Positions 1 through 64,000 of a DNA stretch of 64,000 bases are shown piece after piece. Location: positions 4,704,001-4,768,000 of the forward strand of contig JASGJH010000001.1 of NCBI GenBank assembly GCA_047601445.1, read 5' to 3'. The notes beneath the pieces were generated by a model. It did not search any database. It had not been told where the DNA came from and worked only from the letters and a program-made list of their open reading frames with translations. This DNA is from Myxococcales bacterium. Lineage in GTDB: Bacteria > Myxococcota_A > Polyangia > Polyangiales > DASUME01. Both the position numbers and the translations under genes were made by a program. Numbering within the stretch: the stretch's first letter is position 1; the number at the start of each line of letters is the position of its first letter.

Positions 1-379
1 CGTGGGCGGTTGGCGCGGCCGAGTCGAGCTGGATTTGACTGCATCGCGGCCCGCGCTCCGGGGCGCGCCGCCGTCTGCTCCGCTCGGGGGAAGCGGTGAA
101 CAGACGGCGGCGCCCGTTCCATGGGGGCCGGCGCTCGCAGACGCACGCGGGTCATGTCGCTCGCGCCGAAGTGAAAGCACTGCAAGTTCCCTGCCCGTCC
201 GGCCGCACGTGCCCGCGCGCACGGAGGCCGAACGTGCGAAAGCGTCGAACTCCCGAGATTCATCGGAAGAACGGCGGTGCGGGTGCCCTTACGGGACGCG
301 TTCGCACGGAGCGCTCACTGCTGAACGCGCTACGCCGCGCCTCACCTCATCGCGTCTGCCTCAGCGCGGAAGGCGAGGA

Positions 380-1627
380 TCAGATGCCGAACAGCGGGTC
401 GTTCGACTTGCTGTCGACGTTGCCCACGCTGCGCGGCTTCTCGCCGCCACCCTTGCGACGCACTCCACCCTGGGCGCGTGCGACCTTGGTGCGCTTCATG
501 AACTTGCCGCGCTTGGCCTGCTTGGCCTTGCCCTTACCCTTGGCCACCGGCTGCGCGTCGTCTTCCTCGGCCGCGCCGTTGCTCTTGAGGCCCGCCGCCA
601 ACATGGCCGACACGCTGCCGGGAGCCGGAGCGTTCGCCGCCGTGGTGGGGACCTGCGCCAGCTTGGCGCGCTCGGCTGCCGCCGCCGCCGCTGCGCGCGC
701 TTCCTCTGCCGCGCGAGCTTCTTCGGCTGCGATCTCGAGCTGGCGTGCCTTGAGGGCAGCCTCCACGCGAGCCTCCTCGGCCTTCTGCGCGTTGATGGCG
801 CGCATCCCGAACACGCCGGCCAAGCCCACCACGGCCGCCAGGGCCACCGGCTTGATCCAGCCCCCGGAGGAGCGGCGCGGCTTGGTGAACACGACGTCGT
901 CGTCGGCGTAGGACTTGGGTGCGGGAGCGAGTGAAGGGCTCAGCTCGACCGAGGCCGCCTGCATGGGAGCACCAAACGGGTCCTGGACGTGGGCCTGGTG
1001 CTGCGCATAGGCCTGCTGCTGCGCATAGGCCTGCTGCTGCGCATAGGCCTGCTGCTCGTACGCCGCCTGCTGCTGCGCGTAAGCCTGCTGCTCGTACGCC
1101 GCCTGCTGCTGCGCGTAAGCCTGCTGCTCGTACGCCGCCTGCTGCTGCGCGTAAGCCTGCTGCTGTTCGTACTCGGCCTGCGCCTGTGCGTAGGCGGCAG
1201 CCTGCTGCTCGTATTCGGCCTGCTGCTGCGCGTACGCCTGCTGCTGCTCGTATTCGGCCTGCTGCTGTGCGTACGCCTGCTGCTGCGCGTAGTACGCCTG
1301 CTGCTCGGCATAGGCCGCCGCTTCAGCCTGCTGCTGATGGTAGGCCGCCCATTGCGCCTCGTACGCCGCCTGCTGCTCGGCTCGGGCGCGCGCGTCTTCT
1401 TCCTGCTGCCGCTCGTAGGCGGCCCACTGCGCTTCGTACTCGGCTTGCTGCTGGTCCTGGGCGTGGTGGTCGGCCGCTCCGTGCTCACTGTGCGCCTCGT
1501 AGCCCTGGGAAGCCTGGTCCCAGTCGCGCTGCTCGGCCTGCGCCCGCAAGAGCGCCCAGTCCGGCTCGGCCTCGAAGTCGTCGCCGTCGTCGACGTAGCC
1601 CGCCTGCTGTCCCCTGCTTGCACCCAC
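380..1627 (-). CDS. Hypothetical membrane-anchored protein with Gln/Ala/Tyr-rich repeats
   Basis: GTG at 1627 follows GGAGG. Q/A/Y/E repeats, one hydrophobic helix (VALAAVVGLAGVFGM), an Ala/Glu coiled-coil-like stretch and a Lys-rich tail ending SNDPLFGI. Confidence 0.7.
   Translation of the reverse strand: MGASRGQQAGYVDDGDDFEAEPDWALLRAQAEQRDWDQASQGYEAHSEHGAADHHAQDQQQAEYEAQWAAYERQQEEDARARAEQQAAYEAQWAAYHQQQAEAAAYAEQQAYYAQQQAYAQQQAEYEQQQAYAQQQAEYEQQAAAYAQAQAEYEQQQAYAQQQAAYEQQAYAQQQAAYEQQAYAQQQAAYEQQAYAQQQAYAQQQAYAQHQAHVQDPFGAPMQAASVELSPSLAPAPKSYADDDVVFTKPRRSSGGWIKPVALAAVVGLAGVFGMRAINAQKAEEARVEAALKARQLEIAAEEARAAEEARAAAAAAAERAKLAQVPTTAANAPAPGSVSAMLAAGLKSNGAAEEDDAQPVAKGKGKAKQAKRGKFMKRTKVARAQGGVRRKGGGEKPRSVGNVDSKSNDPLFGI
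1003..1345 (-). repeat. Intragenic tandem repeats encoding QAYAQQQAAYEQ-type units
   Basis: Repeated gcctgctgctgcgc blocks, including three near-identical 36-nt units. Confidence 0.85.
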
Positions 1628-1978
1628 GGTAAGCCTCCATCCTTGCTCGCTCGCGGGGAACCCCGCGGGCTTCGACCTGACGGGAGGTCCGGCGCTCGGC
1701 GCCGGCTCCCACAAGAGGCGCCACGATAACAAGAGGTGCGCCCGGGGTTTCATACGGAGATCGCGGGCTAACCCACCGATGCACCAGAAATCCGGTTCGG
1801 GATCGGAAAATTCCGGTGGAGTGGTCCAACAGTGGCTCGCCAAAGGGCCCAACTCATTGAGCTCAAAAAGTAATCTCGTGAGGGAGAAAACCACTGGGTC
1901 GGCTTTCTCGGTCGGTTCGGACGACGTAGCCTTGCCTTCTCGGGGCCGCTGCTTTTCGCGGCCTCGACCCTTCGACCC

Positions 1979-3379
1979 ATGCCGAAACCCGCCAGCAGCT
2001 CCTTCCTCGACCAACTCGCCCGCGAATTCCCTGCCGATTTCTTCTCGCGTGAGCAGGACGATCTCGACACCTACGGGCGGGACTGGACACGCGTATACGC
2101 CCCCGCTCCGAGCGCCATCGCACTGCCCCGCACCACCGAGGAGGTCGCCCGGCTCGTGCGCCTCTGCAACGAGGCCCAGGTGGCGGTGGTGCCCTCTGGA
2201 GGACGCACCGGGTTGGCCGGAGGCGCGGTGGCCAAGGACGGGGAAATCGTGCTCTCGCTGGCGCGCATGCGCCGCATGGATCCGGTCGATCTCCTCGGCG
2301 CCACGGTGCGCGTACAGGCCGGCGCCGTCACCGAGGCAGTGCACCAGCACTGCGCGGAGCACGGGCTCACGTGGCCGGTGGACTTCGCTTCCAAGGGCTC
2401 GAGCCAGGTCGGCGGCAACATCGCTACCAACGCCGGCGGCGTAAAGGTCATCCGCTACGGGTTGACCCGCCAGTGGGTGCTCGGACTCCAGGTGGTCACG
2501 CCCAGTGGCGAGATCCTGGAGCTCAACGGGGCGCTCGAAAAGAACAACACCGGCACCGACCTCCGTCAGCTGTTCATCGGCTCGGAAGGCACGCTCGGCA
2601 TCGTCACCGAAGCCACGCTCAAGCTGACGCGCTTGCCCGAGAAGCAGTCGGTGCTCCTGTTTGCGGTAGACGACGTGCCCGCCGTGCTGCGGCTTTTCCG
2701 CGACACGCGCAAGGCCCCCTTCACGTTAGCCGCCTACGAGTTCTTCACCGATCGCTGCCTCGCGCGCGTCACGCGTCACCGCAAGGTGCGCACTCCCTTC
2801 GAGCAGGCCCACCGTTGTTACGTGCTGGTGGAGCTCGAAGACGCCGACGCTGACAAGCTAGAAGCCTGGGTCTCCTCCCTGTTCGAGCGCGGACTCATCC
2901 TGGACGGCACGTTGGCCCAAAACTCCTCGCAGGCGGCCGAGCTCTGGAGCCTGCGCGAAGGCATCAGCGAGAGCCTCAGCGCCACCGGACTCCCTCACAA
3001 GAACGACATCTCTCTGCCCGTGGCCGCGCTCGAGGCATTCACGGCGGAGCTCGAGGCCATCTTCGCAGCCAACTATCCGGACTGGGAGATTTGCCTATTC
3101 GGGCACATCGGAGACGGCAACCTGCACGTCAACGTGATGAAGCCCGAGGCGCTCGAGAAAGCAGCCTTCCTCAAGCAAACCTCGGCCGCAGACCACCACA
3201 TGTTCGACCTGGTGAAGAAGCACCACGGCAGCATCTCGGCGGAGCACGGCATCGGCCTGCTCAAGAAGCCCTACCTGAACTACTCGCGGACCCCGGAAGA
3301 GCTCGCCGTACTCAAGGCCGTCAAGCGCGCGCTCGACCCCAACGGCATCCTCAACCCCGGCAAGATCCTCGACGCTTGA
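1979..3379 (+). CDS. FAD-binding oxidoreductase, D-2-hydroxyglutarate/D-lactate dehydrogenase family
   Basis: PSGGRTGLAGG, GGNIATNAGG, FIGSEGTLG, FGHIGDGNLH, SAEHGIG and LNPGK motifs. Confidence 0.9.
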   Translation: MPKPASSSFLDQLAREFPADFFSREQDDLDTYGRDWTRVYAPAPSAIALPRTTEEVARLVRLCNEAQVAVVPSGGRTGLAGGAVAKDGEIVLSLARMRRMDPVDLLGATVRVQAGAVTEAVHQHCAEHGLTWPVDFASKGSSQVGGNIATNAGGVKVIRYGLTRQWVLGLQVVTPSGEILELNGALEKNNTGTDLRQLFIGSEGTLGIVTEATLKLTRLPEKQSVLLFAVDDVPAVLRLFRDTRKAPFTLAAYEFFTDRCLARVTRHRKVRTPFEQAHRCYVLVELEDADADKLEAWVSSLFERGLILDGTLAQNSSQAAELWSLREGISESLSATGLPHKNDISLPVAALEAFTAELEAIFAANYPDWEICLFGHIGDGNLHVNVMKPEALEKAAFLKQTSAADHHMFDLVKKHHGSISAEHGIGLLKKPYLNYSRTPEELAVLKAVKRALDPNGILNPGKILDA

Positions 3380-3423
3380 GCGGCCCCGCTCCCGGTCTCG
3401 TCGGCGAGCTCGCTGGCCAGTTG

Positions 3424-4776
3424 CTACGGAGCGTTCGCTTCGCTCGGAAGCCCGGGCGCCGAGTGCAAGCCGATATACTCGGCCAGCTCGTGCTCGATGC
3501 GCGCGACGAGTTGCTCGGCGATCTTGTTGGGGACCACGGGCTCCACCCATCCGATGCCGATGTTGAGCGCACCTCGAAAGCTGGTCACCGAAGCCCCCAG
3601 CGTGGACGCCACGGAGCCTGCGGCCACGAAGTGCAGATCCATCAGCTCGAGCGCGCCGTACTCCGACGCCACGCCGAGCTGCTCGAGTGCACCGAGGTTG
3701 CTTTGGCTGAAGGTGTTGATCAACACCTTGTTCTCCGCGAACACGCGGAACTTGGGTAGGTCCCCCGTGGTCCCTTCGCTGCGCTTGGTGAGCATCGGTC
3801 CAAGGATGGGCCCCGAGATCAGCGGCGTCCCGCGCGCCTTGCTGGCGCGTATTTCGGCGGTGATCTCCCGCGCCAGGTCGCCCAACGGCTGCCCTGGGTC
3901 GACGAGATGGTTGGTCTCGAGCGACGACACATAGTAACCGACCGCCTCACCGATCGCAGGCAGCTTCGGATAGCAGGCGCGCACGTAACGCCGCAGGTCG
4001 ACCGGATGCATGATGCGCTCTTGAACGGGACCCGGCCCGAGCTGCGCAGCGACGGCTTTCGCCATGGCGGCGCTGACCACGCCATGCACGGTGGCCCCGT
4101 CTTGGCGAGCGCGCTGCTGCAGCATGAGGCTTTCCTCGCGCGGGATCTGCAGGCGAGCCAGGCGAAAGAAGCGAGGGCCCTCGGGGTCCTTGCGCAGCCG
4201 CTGCGGCTTGGGTGTCCGCCTGGCGCGCGCCAGTACGCGGAAGGTGCGCAGCTTCCAGAGCAGCGAGCCATGTCCCTGGGGATAGAAGTTCGACTGCGCC
4301 GGCGCAGGCACCGGTTCGAGGGAGAGCCCGGGATGGGCCGCGAGCCGTAGCAGGTCGCGCATCGCAAAGATGCCCGAGCTGCCGTCGCTCACCAGGTGAT
4401 GGAACAGGAGCAGCAAGGTGGAGTCGCGTTCGCCGTGGCGCAGCCAGGTAAGCTCTGCGCGAGGACCGGAGTCGTTCCAGACACGATGGGCGAGCGCTTG
4501 CTCTGCGAGCTTTCGCCAGGCCTCCTCGGGCCCATCGAGCGTGGTGAGCGGAATGGGGTGCGCCTCGCCCAGCACGAACGCAGTGCCCGACGCGCTGCGC
4601 TCCACACGCGCGCGCAACAGCGGATGACGCAGCTCGAGGCGGCGCAACGCGCTGTGCAGGTGCTCCGCGCTCAACACACCATGCACGCGAGCGATGACGA
4701 TGAAGTTGAGACTGGAGCCGCGGTCGAACACGTCGACCGTGCGCTCCACGGGAGCAAGCAAGCGCCGTTCAGACAT
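3424..4776 (-). CDS. Standalone condensation-domain/PapA5-like acyltransferase
   Basis: HHxxxDG motif (FHHLVSDG), RHPLLRA, PVDLRR, SNLG. Confidence 0.75.
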   Translation of the reverse strand: MSERRLLAPVERTVDVFDRGSSLNFIVIARVHGVLSAEHLHSALRRLELRHPLLRARVERSASGTAFVLGEAHPIPLTTLDGPEEAWRKLAEQALAHRVWNDSGPRAELTWLRHGERDSTLLLLFHHLVSDGSSGIFAMRDLLRLAAHPGLSLEPVPAPAQSNFYPQGHGSLLWKLRTFRVLARARRTPKPQRLRKDPEGPRFFRLARLQIPREESLMLQQRARQDGATVHGVVSAAMAKAVAAQLGPGPVQERIMHPVDLRRYVRACYPKLPAIGEAVGYYVSSLETNHLVDPGQPLGDLAREITAEIRASKARGTPLISGPILGPMLTKRSEGTTGDLPKFRVFAENKVLINTFSQSNLGALEQLGVASEYGALELMDLHFVAAGSVASTLGASVTSFRGALNIGIGWVEPVVPNKIAEQLVARIEHELAEYIGLHSAPGLPSEANAP

Positions 4777-4837
4777 ACTCAAACCTTACTCCTCCCGATC
4801 CTCCACGCTTGTTGCTTCACCCTTCCATTCTTTCCAG

Positions 4838-5282
4838 GACGTCCTCCTCAACGTTCTCCTGTCCTGGCGTTCTCCTTTGGTCTGGGCCGGTGCTTCGGTG
4901 AGGCAGGTTTGTGGGGCGCGGGCTTTGTCGCGTCGTCGGTGGCAGTGTGACTTCGGAGTGGCAAAGGTTTCGATGCCGGCCCGTCTGTTGGAGACGCTCG
5001 TTCGACAAAGCGCGGGCAGCGCGGGCCCCACAAACCTGCCTCACCTGCGCTCGACCTCAAGCGAAGGTGGCGGGGGGCCTGGGCGCCGCAAAGCAGGCGC
5101 TTGGGTCGCACTGGCGTCCTCACAGGCGGACCGGCCGTCGACGCGCGCTCAACTCTTGTCCCACCGCCTCCATCGACCGACGAATGCCGCCGCTTTGCGA
5201 CGCCCAGGCCCCCCGCCACCGTAGTGACGGCCAAGACCAGAGCGAACACTGGGGCAAGAGAACGTTGAGTAGAGGGGACGTT
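4838..5282. repeat. Palindromic intergenic element, copy A (MITE/REP-like)
   Basis: Imperfect terminal inverted repeats, a perfect 21-bp IR (4897-4917/5025-5045) and a 28/29-bp IR (5066-5094/5192-5220). Homologous to 52008-52234 and 53004-53198. Confidence 0.8.
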
Positions 5283-5297
5283 GTGAGGGGGGACCGC

Positions 5298-6539
<1,242 letters not shown>

Positions 6540-6711
6540 GGAAAACTCCGGGCACGGCTCTTACGCCAAGGGAGCCACACGTTCAAGAGCCGGAGCTCGC
6601 ACAAACCCGCGCAGCCAAAAGCACAACTCCGGGTCGGGCGAGGTCGGCCGGGGCCCAGACCGGCGCTTGAACCGGCGGCCCTTTCTTGCCAGGGTGGCGC
6701 CCTATTCGTCG

Positions 6712-7335
6712 ATGTCCGCCCCCTCGCGTTACCCAGCATCACCCGCCCGGCCCTCACGTTGGGCAGCCGCCCTCTTCCTGAGGCTAGTCCTCGCAGACAG
6801 CGCTGCCTGCGGCGGTGAGCAGGCGGAGGCAGGCGGGCCTGGCCCCGTCGATGCTGGTACGAGGGACGCCGGGCCGGACGCCAGCGCCAGCCAAGCGTTG
6901 CTCATCGATCACAAGAGCTGGCAGCGCTACGACCGCAGCGAGGACCCCCTGGCCTCCGAGCAACCGGTCGAGATCGACTGCGGCATCGCCGGCTTCTACG
7001 TGGAGCGCGGCGAGTTCGAGGTCGACACCACGCGCTGCAACTACCTGCTGGTCTTCCACCCTTCGCTGCGCGGCGTGCGGGCCGGCCAGCGCGTGCAGCT
7101 CGAGCTGCGGCACTTCGACCTGGAAGCGGCCGAGCCTGCAGAAGCCCACGTCGCGATCCTGTTCCGCGATCAGCTGCAGTGGGAGATCAAGATCCCCATC
7201 CCTCAGGCCGCCGAGACCATCGACACCGAGTTCACGGCGACGACCGATCTCGCGCCCGGCGACCCGATCCGCCTGCACCTGCACAACCACGGACAGAACA
7301 TGTACACGTTCGCCTGGCTGCGTGCCGTGGACTGA
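6712..7335 (+). CDS. Hypothetical exported/lipoprotein
   Basis: Signal-like segment ending AAC, DAG linker and beta-rich domain ending LHLHNHGQN. Start uncertain. Confidence 0.6.
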   Translation: MSAPSRYPASPARPSRWAAALFLRLVLADSAACGGEQAEAGGPGPVDAGTRDAGPDASASQALLIDHKSWQRYDRSEDPLASEQPVEIDCGIAGFYVERGEFEVDTTRCNYLLVFHPSLRGVRAGQRVQLELRHFDLEAAEPAEAHVAILFRDQLQWEIKIPIPQAAETIDTEFTATTDLAPGDPIRLHLHNHGQNMYTFAWLRAVD

Positions 7336-7356
7336 GCCGCGGGCTTTTCCGGCCCC

Positions 7357-8247
7357 TCAGAGCACCACGATGTTTTCGATGCAGGAGAGATCGATGGTGG
7401 TCTCGATGCGGAAGTTGCTCTCGTCCGTGTGGCGCTCGGCCTGGAAGATGTCCATCGAGTAGCTCTCGCCCACCACGATCCCGAGCTGGTCGGCCAGCGT
7501 ATCGAGGTCGATGGTCTGCATGAGCGCGCTGTGTACGCCGCCCAGATCCACGGCCAGGTGATCATTGATGAACACCCAGAGGTCGTCGTCCCCGCGGAAG
7601 GTGAACTGCTCGCCGCCCTGATAGGTGAACTTGGTGTGGGCCTCGGTGGTGAACAGGAAGTTGTGCTTGGGATCTTCCACCGGGATGTTGAGCACCGGAA
7701 TCAGCTTGACCGGCCCGTTACCGAAGCCCTTGCCGTCGATGGGAAAGAAGTTGCTGTTGTCGTAGACGAAGACGCCCTTGCTCTCCTCGGTGAACTCAAT
7801 CTTGACGGGCACCCGCAGGTTCACGCCCTCCACGTCGCGGTACCACTGGTCGAACTCGGTCTTACCGGTGGTCACGGCGGTGGGGCCGCTGGGGGCGTAG
7901 ACGGGCTTCTTGTCCTTCCCGAGCCGCTCCTGGACGAGGCCCGGCATTTGGCCGCCGTAGCTCTCGAAGTCGGGGTGCTTCTCGGTGAAGTCGCGGACGA
8001 CTATCTCGAGGCCCATGTCGCACTCGCCGTCGTCGGGCGTTTGACCGCTGGGTGGGACCTTGGTTTCGTCGCCATCCCCATCGCCGTCGCCGTCTCCGTC
8101 GCCATCCCCATCCCCATCGCCCTCGGAGATACCCGAGTCTTTAACACTATTTACGGAACCGCCAGCGACCGTGGTGGCGGCCTCGTCAGGGGCGCACCCG
8201 AGGCCCAGCAACGTGATTCCAAGTGCCATCCGACGCCAACGACCCAT
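7357..8247 (-). CDS. Fibro-slime (PA14-like) domain lipoprotein
   Basis: Lipobox LGC, GD-repeat linker, VRDF..HPDFE, FFPID, HNFLFTTE, FTFRGDDDLWVFIN, DLGGVH, FQAERH. Confidence 0.9.
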   Translation of the reverse strand: MGRWRRMALGITLLGLGCAPDEAATTVAGGSVNSVKDSGISEGDGDGDGDGDGDGDGDGDETKVPPSGQTPDDGECDMGLEIVVRDFTEKHPDFESYGGQMPGLVQERLGKDKKPVYAPSGPTAVTTGKTEFDQWYRDVEGVNLRVPVKIEFTEESKGVFVYDNSNFFPIDGKGFGNGPVKLIPVLNIPVEDPKHNFLFTTEAHTKFTYQGGEQFTFRGDDDLWVFINDHLAVDLGGVHSALMQTIDLDTLADQLGIVVGESYSMDIFQAERHTDESNFRIETTIDLSCIENIVVL

Positions 8248-8547
8248 GTGCACCCTCGCGCTCGGTCCGAAGGGCGCGGCGTGCGCCCGGAGCGAGCGGC
8301 GGTCTTGCCATGCTTGAAAACTTCAATTCAAGTGTTCACTGACGTCACGGTACATTCACTTGCACTTTGGCCAGCCGCCCATGTGGGGCAGATCACCAGA
8401 CTGAAGAGAGCCAACAAAACTGGAAAAATCCCGGATAGTGAGGGATATCTCAAAAAAGATCGCTCCCCGGTCGCTCTGTTCGCCGGAAGGAAACAAAGAG
8501 CTGTTAGAAGGGTCAGAAGCAGCCCAGTTGCCAACGAAGGAGACGAC

Positions 8548-8808
8548 ATGACCACCCTAGGCAACCTCAACAACTCCGACTGGACCGTCACCTGGCATGA
8601 GGCCTTTCAGGCCGAACGCGGTCGTCAGTGGATGTACGACGGCACGGCGAAGGAAGTTGCCGAGGCCATGGGCTGGAAGATCCTGGAAGCGCACGGCACC
8701 GAAGACATGGTGCTGGCCGAGCGAGAAAAGGGCCGCTGGATTGCCATCGGCGCTCTTCCGCACGGCTACGGCTACGGGTTCTGGTCGGTAGACATTCAGG
8801 CCTCCTGA
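8548..8808 (+). CDS. Small hypothetical protein (86 aa)
   Basis: GAAGGAGA ribosome-binding site before the ATG, and GC3-rich codon usage. Confidence 0.65.
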   Translation: MTTLGNLNNSDWTVTWHEAFQAERGRQWMYDGTAKEVAEAMGWKILEAHGTEDMVLAEREKGRWIAIGALPHGYGYGFWSVDIQAS

Positions 8809-9318
8809 GTCTTCGAACGGAGCTTCCGGCTCTCCAGCGCCGACGCGCTCGTGGACGACCTAGGTCGCACGCGGTGCTCGGCGCGAGTGTCTTAAAGGGG
8901 GGACGGCTTCGCTTCTTCGCGTTTCGCTCCTGCGGCCGCCGCGGGAACTCGGGGAATCGAATGAGCCAAAGCGTTGACTTGTTTTGCCATCGCTAAAGCG
9001 GCTCGTAAGCCGCCAGTGAAGTCACTTAGCGACCTTGCAAATCTACAATCAATCCGGGCTTTTCCGTACCGTCCGAACAGAGGATGGGAGCGGCGCTGGA
9101 AAGCGCTGAGATCGCGTTTTTTCCCGACGAACTCGCGCTTTTTTCTGCGACAAGGTGTCGCAGGGAGCCGCGCGTGGGGCGCGTCCCCGACTCGCCAGAC
9201 AGTCCTCGCACTGCGGCAGAGCGTGGGGTTCTGACAGCGGACCGTGTGCCGTGGGGACCGCCGTCCGAGTGACTCGGGGAAGCGCGCGACGAGCGCGAGC
9301 AAGATGTGGAGGTTCGAC

Positions 9319-10761
9319 ATGCTTGAGGATCACAGCGCACGCGGGAGTGCCGCATCCCGACTGGCCCAAGGCACCTTGATGGTGCTGGCCCTCGCGAGCG
9401 GGTTCGGCTGTGGCAACGAGGCGGCCCCGCTCGGCGGCGAGAGCAACGCCGTGGGTGACAGCGACAAGTGGTGCGACGCGCTCGAGGTGCTGCGCGAAGA
9501 GTGCCAGGAGTGCCACAGCAAAGGCGTGGTCTCCACGGCCCCGATGCCCCTCGATACCTACCAGGACTTGATCGCGAGCGCCGCAACCGACAGCTCCAAG
9601 AAGGTCTACGAGCTCGTCAGCAAGCGCATCCACGACAAGAAGAGCCCGATGCCGGAGCCCCCGCGCAAGCTCAGCGACGATCAGCTGGACGCACTGGACG
9701 CCTGGATCGCGGCGGGTGCGCTCCCCGGCAGCGATCCCACGTGCAAGAAGCACGGGAGCTCCTCGGGCGACGGCGACGGCGATGGAGACTCCACGGCGGG
9801 CGACGGGGACTCCACCACCGGCGACGGGGACTCCACCGGCGACGGGGACTCCACCGGCGACGGGGACTCCACCACGGGCGACGGAGACTCCACGGCGGGC
9901 GACGGGGACTCCACGTCCAGCAACGACGGCTGGCCCACCAACTGCGACGAGACGCACAAGATCCTGGCCAACGACGGCGGCAAGCCCCATGCGGTGGCCA
10001 AGGGCACCCAGACGCATCCACAATTCTACTTCGACGCTCCGTGGGGCGATCAGGAAGTGCAGGCCATCGCGTTCCGGCCCATCACGGACAACGCCAAGGT
10101 ATTGCACCACTGGATCCTCTACGAAAACAGCGGCGGTAGCGCCCTCGGCGGCAACTTCCTCTCCGGTTGGTCTCCCGGCAAGGACGGCGTACGCACGTTC
10201 CCGGCCGACATCGGTGTGTACATGCCGAGCGGCAAGCAGGTGCTGCGACTCGACACGCACTATTACAACCAGGCCAAGGACAGCAAGGACGAGACCGACA
10301 GCAGCGGCGTCGAGATCTGCGTCGTGCACAAGGAGCACTTCCGCAAGAACACCGCGAGCACCTTCGCGTTCGGCACGACCTTCTTCACGGTCCCCAACGG
10401 AGCCCCGAAGGTCAAGACCACATGCAACGTGACCACCACGGGCGGCTCGGCCTACCTGATCAGTAGCAGCCCGCACATGCACACGCTGGGCGTCTGGGCC
10501 AAGTTCTCTCGCACGCGCTCGGGAGCCGAGATGATGCTGCAGGACACGGCGTTCAGCTTCGAGTTCCAGGAGGGCAAGTCGCTCGACCGCGTGGAGCTCA
10601 AGACGGGCGACAAGATGCTCACGGAGTGCGACTACGAGAACATGGGCGGCACGGTCATGTTCGGTCCCGACACCGAAGACGAGATGTGCTTCAACTTCGC
10701 CATGTACTATCCGAAGGGCGCCCTCAAGTGCCCGATGACCGCGGGCATGGTCTCGAACTGA
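9319..10761 (+). CDS. Lipoprotein: cytochrome c domain plus copper type II (PHM/DBH-like) monooxygenase
   Basis: GGAGG RBS, lipobox-like GFGC, CQECH, PMP, LHHWIL, LDTHYY, PHMH, DEMC. Confidence 0.8.
   Translation: MLEDHSARGSAASRLAQGTLMVLALASGFGCGNEAAPLGGESNAVGDSDKWCDALEVLREECQECHSKGVVSTAPMPLDTYQDLIASAATDSSKKVYELVSKRIHDKKSPMPEPPRKLSDDQLDALDAWIAAGALPGSDPTCKKHGSSSGDGDGDGDSTAGDGDSTTGDGDSTGDGDSTGDGDSTTGDGDSTAGDGDSTSSNDGWPTNCDETHKILANDGGKPHAVAKGTQTHPQFYFDAPWGDQEVQAIAFRPITDNAKVLHHWILYENSGGSALGGNFLSGWSPGKDGVRTFPADIGVYMPSGKQVLRLDTHYYNQAKDSKDETDSSGVEICVVHKEHFRKNTASTFAFGTTFFTVPNGAPKVKTTCNVTTTGGSAYLISSSPHMHTLGVWAKFSRTRSGAEMMLQDTAFSFEFQEGKSLDRVELKTGDKMLTECDYENMGGTVMFGPDTEDEMCFNFAMYYPKGALKCPMTAGMVSN
9766..9915 (+). 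repeat. Intragenic 18-21 nt repeats encoding GDGDS(T/TA/TT) linker
   Basis: ggcgacggggactccac repeated about seven times. Confidence 0.85.
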
Positions 10762-10802
10762 GGAAGTTTGCAGCGGCCCGCACTCGCGACGGCAGCCCGA
10801 GC

Positions 10803-12152
10803 TCAGGGATTCGTGGGTGAGCCGACGACACGCTTCGCCGCGCGCCTCTTGCGCTTGCGTGCGTCCACGCTGCGCTTGGTGGTCGGGGCGTCGTCTTGCT
10901 GCTCCACGGCGGATTCGGAGGGCGGTAGCGGCGCCACCATCGGCGCGATCACCGGGGCTTCCGGCACGGGCACCTGCGGCGCGCCGATCACGAGCGCAGG
11001 CGTAGGCTGAGCCGCATTGGCGAGCCCGGGCCGAGCCTCGCGTAGCCATGAGAAAGCCAGCACCAACAGGGCAAAGCAGGAGGCCAGCGCCCACATCCAT
11101 GGGCGCGGAATGCTGCGCACGAAGCGCGGCGCCACGCGGCGCAGGGCCGCCAGCTGCTCCCGGATGGGACTCGAGATGGGCGCCAGCATGACCTCCGTCT
11201 TGGCCGGGGCGGCACGGAGTCGCCGACTACCCTGCACGCACTTGGCGTGAGCGGGGACCGCCTGGAGCGCACTTGCCAGGGCGTCGCGCATCTCCTGCGC
11301 CGTCTGATAGCGCCGCTCGCGCTCGGGCTCGAGTGCGCGGGCGACCGTCTGCGAGAGAGCGTGTCCCAGCTCCGGCCGTAGATCGACGAGACCGGGCGCG
11401 CTGCGCGAGGCCACCTGCTGGGCAAGCTCCACGAGCGTATCCGCAGCGTAAGGCAGGTGCCCGCTGAGCCACTGATACAGCAACACACCGACGCTATAGA
11501 GATCGGCGCGCGCGTCGAGATCGCGGCTGCCGGTCAGCTGTTCGGGGGCCATGTAGATGGGGGTCCCGAGCGTGACGCCCACCTTGGTGAGCTGCTTCAG
11601 GCGCGGACGCTTTGCGCCAGGTGCCAGCGGGGGCGACGAAGCGCGCGCGGGTGCCGTGGGTTCGGCCACCTTGGAGATGCCGAAGTCGAGCAGCTTGGGG
11701 AAGCGCCCGTCGTTGTCGCGCACCACGAAGACGTTCTCGGGCTTGAGGTCGCGATGGACCAGGCCCGACTTGTGCACGGCATCGAGTCCGCTCAGGCACT
11801 GCATCACGAACTGAATCGCCTCGCGCACCGGCCAGGGGTCGTCACGCTGGATGGACTTGGCCAGCTCTTCCCCGTCGAGCAGCTCCTGCACCATGTAGTA
11901 CAGGCCCTCGTCGGTGACGCCGAAGTCGAACACGTCGACCACGAAGCGATGCTTCACGCGGGCGGCGCTCTTGGCTTCGCGCACGAAGCGCGCGGAGGCG
12001 ACCTCGCTGTCCTCCTGCGAAGGCGTCAGGAATTTGATCGCGACGTGACGATCGAGGGCCTCGTGCACCGCGGCCCACACGGAGCCCATGGCGCCTTCCC
12101 CGATCTGCTTACGCAGCCGATACTTTCCCGCGACGATCAGACCGACTTCCAA
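10803..12152 (-). CDS. Hanks-type Ser/Thr protein kinase with C-terminal TM helix
   Basis: GEGAMG, VAIK, HRDLKPEN, DFG, YMAPE, DLYSVG. TTG start chosen after GGGGGAG; the ORF is open to 12248. Confidence 0.92.
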   Translation of the reverse strand: MEVGLIVAGKYRLRKQIGEGAMGSVWAAVHEALDRHVAIKFLTPSQEDSEVASARFVREAKSAARVKHRFVVDVFDFGVTDEGLYYMVQELLDGEELAKSIQRDDPWPVREAIQFVMQCLSGLDAVHKSGLVHRDLKPENVFVVRDNDGRFPKLLDFGISKVAEPTAPARASSPPLAPGAKRPRLKQLTKVGVTLGTPIYMAPEQLTGSRDLDARADLYSVGVLLYQWLSGHLPYAADTLVELAQQVASRSAPGLVDLRPELGHALSQTVARALEPERERRYQTAQEMRDALASALQAVPAHAKCVQGSRRLRAAPAKTEVMLAPISSPIREQLAALRRVAPRFVRSIPRPWMWALASCFALLVLAFSWLREARPGLANAAQPTPALVIGAPQVPVPEAPVIAPMVAPLPPSESAVEQQDDAPTTKRSVDARKRKRRAAKRVVGSPTNP

Positions 12153-12445
12153 AAGCGTCTCCCCCAGGTGCAGAGCGACCTGAGCGCGAACACCGAAATG
12201 GTATACGGGTTGGCTACGGCCTAAAAGAATCGTTTGTTGGCCAGCCAAGATGGGCTCGCGAGGTCACCCCACGCGTCGAACGGGCCATTCCCTTCGTACG
12301 CTGGAGCACTTGGATTCGTGGGCAACGCGCAGTCCTTGTGCACGCTCTGCACACATCCCTCACACGCCACAACGCAGGCTTTTTCCGTGCTCTGGACCGC
12401 TTCGCAGTGCCCGCGCGAGCTTCACTTACGTTACGCTGAGATCAC

Positions 12446-12940
12446 ATGCAGCAGCCGTCGCGCACGCCCAAGCTCGGCCCGACCGTGGGAGACCTCGCTT
12501 TCCAACTCGGTTATGCCGCGGCCTACCGCCTGATGCGCACCTACTGGCGCCTGCGGCGGCCCACCACCCACGGCGCGCTGGTCGCCATCTGGTGTCGCGG
12601 GGAGGTGCTGCTCGTGAAGCAGTCGTACCTGCCGTACTACAGCGCTCCCGGGGGCTACCTCAAGAGCGGAGAGATCGCGCGCGACGCGGCGCGGCGGGAG
12701 TTGAGGGAGGAGCTGTCCCTCGAGATCGATCCGAACAAGCTCTCGCTCGCACTCGAGCTCACCCATCAATGGGAAGGCAAGCACGACCACGTGGCCATCT
12801 TCTCGATGGAGCTCCCCGAACGTCCGAACATCACACTGGACTACCGCGAGGTGGTGGAAGCGTTCTGGTTTCGTCCCGAGCAGGTGCAGGCGCTCGACGT
12901 GTTCCCGCCGCTGAAGCGAGCTATCGCCCAACACGCATGA
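12446..12940 (+). CDS. NUDIX hydrolase
   Basis: Nudix box PGGYLKSGE...AARRELREEL. Confidence 0.85.
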   Translation: MQQPSRTPKLGPTVGDLAFQLGYAAAYRLMRTYWRLRRPTTHGALVAIWCRGEVLLVKQSYLPYYSAPGGYLKSGEIARDAARRELREELSLEIDPNKLSLALELTHQWEGKHDHVAIFSMELPERPNITLDYREVVEAFWFRPEQVQALDVFPPLKRAIAQHA

Positions 12941-13826
12941 TGGCGCGCGCGTTCTGCTGCAGGCCGCTGAGCAGCTCCTGCGCACGCGCGAAGCCGATCT
13001 CCGAGGCCAAGCGGACTAGCTCCTTGGGCAAATGAGCCCCGGCGCGCGACGCTGCCGCCAGATCTTTCGCGCTCAAGGTGATGTGGGGCCGCCGGGTCGA
13101 CGCGGGCGCAGCGCTCGCGAGCATTTTGGTCCTGGCGGGCGCAGCTCCGCGCGCACGGGCGGGCCGGGTGGGGGCGGGCTCGCGCACGATGCGCTTGGTG
13201 ATCACCTTGGGGGTGCGCGTGGCCCCGGTCGCGCCCTTGGCGCGGTGACTGAACGAACCAATCTGCTCGGCGACCGAGGGCGCCGGCGCCACGGCGGCCG
13301 CCATGGGCAACGAAAGTTGGGCCCCTTCCACGCGCGCCGCTTCGATGCGTGGGGTCACCACGCGTGGGACCACCACGCGCGGCTTGGGCTTGCGCGGCTT
13401 CTTGCGGGCCTCTTCGAGCGCCTTCTTCCAGCCTGGGATCGGCTCGGCGAGATCCAGCAACCAGGCGTCGAGCCGATCGAGCTCGCCGATGCGCACGACG
13501 TCTTCCGGCCAACCATGTCCCTCCTCGGGCACCTGGTAGAGCGTGATGCACGACGGATGCGGCACGAAACGCACGAGCTGAGCGTCCCAAGCGCAGGAGT
13601 AGCCGACGACGATGCCCAACCAGGGCTGTCTCCGCTGCTCGTCGGTGCAGAAATGGGCCAGCGACGGGAACGAAACCACGCGCCGCCGACCCAGATGATC
13701 GGTAAGCGCCTCTCGCTGCTCGGCCTCGCGCATGATGAGCGCCACCGGTGCCTCGATTCGCGCCGGCAACGCAACGATTCGGCGGCGCGCACCCGCCGCC
13801 AGTTCGGTGCTCTGCTCCAAAGACAT
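12921..13826 (-). CDS. Hypothetical protein with basic low-complexity linker and short C-terminal helical motif
   Basis: Coherent ORF, Arg/Lys/Pro/Ala-rich middle, ending ELVRLASEIGFARAQELL. Confidence 0.55.
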   Translation of the reverse strand: MSLEQSTELAAGARRRIVALPARIEAPVALIMREAEQREALTDHLGRRRVVSFPSLAHFCTDEQRRQPWLGIVVGYSCAWDAQLVRFVPHPSCITLYQVPEEGHGWPEDVVRIGELDRLDAWLLDLAEPIPGWKKALEEARKKPRKPKPRVVVPRVVTPRIEAARVEGAQLSLPMAAAVAPAPSVAEQIGSFSHRAKGATGATRTPKVITKRIVREPAPTRPARARGAAPARTKMLASAAPASTRRPHITLSAKDLAAASRAGAHLPKELVRLASEIGFARAQELLSGLQQNARAIMRVGR

Positions 13827-13892
13827 CTGACTCAAAACATAGTGGAGGTTTTCGCTTCGGCCAACCAGTGATCTACACGATTCGTGCGCTTT

Positions 13893-14201
13893 CTAGCGTT
13901 GAGCCGGAAGCAGTTTCGAATCGGTGGAAACGCCGCGGTCAGGCGACGCTCCGGAGACTGCGTGTCTGGCGCGCTCCACGCTCTCCAGAATCCCGCGGGC
14001 ATGTACCAAAAACAGCTCGCCCGAGCGCGAGAGACGCACGCCGCGCGCGGTGCGCTCGAACAGCGTGACACCGAGCTCGTCCTCGAGGTTCCGGATCTGG
14101 CGGCTCAAGGGCGGTTGCGCGATGTGGAGCCGCTGGGCCGCGCGACTGACGTTGCCCTCCTCGGCCACGGCCACGAAGTAGCGTACTTGGGAGAAACTCA
14201 C
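13893..14201 (-). CDS. Short LysR-family regulator (HTH only, about 102 aa)
   Basis: RYFVAVAEEGNVSRAAQRLHIAQPPLSRQIRNLEDELGVTLFERT; stops before any effector-binding domain. Confidence 0.85.
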   Translation of the reverse strand: MSFSQVRYFVAVAEEGNVSRAAQRLHIAQPPLSRQIRNLEDELGVTLFERTARGVRLSRSGELFLVHARGILESVERARHAVSGASPDRGVSTDSKLLPAQR

Positions 14202-14286
14202 GGCACCAAGCCTAACTGATTTGAGGGGGGACGATAGATCACCAAAGTATGGGTGCGGCGCGCCTGGCGACAACACACTCCATGGG

Positions 14287-15069
14287 ATGAGCATCGAACT
14301 TTATGGCCCTCGAGAGCGAGAAAAATTGCGACGCGCGGGCCGTGTGGCAGCAGAAACCTTGGCCCACGTCGCGAGCCAGCTAAAGCCCGGACTCAGTACG
14401 GCCCATATCGACCAGCTGGTGCGCGAGGACACGGCGCGCCGCGGCGGCATCCCGAGCCAGCTCGGCTACCAAGGTTTTCCACACGCCGTGTGCACGAGCC
14501 GCAACCACGTGGTGTGCCACGGCATGCCATCACCCACGGAGCTCCTGCAGGAGGGTGACATCCTCAACGTGGATGTCACGACCGAGCTCGACGGCTTCCA
14601 CGGCGATACTTCGGCCACGTTCGTGATCGGCGCAGCGAACGCGGAGGCCATGCACGTGGTGGACGTCGCGCGGAGTTGTCTGCAGGCAGGCATCGCGTGC
14701 GTGACACCGGGAGCCCGCCTGGGAGACATCGGGGCCGCCATCGACGAGCTCGCGCGCAAGCAGGGCTGCTCCGTGGTCCGCGACTACGGCGGGCACGGCA
14801 TTGGTCGCAAAATGCACCAGGCCCCGCACGTGTCGCACGTGGGCCAGCGCGGAGCGGGCCTGAGGCTGCGGCCAGGCATGGCGTTCACGATCGAGCCGAT
14901 GGTGAACCTGGGCGGAGCCGCGGTGCGCGTGCTTCGCGATGGCTGGACCGTGGTCAGTGCGGACGGCTGCCTGTCGGCGCAATTCGAGCACACGGTGCTG
15001 GTCACCGAGCGAGGCTGCGAGGTCCTCACGGATTTGACCGCCCCCCCGGTCACGAATCACACACGCTAG
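14287..15069 (+). CDS. map: Type I methionine aminopeptidase
   Basis: CTSRNHVVCHG, NVDVT, HGDTS, GHGIG..H, FTIEPM, SAQFEHT. Confidence 0.93.
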   Translation: MSIELYGPREREKLRRAGRVAAETLAHVASQLKPGLSTAHIDQLVREDTARRGGIPSQLGYQGFPHAVCTSRNHVVCHGMPSPTELLQEGDILNVDVTTELDGFHGDTSATFVIGAANAEAMHVVDVARSCLQAGIACVTPGARLGDIGAAIDELARKQGCSVVRDYGGHGIGRKMHQAPHVSHVGQRGAGLRLRPGMAFTIEPMVNLGGAAVRVLRDGWTVVSADGCLSAQFEHTVLVTERGCEVLTDLTAPPVTNHTR

Positions 15070-15137
15070 CCGAATCATCCAAAGACTCGAGCCAGTTCGT
15101 TCAAGTTGGCGACGAGAGTGCATGGGATAAGCGGCCC

Positions 15138-17792
15138 ATGCTTACCTCTTTCCTTGATCCCGACGTTGCAACGCGCAGCTCATGCTGGCGACTCCTTTTC
15201 GCGTTGATCACCCTCACCCCGGCAGGCTGTGACACAGCGTCCGTGCCGCCAGCGCTCGAGTTTCCTGCTCCAGGCGACCACGCTGGCGATGGCGACGGGG
15301 ATGCGGACGATCTCGACGCGGACACACCGCGAGAAGAGCCCGGACCCAATGGGCACGAGGCAACGCACGACGCCGGAGCCCGCGACCCGAACGATGCGGG
15401 GGACGCGGCAGCGGACGGGCAAGATGCGCAAGTCGAGCCCAGCGCGTGTCACCAGGAGTGGACCGACAAGGGCAAGGACTCCCTGTGCGCGAGCTGCGCC
15501 TGTGGGCGCTGCGCCAAGGACCCCGCGTCGTGCATGGCCGACAACCCGCGATGCGACGTGGCTTGCGGCGCCGCCAGCCAGCCCTGCGGGTTCAACGACC
15601 TCTCGTGCCAGCAACGCTATTGCAGCGCGGACCCTGCGCTCGAGGCCAAGCGCGCCGCTTCCGCCAAGCAGTTCGCCACGCCCGTAATCGAGAAGGTCAG
15701 CGTCGGAGGGCAGGAGGTGTGGCACGCCGGACAGGGCGCATTCGAGCTCGAACCGGGGGCCAAGGTCACGCTCGAGGGCAAGGGTTTCGGCGCAGGCCCG
15801 GAGGTGGACTTCGCCAAGCTCCTGGTGGGTAACGTACGGGTGCTCGAGACCGATCTCACGATGTACGAGCAGCAACTCGACATCACCAAGCAAGTGCACT
15901 CCGAGACGCCGACGGTGCGCAGCCGCTGGCCCAAGGACGTGGCGAGCTGGAGCGACACCAAGATCGAGTTCAACGTGCCGGGCCATGCGACCCGCGGCCC
16001 CATCCTCGTGCAGGTGCAAAAGCGAGTGGGCGCCAACCCGTCCTATGTGTACCCGGGCGAGCCGCACGCGGTGCTCGACACGCAGACCATGCGCATCACC
16101 GATCCGACCTTCAAGCATCGCTGCGACGTGGTCAGCCAGCTCTCCGATGCCAAGGCCTCGAACGAGATCCCGGTGACGATGGTGAACCCCGGGCTCGCCG
16201 GGTTGGTGAAGAAGGGGCGCGAGATTTTCTGGTCCTACGACTACAACATCGGGCTCACCCACAACCTGCGTGGTCTCGACTGGAAGGCCATTCTGAACAA
16301 GCAGGTCACCGATCCCATCACCAAGCTCACCGCCGATCCGTTGACGCTGTTCGGTGCCTACACCAGCAAGGCTGGCGAGGTGCCCTCCGAGGCGCTCGAT
16401 ACGGTGCACTTCGATCCCTACCCGCAGAAGAACCCCATCCCCGGCTGGCTCCTGCTCTCGGCCCAGAAGACCGCGGGCAACACGCGCGACACCGGGTACG
16501 TGGGCTATCGCTACGCTGAAGCCACCAACCCCTACCTGGGCGACGGCGAGTGGATCGGTTTCAACTGCGCCTCCTGCCACGGCTACCGCGTGAGCTTCGA
16601 GTCAGCCCCGGGTGTGACCACCACCAAGGTGATCCCGGGCCTGCCGAATCCGCGCTGGAGCATGAAATGGGCGGTGCTGGGGCAGTTCAAGGGGGTGACG
16701 GGCGAAGAGGCGGGGCCGCTGTGGGATCCGGAGCCCAAGCAGGTGGACAAGACGGCCTTGATCTACGCGATGCCCCATGGACACGGGGAACACGACCTGG
16801 TGCGCTTTCACGGTGAAGGCAGCCTGACTGACAATGACTACGGCTTCGCCCCCATCGCGATCCCGAACGTCACCCATTACCTGCCCATCAGACGCTCGCT
16901 CTCGCACACGGAGGCCTACGTGGGCTTCGAGGGCTCGTATATCCACGCGGAAGAGCCGGATGGTGCGCTCGGCTCGATGGATGCCGATTCGCTCAAGGCG
17001 CTCACCGCGTACATGGGGCAACTCGACGGCAACGACGACGCGCTGCGCCGCGTGGGACTCTACCGCACGCTCGAGCAGCAAGGTTTGAGCGCGCTGGTCA
17101 ACGGGGATGGCGAAGGTGCGTTCGTGCAAAAGGGACCGGGCGCCTATGCGGAGCTGACGAGTCACCTGGAGAGTGGACGCGCGAGCTTCGAGCAGAGCTG
17201 CGCCAGCTGCCACCAGGATCACGTCGGCCAGTACACGAGCGAGCGGATGATCCCATTGCACGAGGTGGGGCGCTTCTTCGAGCCCACCGTCTATCACCGC
17301 GAGATGCAGTCCATCCGCGTGAGCTTCCTGCGCGATCTGTACTGGGTGCAGCACCGCGGGTTGCTCTCGGACGGTCACGTCCGCAACCTGACCGACCTGG
17401 TGGATCCGGAGCGCTGCACCGAGGGGAGCCAACTCTACCAGCGCTACTACACGATCCACGCGCCGAACTCGCTGCCCGCGGCTGGACCGGATTTCCCGAC
17501 GCCCATCGCCCACGAAAACCCGCGCGGTGAGGTGTTCCGCGTGCTGCGCAGCACCGACGGAAGCGAGAGCGGAAAAGCCCGCAACACGTTCGTGGAGCGC
17601 TTCCGCTACTTCAGCCAGCTGGCCTCGGATCCGGGCCACTATTACTGGGACTACCAAAAGATGCGCAAGGAGTATGGTCCGTGGGAGCTCGGCTCAGCGG
17701 AGCCCATCGGCATGCCGGCGGCACCGCACCCCTGGTGCGTCAAAAGCAAGGAGGAGATCGCCGACCTGGTGCTCTACCTGTCGTCGCTGTGA
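15138..17792 (+). CDS. Large di-heme c-type cytochrome lipoprotein with Cys-rich and IPT/TIG-like regions
   Basis: Lipobox-like PAGC, Cys cluster, VTLEGKGFG...SWSDTKIEFNVP, and CASCH at about 16566 and 17199. Confidence 0.75.
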   Translation: MLTSFLDPDVATRSSCWRLLFALITLTPAGCDTASVPPALEFPAPGDHAGDGDGDADDLDADTPREEPGPNGHEATHDAGARDPNDAGDAAADGQDAQVEPSACHQEWTDKGKDSLCASCACGRCAKDPASCMADNPRCDVACGAASQPCGFNDLSCQQRYCSADPALEAKRAASAKQFATPVIEKVSVGGQEVWHAGQGAFELEPGAKVTLEGKGFGAGPEVDFAKLLVGNVRVLETDLTMYEQQLDITKQVHSETPTVRSRWPKDVASWSDTKIEFNVPGHATRGPILVQVQKRVGANPSYVYPGEPHAVLDTQTMRITDPTFKHRCDVVSQLSDAKASNEIPVTMVNPGLAGLVKKGREIFWSYDYNIGLTHNLRGLDWKAILNKQVTDPITKLTADPLTLFGAYTSKAGEVPSEALDTVHFDPYPQKNPIPGWLLLSAQKTAGNTRDTGYVGYRYAEATNPYLGDGEWIGFNCASCHGYRVSFESAPGVTTTKVIPGLPNPRWSMKWAVLGQFKGVTGEEAGPLWDPEPKQVDKTALIYAMPHGHGEHDLVRFHGEGSLTDNDYGFAPIAIPNVTHYLPIRRSLSHTEAYVGFEGSYIHAEEPDGALGSMDADSLKALTAYMGQLDGNDDALRRVGLYRTLEQQGLSALVNGDGEGAFVQKGPGAYAELTSHLESGRASFEQSCASCHQDHVGQYTSERMIPLHEVGRFFEPTVYHREMQSIRVSFLRDLYWVQHRGLLSDGHVRNLTDLVDPERCTEGSQLYQRYYTIHAPNSLPAAGPDFPTPIAHENPRGEVFRVLRSTDGSESGKARNTFVERFRYFSQLASDPGHYYWDYQKMRKEYGPWELGSAEPIGMPAAPHPWCVKSKEEIADLVLYLSSL

Positions 17793-17804
17793 GCTAGCGC
17801 AACG

Positions 17805-18668
17805 TTAGAGTTCGAGTTCGCCTCGTGCGAGCTCGACCACGTCGCCCGCCACCGAGACCCGTCCGTCGGAAGCCACGCCGAGCAACAGGGTGGACGGGCG
17901 ACCCGTGTACTCGCCTTGTGCGATCTCGAGGGAGAGCGGCAGCGCGCGCTGCGTGGCGATCATGAAGCCACCGAGGTTCGCCGTGGCCGAGCCGGTCGCG
18001 GGGTCCTCGAACAAGCTTTCACCCACACAGAAGAAGAAGCGCGCGAAGGCGCGACCCGGGGTCGTCTCGACGAAGAGATACACCTTGATGGGCTTGGCGG
18101 CCGGAAACAGCGGGCGCAGCGCTTCCAGCTGCGGCTTCACGTTGCGCACGGCAGCCTCACTTGCCAGGGAGACCACGAGTTGCTCGTTGCCAGCGTCGAC
18201 CCACAGCGCTCGCGCGACGTCGACCTGGGTCAGCCCCAGCGCGCTCGCCAGATGCTCGAGGGACGGCTCGAATGCGCGGATGCGCGGGGTGTTGGCATCG
18301 AGCGAGCAGCGGGCGCACCCGCCGTCAGGCCTCTGCTGGATGCACACCGGAATTACGCCGGCTTCCATCTCGAGCGTGAGGTCATCGGAGGCGGCGAGCC
18401 CAAGCGAGCGCGCCACGAACGCCGAGCCCAGCGTGGGATGGCCGGCGAAGGGCATCTCGAAGCCGGGAGTGAAGATGCGAATGCGCGCATTGGCGCGCTC
18501 CGAGGGCAAGAGGAAGGTGGTCTCGGACAGGTTGAACTGGCGAGCCAGGGCCTGCATCGTGCGGCTGTCGAGGGCGCGACCGTCTTCGAATACGCAGAGA
18601 GGGTTGCCGCTGAGGCGATCGGTGCCCTGCGTGAAGACGTTGACGATGTGAAAGCGAAGCCGGGTCAT
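17805..18668 (-). CDS. PhzF-family epimerase/isomerase
   Basis: VNVFT, GNPL, NLSETTF, EMPFAGHPTLG, EDPATGSA. Confidence 0.92.
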   Translation of the reverse strand: MTRLRFHIVNVFTQGTDRLSGNPLCVFEDGRALDSRTMQALARQFNLSETTFLLPSERANARIRIFTPGFEMPFAGHPTLGSAFVARSLGLAASDDLTLEMEAGVIPVCIQQRPDGGCARCSLDANTPRIRAFEPSLEHLASALGLTQVDVARALWVDAGNEQLVVSLASEAAVRNVKPQLEALRPLFPAAKPIKVYLFVETTPGRAFARFFFCVGESLFEDPATGSATANLGGFMIATQRALPLSLEIAQGEYTGRPSTLLLGVASDGRVSVAGDVVELARGELEL

Positions 18669-18739
18669 GCGCGCGCGCTCCAGGGCTGATGCGGACAAAA
18701 GCTAGGACAGTCGCGAAGCCACGGCACGCCGGCTGCACT

Positions 18740-20413
18740 GTGTTTCACCCTGGGTTCCCGGGGAGGTCTGCTTTGCGTGCTCTAGTCGTACCTGCACTCT
18801 GCGCTTCGTTCCTGCTCACCCTGTCCGCCTGTGGCGACGATACCAGAGAGCTCCCCGTGCCGTTGGGCGCGCCCGACGCCTCCACGATGGGGCCAGAAAT
18901 GGACGCGTCCATGGACAGCGGTGCAGCGCACCCTGACGCGGGTCCGAAGTGGGATCCGGACTCCGGATTGCCCCGTGAATGCGTGGAGCCGCCGCCCGCG
19001 CTGATCGATCCCGCCCTGCTCGCGCGCTGTCCGAGCTGCGAAGGCGACGCGCGTTGTGTGCCCAAGCTGCTGATCGAGAAGAAGGCTCCGGAAATGCTGG
19101 CCAAGCTCGGGAGTTGCGACGATAAGAACGTCTGCGTGCCCGATCCCATCATCGCCAGCATGGGGTTCTACAAGCCGGATTCCTGCCGTTCCGTGAACGA
19201 CAGCGAAGGTCGTTGCATGAGCGAGTGTCTGCCCGCTGTGGCGGCGCAGCGAGACATTCTGCCGCAGGCGGGCTGCGCTACCCACGAGCGCTGCGTGCCC
19301 TGCTTCGATCCCCTGAAGGGTGAGGAGACGGGTGCCTGCCGTCTCACCTGCGACCTCGGACCCGTGGAGCCTGCCAAGACCCTGAGCCCGTGCTGCGGCG
19401 GCCTGGGGACGTGCGTGCCGAGCGGCCTCGTACCGAGCGATCAAGCTTCGCTGCTGACGCGTGACTCATGCGTCGAGGAGAACACCCTGTGCGCGCCCAG
19501 CGTGCTCATGGACGACCAGGCCAAGCCCTCGACCTGCAGCTCGGTGGCGGGCTACGAGGGGCGCTGCTTGCCGGCTTGTCTGCCCAGCATCGCCGCCAAG
19601 GCGAGCAAGTTGCCGGCGGACGTGTGTCAGATCGGCGAAGTGTGCGCTCCATGCTTCGATCCCTTCGACGGCTCGGACAGCGGGGCCTGCCGCATCCACG
19701 GCGACGCTCCAGCCCAGCCGGCTGCCACCTTCTCCCAGTGTTGCGGCGAACTCGGCACCTGCGTGCCCAGCTCCTTGGTGGGCGCCGACGACGCGTCACG
19801 TCTACCCAAGGACAGCTGCGCACAGGCGGATTCGCTGTGCGTACCCAAGGCCTTTCTCGACAGCTCGTTCGTGCCTCCGAGCTGCCGCTCGCTCGGCAAC
19901 AGCGAAGGGCGCTGCGTGGCCACCTGCATGCTGCCAACCGAACAGCGCAGCGCGCCGTTGCCCCAGAGCAGCTGCGCCGTGGGCGAACTGTGCGCGCCTT
20001 GCTTCAACCCGGTCGACGGCGCGGCGACCAGCGTGTGCAGCATCCGTGGCGACGCACCCAAGGAGCCCGTGCTGCGCTTCGACACGATCTGCTGTGGGAG
20101 TAGCGGACTCTGCATTCCGCAGGAGCTCTCCGGGAACAATGCCAAGTCGCTGCCCGTGGACCGCTGCGGCACGGCGCTCGGCGCGGGCTGGGTGTGTGCG
20201 CCCAAGCGCGTGGTGGCCGATCCGACGCGCGCGAGCAATCCCTTCAACAGCTGCAAGATCAGCCTCGGCTTCTTCAGCGTTGGCCGCGGCAAGTGCGTGC
20301 CCAACTGCATGGTAGAGGCGAGCGGCTTCGCCAAGCGCCTGTTGCAGCGGTCGAGCTGTGAGAGCGGCGAGTCGTGCGTGCCTTGTTCGATCGGCGGCGT
20401 ACCAGGGTGCTGA
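18740..20413 (+). CDS. Cys-rich tandem-repeat lipoprotein
   Basis: Lipobox LSAC; four repeats of roughly 115 aa with about 12 Cys each. Start uncertain. Confidence 0.75.
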   Translation: MFHPGFPGRSALRALVVPALCASFLLTLSACGDDTRELPVPLGAPDASTMGPEMDASMDSGAAHPDAGPKWDPDSGLPRECVEPPPALIDPALLARCPSCEGDARCVPKLLIEKKAPEMLAKLGSCDDKNVCVPDPIIASMGFYKPDSCRSVNDSEGRCMSECLPAVAAQRDILPQAGCATHERCVPCFDPLKGEETGACRLTCDLGPVEPAKTLSPCCGGLGTCVPSGLVPSDQASLLTRDSCVEENTLCAPSVLMDDQAKPSTCSSVAGYEGRCLPACLPSIAAKASKLPADVCQIGEVCAPCFDPFDGSDSGACRIHGDAPAQPAATFSQCCGELGTCVPSSLVGADDASRLPKDSCAQADSLCVPKAFLDSSFVPPSCRSLGNSEGRCVATCMLPTEQRSAPLPQSSCAVGELCAPCFNPVDGAATSVCSIRGDAPKEPVLRFDTICCGSSGLCIPQELSGNNAKSLPVDRCGTALGAGWVCAPKRVVADPTRASNPFNSCKISLGFFSVGRGKCVPNCMVEASGFAKRLLQRSSCESGESCVPCSIGGVPGC

Positions 20414-20520
20414 AGCGAGCTGCTCCGAGCCTGGGAGCACGGGCGCGAGCTCGCGCCGCAAGCGTGCCAGCGGATCCCTGAACGCACAGATCGGCACACA
20501 GGTTGCTCTCGTCATTCGGC

Positions 20521-21798
20521 ATGGACCGCTCCCTTGCCATCGACCACCACGCAGACCGCAGTGCCAACACCGCCGCCACGCTCGTGCTCATCGCGGGCCG
20601 CTCGCGCTCGCCCAGCTTTCGCTTCGAGCGCGGTGACCTCAGCCGCCGCATCACGGTCGGTCCTGGGCCCGGCTGCGACTGGCAGGTCGACACCAATGGC
20701 CTGGCACAGGTGGCGATGTTCTTCACCGGTGACTCGCTCTGGATCGACGTGGAGCGCGCCCACCGACTCTTGCTCTGCAACGAGCAAACGCTGCAGAAGG
20801 GCTGGTCTCGTCTGGATCACGGCGATCGACTGAAGCTCGGTGAGGTCAGCATCGGCGTGGAGCTCGCCCCCGATCTCAGGACACAAGACGCGTCGAGTGT
20901 GGGCGCTCCGTCCACGCAGCGTTCGAGCCAGGTCGGATCGAATACTGAAAACAGCATCGCCGCGATCATGCGGCTGGTGCGCGGTAGCTCGGAGCGCATG
21001 AGCTGGGGCTTCCGCAAGACCGACATCGGCATCGCCATCACGGTCGGTGCCGGGCGCAACTGCGACTGGTCCATGACCACGGGTGGTCACGAAATCCGCG
21101 AGGTCAGTCTGCTGTACGCCGGCGATACCCTGCTCGTTCGCCGAGAACAGCCGGGCAATCGACTGCGCCTCGACGGCGAGCCGCTCGGAGAAGATTGGAC
21201 TTTCGTGCCGCCGGGAAGCCGCCTCGAAATTGGCCTGGCATGTCTCGAACTGCAGGTCGGAAGCGAGCGCTCGAGCTTGCCACCGTTGCCATCGTTCGTG
21301 CGCCTGCCTCGCAAGTCGCCCGTTCCGCGTGGTCCCAAGTCGGGCATCATGCTTCAACCGCGAGAGGCCAAGACCGTGCCGGAACTTCCAGCCCAGTCCG
21401 AGCCGCTGATCACCCCGCCGCCCGCGGCCGTCATCAACACGCCGCTCCCTGCGGCCAAGTCCGAGTCGAGGCCGACCCTGCTGCCGAGGCAAGCGCAGGC
21501 GTTGGCGCGCGCTGACCTGATGCTGCGCAGCGGCGGAGCCCTCAGCAAGGTCGGCGACGCGAACTCCAAGCTGGAAGCGGGACCCAGCGCAGGCTCCGGC
21601 CGACCGCGGCGAAACGTGGTGGAGATGTCGAAGGACACCATGGAAGCGAAGCGCCCGCCCGAAGCCTGGGTGCAATCCATCGTGCCCAACCAGCGCCGCA
21701 ACAAGCGAACCTCGCGCAAGCTCAAGGCTTACGCGCTCGGGGGCTTCGTGCTCGCCGCGCTGTATGCGGCCTGGGTGGTGCTGCTCGACAAGGTCTGA
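20521..21798 (+). CDS. Protein with two degenerate FHA-like domains and C-terminal TM anchor
   Basis: Internal duplication (ITVGPGPGCDW / ITVGAGRNCDW; GDRLKLG / GSRLEIG), Pro-rich linker, terminal hydrophobic helix. Confidence 0.65.
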   Translation: MDRSLAIDHHADRSANTAATLVLIAGRSRSPSFRFERGDLSRRITVGPGPGCDWQVDTNGLAQVAMFFTGDSLWIDVERAHRLLLCNEQTLQKGWSRLDHGDRLKLGEVSIGVELAPDLRTQDASSVGAPSTQRSSQVGSNTENSIAAIMRLVRGSSERMSWGFRKTDIGIAITVGAGRNCDWSMTTGGHEIREVSLLYAGDTLLVRREQPGNRLRLDGEPLGEDWTFVPPGSRLEIGLACLELQVGSERSSLPPLPSFVRLPRKSPVPRGPKSGIMLQPREAKTVPELPAQSEPLITPPPAAVINTPLPAAKSESRPTLLPRQAQALARADLMLRSGGALSKVGDANSKLEAGPSAGSGRPRRNVVEMSKDTMEAKRPPEAWVQSIVPNQRRNKRTSRKLKAYALGGFVLAALYAAWVVLLDKV

Positions 21799-21807
21799 AG
21801 CTCGGGA

Positions 21808-22854
21808 CTAACGAGTGGCGCGCATCACACCGCGCTCGGCAAAGCTGATTCCCGCGAGCACGTCGGACAGCTGCTCGAAGACCGCCTTCTGAGCGGCCGC
21901 ACCGGCGGCCAGCGGATTGAGCACGCACACGTCGACGCCTTGCTCGGCGTAAGCACGGATGCGCGCGCGTACGTGGGCCTCGTCGCCCGCAATCCCGATG
22001 GCATCGCACAGCCGCGGCGTCATGGCCTTGGCCACGCCGGCGCGGTCACCCTTCGAAAAGGCCTCCTTCACGGCCAGGGCCTCCTGCTCCATGCCTATCC
22101 ACTGGAAGAAACGGTTGTAGCCACCTACCGCCACGTAGGGCCCGAATGCCATGCGCACTACCTCGCGTCCGTGATCGATGGAAGGCAGCACGCTGACGTG
22201 GAGACGCGCTACCACTTCGAGACTGGCCGGGTCGCGCCCCGCCTCTTCGGCGCCACGCCGCACCTCGCCCAGCACCTGCTTGAGCGCGCTCTCGGGCACC
22301 ATGTTGAGCACCACGCCGTCGGCCAGCGCGCCAGCCAGGCGCAACATCTGCGGGTTGAGGGCGCCCACGAAGAGCGGCACCTCCACCTTCGACGGCAAGC
22401 GGAAGTTCTTCATGCTCAGAGTCTCGCCCGCGACCTGCACCTTCTCGCCTGCAAAGGCCTTGCGCAGCGCGCCCAGTGCCTCACGCATACGCGGGATGGG
22501 CTTGTCGTAGGGCTGCCCCGCCCAATCGCGCACGATGTTCTCGGAGGAGATGCCGAGGCCCAAGCTAAAGCGCCCCCCGGTGAGCTCGCTCAAGGTGTAG
22601 GAGCCGAGCGCGTGGATCATCACGGAGCGCGTCGCGAGCGGCAGCACGCCCATGCCGATGCGCACGCCGGGCGCCGCCTGACTGAGCGCCCCCGCGAGGG
22701 CGTAGCACTCGGCCGCGTTGACCTCGGCCAGCCAGAGTTCGTCATACCCCTTCGCGCACATCTCTTTGGCCAGGGCGACCGCGTGCTGGGCGACCGGAGG
22801 CTGGCTGGGAACCATGGGAACGGTGAGTCCGAGACGCGGGCGAAGGGCGGTCAT
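21808..22854 (-). CDS. Luciferase-like (LLM) flavin/F420-dependent oxidoreductase
   Basis: GYDELWLAE, GGRFSLGLG, GALNPQMLRLAGALADGV. Confidence 0.88.
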   Translation of the reverse strand: MTALRPRLGLTVPMVPSQPPVAQHAVALAKEMCAKGYDELWLAEVNAAECYALAGALSQAAPGVRIGMGVLPLATRSVMIHALGSYTLSELTGGRFSLGLGISSENIVRDWAGQPYDKPIPRMREALGALRKAFAGEKVQVAGETLSMKNFRLPSKVEVPLFVGALNPQMLRLAGALADGVVLNMVPESALKQVLGEVRRGAEEAGRDPASLEVVARLHVSVLPSIDHGREVVRMAFGPYVAVGGYNRFFQWIGMEQEALAVKEAFSKGDRAGVAKAMTPRLCDAIGIAGDEAHVRARIRAYAEQGVDVCVLNPLAAGAAAQKAVFEQLSDVLAGISFAERGVMRATR

Positions 22855-22961
22855 GCAGGGCTCTCTACCACAGCCCAGGCGTGGCTCCTATGGGCTGGAG
22901 AGCTCTCCTCGCCGGGCGCGGATTGCCGGGACCCGCGGGGCCGCACTATAGAGCGGGACCC

Positions 22962-24137
22962 ATGACCTTGCCCTTCACCGTGCGGGCCCTCGATGTCCAC
23001 TCGCGCGCGCGCCGCGGCACGCTGATCACCGCCCACGGCGCGGTGGAGACGCCCGCTTTCATGGCCGTGGGTACACGCGCCACCGTGACCGGATTGACGC
23101 CGGATGATCTGCGCGCAGTGGGCGCGCAGGTGGTGCTGGGCAACACCTATCACTTGATGCTGCGCCCGGGTCCCGAGCTGTTTCGACGGGTCGGCGGCAT
23201 CCACGCGTACATGAAGTGGTCCGGCCCCGTGCTCACCGATTCGGGCGGCTACCAGATCTTCTCGCTCTCGGAGGACCGCACCATCAACGAGAAGGGTGCG
23301 CGCTTCAAGAGCTACGTCGATCAACGCTTCTATCTGCTCTCGCCCGAACGCTCCATCGAGATGCAGACGGCCATCGGCTCCGACATCATGATGGTGCTCG
23401 ACGAGTGCGTGGATTCGAACTCCGACGAGGCCCGCACGCGCGCCGCCATGGAGCGCACCCATCGTTGGGCCCTGCGCAGCTTGGCCGCGCGCACGAACCC
23501 GGCGCAGGCCCTGTTCGCCATCGTGCAGGGCGGTGTCGTGGCGTCGCTGCGCAAGGAGTCGGCGGACTTCCTGACCCAGCATCCATTCGACGGCTTCGCC
23601 ATCGGTGGACTCGCCGTGGGCGACACGCGCGCGCAGCGCGAGGAGATGACCCACTTCTCGGCGCAACTCTTGCCCGCCGAGCGTCCACGCTACCTGATGG
23701 GCGTGGGCACGCCGCCCGATTTGCTGCACGCAATTTTGGCCGGTGTGGACATGTTCGACTGCGTCCTGCCCACCCACCTCGGCTGGCAAGGCACCGGCTT
23801 CACCTCCACGGGGCGCGTACGCATCACGCGGGCTGCCAATGCCGATGCCGACGTGCCGCTCGACGCCGCCTGCAACTGCAGCACGTGCCGCACCTTCAGC
23901 CGCTCCTATTTGCACCATCTCTTCAAGTGCAGCGAGCCACTCGGACCGCGCCTCCTGTCGATCCACAACCTGCACCACTATCACAGCCTGATGGCCGAGG
24001 CGCGTGCCGCCATCGAAGCGGGCGTCTACGCGAGCTTCGCCAGGCAAAAGCTCGACGCCATCGATCGCCACGAGCACAGTGACAAGCGGCTCGGCGCCGC
24101 CTTAGCTGCAGTCGGCTCTCCAGTCGACGCGGTGTAA
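22962..24137 (+). CDS. tgt: tRNA-guanine transglycosylase, atypical variant
   Basis: ETPAFM, GNTYHL, TDSGGYQIFSL, DEC, QGG, GGLAVG, YLMGVG, DMFDC and Zn site CNCSTC...HN. Confidence 0.92.
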   Translation: MTLPFTVRALDVHSRARRGTLITAHGAVETPAFMAVGTRATVTGLTPDDLRAVGAQVVLGNTYHLMLRPGPELFRRVGGIHAYMKWSGPVLTDSGGYQIFSLSEDRTINEKGARFKSYVDQRFYLLSPERSIEMQTAIGSDIMMVLDECVDSNSDEARTRAAMERTHRWALRSLAARTNPAQALFAIVQGGVVASLRKESADFLTQHPFDGFAIGGLAVGDTRAQREEMTHFSAQLLPAERPRYLMGVGTPPDLLHAILAGVDMFDCVLPTHLGWQGTGFTSTGRVRITRAANADADVPLDAACNCSTCRTFSRSYLHHLFKCSEPLGPRLLSIHNLHHYHSLMAEARAAIEAGVYASFARQKLDAIDRHEHSDKRLGAALAAVGSPVDAV

Positions 24138-24138
24138 C

Positions 24139-24987
24139 GTGAGCACTTCCCGCGAGTGTGAGGTCGTGATCACGCGCAGTGGCGCACATGCGATGCTGGA
24201 TCACGCTTCCGGCGAGGTCATGCACCCGGTGGTGGGTCCCCTGGTAGAGGCCGAGCAACTCTACCTGCAACCGAGCCGCCTGCGCGAACGCTTGAGCACG
24301 TCGAGCAGCGACCCGCTCGTGCTGTTCGACGTGGGCCTCGGCGCAGGCTCCAACGCGGCCCTCGCGTTTCGCACCTCCGAGGCCTTGCGCGGCCTGCGCC
24401 GTCCACTGACCATCGTGAGCTTCGAGACCTCCCTCGCAGCCTTCGCGCTGGCCGCGACCTCCGAACACCGCGCCGCGTTCGGCCTCGACGACGACGTACT
24501 GCCCGCGGCGCGCGCGCTGCTCGAGCGGGGCGAACACCGCACACCCCACACGCACTGGCGGTTGGTGCGGGGCGACGTACTCGAGACCATCCGCGCGGAA
24601 CCGGCCCAAGCTGCCGATGTGGTGTTCTGGGATCCCTTCTCGCCGCGCGCCAATCCCGCGCTCTGGACCGCGGCAGCCTTCGAAGCGCTCCACCGCGCCT
24701 GTCGCCCCGGCGTCAGCGTCCACACCTACAGCACCGCGACCGCCGTGCGCAGCGCGCTCCTGTTGGCGGGCTTCGCCGTGGGCCAAGGACCGAGCACTGG
24801 CGAAAAGGCGCAGACCACCCTGGCGGCTCTGGACGCGCGAGATCTCGCGCAACCGCTCGACCTACGTTGGCTCACCCGGCTGACGCGCTCGTCGGCGCCC
24901 TTCCCTAGTGACGCTCCGCCAGACGCCATGCAGCGCGTGCACGCGCTGGCCCAGTTCAGTCCCGCGGACGCGCGAACCAGCCCTTGA
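24139..24987 (+). CDS. MnmC(MnmD)-like SAM-dependent methyltransferase
   Basis: Motif I DVGLGAG, SFE, GD, FWDPFSP..NPALWT, TYS..TAVR..L..AGF. Starts 1 nt after the tgt stop. Confidence 0.82.
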   Translation: MSTSRECEVVITRSGAHAMLDHASGEVMHPVVGPLVEAEQLYLQPSRLRERLSTSSSDPLVLFDVGLGAGSNAALAFRTSEALRGLRRPLTIVSFETSLAAFALAATSEHRAAFGLDDDVLPAARALLERGEHRTPHTHWRLVRGDVLETIRAEPAQAADVVFWDPFSPRANPALWTAAAFEALHRACRPGVSVHTYSTATAVRSALLLAGFAVGQGPSTGEKAQTTLAALDARDLAQPLDLRWLTRLTRSSAPFPSDAPPDAMQRVHALAQFSPADARTSP

Positions 24988-25330
24988 TCACATCGAGCAC
25001 GGTCTCGTGCTTCCAGTCCTTGAACTCGCCCGCGTCGAAGAACGTGCCCTGACACACCGGACAGGTCTCGAGGTGAATGTGGGACTGCTTGCTGTCCACG
25101 ATACGCACCATCGGTGTGGTGTCACGCGGGCAGCGAATGCGATCGTGGGTGTTGTGCTTCTGGCCCTCTTCGACGGTACCGATATCGATGGCCTCGGAGC
25201 CCGGCATCGCCTTCAACTTGTCGGCCTTGCGCGCGTCGAAGAACAACCCATGACACGAGGTGCAGCGCTCGACTTCAACCTTCTCGAAAACGACCGACTC
25301 CATGGCGGCACTGCACTTGGGGCAAATCAT
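24956..25330 (-). CDS. Double zf-TFIIB-type zinc-ribbon protein
   Basis: CPKC...CTSC.G.FFD and CPRD...CPVC.G.FFDAGE. Confidence 0.85.
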   Translation of the reverse strand: MICPKCSAAMESVVFEKVEVERCTSCHGLFFDARKADKLKAMPGSEAIDIGTVEEGQKHNTHDRIRCPRDTTPMVRIVDSKQSHIHLETCPVCQGTFFDAGEFKDWKHETVLDVIKGWFARPRD

Positions 25331-25417
25331 GGGACTCCTTGCTCGAGAAGCAGAGCACACCGGAAAGCCCCCGCGCCAGTCGATTCGCTGGCCCGCCACC
25401 CAGAGCGCCCGTGAGAA

Positions 25418-26122
25418 TCACTCGCTGCGCTGCTTTTGCGGCCGATAGGGGTACACCCAGCTCAAGAACGGGTTCACCGTGCGCGTTTGGACCCACACCT
25501 TGCCCTGCCCCGAGAAGCGCACCACCAACCCTTCGCCGCCGAAGAAGAACGACTTCGCGCGCCCGCCCAGACCGAGGCCCGGCAAGACGCTCACGTCGTA
25601 TCGCAAGGTATCCTCGAACGCGACCACGTAGCCCGTGTCCACCAGCATGTCCGTGGTGACATCGAGCTCCAGTACAGCTCCGTAGGCATTGAAGAACACG
25701 TCGCCCTCGCCGCTCGCTTGCAACAGGACGAGCCCTTGCCCCGAGAAGAAGCCGCGCGCGCCTGCCCACTTGGCCGTCACGTTCACACCTTCGCCGTTCG
25801 CGAGATAGCCGCCGCGCTGCACCATCAAACGCCCGCCGCGCAGGCGGTAGTGCACGATGTCGCCGGCGGGGCCGGGCGCCAAACAGAGCTCGCCCGCTTG
25901 CTGCGCGGTGTAGGTGTTCACGATCATGCTCTCGCCGGCGAACATGCGACCCATGCTGCCGAGCACGCCACCCTTGAGCCCCGCCTTCAGCTGGATGCCG
26001 GGATCCATGCTGGCCATGGCCGAGGGTTCGCTGAACAGCTTTTGTCCACTCGCGAGGCGCACGCGCAGCATGGCGAAGTCGGGGCGCTCGAGGATGTCGA
26101 AGTCGAACGAAGGAGTGGTCAC
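25418..26122 (-). CDS. AIM24/TIGR00266 family protein (3rd copy)
   Basis: SEPSAMASM, FAGES, PGPAGDI, GDVFFNAYG, VDTGYVVAF, GEGLV. Confidence 0.88.
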   Translation of the reverse strand: MTTPSFDFDILERPDFAMLRVRLASGQKLFSEPSAMASMDPGIQLKAGLKGGVLGSMGRMFAGESMIVNTYTAQQAGELCLAPGPAGDIVHYRLRGGRLMVQRGGYLANGEGVNVTAKWAGARGFFSGQGLVLLQASGEGDVFFNAYGAVLELDVTTDMLVDTGYVVAFEDTLRYDVSVLPGLGLGGRAKSFFFGGEGLVVRFSGQGKVWVQTRTVNPFLSWVYPYRPQKQRSE

Positions 26123-26135
26123 CGGGCGTCCTCTC

Positions 26136-26816
26136 TCAGCGTGGGTAGAGCATGGGTCCGAGCAGCTTGCCGAAGCTCGGAGGGTTGTGGCTCTGGCAGT
26201 AGAGCTTGCCGGTGCCACGGAAGTGACACACGAGTCCTTCGCCGCTCAGGTAGCTCTGCATCCAGCTGTCACCGAGCTTGCCGACCTCGAAGTTCAGGGT
26301 GTCCTCGAAGGCCACGATGTGTCCGGAGTCGACCACGTAGGTGCCGTCGATGGGTACCTCGTAGATGGCGCCGAAGCTGTTGAGGAACACGTCGCCCACG
26401 CCGCTGCACTTGACCCAAAACACGCTCTCGCCGGAGAACAGCGCCTTGCCGAGGCCCTGGAAGCTGCCGTCGATGTCCACGCCAGGGCCCGAGGCGAGCC
26501 AGCTCGACCCCTGCACGATCAAGGAGCCACCCGTGAGCCGATGGTGGACCACGTCTCCGCACAGGCCCGGCCCCAGGATGAGCTCCTGTCCCGCGGCGCC
26601 GGCGGTGAAGTGATTCAAGAAGAAGTTCTCGCCGGCCACCATGCGCTTGACCCCGGCCCAGAAGCCGCCGCCGCCTTTGCGACTCGCGCTGGTTTGCACC
26701 GTAAAGCCGCTGGTCATGGCGATCATCGCGCCAACCTCGCAGACCACGGTCTCGCCGCGCTGCATGGTGAGCTTCACGACGGACGCCGATGGACGCGCCA
26801 GAATTTCTGCCTGCAC
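26136..26816 (-). CDS. AIM24/TIGR00266 family protein (2nd copy)
   Basis: EVGAMIAM, AGENFFLN, FSGES, VDSGHIVAF, SGEGLV, QSHN. Confidence 0.9.
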   Translation of the reverse strand: MQAEILARPSASVVKLTMQRGETVVCEVGAMIAMTSGFTVQTSASRKGGGGFWAGVKRMVAGENFFLNHFTAGAAGQELILGPGLCGDVVHHRLTGGSLIVQGSSWLASGPGVDIDGSFQGLGKALFSGESVFWVKCSGVGDVFLNSFGAIYEVPIDGTYVVDSGHIVAFEDTLNFEVGKLGDSWMQSYLSGEGLVCHFRGTGKLYCQSHNPPSFGKLLGPMLYPR

Positions 26817-26826
26817 GTGAGACTCC

Positions 26827-27480
26827 TCAGAGGTGACTGTTGACCCAGCTCGCCAGGCCCTGAAGGGACCGACTCTGCATGTAGATGCGGCCTTGCCCGC
26901 GGATGCGCATCACGAGGCCCTCGCCGCTAAAAAAGCTGGAAAACAGGCCACCCGCCATCCCCAAGCGAAGCTCCAAAGTGGGCTCGTAAGCCACCAGATG
27001 CCCGCTGTCGACCACGTACTCGCCCTGCACGTCCTTCTCCACGATGCCACCGTAGGCACCGAACCAGACCCGGCCGTGGCCGCTCACCTTGAGCCGAAAC
27101 AAGCCCTCGCGCGCGATCAGGCTACGCAGGCCGGCGTAACCCAGCCCGAATTCGACGCTGGGGTCACAGGCCAGGAACGCGCCTGGCTGCAGGTAGAGCG
27201 TCTGCCCCTTGAGCTCCACCATCTCGATGTCTCCTGGGACCGGCTGGGTCAACACCAGCTCGCCCTCCGACTCGCTCGAGAACTCGTTCAGGAACAACGT
27301 CTCCCCGCCGAACAGGGCGCGCAAAATGGCGCGGAAGAAACCACCGTTCCAGCGCGTTTGCACGGCGATGGAGCTGGACATGCTCGCCATGGCGTCCGAT
27401 TCGGTAACGATGCGGTCCCCGCGCGCCAAACGGACCAACAGGTTCGCGAACGAAGGGCGATTGCGGATTTGGATCTGCAT
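26827..27480 (-). CDS. AIM24/TIGR00266 family protein (1st copy)
   Basis: ESDAMASM, GGETLFLN, PGDI, VDSGHLVAY, SGEGLV, QSR. Confidence 0.9.
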   Translation of the reverse strand: MQIQIRNRPSFANLLVRLARGDRIVTESDAMASMSSSIAVQTRWNGGFFRAILRALFGGETLFLNEFSSESEGELVLTQPVPGDIEMVELKGQTLYLQPGAFLACDPSVEFGLGYAGLRSLIAREGLFRLKVSGHGRVWFGAYGGIVEKDVQGEYVVDSGHLVAYEPTLELRLGMAGGLFSSFFSGEGLVMRIRGQGRIYMQSRSLQGLASWVNSHL

Positions 27481-27632
27481 GCGAGGGTGATTTTGTCAGA
27501 GCGACCCAAAGTGCCAACTTTTTTCACCGCGTGCCGAGGAGCTGCGCGAGTATTTGCCTGGAGGCCCGAGATCTCGAAGGCTTCGAGCAACAGCCGGCAC
27601 CCATCCCGCGCACGCACTTTCGAGGAGCAGCC

Positions 27633-27863
27633 GTGGCCATCTTGCGCTTGATCATCGAGCTCTATACCTACGTGATCTTCGCTGCCGTGGTGATCTCCTG
27701 GGTGCCCGACTTGCGGAAGTACCCGGTGGCGCGCTGGGTCGACTCGGTCACCGAGCCCGTGTTCGCCCAGGTGCGCAAGGTCATCCCGCCCATCGGTGGA
27801 CTCGATCTCTCGTCGCTCGTGGTGTTGGTGGGGCTGGGGTTGTTGCGTAACCTGTTTCGGTAA
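27633..27863 (+). CDS. YggT family membrane protein
   Basis: GAGGAG RBS; VISWVP, TEPV...RKVIPPIGGLDLS. Confidence 0.9.
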   Translation: MAILRLIIELYTYVIFAAVVISWVPDLRKYPVARWVDSVTEPVFAQVRKVIPPIGGLDLSSLVVLVGLGLLRNLFR

Positions 27864-27884
27864 TCGGCCCGAGCCCGACACCCT

Positions 27885-28988
27885 CTAGCGCTCGGCGTGC
27901 TTCTGCAGCTCCGCCCAATTGTCGAGCAACGGCTTTGACTCGATTGGGGTGGCAGCCGCGCGCACGTCCTTGATGCGTTGAGAGAGGTCGGGGTGGGTGC
28001 CCAGCCAAGACACGAAGCCTGGCAGGTTGCCCTCGCGCTTCTCGAGGATGACGAAGAAGTCCGCCAGCGCGTTCGGGTCGAGCTGCGCACGGGCGAGGGT
28101 CCGCACGGCGTCCATGTCGGCCTCGTGCTCCTGCTCCCGGCTGTAGCTGTTCACCGCTCCCTCTTGCAGCACCTGCACGGCCACCGCGGCGATGCCACTC
28201 ACGTCGCCGAACAAGAGCTGGATGGCCGCCACGATGCCGAGGGACTGGGCGATGCGCTTCATGCCGTGCCGGCGCGTGACGTGGGACATCTCGTGCGCGA
28301 GCACTCCAGCGAGCTGCTCGGGCGTCTTGGCGGCGCGGATCAAGCCCGTGTAAATCACCATGGGCCCGCCAGGCAAGGCGAAGGCGTTCACGATCGCGGC
28401 GTCCACCACACGGGGCTCGAACGTGAAGCCATCGACGGGTTTGGGCGCGAGCCGCTTCATGATGCGCTCGATGCCTTCCTTGAGCACCGGATCGGACACC
28501 ACGCTGCCCTGCAGGTCCATGTGCTCCACGGCCAACTCGCCGATTTGTTCGTCCACCGAACGCGGCAGCATCTGCACCGATGCTTGCCCTGCGCTCTTGA
28601 TGCCCAAGTAGCCGCCGCCCAGGAGCGCCACGGCCAAGAGCCCTAGCGCGAGCCACAAGCCCAAGCTGCGCCGCCCCTCCGCGCGCAAACGCAACGAGAG
28701 CTGCTCGAGCTGCGGCCCAAGCTCACGCCGCGCCTGCTCCCCGAGCGCTTCACGAAAGCCCGGCTCCTCGCAGAAGAGCGTAATCGCCTCGGGCTCGCGC
28801 GTGCGACAGAACCACATGCGCCCGCTGGCCCCGCCAAGCTCCAACTCACAGGCGCGATAGGGAACCCGAAAGATCTGCCCCTCGGCTGTCTCGCCCACCA
28901 ACGCGTCGCCCTCGAAGCGAAGCATCGCCCCCGCTCGCCCGCCCTCGATGGATTTGGCGAACACGCCGCCTTTGAAGTCGCGCTGCAT
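27885..28988 (-). CDS. M48 family metallopeptidase with N-terminal extra domain and TM helix
   Basis: NAFALPGG, HEMSH, YSREQEHEAD, THP. Confidence 0.92.
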   Translation of the reverse strand: MQRDFKGGVFAKSIEGGRAGAMLRFEGDALVGETAEGQIFRVPYRACELELGGASGRMWFCRTREPEAITLFCEEPGFREALGEQARRELGPQLEQLSLRLRAEGRRSLGLWLALGLLAVALLGGGYLGIKSAGQASVQMLPRSVDEQIGELAVEHMDLQGSVVSDPVLKEGIERIMKRLAPKPVDGFTFEPRVVDAAIVNAFALPGGPMVIYTGLIRAAKTPEQLAGVLAHEMSHVTRRHGMKRIAQSLGIVAAIQLLFGDVSGIAAVAVQVLQEGAVNSYSREQEHEADMDAVRTLARAQLDPNALADFFVILEKREGNLPGFVSWLGTHPDLSQRIKDVRAAATPIESKPLLDNWAELQKHAER

Positions 28989-29040
28989 CAACTGAAAAAA
29001 AGCGTAGCAGAAACTGACAAATCGCTTGGGCAGGTCGGCG

Positions 29041-29208
29041 GGCATCCTGCATCCGGCATCCGGCATCCGGCATCCGGCATCCGGCATCCGCCATCGGCCA
29101 TCCGCCAGCGGCCAGCGGCCAGCGGCCAGCGGCCATCCGCCATCTGCCATCTGCCATCTGCCAGCGGCCATCCGCTATCGGCCATCCGCTATCGGCCATC
29201 CGCTATCC
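29041..29208. repeat. Heptamer tandem array (24 in-phase units)
   Basis: Units GGCATCC, GCCAGCG, GCCATCT, GCCATCC and GCTATCG, all in 7-nt register. Confidence 0.92.
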
Positions 29209-29229
29209 GCACGCAGCGGTCCGCTTGCG

Positions 29230-29337
29230 GCCTCGGACACCGCCACCGCCTCGGACACCGCCACCGCCTCGGACACCGCCACCGCCTCGGACACTGCCAC
29301 CGCCACCGCCGTGGTCACGACCGCCGTGGTCACGACC
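29230..29337. repeat. 18-mer x4 plus 15-mer x2 tandem repeats
   Basis: GCCTCGGACACCGCCACC x4 (one mismatch), then GCCGTGGTCACGACC x2. Confidence 0.9.
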
Positions 29338-29416
29338 GCTACCGTGACAACGGCCGGCTTCCTCCTTCTCCGCGCGCAGAGGGTTGGCGGGGCTACCTAG
29401 TGGGGCAGGAGGAACG

Positions 29417-29602
29417 ATGCCTACTAGCGGACCTGCGACGGAGACCGCGCGTGCGGCTCGGCTCAGCCAGCATCCACTCAACGAGCTGCCCTGGATTCGG
29501 AACGCGGAAGCGCCGCCCATGGAGACCTCCGACGAGCTCCAGGACATGAGCGGAATGGACGCGTTCCCCGCCAGCGATCCCCCCTGCTGCGCCACCCCCT
29601 AG
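29417..29602 (+). CDS. Small protein with FPASDPP motif (61 aa)
   Basis: AGGAGG RBS; ends DELQDMSGMDAFPASDPPCCATP. Confidence 0.65.
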   Translation: MPTSGPATETARAARLSQHPLNELPWIRNAEAPPMETSDELQDMSGMDAFPASDPPCCATP

Positions 29603-29847
29603 CCCGAAGCGGTTGCTCTCGTGGGCCCCCCAAGGCCTCGCGCGACTGGTCGCTGTTCACGTCGCCGTCAAAGGTCCACGTTCACGTCGCCGTCAACCTA
29701 GTCATGCACGTGATCGTCCTCGTGCTCGACCTCCCCCATCCCCCATTTCCCCCTCTCTCCGCTCTGCTCGACATCCCTCCCGCACCAATGGCAGCATGGG
29801 GACATCGGCGCGGGATTGCTGGCTTTCCCCGCCCAGACAGGGTCCCC

Positions 29848-30897
29848 ATGAGCCTCCAGGAAGAAGCCGAACGACTGCGCGCCGAACTCGAGAAGCTCGA
29901 CCTGGTTCGGGTGCGGGTGGCCCTGTTTGGACAACCGGGAGCCGGCAAGTCCTCCCTCATCAACGCCCTGGTGGGACGCGAAGTGGCCGTCACCGGTGAG
30001 CGGACGGACACCACGGTGGAGGCCCATAGCTATCACCACGACGGCGTCGAGTACACCGATCTCCCCGGCTTCGGAACCACGCGCTTCCCGGCCGACACAT
30101 ACTGGAGTCGCTTCAAGCTCGACGAGCAAGACCTGCTTCTGTGCGTCAAGGACGGCAAGTTCAGCGACGCAGACGACCGCATGTTCTTCGAGCAGCTCTG
30201 GCGACGGGGCAAGGTGTGCCTGTTCGTGCACAACAAGGCCGACACGCTGTGGTCCAACACCAAGACGCCCGATGAGATCCGCGACGAGCTGCGGCGTGAC
30301 TTGGCCGAGCGACTGGCCCCGCGCTCCGCCACCATGGTGTTCACGAGCTGCCGCACCAAGGACGGCCTCGACGAGCTCGAGCGCGCCGTCGGCGACTACC
30401 TGCCCGACGCCAAGCGTGAACGCTGGGAGCGCGCCGCAGCCGCTTACTCGGAAGAATGGCTCGTTCGCAAGCGCAACATCATCAAGCGCGAGGTGCACAT
30501 CGGCGCTGCGTTGTCCGCGGTGAATGGCTTCAATCCCATCCCCGGCGCGGACCTCGCCATCGATCTCTCGGCCCTGGCTGGCCTCTTGGTGCGCATCCGC
30601 AGCCACTACGGTCTCAGCGATGCGCGACTCGAGCGCTATCTGCAGTACGCACCCGCGGTGAAGGCCCTCACCGACAAGATCCTCAAGTACGCCACGCGCG
30701 AAGGCCTGCTCTTGTTGGCCAAGCGCTTCGCCAGTCGTCAGCTCGAAAAGCAAGTCAGCAAGTACATCCCGCTCGTGGGGCAAGCAGTGGCCGCCAGCGT
30801 CGGCTACGGCATTACCCTGCAGGTGGGCTTCGAGTTCCTCGACACCTGCCACGAGCTCGCGCTCGAGGTCATGAAAGCCGAACTCAAGTCCGCCTGA
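29848..30897 (+). CDS. P-loop GTPase resembling IRG/IIGP (p47) family, with DUF697-like C-terminus
   Basis: G1 GQPGAGKS, G3 DLPG, G4 NKAD; C-terminal NPIPGAD and YIPLVGQ. Confidence 0.85.
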   Translation: MSLQEEAERLRAELEKLDLVRVRVALFGQPGAGKSSLINALVGREVAVTGERTDTTVEAHSYHHDGVEYTDLPGFGTTRFPADTYWSRFKLDEQDLLLCVKDGKFSDADDRMFFEQLWRRGKVCLFVHNKADTLWSNTKTPDEIRDELRRDLAERLAPRSATMVFTSCRTKDGLDELERAVGDYLPDAKRERWERAAAAYSEEWLVRKRNIIKREVHIGAALSAVNGFNPIPGADLAIDLSALAGLLVRIRSHYGLSDARLERYLQYAPAVKALTDKILKYATREGLLLLAKRFASRQLEKQVSKYIPLVGQAVAASVGYGITLQVGFEFLDTCHELALEVMKAELKSA

Positions 30898-30970
30898 GCG
30901 CCTCGTTTTTTGCTCGCGGGCGGAGCCGCCCGCTTCGACAGCCCCTTCTTGCCCGCTCTCATGCGAGAGC

Positions 30971-32773
30971 TTGGAGACCACCTTGGCCCAAGACACGATC
31001 CCACTGCGCCTGATCACCCAAGCCAAACAGCGCCCTCGCGAACCGGCCTACTTCACGAAGCGCGATGGCATCTGGCGCGGCACCAGCTGGGCGGACTACG
31101 CCGAAGAGGTGCGTCGCGCAGCCAAGGCGATGATCGCGCTGGGCCTGGAGCCTGGGCAAAACGTGGCCATGCTGGGCTTCAATCGCCCCGAATGGACCAT
31201 CTTCCTGCTCGCGGCCATGTCGGCGGGAGGCGCGGGAGCAGGCATCTACGCCACCTGTTCACCCAGCGAGGTGCAGTACATCGTGCACCACGCCGAAGCG
31301 CCCATCGTGTTGGTGGAGAACGAGACCCAGTGGCTCAAGATCAAGGCGCAGCGCCAGAACCTGCCGCTCTTGCGCCACGTGGTCCTGATGAAGGGAGCGC
31401 AGAAGATCGACGACCCCATGGTGCTCACGTGGGAAGCCTTCAACGCGCGCGCCCATTCCGTGCAGGACGAAGTCTTCTGGCGCCGTCTGCACGCGCTCAA
31501 GCCCACCGGTTTGGCCTCGCTGATCTACACCTCGGGCACTACGGGTCCGCCCAAGGCCGTGATGCTCTCCCATGCCAACCTCATTTGGACGGCGGACGTG
31601 TGCCGCGAGATCACGCGCTTGGTCGCGAGTGACTCGAGCCTTTCCTACCTGCCGCTCTCGCACATCGCCGAGCAGATGTTCACGGTGCACGCCCCCGTCA
31701 CCATCGGCGCCGCCATCTACTACGCCGAGTCCATCGAGAAGGTGCCGGACAACCTGCGTGAGACTCAGCCCACCGTGCTGTTCGGTGTGCCGCGCATCTG
31801 GGAGAAGTTCCACGCGGGCATCCAGGCCAAGCTGCAAGAAGTTCGCGGACCCAAGAAGCTCCTGCTCGACTGGGCGCGCGGCGTGGCCCGCCAGGTCAAC
31901 GACCTGCGCAATTCCGGCAAGGAGCCCAACATCGAGCTGGCCCTGCAGCACGAGCTCGCCAAGAAGCTCGTGTTCACCAAGCTCAAGACTGCCCTCGGGC
32001 TCGCCAACGCGCGCCTGTGCGTGAGCGGCGCCGCGCCCATCGCACGGGAGATCCTGGAGTTCTTCGCCTCGCTCGACATCGTGATCCACGAGGTCTACGG
32101 GCAGAGCGAAGTCACGGGCCCCACCAGCTTCAACCAGCCAGGCCGCACGCGCTTCGGCAGCGTGGGCACGCGCATCCCCGGCCTCGAGGTGCGCATCGCC
32201 AACGACGGCGAGATCCTGGTCAAGGGGCCCAGCGTGTTCATGGGCTACTTCAAGGATCCGGCGACCACGCGTGAGGTCCTGATCGACGGTGTGCTGCACT
32301 CGGGCGATCTCGGAGAGGTCGACGCAGACGGCTTCTTGACCATCACTGGCCGCAAGAAGGACATCATCATCACCGCAGGCGGCAAGAACATCGCGCCCAA
32401 GAACATCGAGGCAGCGCTCAAGCAGGACGAGTTGATCAGTGAGGCCGTAGTGATCGGCGATCGGCGCAAGTTCCTGACGGCCATCATGACCATCGATCCC
32501 GAGGTGGCCAAGCAGCGCGGTGTCCATGACGACCGGCTCCACGAGAACGCGCGCATCCGTGAACTCGTGCAGCAGCGCGTGGACGTCGTGAATCGTGATC
32601 TGGCGCGCGTGGAACAAATCAAACGCTTCAAGGTGCTGCCCCGGGCCTTCGGCATCGACTCCGGAGAGCTCACGCCTACGCTCAAGGTAAAGCGCAACAA
32701 GGTGCACGAAATCTGGGCTCGCGAGATCGACTCCATGTACACGGAGGAAGCGGCGAGCTCGGCAGATAGCTGA
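30971..32773 (+). CDS. Long-chain fatty acid--CoA ligase
   Basis: YTSGTTGPPK, YLPLSHIAE, YGQSE, SGD, GRKKD, ELTPTLK. Confidence 0.93.
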   Translation: METTLAQDTIPLRLITQAKQRPREPAYFTKRDGIWRGTSWADYAEEVRRAAKAMIALGLEPGQNVAMLGFNRPEWTIFLLAAMSAGGAGAGIYATCSPSEVQYIVHHAEAPIVLVENETQWLKIKAQRQNLPLLRHVVLMKGAQKIDDPMVLTWEAFNARAHSVQDEVFWRRLHALKPTGLASLIYTSGTTGPPKAVMLSHANLIWTADVCREITRLVASDSSLSYLPLSHIAEQMFTVHAPVTIGAAIYYAESIEKVPDNLRETQPTVLFGVPRIWEKFHAGIQAKLQEVRGPKKLLLDWARGVARQVNDLRNSGKEPNIELALQHELAKKLVFTKLKTALGLANARLCVSGAAPIAREILEFFASLDIVIHEVYGQSEVTGPTSFNQPGRTRFGSVGTRIPGLEVRIANDGEILVKGPSVFMGYFKDPATTREVLIDGVLHSGDLGEVDADGFLTITGRKKDIIITAGGKNIAPKNIEAALKQDELISEAVVIGDRRKFLTAIMTIDPEVAKQRGVHDDRLHENARIRELVQQRVDVVNRDLARVEQIKRFKVLPRAFGIDSGELTPTLKVKRNKVHEIWAREIDSMYTEEAASSADS

Positions 32774-32825
32774 GTTTTTCCAGACGTTCTCGGGAGCGCG
32801 GTGCCGCGCGCGGCCGGCTATCGGG

Positions 32826-33911
32826 GTGAAGCAGGGCCAGAGCCTTCCGCCGGGCTTGCCGGCGCCGACGCGCTCGTCACAAGATGAGCGCCCTATGCCT
32901 GGCTTCACGCCGACCATCTACGCGATCCCGGAGGGCGGCGACGTCGTCGCCTGGTGCAGCGCCGAGAGCTGTATGGATCCAGCCGGGAAGTTGGCACTCA
33001 TCGACCAGAGCACCGGCACGCCGGTGCCCGGTGAAGTCGTGCGCAACGAGGGGACCGCCCAGGGGAAGTTGTTCGTGTTCCGCCCCGCCACGCCCCTGGC
33101 CGAGGGCATGCGGATAGGCGCGACGTACCAGACCGCCGATCTCAGCGAATGGCTGCAAGACTACGAGGTCCAGCGCACGCAGGCCGAATCGGTGCCGTCG
33201 TCCCAACCTTCGCTGCAGATCACCGAAAACGTCGTGCCGACGGGCCAAGCGTTCTGCTGCACACAACGGTTGTGCGACGAGTGCGTACCTCCTTGCATCA
33301 CCGAACGCGAAGCCGTTCGGGCGCAGGTGTCGCTCGGTCTGCCGGAGGCGACTGCCGCGGATTCCCAGTGGCTGTACCAGGCGACCTTCAGCGGCGAGGG
33401 AGGTGCCGCCATCGTGAGCGACTACTTTCCCTGGCAGGGCTCCGCGCAAGCAATTTTCGACGTGCAGAGCGCGCGCTACTGCTACTCGCTTTGGGCCGAG
33501 TCGGTCCAAGACGGTCAGCGCGTCCTCGTGGCAGAGGAATGCGTTTCCAGCGACGTCCGAGTCGCTCAACGCGACGTGACCGAGGACGCCAAGCGTGAGC
33601 TGCTGCTCGGGTGTCCACAGCCGATCGCCGGCTTCGAGGCCGAGTGGTGCGAGAGCTTTCAGCACGAATGTGCCTCGTCTAGTCCGCCGAGCGAACGCGT
33701 GTGCAACTCCATTCGGCATACCTGCCAGGACGACGCGGGGGCCGGGAGCACGCCGCCGGACGCCGGCGCGGACACCGAGGTTCACCAAGGAGATCACTCG
33801 CTGTGCAGCGCGGGGCACGGGCGCACGAGCCATTTGATGTGGCTGATGGCACTGCTGGTTTCCCTGACCCGTTGCATGCGCTTGGAACGGCCAAGAAAGG
33901 CTCGCCCATGA
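32826..33911 (+). CDS. Hypothetical Cys-rich protein with MYXO-CTERM-like tail (paralog 1)
   Basis: Aligns by eye with the next gene. Tail SLCS + hydrophobic + basic. Start uncertain (ATG at 32895 possible). Confidence 0.65.
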   Translation: MKQGQSLPPGLPAPTRSSQDERPMPGFTPTIYAIPEGGDVVAWCSAESCMDPAGKLALIDQSTGTPVPGEVVRNEGTAQGKLFVFRPATPLAEGMRIGATYQTADLSEWLQDYEVQRTQAESVPSSQPSLQITENVVPTGQAFCCTQRLCDECVPPCITEREAVRAQVSLGLPEATAADSQWLYQATFSGEGGAAIVSDYFPWQGSAQAIFDVQSARYCYSLWAESVQDGQRVLVAEECVSSDVRVAQRDVTEDAKRELLLGCPQPIAGFEAEWCESFQHECASSSPPSERVCNSIRHTCQDDAGAGSTPPDAGADTEVHQGDHSLCSAGHGRTSHLMWLMALLVSLTRCMRLERPRKARP

Positions 33912-34951
33912 ACCCCGCAGAAGCTGCCATCCTGTGTCTGACCAAGATCGCCTTCATGACCACGCAGGGAGATATCCCCGCAGGCGGAGACGTGGTGCTG
34001 CAGTGCCCCGAGGCAAACTGTGACAACTCGCTGCCTTCGCTCGACTTCATCGATGCCGCGACGCAGCTCCCGATCGCCGGCACCGTAATCCAAAAAGGGA
34101 GCAATCCCTGGGGGAATGGTTGGGCCGTTTTTCGCCCTGCCCAGCCGCTCGAGGTAGGCCAAAGGGTCATGGTCAATGGCGCCTTGGTCTTGGCGGTCTT
34201 TCAGGTAGTGGAAGCCTCGGCCTTCGACCCCACGCAGGTCCTGGCCTCCGCCGGCCTCGAGTACGACTCCACTCCGAGCGCCGACATGGCCTGCTGCGAG
34301 AACGCCAACTCTGGCTGCGGTTCCTTCGAGACCTGCGTGTCGAGAAACGAAACGACCAGCGCTGGCCTACGGATCGCGCTGCTGAATCCCACTGCCGCAG
34401 CCACGCAATACCTGTACGAGGTCACCTTCCAGGCCGAAGGCGCGGAGCCCGTGACCAGCGATCCATTCCCCTGGTTCGATAGTACCTTCCACTCGTTCAG
34501 CACGTTCGGGGGCGAGTATTGCTACACGCTCACTGCGCGCTCGCTCGCCGACGGCACGCGCGTGGACCTCGCGCAGGACTGCTTGGCCGCCAGCGTGCCG
34601 CTCGGGGAGCACGAGACCGACGACGCGAAGCTGCAGTCCAGCTTGCGGACCTGCAACGATCCTCCGACCGGCTGGGAGGAAGACTGGTGCGAAGCCTGGC
34701 GTCCCAGCTGTGAACAGGGTGCCGCTCTGTGCCCGAGCTCGCGGGCAGACACGTGCGACTGGGATTTGCCGGTCGACCGAGACGCGGGCATGGAAGGCGA
34801 TTTGGTCATCGTGCACAAGGGTGACGGCTCCTTGTGCAGCGTGAGCACGCGCGCTTCCGGCACTCCACGCTGGTCGTTGTTGTGGCTCGTGTGTTTGTCA
34901 GCCTGCGGCTTGAGTCGTGGGCATCGACGGCGAGTCCCCGTCCGTCGGTAG
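33908..34951 (+). CDS. Hypothetical Cys-rich protein with MYXO-CTERM-like tail (paralog 2)
   Basis: ATGA overlap with the upstream stop; GDGSLCSV...WSLLWLV...RRR tail. Confidence 0.68.
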   Translation: MNPAEAAILCLTKIAFMTTQGDIPAGGDVVLQCPEANCDNSLPSLDFIDAATQLPIAGTVIQKGSNPWGNGWAVFRPAQPLEVGQRVMVNGALVLAVFQVVEASAFDPTQVLASAGLEYDSTPSADMACCENANSGCGSFETCVSRNETTSAGLRIALLNPTAAATQYLYEVTFQAEGAEPVTSDPFPWFDSTFHSFSTFGGEYCYTLTARSLADGTRVDLAQDCLAASVPLGEHETDDAKLQSSLRTCNDPPTGWEEDWCEAWRPSCEQGAALCPSSRADTCDWDLPVDRDAGMEGDLVIVHKGDGSLCSVSTRASGTPRWSLLWLVCLSACGLSRGHRRRVPVRR

Positions 34952-35644
34952 CTCAGCAGGCAGCTGGTGCAGCACCATGATCTTTTGCCAGATCTTGTGC
35001 GACAGGCTGCTCGTGAGGTCCTCCACCTGATCCACCGCGCTCAAGGCCACCGCGTCGCTGGTGTACTGTGCGTAGAGGGCGCCGACTTTGCCGATCAGCG
35101 CCAACATCTCGGTGCAGTAGTCGAGGTAGCGGCCCAGCTGAAAGCGGCTCAGATTCCGCTCCGGGGACGACTTGGTTCGTGCGCCGCTCAGCAGGTGGTC
35201 GGGATCCTTGGTGAGCTGATGCATGTCGATGATGTGGGCCAACGCGCGCAGCTCGTGGAGCGCCGCGAGCACCCGCTTGCGCTTGAGGCGATCTTCGAGG
35301 CCGATCAAAAAGAAGATACCGACGCCCAGGAACACCAGGTCGTTCACCGCCGCCTCGACGGTCTGGATGAGCTCGGCCGTGCTCTGAAAATGCAGCGGCA
35401 CCGGCAAGGCCGACAGTCCCGTAAAGAGCCCTGCCAAGATCAACAACGAGAGCAGCGCCACACCGGCCCGCAGCAAGAGCAACGGACGCGCCGAGGCCAC
35501 CGCGCGGTCGGCTGCATGGGAGGCGATCTCGTGCAGCTCAGCGGCCACCCGGGATAGGCCGGATTCCGGAAACCGCTCGAGAATGCGGTCCCGCAGCTTC
35601 TCCACGGTTCGGACCACGGCTCCGGGCTCCACGCTGCGATACAC
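34898..35644 (-). CDS. Hypothetical two-TM membrane protein
   Basis: ERFPESGL, two hydrophobic helices, LHELRALAHIIDMHQLTKDP, KIWQK. Confidence 0.75.
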   Translation of the reverse strand: MYRSVEPGAVVRTVEKLRDRILERFPESGLSRVAAELHEIASHAADRAVASARPLLLLRAGVALLSLLILAGLFTGLSALPVPLHFQSTAELIQTVEAAVNDLVFLGVGIFFLIGLEDRLKRKRVLAALHELRALAHIIDMHQLTKDPDHLLSGARTKSSPERNLSRFQLGRYLDYCTEMLALIGKVGALYAQYTSDAVALSAVDQVEDLTSSLSHKIWQKIMVLHQLPAELPTDGDSPSMPTTQAAG

Positions 35645-35723
35645 GCTCGGTAATTACTCCGGCGCCCCCTCCCGATGCACGCTTTTCGCGAGCTTCCTCC
35701 GGAACCGGACGCCGCGTGCCTCC

Positions 35724-35752
35724 TTGACATACGTGAACACCAAGTTCACTTT
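35724..35752 (+). promoter_or_regulatory. Putative sigma70 promoter with palindromic operator before tetR
   Basis: TTGACA-N17-CACTTT, with GTGAAC-N5-GTTCAC at 35733-35749. Confidence 0.55.
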
Positions 35753-35760
35753 TTCACCCC

Positions 35761-36375
35761 GTGGCCCAGGTCCTCAAAGAGGAAGTGGAACAGCGAATCC
35801 GTCAGGCGGCGCTGCGCGTCTTCGCCGAGCGGGGCTTCATCCACGCCGGCGTGGCTGACATCGCGCGAGAGGCGCGGGTCTCTAGCGGCAACGTGTACCG
35901 CTACTTCGAGAGCAAAGAGGTGCTGTTCGAGGCCGTGGTGCCACGCACGCTGTCTACCAAACTGCTGCGCTTGCTCGGGCGCCGAGTCCGCGCGCTCTCG
36001 GGCGTGCGCGACGTGGGCCACCTGCCCGGCTCGGCGTTCTTCAGCGCGGCCGAACAGCTGGTGGAGTTCTCGCTGGCGCACCGGTTGGAGACTGTGATCT
36101 TACTGTCGCGTACGGCCGGCACACCGCTCGAGGGCTTCGACGAAAAGCTGGTGCGCTTCCTGGAAAAGCTGGCGGTGGCGCACTTTCGTAAGCTCGACCC
36201 TAGCTACTTGTCCGATCCCGGTAGCCAAATCGTGTTGCGTATCGCCTACGAGAACATGGTGCGAGCCATGGCCACGATCCTCGAGCGCTCCGGCGACGAG
36301 AGTGAAATCCGAGCGTCTGTAAAGGCTTACTCGCGGTACCACCTGGCGGGTCTGAAGCAGCTGTTCGGAGCCTGA
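35761..36375 (+). CDS. TetR/AcrR family regulator
   Basis: AALRVFAERGF...VADIAREARVSSGNVYRYFESKEVLF. Confidence 0.92.
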   Translation: MAQVLKEEVEQRIRQAALRVFAERGFIHAGVADIAREARVSSGNVYRYFESKEVLFEAVVPRTLSTKLLRLLGRRVRALSGVRDVGHLPGSAFFSAAEQLVEFSLAHRLETVILLSRTAGTPLEGFDEKLVRFLEKLAVAHFRKLDPSYLSDPGSQIVLRIAYENMVRAMATILERSGDESEIRASVKAYSRYHLAGLKQLFGA

Positions 36376-36454
36376 GTTCCAATGGCGACGCGCCGTTAGC
36401 TCAGCTCACGGTCGTCTCGGTCACGGAAAAGGTCTCGCTATCCGCTTCCGCGCC

Positions 36455-37126
36455 ATGGCATGGTGCCCTCGGAGGCCAGCTCTGAAGCTCTCTCGCCAAA
36501 GTCTGCTTCGCCACGCGTGTTCACTGAGCCTCGCGCTCGTGAGCCTCGGCTGCGGCAATGACGAATCGAAAGGGCCGATCGACGCGGGGAGCACCAAGGA
36601 TCCGCACGACGGTGAGGACAGCTCCGTCGGCGATGGCGATGGCGACGGAGATGGAGATGGAGATGGCGACGGGGACATCGCCAACTCCAGCGACGCCGGG
36701 ACTTCGAATGCCTCCTGCACCAAGGACTCCCACGAGCCGGACAACACCGTCGAACAGGCGGGCGCCAAGCAACCCATCAACGGCATTCGGCCCATCGAGA
36801 TCACGGGCCGCACGGCGTGCGCAGAGGACACCGATTTGATCTGGGCCGGCCCCGTCGACAGTGGCGGCAAGGCCGGCGCAGTGCTCACCTGGGACGCGGC
36901 CGACGGCGCCCTCGAGCTGTCGCTGCTCGATGCAGACGGCGAGCCCATCGTGGATTTAGACGTCTCCACCAAGAAGGCGGGCACCAGCGAAGCGACCGTC
37001 AACGAGTTCTACGGCGCCTCGATGCCCGATTCGAGTGACAACTACTTCTACGTGCGCGTGCACAACCCGGGCAAAAAGAGCGTGTCTTATTCGCTCAAAG
37101 TCACGGCGCAGGTCTTCGGGCCGTAG
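36455..37126 (+). CDS. Hypothetical lipoprotein with GD linker and PPC-like beta domain
   Basis: Lipobox LGC, (GD)n, DSHEPDN, YFYVRV...YSLKV. Start uncertain. Confidence 0.7.
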   Translation: MAWCPRRPALKLSRQSLLRHACSLSLALVSLGCGNDESKGPIDAGSTKDPHDGEDSSVGDGDGDGDGDGDGDGDIANSSDAGTSNASCTKDSHEPDNTVEQAGAKQPINGIRPIEITGRTACAEDTDLIWAGPVDSGGKAGAVLTWDAADGALELSLLDADGEPIVDLDVSTKKAGTSEATVNEFYGASMPDSSDNYFYVRVHNPGKKSVSYSLKVTAQVFGP

Positions 37127-37248
37127 GGGGCGTCCCTTTCGTGCTCGGCCCGACCTTCAGGTCGAGCCGGCGGGCGCGCTCGCGATGCGACGGAAATCCG
37201 CGCGCTGACACGCACCGGAATTAGGCCCCCCTAGAGCGCAGCTCGGCC

Positions 37249-37941
37249 TCAGACACCCTGTTTGTCGGCGCCCCAGATGTACTTGTGGAGCTGCAGGTTC
37301 ACGCGCACGGCTAGCTTGTCCTCGAGCACCCAAGCCACCAGCTCGCGTGGATCGAGCACGCCATGCACCGGTGAGAACAGCACCTGCCGTACGCGGCGCG
37401 CGAGCTGCTCGCGTTCGACCACCGCCCGCGCCCACTCGTAGTCGGCACGGTCGCGCAGCACCAGCTTGACCTCGTCGCGGCCGGTGAGGTGCGGCAGGTT
37501 CTCCCAGCGATTGCGCGCAGACTCGCCGCTGCCCGGGGCCTTCAGATCGACGATGCGATGAACCCTCGGATCGATCGCGGAGACGTCGCGCTCCCCGCTG
37601 GTCTCGATCAAGACCGTCTTGCCCGCATCGCACAGCTCCTTGAGCAGCGGGATGGTGCCTGCCTGGAGCAGTGGCTCGCCGCCGGTGAGCTCGACCAAGG
37701 GGGTGTCGAAGGCGAGCGCCTGGGCGAGCACCTCCGAGCGCGCGAGCTTCTTGCCACCGTGGAAGGCCTGCGGTGTGTCGCACCAGCTGCAGCGTAGATT
37801 GCAGCCGGTGGTGCGCACGAAGGTGCAGGGCAGCCCCGCGAAGCTCGATTCGCCCTGAATCGACGCGTAAATCTCGTGGATGACCAGCACATCGTCGCGC
37901 ATTTCGGGCTCAAGCGTAGTGGCGCGGGGCGCTTCTGCCAC
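37249..37941 (-). CDS. queE: 7-carboxy-7-deazaguanine synthase (radical SAM)
   Basis: SIQGE, GCNLRCSWCDT, TGGEPLLQ, ETSG, QLHKYIW. Alternative start ATG 37902. Confidence 0.9.
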   Translation of the reverse strand: MAEAPRATTLEPEMRDDVLVIHEIYASIQGESSFAGLPCTFVRTTGCNLRCSWCDTPQAFHGGKKLARSEVLAQALAFDTPLVELTGGEPLLQAGTIPLLKELCDAGKTVLIETSGERDVSAIDPRVHRIVDLKAPGSGESARNRWENLPHLTGRDEVKLVLRDRADYEWARAVVEREQLARRVRQVLFSPVHGVLDPRELVAWVLEDKLAVRVNLQLHKYIWGADKQGV

Positions 37942-38034
37942 GCGGGCGTCGGAAGCGAGGCGGGGGCTTGAAAGATGTCAGCAGCGGAAGCATTTAGGAC
38001 AGAACCTGTCCTCATTAGAAGCTAGGCTCTCGCC

Positions 38035-38442
38035 ATGACCAAGACCTACCAAGGCAGCTGCCACTGCAAGCGCATCAAGTTCCAGGTCGAGCTGGACCTC
38101 TCCCAGGGCACCGGCAAGTGCAACTGCACCAGCTGCTGGAAGAAGCGCTGGTGGAGCGTGCGCGCCAAACCCGAAGGTTTCCGCTCCCTGCAGGGCGAGA
38201 CGGAGCTCACCGGTTACAAGCCGGGTCAGGCCACGGGCCACCGCGGTTTCTGCAAGCACTGCGGCGTCATCCCCTACAACTGGGTGGACGCTGCCGAGTG
38301 GAACGACGGCGCCTATGTCTCAGTCAACGTGGCCGCACTCGACGATTTGGATCCGGCCGAGCTGTTGGCTGCCCCGGTGCAGTACTTCGACGGGCTGCAC
38401 GACAACTGGTGGAACCCGCCGGCAGAGACGCGCCACCTCTGA
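38035..38442 (+). CDS. GFA/CENP-V family protein
   Basis: GSCHC, CNCTSC, FCKHCG, SVN. Confidence 0.92.
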   Translation: MTKTYQGSCHCKRIKFQVELDLSQGTGKCNCTSCWKKRWWSVRAKPEGFRSLQGETELTGYKPGQATGHRGFCKHCGVIPYNWVDAAEWNDGAYVSVNVAALDDLDPAELLAAPVQYFDGLHDNWWNPPAETRHL

Positions 38443-38472
38443 CGCGCACGTTCGACGCGCACTCCTCACCCG

Positions 38473-39624
38473 TCATGTCTGACGTCGTGGGCGCTGCGCG
38501 GGCCGTCGCCTCGTCCACCACCACAGCGCCAAGATTCCACTCGCGAACAGGCCGCGGAGCTGCGAGGCGACCGGGTTGCGGCCTGCGGCACTGGCGGGCC
38601 GCACCGAGCAAGCCTCGACGTGCTGCACCGTGATGCCATCCGGCAGGCCGCCGTCGCTGCCCGCGTCGGAGAACCCAGCATCGGGCCCGGGGGGTGGGGG
38701 CGTCGGTGGGGGCGGCAGGGCACAGAAGCCGAGCGCGCAGAGCTGTCCGGCCTGACACTCGTGGGCTTCGTGACAGGCCTCACCGAGTGCGGCACAGGCG
38801 AGGTCGATTCGACCATCGCAGTCGTTGTCGGCCCCGTCGCAGAGCTCGGGTCCCTCCACCACGCAGTCTCCCGCGGCCGCGACGGTGGACACGATGAACG
38901 CACGGTGCTCGTCCACCCGCTGGAAGAAGCTCGGTCCCCCCGGGCAGCCGATGCCATTGCCAACGCTGACGGTGCCCACCAATTTGTCGTGGATATCCAG
39001 CAAGGGCCCGCCGGAATCGCCCTGGCACACGGTCCCATCCACCAGGATGGAGTGCTCGGATACCTCGGTGATCACGGTGTCGGCGCGATAGCGCGTGCTG
39101 GACTCGCCATCGGGGGTGAGGCCGTAGCCGATGGCGAGCGCGCTCTGCCCCACGAGCGCGCTGCTTGCGGGCGCGAACTCGATGAAGCGCGCCGGCACGC
39201 CGGCAGGCTGCTCCAGGATCAAAATCGCCAGGTCCGATCCGAGCAGGGTTTTGGCGTCGGACGCCGAATAGGTGCCCGGCACCGGATGCACCGACTCCAC
39301 GCTGACCCAACGCAGGCCTGCCCCGAAGTTGGCGCTACGTCCGATGCCGATACGCAGGCTCTGGGCGTCGAGTGGAGTGTCTGTATCCGGCCGCTGCACG
39401 CAGTGTTTGGCGGTCAACACGGCACGCTCCGCAATCACGGTGCCGGAGCACACGGCGTTGTTCTGGCCAGAGACCAGCACCACGTCATCGAAGCCGATGG
39501 CCGGCGTGCCGTCGATGATGGGGAAGTCCTTGATTTCGAGCTCGGACTGGGCTGTCTCCCCACACCCGCCGAGCAGCGCGACCAGCGCGCTTGCTCCCCA
39601 TGCCTTGCGTTTCACGCATCCCAT
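38473..39624 (-). CDS. S1 trypsin-like serine protease lipoprotein with metal-binding repeat and CTERM-like tail
   Basis: GGC lipobox, LTAKHC, DLAIL, GDSGGP, ELCDGADNDCDG, ACSV...LALWWWTRRR. Confidence 0.88.
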   Translation of the reverse strand: MGCVKRKAWGASALVALLGGCGETAQSELEIKDFPIIDGTPAIGFDDVVLVSGQNNAVCSGTVIAERAVLTAKHCVQRPDTDTPLDAQSLRIGIGRSANFGAGLRWVSVESVHPVPGTYSASDAKTLLGSDLAILILEQPAGVPARFIEFAPASSALVGQSALAIGYGLTPDGESSTRYRADTVITEVSEHSILVDGTVCQGDSGGPLLDIHDKLVGTVSVGNGIGCPGGPSFFQRVDEHRAFIVSTVAAAGDCVVEGPELCDGADNDCDGRIDLACAALGEACHEAHECQAGQLCALGFCALPPPPTPPPPGPDAGFSDAGSDGGLPDGITVQHVEACSVRPASAAGRNPVASQLRGLFASGILALWWWTRRRPAQRPRRQT

Positions 39625-39682
39625 TGGTACCGCCTGGACGAGGTCCAGATCAACTCCGCTGGTTGGCTCGCACACGCTCGAC

Positions 39683-42259
39683 CTACGGGCGTGGCTTGCG
39701 CTGGGGGGGCTCCGCGGTGCGGGGGTCCTCGGGCCAGCTATGGCGAGGGTAGCGGCGCATCAGCTCCTTGCGGATCTGGGCGTAGTGCCTGTCCCAGAAG
39801 CCCTTGAGGTCGGTGCTCACTTGGACCGGGCGCTGGTTGGGCGCGAGCAGGTGCAGCACCAGGGGTACCTGGCCGTTGGCCAGGCGCGGACCATCGAGCA
39901 TGCCGAAAAAGTCCTGGAGTCTCGACTCCACCCAGGGAGGGCGATCGATCTCGTAGTGGATCACCAGTTCACGCCCAGACGGTAGACGCACGCGCGCCGG
40001 CGCCAGGCGCTCGAGCCGAGCGCGTAGGCTGTCCGAGACGAGCTGCGGCAAGGCGTGCTCGAAGGGATCTGCACGCAGATCCGCAAAGCTGTTCTTGTCG
40101 GCGCAGTGCTGCACCAGCTTGACCTTGAGCAGGTCCTCATCGATCACCGGGATGCTCGGGTCGTAGGTATGGGCAAAGCGTGTGCGACGCTGGAGGCTCT
40201 CCACGGCGTCCACGTCCCAGGGCGCAGCGGCCCCGCGCGCCAGCGCAGCCTCTGCCAGCGCGAGACTCGCATCCGGACTCGGCTCCGCAGCCCGCCGGGA
40301 CTCGTCGAGCGTGAGCCCGTCGTAGAGCATGGCGACGCTGACCTCGACGCGCTCGTTGCGTGCGTCGAAGGACGCCTTGCGCTCCTCGCGGACGCGCTCC
40401 GGAAAATACTCGAGCAACCACTCGGGCTCGATGGCGCTCGCCGTGCGCACGCTGGCGCCACCCCTGCCGCGCTCGTCCGCTTCCACGGCCACCAGGAACT
40501 CCGCCTCTTTCACCACACTCCCCTCGGCCAGGCTGGCCGATCCGCCGCCCGAGAGCACCACGTCGGGCTTGCTCGGGTGACGCCGCTTGGCGACGCGGTC
40601 GCCGAAGGCGAGCAGGGTGGCCACGCGCACCGCTTGCTCGAAGGGCTCTTCGATGGAGCGCTCCACGGCACGCAGTCGCTGCGCGAGCTGATCACGCATG
40701 CGCGCCACCGAGCGCACGGCCTGGGCGTCGAGTTCGTGGCGGCGCGCGTTTTGAGCCGAGTGGTCGTCACCCAGGGCGTCGAAGGCCTCGAAGCGAGCCA
40801 GCACGTCGCTCTCGCCCACCTCGTCATGACGGCGGCCGCCGCGCGAAAACGACGTGCGCTGGGCGATCCGAATTTCGCGCTCCGCCACGAGCGCTGCCAG
40901 GCTGGCGCCTTCATGAGGGTAGCCGCGCTCCGCCATCGCGATCGCCAGGCGGCTCAAGCGCGGGTGCACGGGCATGCGCAGAAGCGTGCGCCCGAGCTCC
41001 GAGAGTGCTCCGCCGGGCGCGAGCGCACCCAGGCGCGCGAGCAGGTCGCGCGCGGCGTCGCGGGCCGCGCGTGGAGGTGAGTCGAGCCAGGCCAGCTCGT
41101 CACTCTCGCCCGCCAGCAACGCGTGTAACGTGAGCTCGGTCTCCGTCAGGTCGCTCTTGCTGATGTCGGGCGCGTCGAAGCGCGGGCGCCCGTCGAAGTC
41201 GCTCTTGGTGTAGAGACGTAGGCAGCTGCCCTCGCGCACGCGCCCGGCGCGCCCGGCGCGCTGGATGGCCGACGCTTGACTGACCTTCGCGGTGCCGAGA
41301 GTCGGCAAGCCCGACCACGGTGAGTGGCCGGCTACGCGCGCCAGGCCCGAGTCGATCACCGCACTGACTCCCTCGAGCGTGAGGCTGGTCTCGGCGATGT
41401 TGGTGGAGAGCACGAGCTTGGGCTGGCTGCCTCGTCGCACGGCGCGGTCCTGCTCGCTCGCCGGCAAGTCTCCGTGCAGCGTGGCGATCTCGAGACCGAA
41501 GGTCTTGGCCAGCTCGCTGCAGCTCTCCTCTGCCCGCCGGATCTCGGCGGCGCCAGGCAAGAACACCAGCACGTCGCCGTCCCGCCCTGCCCCCGCCTGA
41601 CCGGCCGCGCGTCCGCTGCGCACGAGGAGCTTGCGCGCCGCGGCCTGCACCTGCTCCTCGAGCCGGCGCTCATCGGGTCGCTCGAGGTACTCCACGTGCA
41701 CTGGGAAAGTGCGGCCGGGCACGCGCAGCGTAGGCGCGTCGAGGAAGTCGGCCAGGCGCTCGGCGTCGAGCGTGGCGCTCATCACGATGATTCGCAGGTC
41801 GGGCCGCGTGGTGCGCTGCAGCCGCCTCAGCAGGGCGAGCCCGAGATCGGTGTGGAGCGAACGCTCGTGGAACTCGTCCAGGACCACGCAGCTGACCCGG
41901 CTCAGCGTGGGGTCGTCCACCAGCCGCCTTGTCAACAGTGCTTCCGTAAGGAAGATCACCCGGGTCTGATCGCTGACCACCCGCTCGAATCGCACCATGT
42001 ACCCCACGCGCTGGCCCACGTTCTCGCCGAGCTCGCTGGCCACGCGTACGGCCGACATGCGCGCCGCCAGACGCCTCGGCTCCAGCACGAGCACCTGCCC
42101 CCTGGAGAGAAAGCGCGCTTCGAGCAAGGCCGCGGGAACGCGCGTGGTCTTGCCGGCGCCGGGCTCGGCCACCAGCACCAGGTTCGGCGTGCGCTCGAGC
42201 GTCTCCACGATCTCGGGCAACGCGGCATCGATGGGCAACGACAGGCGCGGGGCGTTCAC
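39683..42259 (-). CDS. hrpB: ATP-dependent RNA helicase HrpB
   Basis: GAGKTT, DEFHER, MSAT, TNIAETSLT, QRAGRAGR; C-terminal LLAPNQRPVQ...RYPRHSWPEDP. Confidence 0.95.
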   Translation of the reverse strand: MNAPRLSLPIDAALPEIVETLERTPNLVLVAEPGAGKTTRVPAALLEARFLSRGQVLVLEPRRLAARMSAVRVASELGENVGQRVGYMVRFERVVSDQTRVIFLTEALLTRRLVDDPTLSRVSCVVLDEFHERSLHTDLGLALLRRLQRTTRPDLRIIVMSATLDAERLADFLDAPTLRVPGRTFPVHVEYLERPDERRLEEQVQAAARKLLVRSGRAAGQAGAGRDGDVLVFLPGAAEIRRAEESCSELAKTFGLEIATLHGDLPASEQDRAVRRGSQPKLVLSTNIAETSLTLEGVSAVIDSGLARVAGHSPWSGLPTLGTAKVSQASAIQRAGRAGRVREGSCLRLYTKSDFDGRPRFDAPDISKSDLTETELTLHALLAGESDELAWLDSPPRAARDAARDLLARLGALAPGGALSELGRTLLRMPVHPRLSRLAIAMAERGYPHEGASLAALVAEREIRIAQRTSFSRGGRRHDEVGESDVLARFEAFDALGDDHSAQNARRHELDAQAVRSVARMRDQLAQRLRAVERSIEEPFEQAVRVATLLAFGDRVAKRRHPSKPDVVLSGGGSASLAEGSVVKEAEFLVAVEADERGRGGASVRTASAIEPEWLLEYFPERVREERKASFDARNERVEVSVAMLYDGLTLDESRRAAEPSPDASLALAEAALARGAAAPWDVDAVESLQRRTRFAHTYDPSIPVIDEDLLKVKLVQHCADKNSFADLRADPFEHALPQLVSDSLRARLERLAPARVRLPSGRELVIHYEIDRPPWVESRLQDFFGMLDGPRLANGQVPLVLHLLAPNQRPVQVSTDLKGFWDRHYAQIRKELMRRYPRHSWPEDPRTAEPPQRKPRP

Positions 42260-42423
42260 GCCGCCTTCGTAGGCGATGCCACACGAGTTCGCAAAGTACG
42301 CATTGCGAGCGCATTTTTTCGCCCGGGCGGCTCCCCACAGCAACCGCCGTCAGCAGCCGCCGACCCGCGGTCGATCGGGAACTGCTGCACCGCGCCAAGC
42401 GGTTTGTGTAGGATAGCGCTGCC

Positions 42424-43437
42424 GTGAAGGAGCTCGGGTCCGCAGACGAACCTTGCTATGCAGCACGCCTGGCGTGGCCTTTCGTGCGCGTGCTCAAGCA
42501 GGATGGTCGTCTACCTCCGGGCGCCGTGAGTTGGCTCGAGCAGGCAGATGGCGACCAGCGAGTTCCAATCCGTGTCGTGCACCAGCTCCTCGAGGCCGCC
42601 GAGAAACTCACGCGTGACCCCGCGCTAGGCGTCAGGGCCGCCAAGGAGACGGCCCAAGCCGACGGCGGCGCGCTCTACTACGCCATGAGCACGGCCGAGA
42701 GCATGGGTGCACGGCTCACCGTGCTCAAGCGCTATGCCCGGCTGGTCAACGACACGCTCGAGGTCCACGTCGAGGAGCAGGGCGAGCGCGCGCTCGTGCG
42801 GGTGGGCAATCCCATCGTGCTGCCCAAGGTGGCACTCGACTTCCAGCTCTGCTCCATGGTCTGGCGACTACTCAGCGCGTGGCCCGACGACATGCCGGTC
42901 GACATCGACGTGTGGTTCCCTTACCCGGAGCCCGCACAGCTCGACGCCTACCGGGCCACCCTGCCCAATGTCCGTCTGCATTTTGGCGGGGACTTCTCGG
43001 GCTTCGTAGTCTCCAAGCAGCTGCTGGCTGCCCCGCAGCGAACCGCCGACCGCTCTCTGCACCAGATCGTGAGTCGGCATGCCGAGCACGAACTCGCGGC
43101 GCTCCCGCGCACCAAGAGCCTGGGCGAGCGCGTGCGCGAGCACCTGATCAACGATCTCGCGAGCGGTAACGCCAACGCCATCCGCATCGCAAAGAAGCTC
43201 GAGATGAGCCGGCGCACGCTCAACCGCCGACTCGAGCAGGAGCAGACCAGCTTCCGCATCCTGCTCGACGAGGTTCGCAAGCAGCTGGCCCTGCGCTACC
43301 TGAGTACGCGGGACCTCAGCATCCCGGACATCGCGCTGTTGACCGGCTTCTCCGAGGCCGCGGCGTTCCACCGAGCCTTCAAGCGCTGGACCGACCAGAC
43401 GCCCAGCGAATATCGCCGCGCCCATCGCGGACGCTGA
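42424..43437 (+). CDS. AraC family regulator
   Basis: MSRRTLNRRL and IALLTGFSEAAAFHRAFKRWT. Confidence 0.92.
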   Translation: MKELGSADEPCYAARLAWPFVRVLKQDGRLPPGAVSWLEQADGDQRVPIRVVHQLLEAAEKLTRDPALGVRAAKETAQADGGALYYAMSTAESMGARLTVLKRYARLVNDTLEVHVEEQGERALVRVGNPIVLPKVALDFQLCSMVWRLLSAWPDDMPVDIDVWFPYPEPAQLDAYRATLPNVRLHFGGDFSGFVVSKQLLAAPQRTADRSLHQIVSRHAEHELAALPRTKSLGERVREHLINDLASGNANAIRIAKKLEMSRRTLNRRLEQEQTSFRILLDEVRKQLALRYLSTRDLSIPDIALLTGFSEAAAFHRAFKRWTDQTPSEYRRAHRGR

Positions 43438-43462
43438 AACAGGCGGGCGCTCATCAGGCGCC

Positions 43463-43503
43463 CAAAAGGCAAAAGCCCGGAGCCTCTTGAGAGGTCCCGG
43501 GCC
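43463..43503 (-). terminator. Probable intrinsic terminator between convergent genes
   Basis: Minus-strand hairpin GCCCGGGACCTCT/AGAGGCTCCGGGC followed by TTTTGCCTTTT. Confidence 0.65.
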
Positions 43504-43585
43504 TTTAGCCAGTCGCACCGTCGCGCCTTTGGGGGCGCGCATCAAACGAACGCCGGAAGGCGTGTCTTAGGTGCGAGCCAAGGTC

Positions 43586-44014
<429 letters not shown>

Positions 44015-44304
44015 GTGTCTCTCAACTGTGTCCAGCGCGCTTAGTCACTCAAACCGTTTCCACTATCCAGCGCGCTGCCAGGATCGAGGACTGAGCAGAA
44101 CCCATGTTCCGCTTCCCACGCTACCGCCCAATTTCACAGATTGGTCGCGATCCCGAAGAACGAGAGGGCTTCGTCTCTAGTGCAGGAAATTGTGTCGTGA
44201 GTCCCAGCACTATGGGCCGGATGGAGCGCCGGGGCAAACCCCTGACGACTGCCCCCACCTGGGACCACCCCAAATACCCCCGAATGGGTACAAACCAAAA
44301 CGGC

Positions 44305-45981
<1,677 letters not shown>

Positions 45982-46096
45982 GGTGACCGCTAGCGTATAG
46001 GAGCGCGGCGGATTGTCGAATCACCCATGCTCTCTGCGGACCCAGCGCGCGGCGAGGGGTTCGGCGCTGAAAAGCACGTGAATCAAAACACTACGT

Positions 46097-46122
46097 GAGC
46101 GGAGCGAACCTCTCGGTGGGGT
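46097..46122 (+). repeat. REP-like motif; inverted partner at 48942-48965
   Basis: GAGCGGAGCGAACCTCTCGGTGGGGT. Confidence 0.55.
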
Positions 46123-46145
46123 GCCGCACCGGCACAGAGTAAGGT

Positions 46146-48857
46146 TCAGTGCCCGAGACCGAAGAATTGCCGCGCGGAGTCCGCCTGGCGGGATCGAAAC
46201 GCCTCGCACAGCTTGGCCGATTCGAGGGCGAGCGCGAACTCGTGGGGCGCCCCGGGGATGCTCGCCGCGCGCGGCTCCAGGAAGGCGGCCTCACGCTCGA
46301 TGTCCGCGGCTTGGCAGGCGTTGGCCAACACCCCGAACACGTGCGGCTTCGCGTTGGAGTTGAGCTGTGCCACGAAGGCGTCGAAGTGGGCCGTGAGCCA
46401 GTCGAGGGCTTTGGCGTGCGTGCGGACCTGACCGGCCTGACCGTAGAGAGGCGCCAGGCGTTCGTTGGTTCGCAAGCGGGGGTCGAGGCTGAGATCGAGC
46501 ACGCGCGGGGTGTAGGCCGGGTCATCCAGGCCGGCGATGGCCGACATCAGACGCGAACGCTCCTGCGAGTCCTCGGAGGCCAACAGGCGCGCGATGGCCG
46601 GCTCGAGGAGCTTCTTGGGGTCCTCGCGCAGCGCCGCCGTGAGGGCTTCATCGCGCAGGTCGGTGGGCAACGTCCCCGGTGGCGCCGGAGTCACACCCAA
46701 CTCCGCACGCCCGAACTTGGCGAGGGGAGCGCTCACTGCGGGGTCGCGTGCGCTCAGTGCCAGGGCGCGCACCACCAGGGCGCGCTTGAGGCCGAGCTCC
46801 ACGTCGCTGCCGCCGTCGGTGGCGAAGAGGCCGAGCTCGCGATAGGCGGGACCGAGCAAGACGATCAACTTGGCGCGGTAAGCCGGCAGGGTCTTCTCAT
46901 CGAGTAGCTCGTGCTCCACCGTGGAGAGAGCCGACAGCACAGCCTCGAGCACGGGGCGCTCGGAGGAGCTGGCGAGACTGCTCAAGGCCGCCAGGCCCTG
47001 GTCGGCCGGTAGCGCACCCGCCTGCATGGCGGCCAGTACGTTCGAGGCGAAGGAGACTTGTTCCGCCAGCGTGAGCTGAGGCACGGCCGCGAGCAGGGAC
47101 TTCACGTCACCGGCGGACAAAGACCAACGGTAGTAGCCCTGGGCGCCCGCGTTGGGCATCACCCAGGCAGGACAAGTCGTGGCCTCGAGCGGCGTCGTGA
47201 GCTCGGCGTCCTTGAGCAGCACGCATTGCTCGCGCAGCTCGGCGCCAACCTGGTAGCGCACGCAGACCGGCAGCTCCCAGCGCTGGGCAGGAGAAGCCGT
47301 GGAACCCAGGGGTAGATAGCGAGCCTGGCTCAACGAGAGCTTGGGCTGCGCCGCTCCGCACTGCAGCGTGGCGGTCACCAGCGGGACACCCGGTTGCTCG
47401 AGGAACGAAAAGAAGGCCGACTTGAGCTCGGACTTTTCCGAGGCATCGGTGAGCGCCTGCACGAGATCGGACGCGGTGGCATTGCCGAAGCGATGGCGCT
47501 GCATATAGAGGCGCAGGCCCGCACGGAAGACCTCGGGGCCCAGGTAGCGCTCGAACATCGACAACACCGCGCCGCCTTTGGCGTAGGTAATTGAGTCGAA
47601 TGCACTCGAGATCTGGTCATCGCTCGAGATGGGCTGCCGGATCTGGCGCGCCGCCACCTGGCTATCGACATCCATGGCGTGCTGGGCCGACGCGAGTGCG
47701 CCGAGGGGCGCTCGGTATTGCGGGTACACCTCGTCGACGACGCGATTGCCCATCCAGGTAGCGAACGCTTCGTTGAGCCAGATGTCGTCCCACCACGGCA
47801 TGGTCACCAGGTTGCCGAACCACTGGTGCGCGAGTTCGTGCGCGTTGACGTAAGCCAAGAGCCTGCGCTGGTTCTCGGTGGCGTCGCTGGCGATCAGCAA
47901 GATGGTGTCGCGAAAGGTGATGGCCCCGGCGTTCTCCATGGCCCCGGCGCTGAAGTCGGGGACTGCGATCAAGTCGAGCTTGTCGTACGGGTAGGCGATG
48001 CCGAAGTACTTTTCGAGCGCCTCGAGCAGGGGCTTGGTCTCCGCGAGGGCATAGGCGAGCTCGCCGCCGCGCCCGCGCACGGCGACGCCACGCAGGGGCA
48101 GCGGGGTGGGACGCACCGCGCTCGCTGGGATGGCCGGGGCATTCACCACGTCGAAGGGGCCAGCTGCGAAGGCAACCAGGTACGTGGGCAGCCTTTCGGT
48201 GGGCGCGAAGTGCACCTCGCGCAGGCCGTCGGCCCCCGTGCTCGAGGAGACCTCGAGCGTGTTGGCGACGGCCACGTGGCTCGGCTCGACGCGCAGAGTG
48301 ACCTCGAAGGGCGTCTTGAAGCGTGGCTCGTCGAAGCACGGAAAGGCTTCCCGCGCTGCGATGGGCTCGAACTGCGTGAACAGGTAGGGCACCCCCGCGG
48401 CCTCGGCTCGGTAGAGACCCGACAGGCGTTTGCCCACGTCGGCCTCGAACTCGATTTCGATGCGCGCCACACCTGGGCCCACGGGAGTCGGCAGCCGCAG
48501 CGCCGTGAGTCCGCTCGGGCTCACGCTCTCGAGTGTGCCGGGCAACGGATCGACGCCCACACGGACCAGGCGCACCAGCGAGGCGCGGATGCCCTTTTGG
48601 TGGAGCCAGATGGTCTCGCGCGGTCGATCGAGCGCGATATCGATGGCGACCTTGCCACGGTAGATTGGGCGCGAGGGCACCATGTCGAGCGTGATTTGGT
48701 AGCGCAGCGGATGGGTGTCTACGGGCAAGCGCGTGGTGGGAGCTCCCTCCGCGTCGGCATCGGGCGCCGGAAGCGGCGCGTAGATGGGCGGCGTGAGATT
48801 GGCCGGCTTTCCACACGCAAAGAGCAGCGCACAACAGAGGACGATGAGGACTCGCAT
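46146..48857 (-). CDS. M1 family aminopeptidase lipoprotein with ERAP1-like C-terminus
   Basis: LFAC lipobox, AFPCFDEP, GAMEN, HELAHQWFG...WLNEAFA, Y.KG. Confidence 0.94.
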   Translation of the reverse strand: MRVLIVLCCALLFACGKPANLTPPIYAPLPAPDADAEGAPTTRLPVDTHPLRYQITLDMVPSRPIYRGKVAIDIALDRPRETIWLHQKGIRASLVRLVRVGVDPLPGTLESVSPSGLTALRLPTPVGPGVARIEIEFEADVGKRLSGLYRAEAAGVPYLFTQFEPIAAREAFPCFDEPRFKTPFEVTLRVEPSHVAVANTLEVSSSTGADGLREVHFAPTERLPTYLVAFAAGPFDVVNAPAIPASAVRPTPLPLRGVAVRGRGGELAYALAETKPLLEALEKYFGIAYPYDKLDLIAVPDFSAGAMENAGAITFRDTILLIASDATENQRRLLAYVNAHELAHQWFGNLVTMPWWDDIWLNEAFATWMGNRVVDEVYPQYRAPLGALASAQHAMDVDSQVAARQIRQPISSDDQISSAFDSITYAKGGAVLSMFERYLGPEVFRAGLRLYMQRHRFGNATASDLVQALTDASEKSELKSAFFSFLEQPGVPLVTATLQCGAAQPKLSLSQARYLPLGSTASPAQRWELPVCVRYQVGAELREQCVLLKDAELTTPLEATTCPAWVMPNAGAQGYYRWSLSAGDVKSLLAAVPQLTLAEQVSFASNVLAAMQAGALPADQGLAALSSLASSSERPVLEAVLSALSTVEHELLDEKTLPAYRAKLIVLLGPAYRELGLFATDGGSDVELGLKRALVVRALALSARDPAVSAPLAKFGRAELGVTPAPPGTLPTDLRDEALTAALREDPKKLLEPAIARLLASEDSQERSRLMSAIAGLDDPAYTPRVLDLSLDPRLRTNERLAPLYGQAGQVRTHAKALDWLTAHFDAFVAQLNSNAKPHVFGVLANACQAADIEREAAFLEPRAASIPGAPHEFALALESAKLCEAFRSRQADSARQFFGLGH

Positions 48858-48941
48858 CACGGCGAACCCTACCATTCAGTTCCGTTGGCGGGGAGGGCAC
48901 GCTCCCTCCCTGCTCGATCGCGGCGAGGCCCGATGGGACCG

Positions 48942-48965
48942 ACCCCACCGAGGTTCGCTTTGCTC
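48942..48965 (-). repeat. REP-like motif; inverted partner at 46097-46122
   Basis: Reverse complement reads GAGCAAAGCGAACCTCGGTGGGGT. Confidence 0.55.
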
Positions 48966-49009
48966 GTCGGTCCTTCGACGTCGTCACGCCCCGTCGAGGC
49001 GTGCCCAGC

Positions 49010-50017
49010 TCAGGACTGGCCCGTGAAGAGCCGCAGCAGCGCGTAGCTAAGGCTGGCGACCGCCGCGGCAGCCGGGATGGTGAACACCCAAGCCCAAACG
49101 ATGCGTCCTGCCACACCCCAACGCACGGCGCTCAAGCTCCGCTCGGACCAGCCGACGCCCACGATGGAGCCTGTGATGGTGTGGGTGGTCGAGACCGGGA
49201 CCCCCATGAACACGGCCAGGGCCAGGGTGATGGCGCCGCTGGTCTCCGCGCAAAAGCCGCCCACGGGCTTGAGCTTGGTGATACGCATGCCCATGGTCTG
49301 CACGATGCGCCAGCCGCCCGAGAGCGTGCCGAGGCCCATCGCAGCGTGGCACAGGAGGACGACCCAAAGCAGGGGCTCCGGGTGATCGGACTTCTCCTGA
49401 ATGCCCGCTGTCATCAGGAGCAAGGTGATGATGCCCATGGTCTTCTGGGCGTCGTTGCCGCCGTGGCCGAGTGAGTAGAGTGCGGCGGATAGCAGCTGGC
49501 CTCGGCGGAAGAAGCGATCGACCTTGCCCGGACGCCAGCCGCCGAACATGAGGCGCACCACCTTGAACAGCAGGAAGCCGATGAACATGCCCATCGTCGG
49601 TGCGACGACGATGAAGAGCACCGTCTTGCCGAAGACCTTGGCGTCGAGGATGGAGAGGTCAGGCGTGTTGGTCAGGGCCGCGCCTGCGAAGCCGCCCATC
49701 AGCGCGTGCGAGGACGACGACGGCAGCCCCCACCACCAGGTCAGCAGGTTCCACAGGATGGCGCCCACCAAGGTGGCCAGAATCACGTTGTAGGTGACCG
49801 ATTCCATCGCCACGCCCTTGGCGATGGCCGAGGAGACGTGGGTCGGGAACACCAAAAAGGCCACGAAATTGAAGAATGCGGCCCACACCACGGCTGCCCG
49901 CGGCGACAGCACGCGGGTGGACACCACGGTCGCGATCGAATTGGCTGCGTCGTGGAAACCGTTGATGTAGTCGAAGACGAGCGCCGCGAAGATGATGATT
50001 AGGACCGTGGTCGTCAT
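49010..50017 (-). CDS. pit: Inorganic phosphate transporter (PiT family)
   Basis: NGFHDAANSIAT, PSSSSHA, HGGNDAQK, PVSTTH. Confidence 0.95.
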   Translation of the reverse strand: MTTTVLIIIFAALVFDYINGFHDAANSIATVVSTRVLSPRAAVVWAAFFNFVAFLVFPTHVSSAIAKGVAMESVTYNVILATLVGAILWNLLTWWWGLPSSSSHALMGGFAGAALTNTPDLSILDAKVFGKTVLFIVVAPTMGMFIGFLLFKVVRLMFGGWRPGKVDRFFRRGQLLSAALYSLGHGGNDAQKTMGIITLLLMTAGIQEKSDHPEPLLWVVLLCHAAMGLGTLSGGWRIVQTMGMRITKLKPVGGFCAETSGAITLALAVFMGVPVSTTHTITGSIVGVGWSERSLSAVRWGVAGRIVWAWVFTIPAAAAVASLSYALLRLFTGQS

Positions 50018-50634
50018 CAACCGTGCTCCAACACGATCCCCTCGATGATGTTGGCGACGTCCTCCGCGCGATCGGTGGCCGTCTCCAGGGCGTCGTAGAT
50101 ATCTCGCCACTTCATGACTTCGAGCGGATCGGTGTGCTCGTTGAACAGGCGGGCGAGGCCACGACGGAACACGGCGTCCGCATCGTGCTCGTGGCGATTG
50201 ATCTGCCGGCACAGGTCGAGCAGCGGCTTCACGTCTTTCATGTTGTGAAGCAAGCCCATGGCGCGCTCGATCTCGGAGCACGCCAGGTGCAGGATCTTGG
50301 CCAGCTCGATGGCCTCGGTGCGGGTCGCGCTCAACTGGTAGAGCGTGAAGCGGTCGCTGGCCGAGTCGATCAGATCGAGCACGTCGTCGAGCCGCGAGAC
50401 CAAAGCGTGGATCTCCTCACGGTCGAGGGGGGTGATCCAGGTCTGATGCAATGCGAGCACCGTGTCGTGCGTAATGCGATCGCCTTCGTGCTCCAGGTCG
50501 GAGATCTGCTGCCCCAACGTCTGCGCACGCTCGGGGTGCTCCAGGATCTCCACCAGCAGCGCAGCGGCGCGGGTCGAGCACCCGGCGTGCCCCTTGAAAG
50601 CCGACCAAAACTCGTCGTCTCGTGTGAGCGCCAT
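50017..50634 (-). CDS. DUF47/PhoU-like phosphate transport regulator
   Basis: LEHEGD, ITPLDREEI, LETATDRAEDVAN; stop overlaps the pit start. Confidence 0.92.
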   Translation of the reverse strand: MALTRDDEFWSAFKGHAGCSTRAAALLVEILEHPERAQTLGQQISDLEHEGDRITHDTVLALHQTWITPLDREEIHALVSRLDDVLDLIDSASDRFTLYQLSATRTEAIELAKILHLACSEIERAMGLLHNMKDVKPLLDLCRQINRHEHDADAVFRRGLARLFNEHTDPLEVMKWRDIYDALETATDRAEDVANIIEGIVLEHG

Positions 50635-50762
50635 GCCCAACTCCTCGTTTCGCGGCGCGAGGAAAGCCGAGGAAGGCGCTCGAGTCAAGCGGACGCAGGC
50701 CCGGGGCCGGACCATTGACCTACCCTCGTCGACAGGCAGCGATCACGAGCTACACCGCGGCC

Positions 50763-51299
50763 ATGTCACGCCTTGACGGCGCACTCGAGCCGAGTCCCCA
50801 CGCCCAGCAACGTGGGCGAGAGCTGAGCCTCACGCTGGGCCGTGGCTCGCCCCTGGTCCTGGCGCGCGCGGCGCGGCTCGGCATCTCCCCGGAACGACTC
50901 TTCGAGTTCATCGTGGATTTCGAGCGCCTGCCCGAATGGATGCCGATGATGAAGGCCTGCCAGGTCGACAATACGCATGCCCGTGAGCCGGGCGGCGTGG
51001 GGGCCGTGCGGGTCATCGATAGCGGGTTCGGTAAGCCCACCCGCGAGACCGTGGTGGCCCTGGAGCGTCCGAGCTTGTTGGCCTACAGCGCCGACGATGC
51101 CTCCTTGCGAGGCCTGTTTTCCCAGCACTTGGGCGTACTGATCAGCGAACCCCACCCGCTCGGAGGCGCCTGGTTGAGCTGGCTGAGCTACGCCAAGCCG
51201 GGCGCGGGCCCCCAGAAGTTCCTGGGTCCCGGTGTGTTCAAGTTGGTGGTCCAGCAGAGCCTTTCACGCCTGGGCGCACGCTTTCCGCTGGCGACCTAG
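50763..51299 (+). CDS. SRPBCC/polyketide cyclase family protein
   Basis: LFEFIVDFERLPEWMP, GGVGAVR, ETVV. Confidence 0.82.
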   Translation: MSRLDGALEPSPHAQQRGRELSLTLGRGSPLVLARAARLGISPERLFEFIVDFERLPEWMPMMKACQVDNTHAREPGGVGAVRVIDSGFGKPTRETVVALERPSLLAYSADDASLRGLFSQHLGVLISEPHPLGGAWLSWLSYAKPGAGPQKFLGPGVFKLVVQQSLSRLGARFPLAT

Positions 51300-51414
51300 C
51301 GCACCGTACCCAGCGCTTACCGGCCTTCTTGACCGGGCTTCCGTTTCTGGCCAGATTGCAGGCACATTTTCGCGAACCATCCAGTTCGCCCGTGCTCTCG
51401 AGCATCCTCCCATC

Positions 51415-51972
51415 GTGTCCTCTGCTCCCAACAAGACCGCTCGCCTGGCAATCGCCCTGTGCCTGATTGCGGGAGCCTTCGTGGTCACGAAGAGCCTGGG
51501 ACTCGAGCACTACTTCGAGACGGCGCAGCTACGCCAGATGGTCTCCCACGCGGGTCCCTGGGGCCCCTTGGCCTTCGTGATGGTGTTCGTTGGAGCCGTC
51601 GTGAGTCAGGTACCGGGTCTGGTCTTCGTGTTCGCGGCCCCGGCTTTGTTTCATTTGCCCGAAGCCTGGGTGCTCTGCTTCTTGGCCTCGAATATCGCGG
51701 TGATCCTCAACTTCGCGTTGGTGCGACGTCTGGGAGGTCAGCCCCTGGCCAGCATCCAGCAACCCTGGCTGCGCAAGCTCTTCGGCGCCCTGGATGCCCA
51801 TCCCATCCGCACCGTGGCCATCCTACGCACCATCACCGTGATGTTCCCGCCCGTCACCGGCGCCCTGGCCCTCACGCGCATCTCCGCGCGCGAGCACGCC
51901 GTAGGGTCCGCCATTGGCATGGTGCTTCCTCTCACGGCCATTCTGGTCGCTGCGGGTCTCCTTCTCTCGTAA
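51415..51972 (+). CDS. TVP38/VTT (DedA-related) membrane protein
   Basis: GPWGPLAFV, VPG, FALVRRLG, ILR...P, GSAIGM. Start uncertain. Confidence 0.78.
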   Translation: MSSAPNKTARLAIALCLIAGAFVVTKSLGLEHYFETAQLRQMVSHAGPWGPLAFVMVFVGAVVSQVPGLVFVFAAPALFHLPEAWVLCFLASNIAVILNFALVRRLGGQPLASIQQPWLRKLFGALDAHPIRTVAILRTITVMFPPVTGALALTRISAREHAVGSAIGMVLPLTAILVAAGLLLS

Positions 51973-52007
51973 GTCCTCTACGTCCTCCCTTCACGTCACG
52001 ACGGCCT

Positions 52008-52234
52008 CTCTGCCCCAGTGTTCCTTGGGGTCTGGGCCAGTGCTTCGGTGAGGCAGGCTTGTGGGGGCGCGCCTGGCGCTTTGTCGCGTCGGGCTGGCGG
52101 TGGGCTTTGGAGTCGCACAGGTCCGAGCGGCCGGCCCGCCTGTGAGGACGCGAGTTCAACAAAGCGCTTGCCCGCGCAAGCAACGACCCCCCGCCCCCGC
52201 AGCGACGGCCCAGACAAGGACACATTGGAGCGAG
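52008..52234. repeat. Palindromic intergenic element, copy B
   Basis: Shares GGTCTGGGCC.GTGCTTCGGTGAGGCAGG.TTGTGGGG with copy A; core CCGGCCCGCCTGTGAGGACGC at 52131-52151; terminal IRs. Confidence 0.8.
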
Positions 52235-52250
52235 TGGAGGAAGGCGAGAG

Positions 52251-52868
52251 TCAGGGAGCGAGGCGTTCAGCGAACGAGAGAGTAGCGTCGATGGCCTGCG
52301 CCAGATTTTGAGAGAAGGTGCGCCCCGAGGACTTGCGCGGCTCGAAGGAGTGGTCTCCGTCTTCGAGCCACTCCAGGGCGATGCCCATGGACAGTGTGTA
52401 GCCCGCCACGTCTTCACGTGATCCGAGTTGATCGCGGGTGCCCTGCACGACCAGGCATGGCGTGCGCAGGTGCTCGAGGTGTTCAGTGCGTGTTTGGGCC
52501 GGCTTCTTGGGCGGATGAAATGGGTAGCCGTAGGCCACCACACCGCGCACGCCGAGTGCGTCTGCCACGCGTGTCGCGACACGGCCTCCCATGCTCTTGC
52601 CGCCGATGATCCACTCGTGGGGCGGGCCGAGCGTGGCGAGGACTTCGGCGAAGGTGCGTTCGAGCACGGGCATGCGATCGGGGGCGCCGCGCTTCTCGCC
52701 TGTGCGGGCGCGCGCCATGTAGGGGAACTCGAAGCGCACCACGCGCACGCCGCGGGCTGCGAGGCTCTGGGCGAGCACGGCCATGAACTCCGAGTCCATG
52801 GGGGCGCCCGCGCCGTGGGCGAGCAGGAGGCGGGCATGGGCATCGACGGGACCGTCCTCGAGCAGCAT
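52251..52868 (-). CDS. Alpha/beta hydrolase (KANL3/Tex30-like)
   Basis: HGAGAPMDS, GGKSMGGR, GYPFHPP, QGTRD, GDH. Confidence 0.88.
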   Translation of the reverse strand: MLLEDGPVDAHARLLLAHGAGAPMDSEFMAVLAQSLAARGVRVVRFEFPYMARARTGEKRGAPDRMPVLERTFAEVLATLGPPHEWIIGGKSMGGRVATRVADALGVRGVVAYGYPFHPPKKPAQTRTEHLEHLRTPCLVVQGTRDQLGSREDVAGYTLSMGIALEWLEDGDHSFEPRKSSGRTFSQNLAQAIDATLSFAERLAP

Positions 52869-53003
52869 CGTTCGAGCTTAGCCAGGCAAGCGTCAGGAGG
52901 CGATCGAGCGGCATCGAAGCGCGAGCCCCCGCTTTGCGTTCGTCCCAACCAACGCCATCGCTTCGCCAACGACGTCGGTCCGCCCCAGTTCGGTCTGCGA
53001 ACT

Positions 53004-53198
53004 GGGGTCGAGCGTAGCTGGGGCAGGTTTGTGGGGGCGCGCCGCCCGTGCTTTGTCGAACAAGCGTCCTCACAGGCGGGCCGGTCGCCCAGGCGTGCGC
53101 CACTCCAAGCCCCACCGCTACCCTGGCGCAACAAGGCGCAGGGCCCGCCCCCACAAGCCTGCCCCACCGGAGCACCGGCCCATACCCGGGAGAGCACT
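53004..53198. repeat. Palindromic intergenic element, copy C (inverted)
   Basis: Reverse complement aligns with 4880-5058; IR at 53020-53037/53148-53165; core at 53064-53084. Confidence 0.8.
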
Positions 53199-53309
53199 AT
53201 GCGAGCTTACAGAACTTTGGCGAAGTTCGGGCGTCCATGGAGAGGCCTGGGTCGCTCGTACCGCGCGGGATTGCGCAGAGGGTCGAGCTTTGCCCGGCGG
53301 GAGGCATTC

Positions 53310-55262
53310 ATGCGTTCAAGGGGCCGGAGTAACGGAGCATTGTGGCTGTTGGTGTGGGCGTTGACCACGGGAGGCTGCGCCCACGATGGGCCCGTCACCA
53401 ACGAGCACGTCGAGCTGCGCAGCACGCCTGTGGCCGCGGTGCGGGTCGATAAGCCGGCGAACCAGCGCAGCGAGCGCGTCGCGCAGCCCAGCACGTCCGT
53501 GTCCGCGGTACAGGTCGATAAGCCGGCCGACAAGGACACTGCGGCCGCACCGAGCGATCCGACTGGCCCCGTGGTGGTGGAAGCGGTTCCGGAGCAGGAG
53601 CGCAGCGAAGACCGCAAGCAAGACGATGCGTCTCTGCAGCGCGCTGCGCCCCCCGCTCCAGTGAAGCGCTCTGCGCGCGCGAAGGCGGCTGCGGGCAGCG
53701 TCGCCGTGGGCGACATGGCCTTTAGCGTCAGCTCGAGTGGAGCGGGCTATGGCATCGGAGGCGCCGCACTCGGCGCAGGGGGCATGGTGGCTGCGAGTCC
53801 GGTGCAGAAGCAGCTCGAAGCCCAGCCGCTCGAGATGAACCGCGAGGCCTACGCCCACATCGCCGAACAGAGCTTCTCTCCCGCGCGCGAGGAGCCCCTC
53901 TCCACCTTCTCCATCGACGTGGACACCGCAAGCTACGCCAACGTACGGCGCTTCCTGCGCGACGGCAGCCTGCCGCCGGCCGACGCGGTGCGCATCGAAG
54001 AGCTGGTGAACTACTTCGACTACGACTACCCCAAGCCGAGTGCTGGCGAGCCTTTCTCGATCTACGCGGAGGTGGGCGATTGCCCGTGGAATCCTGCACA
54101 TCGCCTGGTGCACATCGGCGTGCAGGGGCGTGAAATCGCGCAGGAGAACGTGCCCGCACGCAACCTGGTGTTTCTGGTGGACGTGTCGGGCTCGATGCAG
54201 GATCCGAACAAACTCCCGCTGCTGAAGCAAGGCCTGACCATGTTGGCGCGCAACCTGCGCCCGGAGGATCGCGTGTCCATCGCGGTGTACGCGGGCTCCT
54301 CCGGACTCGCCCTGCCCTCCACCAGCGGAAAGAACCCGAGCGAGATCATCGACGCACTCTCGCGCCTCGAGGCAGGCGGCTCCACCAACGGCGCCGAGGG
54401 CATCCAGCTCGCTTACCAGGAGGCCCAAAAACACTTCGTGAAGGGCGGCATCAACCGCGTGATCCTCGCCACCGACGGCGACTTCAACGTGGGCATGACC
54501 AGCGAGGGCGAGCTGGTGCGCTTGATCGAGGAGAAGCGCAAGAGCGGCGTGTTCCTGACGGTGCTCGGCTTTGGCAGCGGCAATCTGCAGGATTCGCGCA
54601 TGGAGCAGCTGGCCGACAAGGGCAACGGCAACTACGCCTACATCGATTCGCTGGCCGAGGCGCACAAGGTGCTGGTGCGGGAGGCGGGCTCGACCCTGGT
54701 CACCATCGCCAAGGACGTGAAGCTGCAGGTCGAATGGAACCCGACCCACGTCGCGAGCTATCGCTTGATCGGCTACGAAAACCGGGCGCTCGCGGCTCGT
54801 GACTTCAACGATGACAAGAAGGACGCCGGCGAGATCGGCGCCGGCCACAACGTGACTGCGCTCTACGAGATCGTGCCCGCCGGCAGCGAGGAGCCCGGAT
54901 CACCGCGCGTGGACCCGCTGCGCTATCAAGCCAAGCCGGGCGACACGGCCAAGGCCTTCGAAGGTGAGCTGTTGACGGTGAAGGTCCGCTACAAGGCTCC
55001 CGATGGCGAGACGAGTCAGCTGGTGACGCGTTCACTCGCCGATCAGCACCGCGCGCTTGCCTCGACCTCCGACTCCTTCCGCTTCTCGGCCGCGGTGGCC
55101 GGCTTCGGCATGTTGCTGCGCGACTCCAAGCACAAGGGCGCCGCCACACTCGACACGCTCTCCGAGCTCGCGCGTGGTGCCAGCAAGCAGGACGCTCACG
55201 GTGATCGTGGCGAACTCCTGGACATGATGAACGCCGCGCGACGCCTGGGCCTGGGTGGCTGA
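53310..55262 (+). CDS. YfbK-like von Willebrand factor A domain lipoprotein
   Basis: GGC lipobox, STFSIDVDTASY, MIDAS DVSGS, TDGDFN, YRLIGYENR, DAGEIGAGH. Confidence 0.92.
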   Translation: MRSRGRSNGALWLLVWALTTGGCAHDGPVTNEHVELRSTPVAAVRVDKPANQRSERVAQPSTSVSAVQVDKPADKDTAAAPSDPTGPVVVEAVPEQERSEDRKQDDASLQRAAPPAPVKRSARAKAAAGSVAVGDMAFSVSSSGAGYGIGGAALGAGGMVAASPVQKQLEAQPLEMNREAYAHIAEQSFSPAREEPLSTFSIDVDTASYANVRRFLRDGSLPPADAVRIEELVNYFDYDYPKPSAGEPFSIYAEVGDCPWNPAHRLVHIGVQGREIAQENVPARNLVFLVDVSGSMQDPNKLPLLKQGLTMLARNLRPEDRVSIAVYAGSSGLALPSTSGKNPSEIIDALSRLEAGGSTNGAEGIQLAYQEAQKHFVKGGINRVILATDGDFNVGMTSEGELVRLIEEKRKSGVFLTVLGFGSGNLQDSRMEQLADKGNGNYAYIDSLAEAHKVLVREAGSTLVTIAKDVKLQVEWNPTHVASYRLIGYENRALAARDFNDDKKDAGEIGAGHNVTALYEIVPAGSEEPGSPRVDPLRYQAKPGDTAKAFEGELLTVKVRYKAPDGETSQLVTRSLADQHRALASTSDSFRFSAAVAGFGMLLRDSKHKGAATLDTLSELARGASKQDAHGDRGELLDMMNAARRLGLGG

Positions 55263-55395
55263 GCGCGGGCGCGCCCCGCTCGCACAAGGCTGGCACGAGG
55301 AGCCGGGCGCCGACTTTGTCAGCGCTCGGCTTTTTCCACACAGATCGTTTTTCGCGCTGACGCGTCGGTACGAGCACAACGAGGAGTTCCGCGCC

Positions 55396-56325
55396 ATGTC
55401 GCCGAAACTGGGTCACTTTTTTCTCGCTCTCCTGCTGGGTGCGCTGTTCATTCAAGTGGGACTGAACTGCGCCAAAGCCGAGCCACCGTACGAAATCGTA
55501 CTCGAGGACGAGTTCGGCAACCGCTTGCCCACCTACGCCCACCGCGGCGAGTGGTTCGCGCAGGGCCGTGAGGGGCAGCGCTACAACGTGCGCGTGGTCA
55601 ACAACAGCGGGCGGCGTGTGGAAGCCGTGGTCACAGTGGACGGGCGCGACGTGCTTAGCGGTCAGCCCGGCGACTTCAAGAGCCAGCGCGGCTATCTCGT
55701 GCCCGCCTACGGCTCGGTGGTGATCGACGGTTTCCGCACCAGCCTGAGCGAGGTCGCGGCCTTCCGCTTCACCCACCCGGACAACAGCTACTCCTCGCGC
55801 ATGGGCACGCCAGAGAACGTGGGCGTGGTCGGCGCCGCCTTCTTCCCGGAGCGTGAGCGCGAGCCCGTCTACCGCCCGCAGATCCCGCGTCGCCCCTACT
55901 ACGAGCCCTACAGCGGCAACTCGCACGACTCGCGCCGCAAGAGCGGTAGCTACGACGGCCTCGGCAGCAGCGGCCCCGGGCAGGGCGGCGGCGGTCGAGC
56001 CGAGGCGAAGCCCGCGGCTCCCAGTGCCAGCGCTCCTGCCGCAGAAGCATCCGCACGCGCCTATCGAGAACAGCCCGCAGACGACGAGAGCAACATCGGC
56101 ACCGAGTACGGCGAGCAGCAGTACAGTGCCGTCACCGAGGTGGCCTTCACGCGGGCACGCAAGAGTCCCGACCGCGTGCTCACCGTGCGCTACGACGACT
56201 ACGAAGGCCTGCTCGCGCGCGGTGTCTTGCCCCGCCCCGCTCCGCGCCCCTACGCCGGTCCCAGCGCGTTCCCGGTCAACCGTTTCGCCCCGCCGCCCCC
56301 GCCGCCTCGCTCTTACTGGAACTGA
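55396..56325 (+). CDS. Exported hypothetical protein
   Basis: GAGGAG RBS, signal peptide, GQRYNVRV.N, VTVDGRDV, GVVGAAFF.E, IGTEYGE. Confidence 0.75.
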   Translation: MSPKLGHFFLALLLGALFIQVGLNCAKAEPPYEIVLEDEFGNRLPTYAHRGEWFAQGREGQRYNVRVVNNSGRRVEAVVTVDGRDVLSGQPGDFKSQRGYLVPAYGSVVIDGFRTSLSEVAAFRFTHPDNSYSSRMGTPENVGVVGAAFFPEREREPVYRPQIPRRPYYEPYSGNSHDSRRKSGSYDGLGSSGPGQGGGGRAEAKPAAPSASAPAAEASARAYREQPADDESNIGTEYGEQQYSAVTEVAFTRARKSPDRVLTVRYDDYEGLLARGVLPRPAPRPYAGPSAFPVNRFAPPPPPPRSYWN

Positions 56326-57628
56326 GCGGTGGCCGCGACGCGCGGACCGGTGCGCCGGGTTGCAAGCGGCCGCCAGTGATGAGACGGGCACCACGCCGAT
56401 AGGTGAAGTAGGACCAGGCCCAGTCGAACATCACGAGCAGGCGATTGCGGAAACCGATCAAATACCAGATGTGCACCATCAGCCAGGCGAGCCAGGCGAG
56501 GAAGCCGCTGAGCTTGAGACGTCCAGCCTCGGCGATGGCACGTGAACGTCCGATGGTGGCCATGCTGCCCTTGTCGAAGTAGCGGAACGGCTGGCGGGCC
56601 GCAGGCGCGGTCCCCGACGACTTGGCGCGCAGCTCGCTGGCGATGACCTGGGCCACGTAGCGCCCCATCTGCATCGCCACGGGACTGACCCCCGGCAAGG
56701 GCTTGCCATGCGCGTCGAGCATGAAGGCGGCGTCACCGATCACGAACACGTCGGGACGTCCCTTGAGCGCGCAGTCGGGACCCACCACGGCACGTCCCGA
56801 GCGGTCGAGTTCGAGACCGATGGTCTTGAGCAGCGGCGAGGCCGATACACCCGCTGCCCACAGCACCGTGTCGGCCGCGATGACCTCGCCGTTGGCGAGC
56901 GTGACTCCGTCGCTCCCGATGCGCGACACCATGGAGCCGGTGCGCACGTGCACACCGAGCTCCGAGAGCTGCTGGACCGCACGCTCGGACAGGTCTGGCT
57001 CGAAGGTCGAGAGCACGCGTGGGCCGGCCTCGATCAACAACACGCGAGCCTCCGAGGGCTTCACGTGCCTGAAATCTCGGCTCAACACGTGGCGCGCCAG
57101 CTCGGCGATGGCGCCCGCGAGCTCCACGCCGGTGGGGCCGCCCCCGATGACCACGAAGCTCAACAGCTTGGCGCGCAGCGCGGGATCGCCCGCGCGCTCC
57201 GCGGCCTCGAAGGCCACCAGCACGCGACGGCGGATTTCCACGGCATCGTCGAGGTTCTTGAGACCAGGCGCAAAGTGCTCCCACTCATCGTGCCCGAAGT
57301 AATGCGTGCGCGCTCCGGGCGCCAATACGAGATAGTCGTAGGGCAAACCGCCGCCCTCCATGAGCAGCACGCGCTTCTGCTCCAGGTCCACCCCGGTGAC
57401 CTCATCGAGCAGCACGGTGACTCGACGTAGCTTGTGCACGATCGAGCGGATGGGCGCGGCGATCTCGCTGGGTGCCAGGCCCGCCATCGCCACCTGATAC
57501 AGGAGCGGCTGGAACAGATGGTGGTTCTGGCGATCGACGAGGGTAACATCCGCGTCGACGCGCTTGAGCGCTTGCACGGTGGTGAGTCCGCCGAAGCCCC
57601 CACCGACGATGACTATTTTGGCGCTCAT
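56276..57628 (-). CDS. ndh: Type II NADH dehydrogenase
   Basis: GGGFGG, HLFQPLLYQVA, GGGPTGVELAG, WAAG, DKGSMATIGR. Confidence 0.92.
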   Translation of the reverse strand: MSAKIVIVGGGFGGLTTVQALKRVDADVTLVDRQNHHLFQPLLYQVAMAGLAPSEIAAPIRSIVHKLRRVTVLLDEVTGVDLEQKRVLLMEGGGLPYDYLVLAPGARTHYFGHDEWEHFAPGLKNLDDAVEIRRRVLVAFEAAERAGDPALRAKLLSFVVIGGGPTGVELAGAIAELARHVLSRDFRHVKPSEARVLLIEAGPRVLSTFEPDLSERAVQQLSELGVHVRTGSMVSRIGSDGVTLANGEVIAADTVLWAAGVSASPLLKTIGLELDRSGRAVVGPDCALKGRPDVFVIGDAAFMLDAHGKPLPGVSPVAMQMGRYVAQVIASELRAKSSGTAPAARQPFRYFDKGSMATIGRSRAIAEAGRLKLSGFLAWLAWLMVHIWYLIGFRNRLLVMFDWAWSYFTYRRGARLITGGRLQPGAPVRASRPPLSSSKSEAAGAAGRNG

Positions 57629-57749
57629 TCGACACCCGCGCCGCGCGTGGAACCCGAGTAGCCCTGGGCCATGCGTTTTTTCTACGCCGGCCCCCGGCGG
57701 GGCGCCATGCGACGTTGCTCGCGGCGCCCGCCGGCCTTACAAGCCCTGG

Positions 57750-59318
57750 ATGGTTGCTGCTTCGGTGCGCGCTTTCTTCCGTGTCGCTCGTCTCGCACCC
57801 TGCTTGGGATTGCTGGCAGCCTGTACAGGCCCCAAGCGCGAAGCTCCGGCCCGGCGCGAGCCTCCCAAGGCCGCACCGCTGCCCGCCTTCTCCGGCCCCA
57901 CCAGCTCGCTCGAACGCCCGCCGGTGGAGGTCCCCGCACAGCTCGACTACCTCATCTTCGGCGGCGGCAGCGAGCCGCTCTCCAATCAAATCTCGTTGGC
58001 GCAGGATCTCAACTTCGCGCGCGAGTTGCTCGATGGCCGAGGCCTCACCCTGTTCGCCAGCGGGCCCAACGCGCCAGTATCCGTCGAGGATCGCAGGTCC
58101 GAGAACGAACGGCCCGATCTCACGCGCGAGCTTGCGCGCATGTTCGGCGTCCCCGGCGCCGACGCCACACGCTACGAAGCCGCTCCACTCAGCAGCGACG
58201 GACCGAGCACCGCTGACCAGGTGCTGCACGCACTCGAGAAGGGATTGAGCCACGGCAAGGAGCCGCTGTTCGTGTACGCAGCGTGCCACGGCGATCAGGG
58301 CGCACAACCTGCGGACAACACGCTCAGCTTGTGGGGCGGCTGGGGACTCAAGGTCACCGATCTCACGGCCGTGCTTGATCGTCACGAGGACAACCCGCGT
58401 GGCACGCGCTTCGTGATCACGGCGTGCTTCGGCGGTGGCTTCGCGGAGCTCGCCTTCGTGGCGGGCGATCCCAAGCGCGGCGCGCGCTCACCGGAGCACT
58501 GTGGACTGTTCGCCGCTCCCTGGGACGAAGAAGCCAGCGGCTGCGATCCGAACCCCGACCGCCGCGTGCAGGAGTCCTACTCGATTCATTTCATGCACGC
58601 ACTGGCGGGCCAGGACCGGCGTCAGCACCCGCGCATGCACGAGATCGATCTCAACGGAGATCAGCGCGTGAGCTTGCTCGAAGCCCATACCTATGCGCGC
58701 ATCGCGAGCCGCTCGTTCGACACACCGACCACGACCTCCGAGCGCTACTTGCGCGAGGTCAGCCCCAACCCGGGCCGTGCCACCCCTCGAGTCGCGCTCG
58801 ACCCGTTGGCCGCGCCCGAAGAAGTCGCCATCGTGCGCGCCCTGGGCGAAGAGCTCGAGCTGAGCTCGGAAGCCGAAGCCAAGGCCAAGTTGAGCGAGCT
58901 CGACGGCATCCTGACCGACGCGAACCAACAAGTGAGCAAGGCTCAACAGACGGCCGACGACGCCTACTACGCCCTGCGCATCGCCCTGCTTGAGCGCTTT
59001 CCGCTACTCGAGCATCCCTGGGAGCAGCGCGGACGTGACCTGATCGCCCAACAGGCCGTCGAAATCAGCAAACTCCTCACGGAGTCAGACCTGGCTCAGG
59101 AACACGTGCAAGCCTCCCACGAGCTCGATCAGGCCGTGATCGACCAGGACTCCGTGCGCGTTGCGCGCGCGCGTGTGCAGCGCCTCGTTCGGGCCTACGA
59201 GACCCTGCGCCTGGCGACCGCGCTCAAGAAAAAGAGCGGGCCGGATTACACCCATTTTGCAGCGCTCCGCCGCTGTGAAAACTGGGTGCCGAGATTGCGG
59301 AGCGGCGGTCGTCCGTGA
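57750..59318 (+). CDS. Lipoprotein with caspase/legumain-fold (C13/C14-like) peptidase domain and helical C-terminus
   Basis: LAAC lipobox; FVYAACHG and VITACFGGGF dyad motifs. Confidence 0.68.
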   Translation: MVAASVRAFFRVARLAPCLGLLAACTGPKREAPARREPPKAAPLPAFSGPTSSLERPPVEVPAQLDYLIFGGGSEPLSNQISLAQDLNFARELLDGRGLTLFASGPNAPVSVEDRRSENERPDLTRELARMFGVPGADATRYEAAPLSSDGPSTADQVLHALEKGLSHGKEPLFVYAACHGDQGAQPADNTLSLWGGWGLKVTDLTAVLDRHEDNPRGTRFVITACFGGGFAELAFVAGDPKRGARSPEHCGLFAAPWDEEASGCDPNPDRRVQESYSIHFMHALAGQDRRQHPRMHEIDLNGDQRVSLLEAHTYARIASRSFDTPTTTSERYLREVSPNPGRATPRVALDPLAAPEEVAIVRALGEELELSSEAEAKAKLSELDGILTDANQQVSKAQQTADDAYYALRIALLERFPLLEHPWEQRGRDLIAQQAVEISKLLTESDLAQEHVQASHELDQAVIDQDSVRVARARVQRLVRAYETLRLATALKKKSGPDYTHFAALRRCENWVPRLRSGGRP

Positions 59319-59392
59319 TACGCGTGTGGCTCCTTTCACCTGGGTGCGCTGTGCCATGATCGCGCCCTCGAGACGCCAGGGAGCGCGCAAAC

Positions 59393-60889
59393 ATGAGCTT
59401 ATTCAGGGGATTTTTGGGCCTGACCGCAGTGGCGGCATGGTCATCTGTGTTGGGTTGCGGGGAGAACGATAGCCCCGCCGGAGCGGACAAGGGCGACCAG
59501 CAGGGCAATGAGCAGGCCCTGGTCACCTGGCACCAACACGTGGCGCCCGTGATCACGGAGAAGTGCACGGCGTGCCACACCGAGGGCGGCATCGCTCCGT
59601 TCTCGCTGACCAGTTACGCCAACGCCAAGGCCGTGGCTTCGCAGGTGGCCGCTGCCGTCATGGAAGGCCGCATGCCGCCTTACCTCGCGCAGGAGACCCC
59701 CGACTGTCAGCCGCGCCTCCACTGGGCCAACGACCTGCGCCTGAGCGCCGAGCAGAAGACGATGATCCAGACCTGGGTGGACAACGGCACGCCGGAGGGC
59801 GATCCCGCCACCGCCGCCGAGATCAAGCACCCCGCGCCGGTGGCGCTGCCGCGCGAAGACATCGTGATGAACTGGCCCGAAGCCATCGCGGTGGACGGTA
59901 CCAAGGACATCCACACCTGCATCATCGTCGATCCCCAGCTCACCGCCGACTCCTACGTCACCGGTCGCCTGATCACCTCGGGCAACAAGAAGGTGCTGCA
60001 CCACGTGGTGTCGTACGTCATCGCGCCCGGCCAGAATGCGGACGGCACGCCGCGCACCAAGGCCCAGCTCGAAGAGGCCGTGAAGGCCCAAAAGGGCGTG
60101 GGCATCGGCGGTCGCTACGACTGCTTCGGCGGCGCGGGCTTCCAATCCGGCGGCGGCGTCTCCACGGAGATGCTCGACGCATGGGCGCCGGGCGGCGTGG
60201 CCAACCTGGCTCCCGAAGACTCCGGTCAGCCCGTCCTCAAGGACTCGTTGGTGCTGCTGGACGTCCACTACCATCCCACCGGCAAGCCCGAGGTGGACTC
60301 GGGCAGCAAGCTCTCCTTGATGCTCTCGCAGACGCGCCCCAGTCGCATCTCGCGCAGCATTCTGCTCGGCAACTTCACGCAGCCCGAGAGCGCGCCCTAC
60401 ACCTCGATGTACGGCGACGGCATGCTGATCAAGCAACCCGACGAGACCGAGGCCAAGTTCCTCATCCCCGCCAATGCCAAGGATCACGTCGAAGAGATGA
60501 CCTGGACCTGGAAGGCCCTGAGCAGCGACGGCTTGCGCGTGATGGGCATGGGCACGCACATGCACTACGTGGGCCGCGGCATGCGCATCACGCTCGAGCG
60601 CGCGAACGGCGACTCGGAGTGCCTGATCGAGACGCCCCGGTACGACTTCAACTGGCAGCGCGGCTACGGCTACGACGCCGCCTTCGAGCAGCTCCCGATG
60701 ATGGGCGTGGGTGACACGCTGCGCATGCGTTGCATCTACGACAACAGCATGGACAACAACTTCGTCCGTCAAGCGCTCGACGATCAGGGCTTGGATGCGC
60801 CCGTGGACGTGCCGCTCGGTGAGGACACGTTGAACGAGATGTGCCTGGGCGCCGTGGGCATCATCTATCCGAACCTCACCGGTCCCTGA
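59393..60889 (+). CDS. Lipoprotein: cytochrome c domain plus copper type II monooxygenase (second copy)
   Basis: VLGC lipobox, CTACH, RMPP, LHHVV, LDVHYH, THMH, YDFNWQ, NEMC. Confidence 0.85.
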   Translation: MSLFRGFLGLTAVAAWSSVLGCGENDSPAGADKGDQQGNEQALVTWHQHVAPVITEKCTACHTEGGIAPFSLTSYANAKAVASQVAAAVMEGRMPPYLAQETPDCQPRLHWANDLRLSAEQKTMIQTWVDNGTPEGDPATAAEIKHPAPVALPREDIVMNWPEAIAVDGTKDIHTCIIVDPQLTADSYVTGRLITSGNKKVLHHVVSYVIAPGQNADGTPRTKAQLEEAVKAQKGVGIGGRYDCFGGAGFQSGGGVSTEMLDAWAPGGVANLAPEDSGQPVLKDSLVLLDVHYHPTGKPEVDSGSKLSLMLSQTRPSRISRSILLGNFTQPESAPYTSMYGDGMLIKQPDETEAKFLIPANAKDHVEEMTWTWKALSSDGLRVMGMGTHMHYVGRGMRITLERANGDSECLIETPRYDFNWQRGYGYDAAFEQLPMMGVGDTLRMRCIYDNSMDNNFVRQALDDQGLDAPVDVPLGEDTLNEMCLGAVGIIYPNLTGP

Positions 60890-60901
60890 GCCACGGCGAG
60901 C

Positions 60902-62167
60902 TCACTGCGTGGGCTCGTCGTCACGCTCGAGGTCTTGCAGGCGACGCTCGAGAAAACGCCGCTCGGCGAGGTTGGTCACCAGGGGCAGCGCTTCGCGATA
61001 GGCCTGGGCCGCTTCCCGGCGGCGCCCGAGTCGGACAAGCAAGGCCGCGCGCGCGGCGGGCAGATGGTGGTAGCTCTCGAGCGTGCCCGCGCGAGAGAGC
61101 GCCGCGAGCATCGAGAGTCCGGCTTCGGGTCCATCGCGCATGGCCACCGCCACGGCGTGATTGAGCGCGATCACGGGCGAGTCCTCGCGCGCGCGCAGAC
61201 GCGCATAGAGCGCGGCGATTTGGCCCCAGTCGGTGTCCTCGGGCGTGCGCGCGCGGGCATGGATGGCGGCCACGGCCGCCTGCAGCGTGTAGCTCTGGTG
61301 GGCTCCCTCCTGGAGCGCACGGTCCAGCTGCGCCAGACCTTCGCGGATCTGCTCCTGGTTCCACAACCGACGATCCTGCTCCTCCAGGAGCACCAGGTCG
61401 CCGGCCGGATTCACGCGCGCCAGCCGCCGCGAGTCCTGCAGCAGCAGCAAGGCCAAGAGCGCGCGTAGCTCGGGTTGTCGCGGCAACAGCTCGCAGGCGA
61501 GGTGCCCGAGCCGAATCGCTTCGGCCGCCAGATCCGCGCGCAGCAAGGTGGGACCGAAGCTGGCCGAGTAGCCCTCGTTGAAGATCAAGTACACCACCGA
61601 CATCACGGGCCCCAAGCGCTCGGGGAGCTCCTCCTCGGGTGGCACGCGGTACGGAATCGCGGCCACTCGGATCTTCTGCTTTGCCCGCACCAGGCGCTGC
61701 GCCATGGTGGCCACGGGCACCAGGAAGGCGCGCGCGATCTCCTCGGTGCTCAGTCCGCCGAGCGTTCGCAACGTGAGTGCGACCTGCGCCTCCAGCGCGA
61801 GCGCCGGGTGACAGCACGTGAAGATCAAGCGCAGCCGGTCGTCTTCCAGGGCCGTCGGCTCGGCCCACTCATCGGCCGCGACGTCGTCCGGCCGATCTCC
61901 CTCCAGCACGAAGGCGAGTTCCTCACGGCGACGCTCCTTCATGACCTGGTGGCGAATCTGGTCCACGCCCTTGTTGCGGGCGGTGCGGATCAACCAGGCT
62001 CGCGGCTGCTCCGGGATCCCCGCTTCCTCCCACTGCGCGAGCGCCTGCTCGAACGCGAGCGCCAGCGCATCCTCGGCCACGTCGATATCGCCGAGCAGGC
62101 GGATCAACGTGGCGAGGATGCGGCCGCGCTCGGCCTGGAAGATCTCTGCGATGCGTTCCCGATGCAT
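60902..62167 (-). CDS. ECF sigma factor with TPR-like C-terminal extension (ECF42-type)
   Basis: AEDAL, DDRLRLIFTCCHPAL, EIARAFL, YLIFNEGY, DWGQI; lies after a DGPF gene. Confidence 0.92.
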   Translation of the reverse strand: MHRERIAEIFQAERGRILATLIRLLGDIDVAEDALALAFEQALAQWEEAGIPEQPRAWLIRTARNKGVDQIRHQVMKERRREELAFVLEGDRPDDVAADEWAEPTALEDDRLRLIFTCCHPALALEAQVALTLRTLGGLSTEEIARAFLVPVATMAQRLVRAKQKIRVAAIPYRVPPEEELPERLGPVMSVVYLIFNEGYSASFGPTLLRADLAAEAIRLGHLACELLPRQPELRALLALLLLQDSRRLARVNPAGDLVLLEEQDRRLWNQEQIREGLAQLDRALQEGAHQSYTLQAAVAAIHARARTPEDTDWGQIAALYARLRAREDSPVIALNHAVAVAMRDGPEAGLSMLAALSRAGTLESYHHLPAARAALLVRLGRRREAAQAYREALPLVTNLAERRFLERRLQDLERDDEPTQ

Positions 62168-62212
62168 GACGACCTACCGAGTGAGCGCCGCGAAGGTGGA
62201 CGCGAGGCGGAG

Positions 62213-62563
62213 TCAGCGATTGAACACCATGATCGGGCGCACCTCGATGCTCCCCATGCGGGCCGAGGGGATGCGCGCTGCGATGCGGATCGCCTCGTCG
62301 AGATTCTCGGCATCGATGAGGTAGTAGCCGCCGAGCTGCTCCTTGGTCTCCGCGAACGGGCCGTCCGTGGTCAAAGTCTTGCCCTCGCGCACGCGCACGG
62401 TGGTAGCCGTGGAGGTGGGCTGCAGCGCGTTGCCGCCGCGCATGTGCCCGCTCTTGGCGATGCTGTCCGTGAACTCCTTGTACTCGGTCATCATCTCGGC
62501 CTGGCCGGAGACCTTGGGGGACAGGTTCTTTTCGTTATCGTAGATGAGCAACAGGTATTGCAT
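62213..62563 (-). CDS. YciI/DGPF family protein
   Basis: MQYLLLIY...TDGPFAETKEQLGGYY...IEVRP. Confidence 0.93.
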   Translation of the reverse strand: MQYLLLIYDNEKNLSPKVSGQAEMMTEYKEFTDSIAKSGHMRGGNALQPTSTATTVRVREGKTLTTDGPFAETKEQLGGYYLIDAENLDEAIRIAARIPSARMGSIEVRPIMVFNR

Positions 62564-62604
62564 GACGGTTCCTTGGGTAGTCGGACCAGCCGGTCCTACC
62601 TTAG

Positions 62605-62631
62605 GTCGAGCGACCCCCGGCCCGATCGACA
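62605..62631 (-). promoter_or_regulatory. Putative ECF42-type autoregulatory promoter
   Basis: Minus strand TGTCGA-N17-CGAC, about 40 nt upstream of the DGPF gene. Confidence 0.6.
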
Positions 62632-62905
62632 AGCTCCTCGAGTTTTTTCTCTGGGTCGAGCCGATTTGCGGAAAGGCCAACGATTCCTGGAATATCGCGT
62701 CTCCTACCGAGCGCGTGATGGGGGCCACGCCGCGGACTGAACCAGCGACCAGTGCAGGAACTCGTTGGCCCGGGGTCTGACGCTCGAAGGGTGATTCGTC
62801 GGGTCTTCGCGAGATCGCGAGCCAGATTTCCCGGGTAGCCGTCGTAACAGGGCTGGGGGTCCTCGCTCCAGGAGGGCCTTCTGCGCCTTGGGAGGACGAG
62901 GGCCT

Positions 62906-64000
62906 GTGCCGATCCCACATACGCTCTTCGGCGGGAAGTACCGGACCGTGCGCCCGCTCGGCGAAGGCGGCATGGGCACCGTCTTCGAAGTCGAGAACGT
63001 GCTGACCCAGAAGCGCGCGGCCATCAAGTGGCTCCACCCTCGCTTCCAGTCCGGCCCCGACTCCGTGCGACGCATGCTGCGCGAGGCCCGCGCCATGGCG
63101 CGCATTCGGCACCAGAACGTGGTCGACGTCTACGACGTGCTGCTCGAGGACAACGACATCTGCCTGGTGATGGAGCTCTTGCAAGGAGAGCTGCTGTCGG
63201 AGCGCCTGGCCCGGGCCTCCGTCTCGATGGCCAACCTGCTCGCGCTGCTCTTGCCCGCCATGCGTGGGGTCGCGGCGGCCCATGCCGTGGGCGTGGTGCA
63301 TCGGGACATCAAGCCCGAGAACATCTTTTTGGTACGTGAAAACGACCAGTCTCAACCGACTCCCAAGGTGATCGACTTCGGAATCTCCAAGGTGTTCAAC
63401 GGCGAAGAGGACCCCTCGACCTGCTCGGGCGTCACCATGGGTACCCCGCGCTATGTGTCCTACGAGCAGCTGCGCGGCCTGCGCGACGTCGACGGACGCA
63501 CCGATACCTACGCGTTCGGCGTCATCTTGTTCGAGGCGCTCACGGGACGTGCTCCCTATCAGGCCGATACCCTCGGGCAACAGGCCATCCAGTTCGTCAC
63601 GTCGGTGCCCCCCACCGTCCGCTCCTTGCGCCCCGAGGTGCCGGAGGCCCTGGCCAGCAGCGTGGAGCGCGCCATCTCGCGGGATCGAGATCAGCGCTCC
63701 GACAGCCTGGGGCAGCTGGTGGAAGAGCTCACGCCGTTCATGGACACGGCCTCCTACCCGCAGGCATTGAACGCGTTCCCACCGGTTCCCGTGCCACAGC
63801 CGGTAGGCGGACACCCGTTGGCCATGGCCTGGGAGACCACCTCCGAAGCCAGCGGCCTTCGCTTTCCTCGCACCCACCCTGCCCCCAGCGTGCGCAGCCC
63901 GGGAAACCGCCGGCTGGGCATCGTGGCCTCGGTGTTGCTGGTGGCCGGCCTGGCGGCGACGCTGCTCATGGGGCGCGCGCGAACCCACGCCGATCGAGCC
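62906..64000 (+). CDS. Hanks-type Ser/Thr protein kinase (runs off the window end)
   Basis: Translated manually, absent from the ORF track: GGAGG RBS, GTG start, GKYRTVRPLGEGGMG, AAIK, HRDIKPEN, DFG, GTPRY; TM helix near the window end. Confidence 0.92.
   Translation, partial: MPIPHTLFGGKYRTVRPLGEGGMGTVFEVENVLTQKRAAIKWLHPRFQSGPDSVRRMLREARAMARIRHQNVVDVYDVLLEDNDICLVMELLQGELLSERLARASVSMANLLALLLPAMRGVAAAHAVGVVHRDIKPENIFLVRENDQSQPTPKVIDFGISKVFNGEEDPSTCSGVTMGTPRYVSYEQLRGLRDVDGRTDTYAFGVILFEALTGRAPYQADTLGQQAIQFVTSVPPTVRSLRPEVPEALASSVERAISRDRDQRSDSLGQLVEELTPFMDTASYPQALNAFPPVPVPQPVGGHPLAMAWETTSEASGLRFPRTHPAPSVRSPGNRRLGIVASVLLVAGLAATLLMGRARTHADRA

Follow-up and report, generated by a model that had tools for sequence, protein, structure and literature searches.

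Why would a bacterium that already holds a canonical tRNA-guanine transglycosylase (Tgt) keep a second, divergent copy beside a methyltransferase of the MnmC type? This question is raised by two neighboring genes in a window of 64,000 nucleotides from a Myxococcales bacterium (contig JASGJH010000001.1, positions 4,704,001 to 4,768,000), whose genome consists of one contig, 98.68% complete and with 5.43% contamination. Positions below are those of the window, and positions elsewhere in the genome carry the prefix C1. The initial annotation had proposed a candidate new tRNA 7-deazaguanine modification system, where preQ1 would be inserted into a non-GUN tRNA or another RNA, and then methylated instead of being used for queuosine.

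A Conserved Two-Gene Unit

The first gene (22962..24137, plus strand) encodes a paralogous tRNA-guanine transglycosylase of 391 residues, here called Tgt2, which was assigned to a myxobacterial subclade (the W-subclade) by profile match, alignment, tree, and residue table. The second (24139..24987, plus strand) starts with GTG and encodes an MnmC2-like SAM-dependent methyltransferase of 282 residues, which belongs to a clade of its own within PF05430. Only one intergenic base, C24138 (24138..24138, plus strand), separates the Tgt stop codon from the GTG start, just as the initial annotation had read this junction, and both genes are likely to be translationally coupled. Since the flanking genes on either side are encoded on the opposite strand, tgt2 and the methyltransferase gene form a two-gene unit; a promoter and terminator scan found none upstream of this operon. 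Comparison with the copies of the same genus yielded 134 synonymous and 23 non-synonymous codon differences for tgt2, and 71 and 80, respectively, for the methyltransferase, indicating that both genes are intact and that Tgt2 is under strong constraint. The close homologues bearing names come from Polyangiales and other Myxococcota. Downstream of the pair, the window also contains three similar tandem genes (25418-27480, minus strand), of which the one scanned belongs to the TIGR00266 family, and short low-complexity repeats between genes (approximately 29000-29400) with repetitive translations in several frames.

The pairing is conserved, mostly as a fusion, and it is not due to chance. Among longer homologues, 119 of the best 120 combine PF01702 with PF05430. 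When species-representative genomes were scanned for the motif, at least 120 matches were obtained, from which the 80 loci with flanks were used (40 without flanks were left out) and three were discarded as chance matches. Among the matches listed, the resulting 77 methyltransferase loci comprise 56 where the gene is fused to tgt, 14 where it is adjacent, and seven with no tgt within 3.5 kb. These seven loci, together with stand-alone paralogues of the methyltransferase clade, speak against the pairing model; in the two of them that were inspected, Tgt2 is encoded on the same strand, approximately 10 kb and 6 kb upstream, respectively. The predicted fold of one fused relative (P0240; pLDDT 92.3, pTM 0.72) has a disordered linker at residues 377–387, and the top 50 matches of a fold search with it were Tgt chains only. 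The Tgt2–methyltransferase unit is thus real, conserved, and beyond what standard annotation explains.

Its hosts include Myxococcota, Bdellovibrionota, Verrucomicrobiota, Spirochaetota, Acidobacteriota, and Pseudomonadota, with a patchy distribution (a close homologue in two of the 200 genomes of a phylum sample). Among 40 relatives—kin of this bacterium, many with incomplete genomes—PF05430 was found in six, exactly those with Tgt2; in one of these six Tgt2 is split into two pieces at contig ends, and in two others the genes stand on separate contigs.

Such a patchy spread across phyla would fit a role in DNA modification or defence similar to that of DpdA/DpdM systems, for which there is also a precedent: phage DpdA2 and DpdM make mdPreQ1 in DNA (10.1101/2023.04.13.536721), so that the amine of preQ1 is naturally methylated there. 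The logic is the same as that proposed for the pair studied here, with a transglycosylase inserting preQ1 and a second enzyme methylating the amine. However, the phage system acts on DNA and uses DpdA instead of a Tgt, while its methylase, DpdM, has an unrelated metal-binding DUF3109 fold (10.1101/2023.04.13.536721). Tgt2, on the contrary, is approximately 45% identical to tRNA Tgts. Moreover, no PADLOC match and no dpd neighbors were found, and no third gene is conserved, the largest neighbor clusters covering four of the 77 loci among the matches listed. Neither viral contigs, with a single pattern match that is not a methyltransferase, nor plasmid records, with seven weak matches to classical MnmC, contained a true match. 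A role in DNA modification or defence is therefore highly improbable.

Tgt2, a Divergent Paralogue of the Canonical Tgt

Tgt2 scores 469.6 bits against the Pfam TGT profile and 441 bits against TIGR00430 (cut-off 306.75), compared with 113 bits against the archaeosine-type model TIGR00432 (cut-off 350). It shares the fold and the zinc site of the bacterial queuosine Tgts (TIGR00430; Z. mobilis 1ENU/1Q2R and the E. coli enzyme), together with their Asp102, Asp156, Asp280, Gln203, Gly230, Met260, Cys158, and Val233 (Z. mobilis numbering). The DSGG, DEC, GLAVG, and FDC motifs and the Cys/Cys/Cys/His zinc site named in the initial annotation were all found. Asp93 (23238..23240, plus strand), equivalent to the catalytic Asp102, and Asp147-x-Cys149 (23400..23408, plus strand), equivalent to the Asp156 and Cys158 that read guanine and form the preQ1 pocket, are kept in 124 of 124 aligned rows. 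GLAVGD (23607..23624, plus strand) retains the pocket residues Gly230–Val233, with Asp221 in place of Glu235. Asp266, corresponding to the nucleophile Asp280, is followed by PTHLGWQ (23757..23789, plus strand), which replaces the canonical Arg286-x-x-Arg289 helix, His272 aligning with Arg286 and Trp275 with Arg289. The preQ1 pocket is defined by Cys158 and Val233 (PMC3660597). The archaeosine- and queuine-inserting enzymes have an enlarged pocket with Val158 and Gly233, whereas Tgt2 keeps the Cys/Val pair. This full conservation of residues argues for Tgt2 being an active transglycosylase of the preQ1 type.

The unusual ATVT, AVGD, and PTHLGWQG motifs are likewise present as claimed. Direct contacts to U35 have been attributed to Arg286 and Arg289 of the Z. 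mobilis enzyme, and no report of them was found in the literature searched. Arg286 lines the region of the pocket for ribose 34 and phosphate 35 (PMC5395182). Lys52, which is aligned with Thr43 of Tgt2 (23088..23090, plus strand), touches uracil 35, as the initial annotation had stated, and also forms a salt bridge in the dimer (10.1101/2020.09.01.277731).

The search for a second canonical tgt, suggested in that annotation, identified one elsewhere in the genome: it is encoded directly behind queA (C1:665614-667852), has the canonical motifs, and is 50% identical to Tgt2, which has no queA beside it. QueG and MnmA are also encoded in this genome. The coexistence of both copies is general, as tgt was found at two or more loci (TIGR00430) in 49 of 50 carrier genomes, three of the 49 with fragmentary copies; these 50 are a subset, chosen for breadth, of the 77 carriers among the matches listed. 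The unlinked tgt copies that were retrieved keep Arg286 and Arg289 in 22 of 22 cases.

In a quick IQ-TREE analysis of 124 rows (four short rows dropped, midpoint root, SH-aLRT support, no bootstrap), 76 variants lie on one side of a branch with an SH-aLRT of 100 and 48 canonical rows on the other. The variant label was set by motif, yet it matches the origin of the sequences, since every one of the 76 variants was taken from a carrier locus, and every one of the 48 canonical rows from an unlinked one. Tgt2 is thus a second, divergent Tgt of a separate clade from the queA-linked copy. All 76 variants have retained the zinc ligands along with the catalytic and pocket residues listed above. Arg286 and Arg289, however, are both found in every one of the 48 canonical rows, but together in none of the 76 variants, where Asn290 is replaced as well, His127 is mostly Tyr, and a new Arg at position 304 is invariant (76/76, versus 2/48 canonical rows).

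The other substitutions are more restricted. Lys52Thr, Glu235Asp, and, mostly, Arg289Trp mark the 21-row myxobacterial subclade that holds this Tgt2: position 52 is Thr in 21 of 21 rows of the W-subclade, but Lys or Arg in the canonical rows (48/48) and in the other variants (55/55), which also keep Glu235. The set of variant residues initially regarded as a single signature therefore splits in two, with the loss of the arginine pair extending to the whole clade, and Lys52Thr and Glu235Asp being limited to 21 of the 76 rows. The retention of position 52 as Lys or Arg in 55 of 76 variants, and its additional role in the dimer, count against an altered specificity for position 35.

These data also bear on the possibility that the Tyr, His, Asn, and Asp (GUN) tRNAs, or some of them, receive preQ1 from Tgt2, which the methyltransferase then caps, so that queuosine would be replaced under certain conditions. 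The equivalents of Gly263 and Asp267 on the U33 side are kept in most variants, as is Lys/Arg52, and the specificity of bacterial Tgt has been described as modest (PMC4425180). Nevertheless, a second Tgt would be superfluous for tRNAs that are already loaded by the canonical copy, which is retained in 49 of 50 genomes, and canonical and variant rows differ in the arginine pair. Capping of GUN tRNAs is, for these reasons, unlikely.

The Methyltransferase and the nm5U34 Route

The methyltransferase is the only PF05430 gene in the genome. It scores 78.2 bits against Methyltransf_30 and 90.6 bits against the MnmC2 model NF033855, under the cut-off of 136, and its best sequence match among solved structures is Aquifex MnmC2 (3VYW, E 1e-15). 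Like this protein and the N-terminal domain of E. coli MnmC, it conserves the SAM-binding glycine loop (residues 66–70, 24334..24348, plus strand; Gly66, Gly68, and Gly70 in E. coli MnmC), as well as the equivalents of Glu101, Asp178, and Phe180. The last two correspond to Asp165-Pro-Phe167 (24631..24639, plus strand), Asp178 of E. coli MnmC being the proposed base that activates the amine (PMC3648344). Unlike MnmC2/MnmD, however, the Tgt-linked proteins form their own clade (FastTree, support 99) and can occur, as here, without MnmE and MnmG; they hold an invariant N-terminal Met28-His29 motif, versus Tyr28-Phe29 in E. coli MnmC, and extra conservation in the C-terminus. Stand-alone paralogues of this clade are found in genomes of Verrucomicrobiota and Bdellovibrionota that also hold the fusion. 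Six of the 12 candidates for a second MnmC2 in carriers were rejected, as the tree placed them inside the Tgt-linked clade.

The substrate of a conventional MnmC2 is not expected to be available in this bacterium. MnmE, MnmG, MnmL, MnmM, and Elp3 were not found in the genome; E. coli MnmG gave no match as a query, and E. coli MnmE matched GTPase domains only. The sole GidA-family gene encodes a protein of 448 residues, which we take to be of the TrmFO type by its length and context. MnmG was found in none of 41 genomes of the same order, which leaves the methyltransferase without a known nm5U34 substrate here. The same order-wide absence (0/41) also bears on the U34 decoding chemistry of these myxobacteria. 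Among the wider carriers, MnmG was not found in nine of 50, and MnmE was absent from 15 of 15 MnmG-less carriers and present in three of three MnmG-positive controls. As a counterexample, the control M. jannaschii holds PF05430 without MnmG, so the absence of MnmE and MnmG does not strictly exclude a U34 substrate, and aminomethyl-uridine might be formed by a further route.

That both proteins have ordinary functions, the methyltransferase as a plain MnmC2 for mnm5(s2)U34 and Tgt2 as a redundant queuosine Tgt, could be argued from the fact that the methyltransferase has no PF05430 companion in the genome, that Tgt2 passes the TIGR00430 cut-off, and that Jaroch et al. (10.1101/2023.12.21.572861) include a TGT fusion among those of MnmC2. 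In addition, the Tgt-linked clade provides the only recognizable nm5U methylase in 33 of the 50 carriers, all MnmG-positive, where it may serve U34 and thus have a dual use. Against this interpretation, MnmE and MnmG were found neither here nor in 15 other carriers, a separate MnmC, MnmC2, or MnmM is encoded in eight of 50 carriers, the gene tracks Tgt2 and not MnmG among the 40 relatives, and the score lies under the MnmC2 cut-off. The plain-MnmC2 alternative that the initial annotation had named as a refutation is hence disfavored in this genome, and ordinary functions for both proteins are, overall, improbable.

Supply of preQ1

The initial annotation had regarded queE in the window as consistent with precursor synthesis. 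A QueE-like gene is indeed present (37249-37941, minus strand; score of 279 bits, cut-off 300), but it stands 12 kb from tgt2, outside the operon, and lends no support to synthesis, as neither QueC nor QueF was found in this genome. This incomplete de novo pathway is a point against the proposed system. QueF was not found in six carriers of the same order either, nor QueC in four genomes of this order, and QueF is present in 37 of 57 carriers overall. Given that QueC and QueF were not found and that a Vut_1/YhhQ transporter is encoded here (as in four of five genomes tested), preQ1 is probably imported by this transporter. A QueD-like gene (C1:352915-353394) is retained along with the QueE-like gene. 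The genome also encodes a second, divergent protein of the QueA family (C1:3445144-3446229; 142 bits against a cut-off of 324), behind a short-chain-dehydrogenase-like gene and an XRE-like regulator, both named by eye.

The persistence of QueD-like and QueE-like genes without QueC or QueF would be compatible with a coupled pair that carries out another chemistry, such as methylation of the free base before insertion, use of another 7-deazaguanine, or action on a different site of the RNA bound or marked by Tgt2. The Met28-His29 motif and the extra C-terminal conservation of the methyltransferase could be read in the same way, as could Glu235Asp, which in this subclade changes the peptide switch of the pocket. 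However, the preQ1 determinants Cys158 and Val233 are invariant, and Asp178 marks amine methylation. A different chemistry is possible, though rather unlikely.

Proposed Mechanism

The reading that we prefer is a two-enzyme RNA-modifying unit, apart from the queuosine pathway. Tgt2 would excise guanine in an RNA loop through a covalent intermediate of the Asp280 type and insert the imported preQ1. The coupled methyltransferase would then methylate the primary 7-aminomethyl amine with SAM as the donor and thereby yield N-methyl-preQ1, which would be the RNA counterpart of mdPreQ1 in phage DNA and would probably block QueA. As the genome combines an intact preQ1-type Tgt beside a normal one with an amine methyltransferase without another known substrate, insertion followed by N-methylation is the simplest explanation. 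We assign a probability of roughly 55% to this formation of methyl-preQ1 in RNA, all of whose enzymatic steps we infer from sequence.

The weakest step concerns the target. The proposal of G34 in a tRNA anticodon loop that lacks U35 is based on the clade-wide replacement of the residues next to position 35, together with the retention of the canonical Tgt. About two thirds of the above probability would probably fall to such a non-GUN target. A more far-reaching proposal remains tentative and has the odds against it. According to this, the 7-deazaguanine chemistry of RNA would have a third branch next to queuosine and archaeosine, where a dedicated Tgt paralogue with altered anticodon recognition and its own methyltransferase write N-methyl-preQ1 into non-GUN tRNAs or other RNA. 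Such a branch would extend over Myxococcota, Bdellovibrionota, Verrucomicrobiota, Spirochaetota, and others, and its targets would differ between subclades.

Part of this family is already in print. TGT/MnmC2 fusions are listed by Jaroch et al. in one sentence (10.1101/2023.12.21.572861); they combine the same two domains, PF01702 and MnmC2, and very probably belong to the same family as the unit described here. Their genomes were filtered for MnmAGE, so that carriers without MnmE and MnmG were excluded by design. In the available text of that study, the Tgt is not noted as a second, divergent paralogue, and the genes are fused there, while here they are split. Of the novelty initially claimed for the system, the fusion must accordingly be subtracted, and what is new is the split gene form in a lineage without MnmE and MnmG. 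A literature search, with most subscription journals outside its reach, found no study of the tgt2–methyltransferase family and no report of methyl-preQ1 in tRNA.

If correct, the proposed mechanism would add a natural nucleoside to those known from tRNA, and Tgt2 would be the first bacterial Tgt outside the U33-G34-U35 rule, in several phyla where all these genes are annotated as ordinary tgt or mnmC. Where a lineage lacks MnmE and MnmG, the fused methyltransferase would no longer be annotated as an mnm5U enzyme, and a Tgt with another loop specificity could become an orthogonal tool for site-specific RNA labeling.

Two tRNAs were considered as partners of Tgt2 and rejected. The genome encodes a second, divergent tRNA-His(GTG) (C1:5488435-5488510), with a close copy in one of 46 other genomes; such a second tRNA-His occurs in five of 47 genomes and does not track Tgt2. 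Similarly, tRNA-Leu(AAG) is also present in relatives without Tgt2. Bacterial A34 tRNAs other than that for Arg are uncommon. In this genome, tRNA-Leu(AAG) is encoded at C1:3225557-3225641 (minus strand), with no tRNA-Leu(GAG) predicted, and AAG is found in 16 of 16 loci of relatives, which implies inosine on tRNA-Leu across the order.
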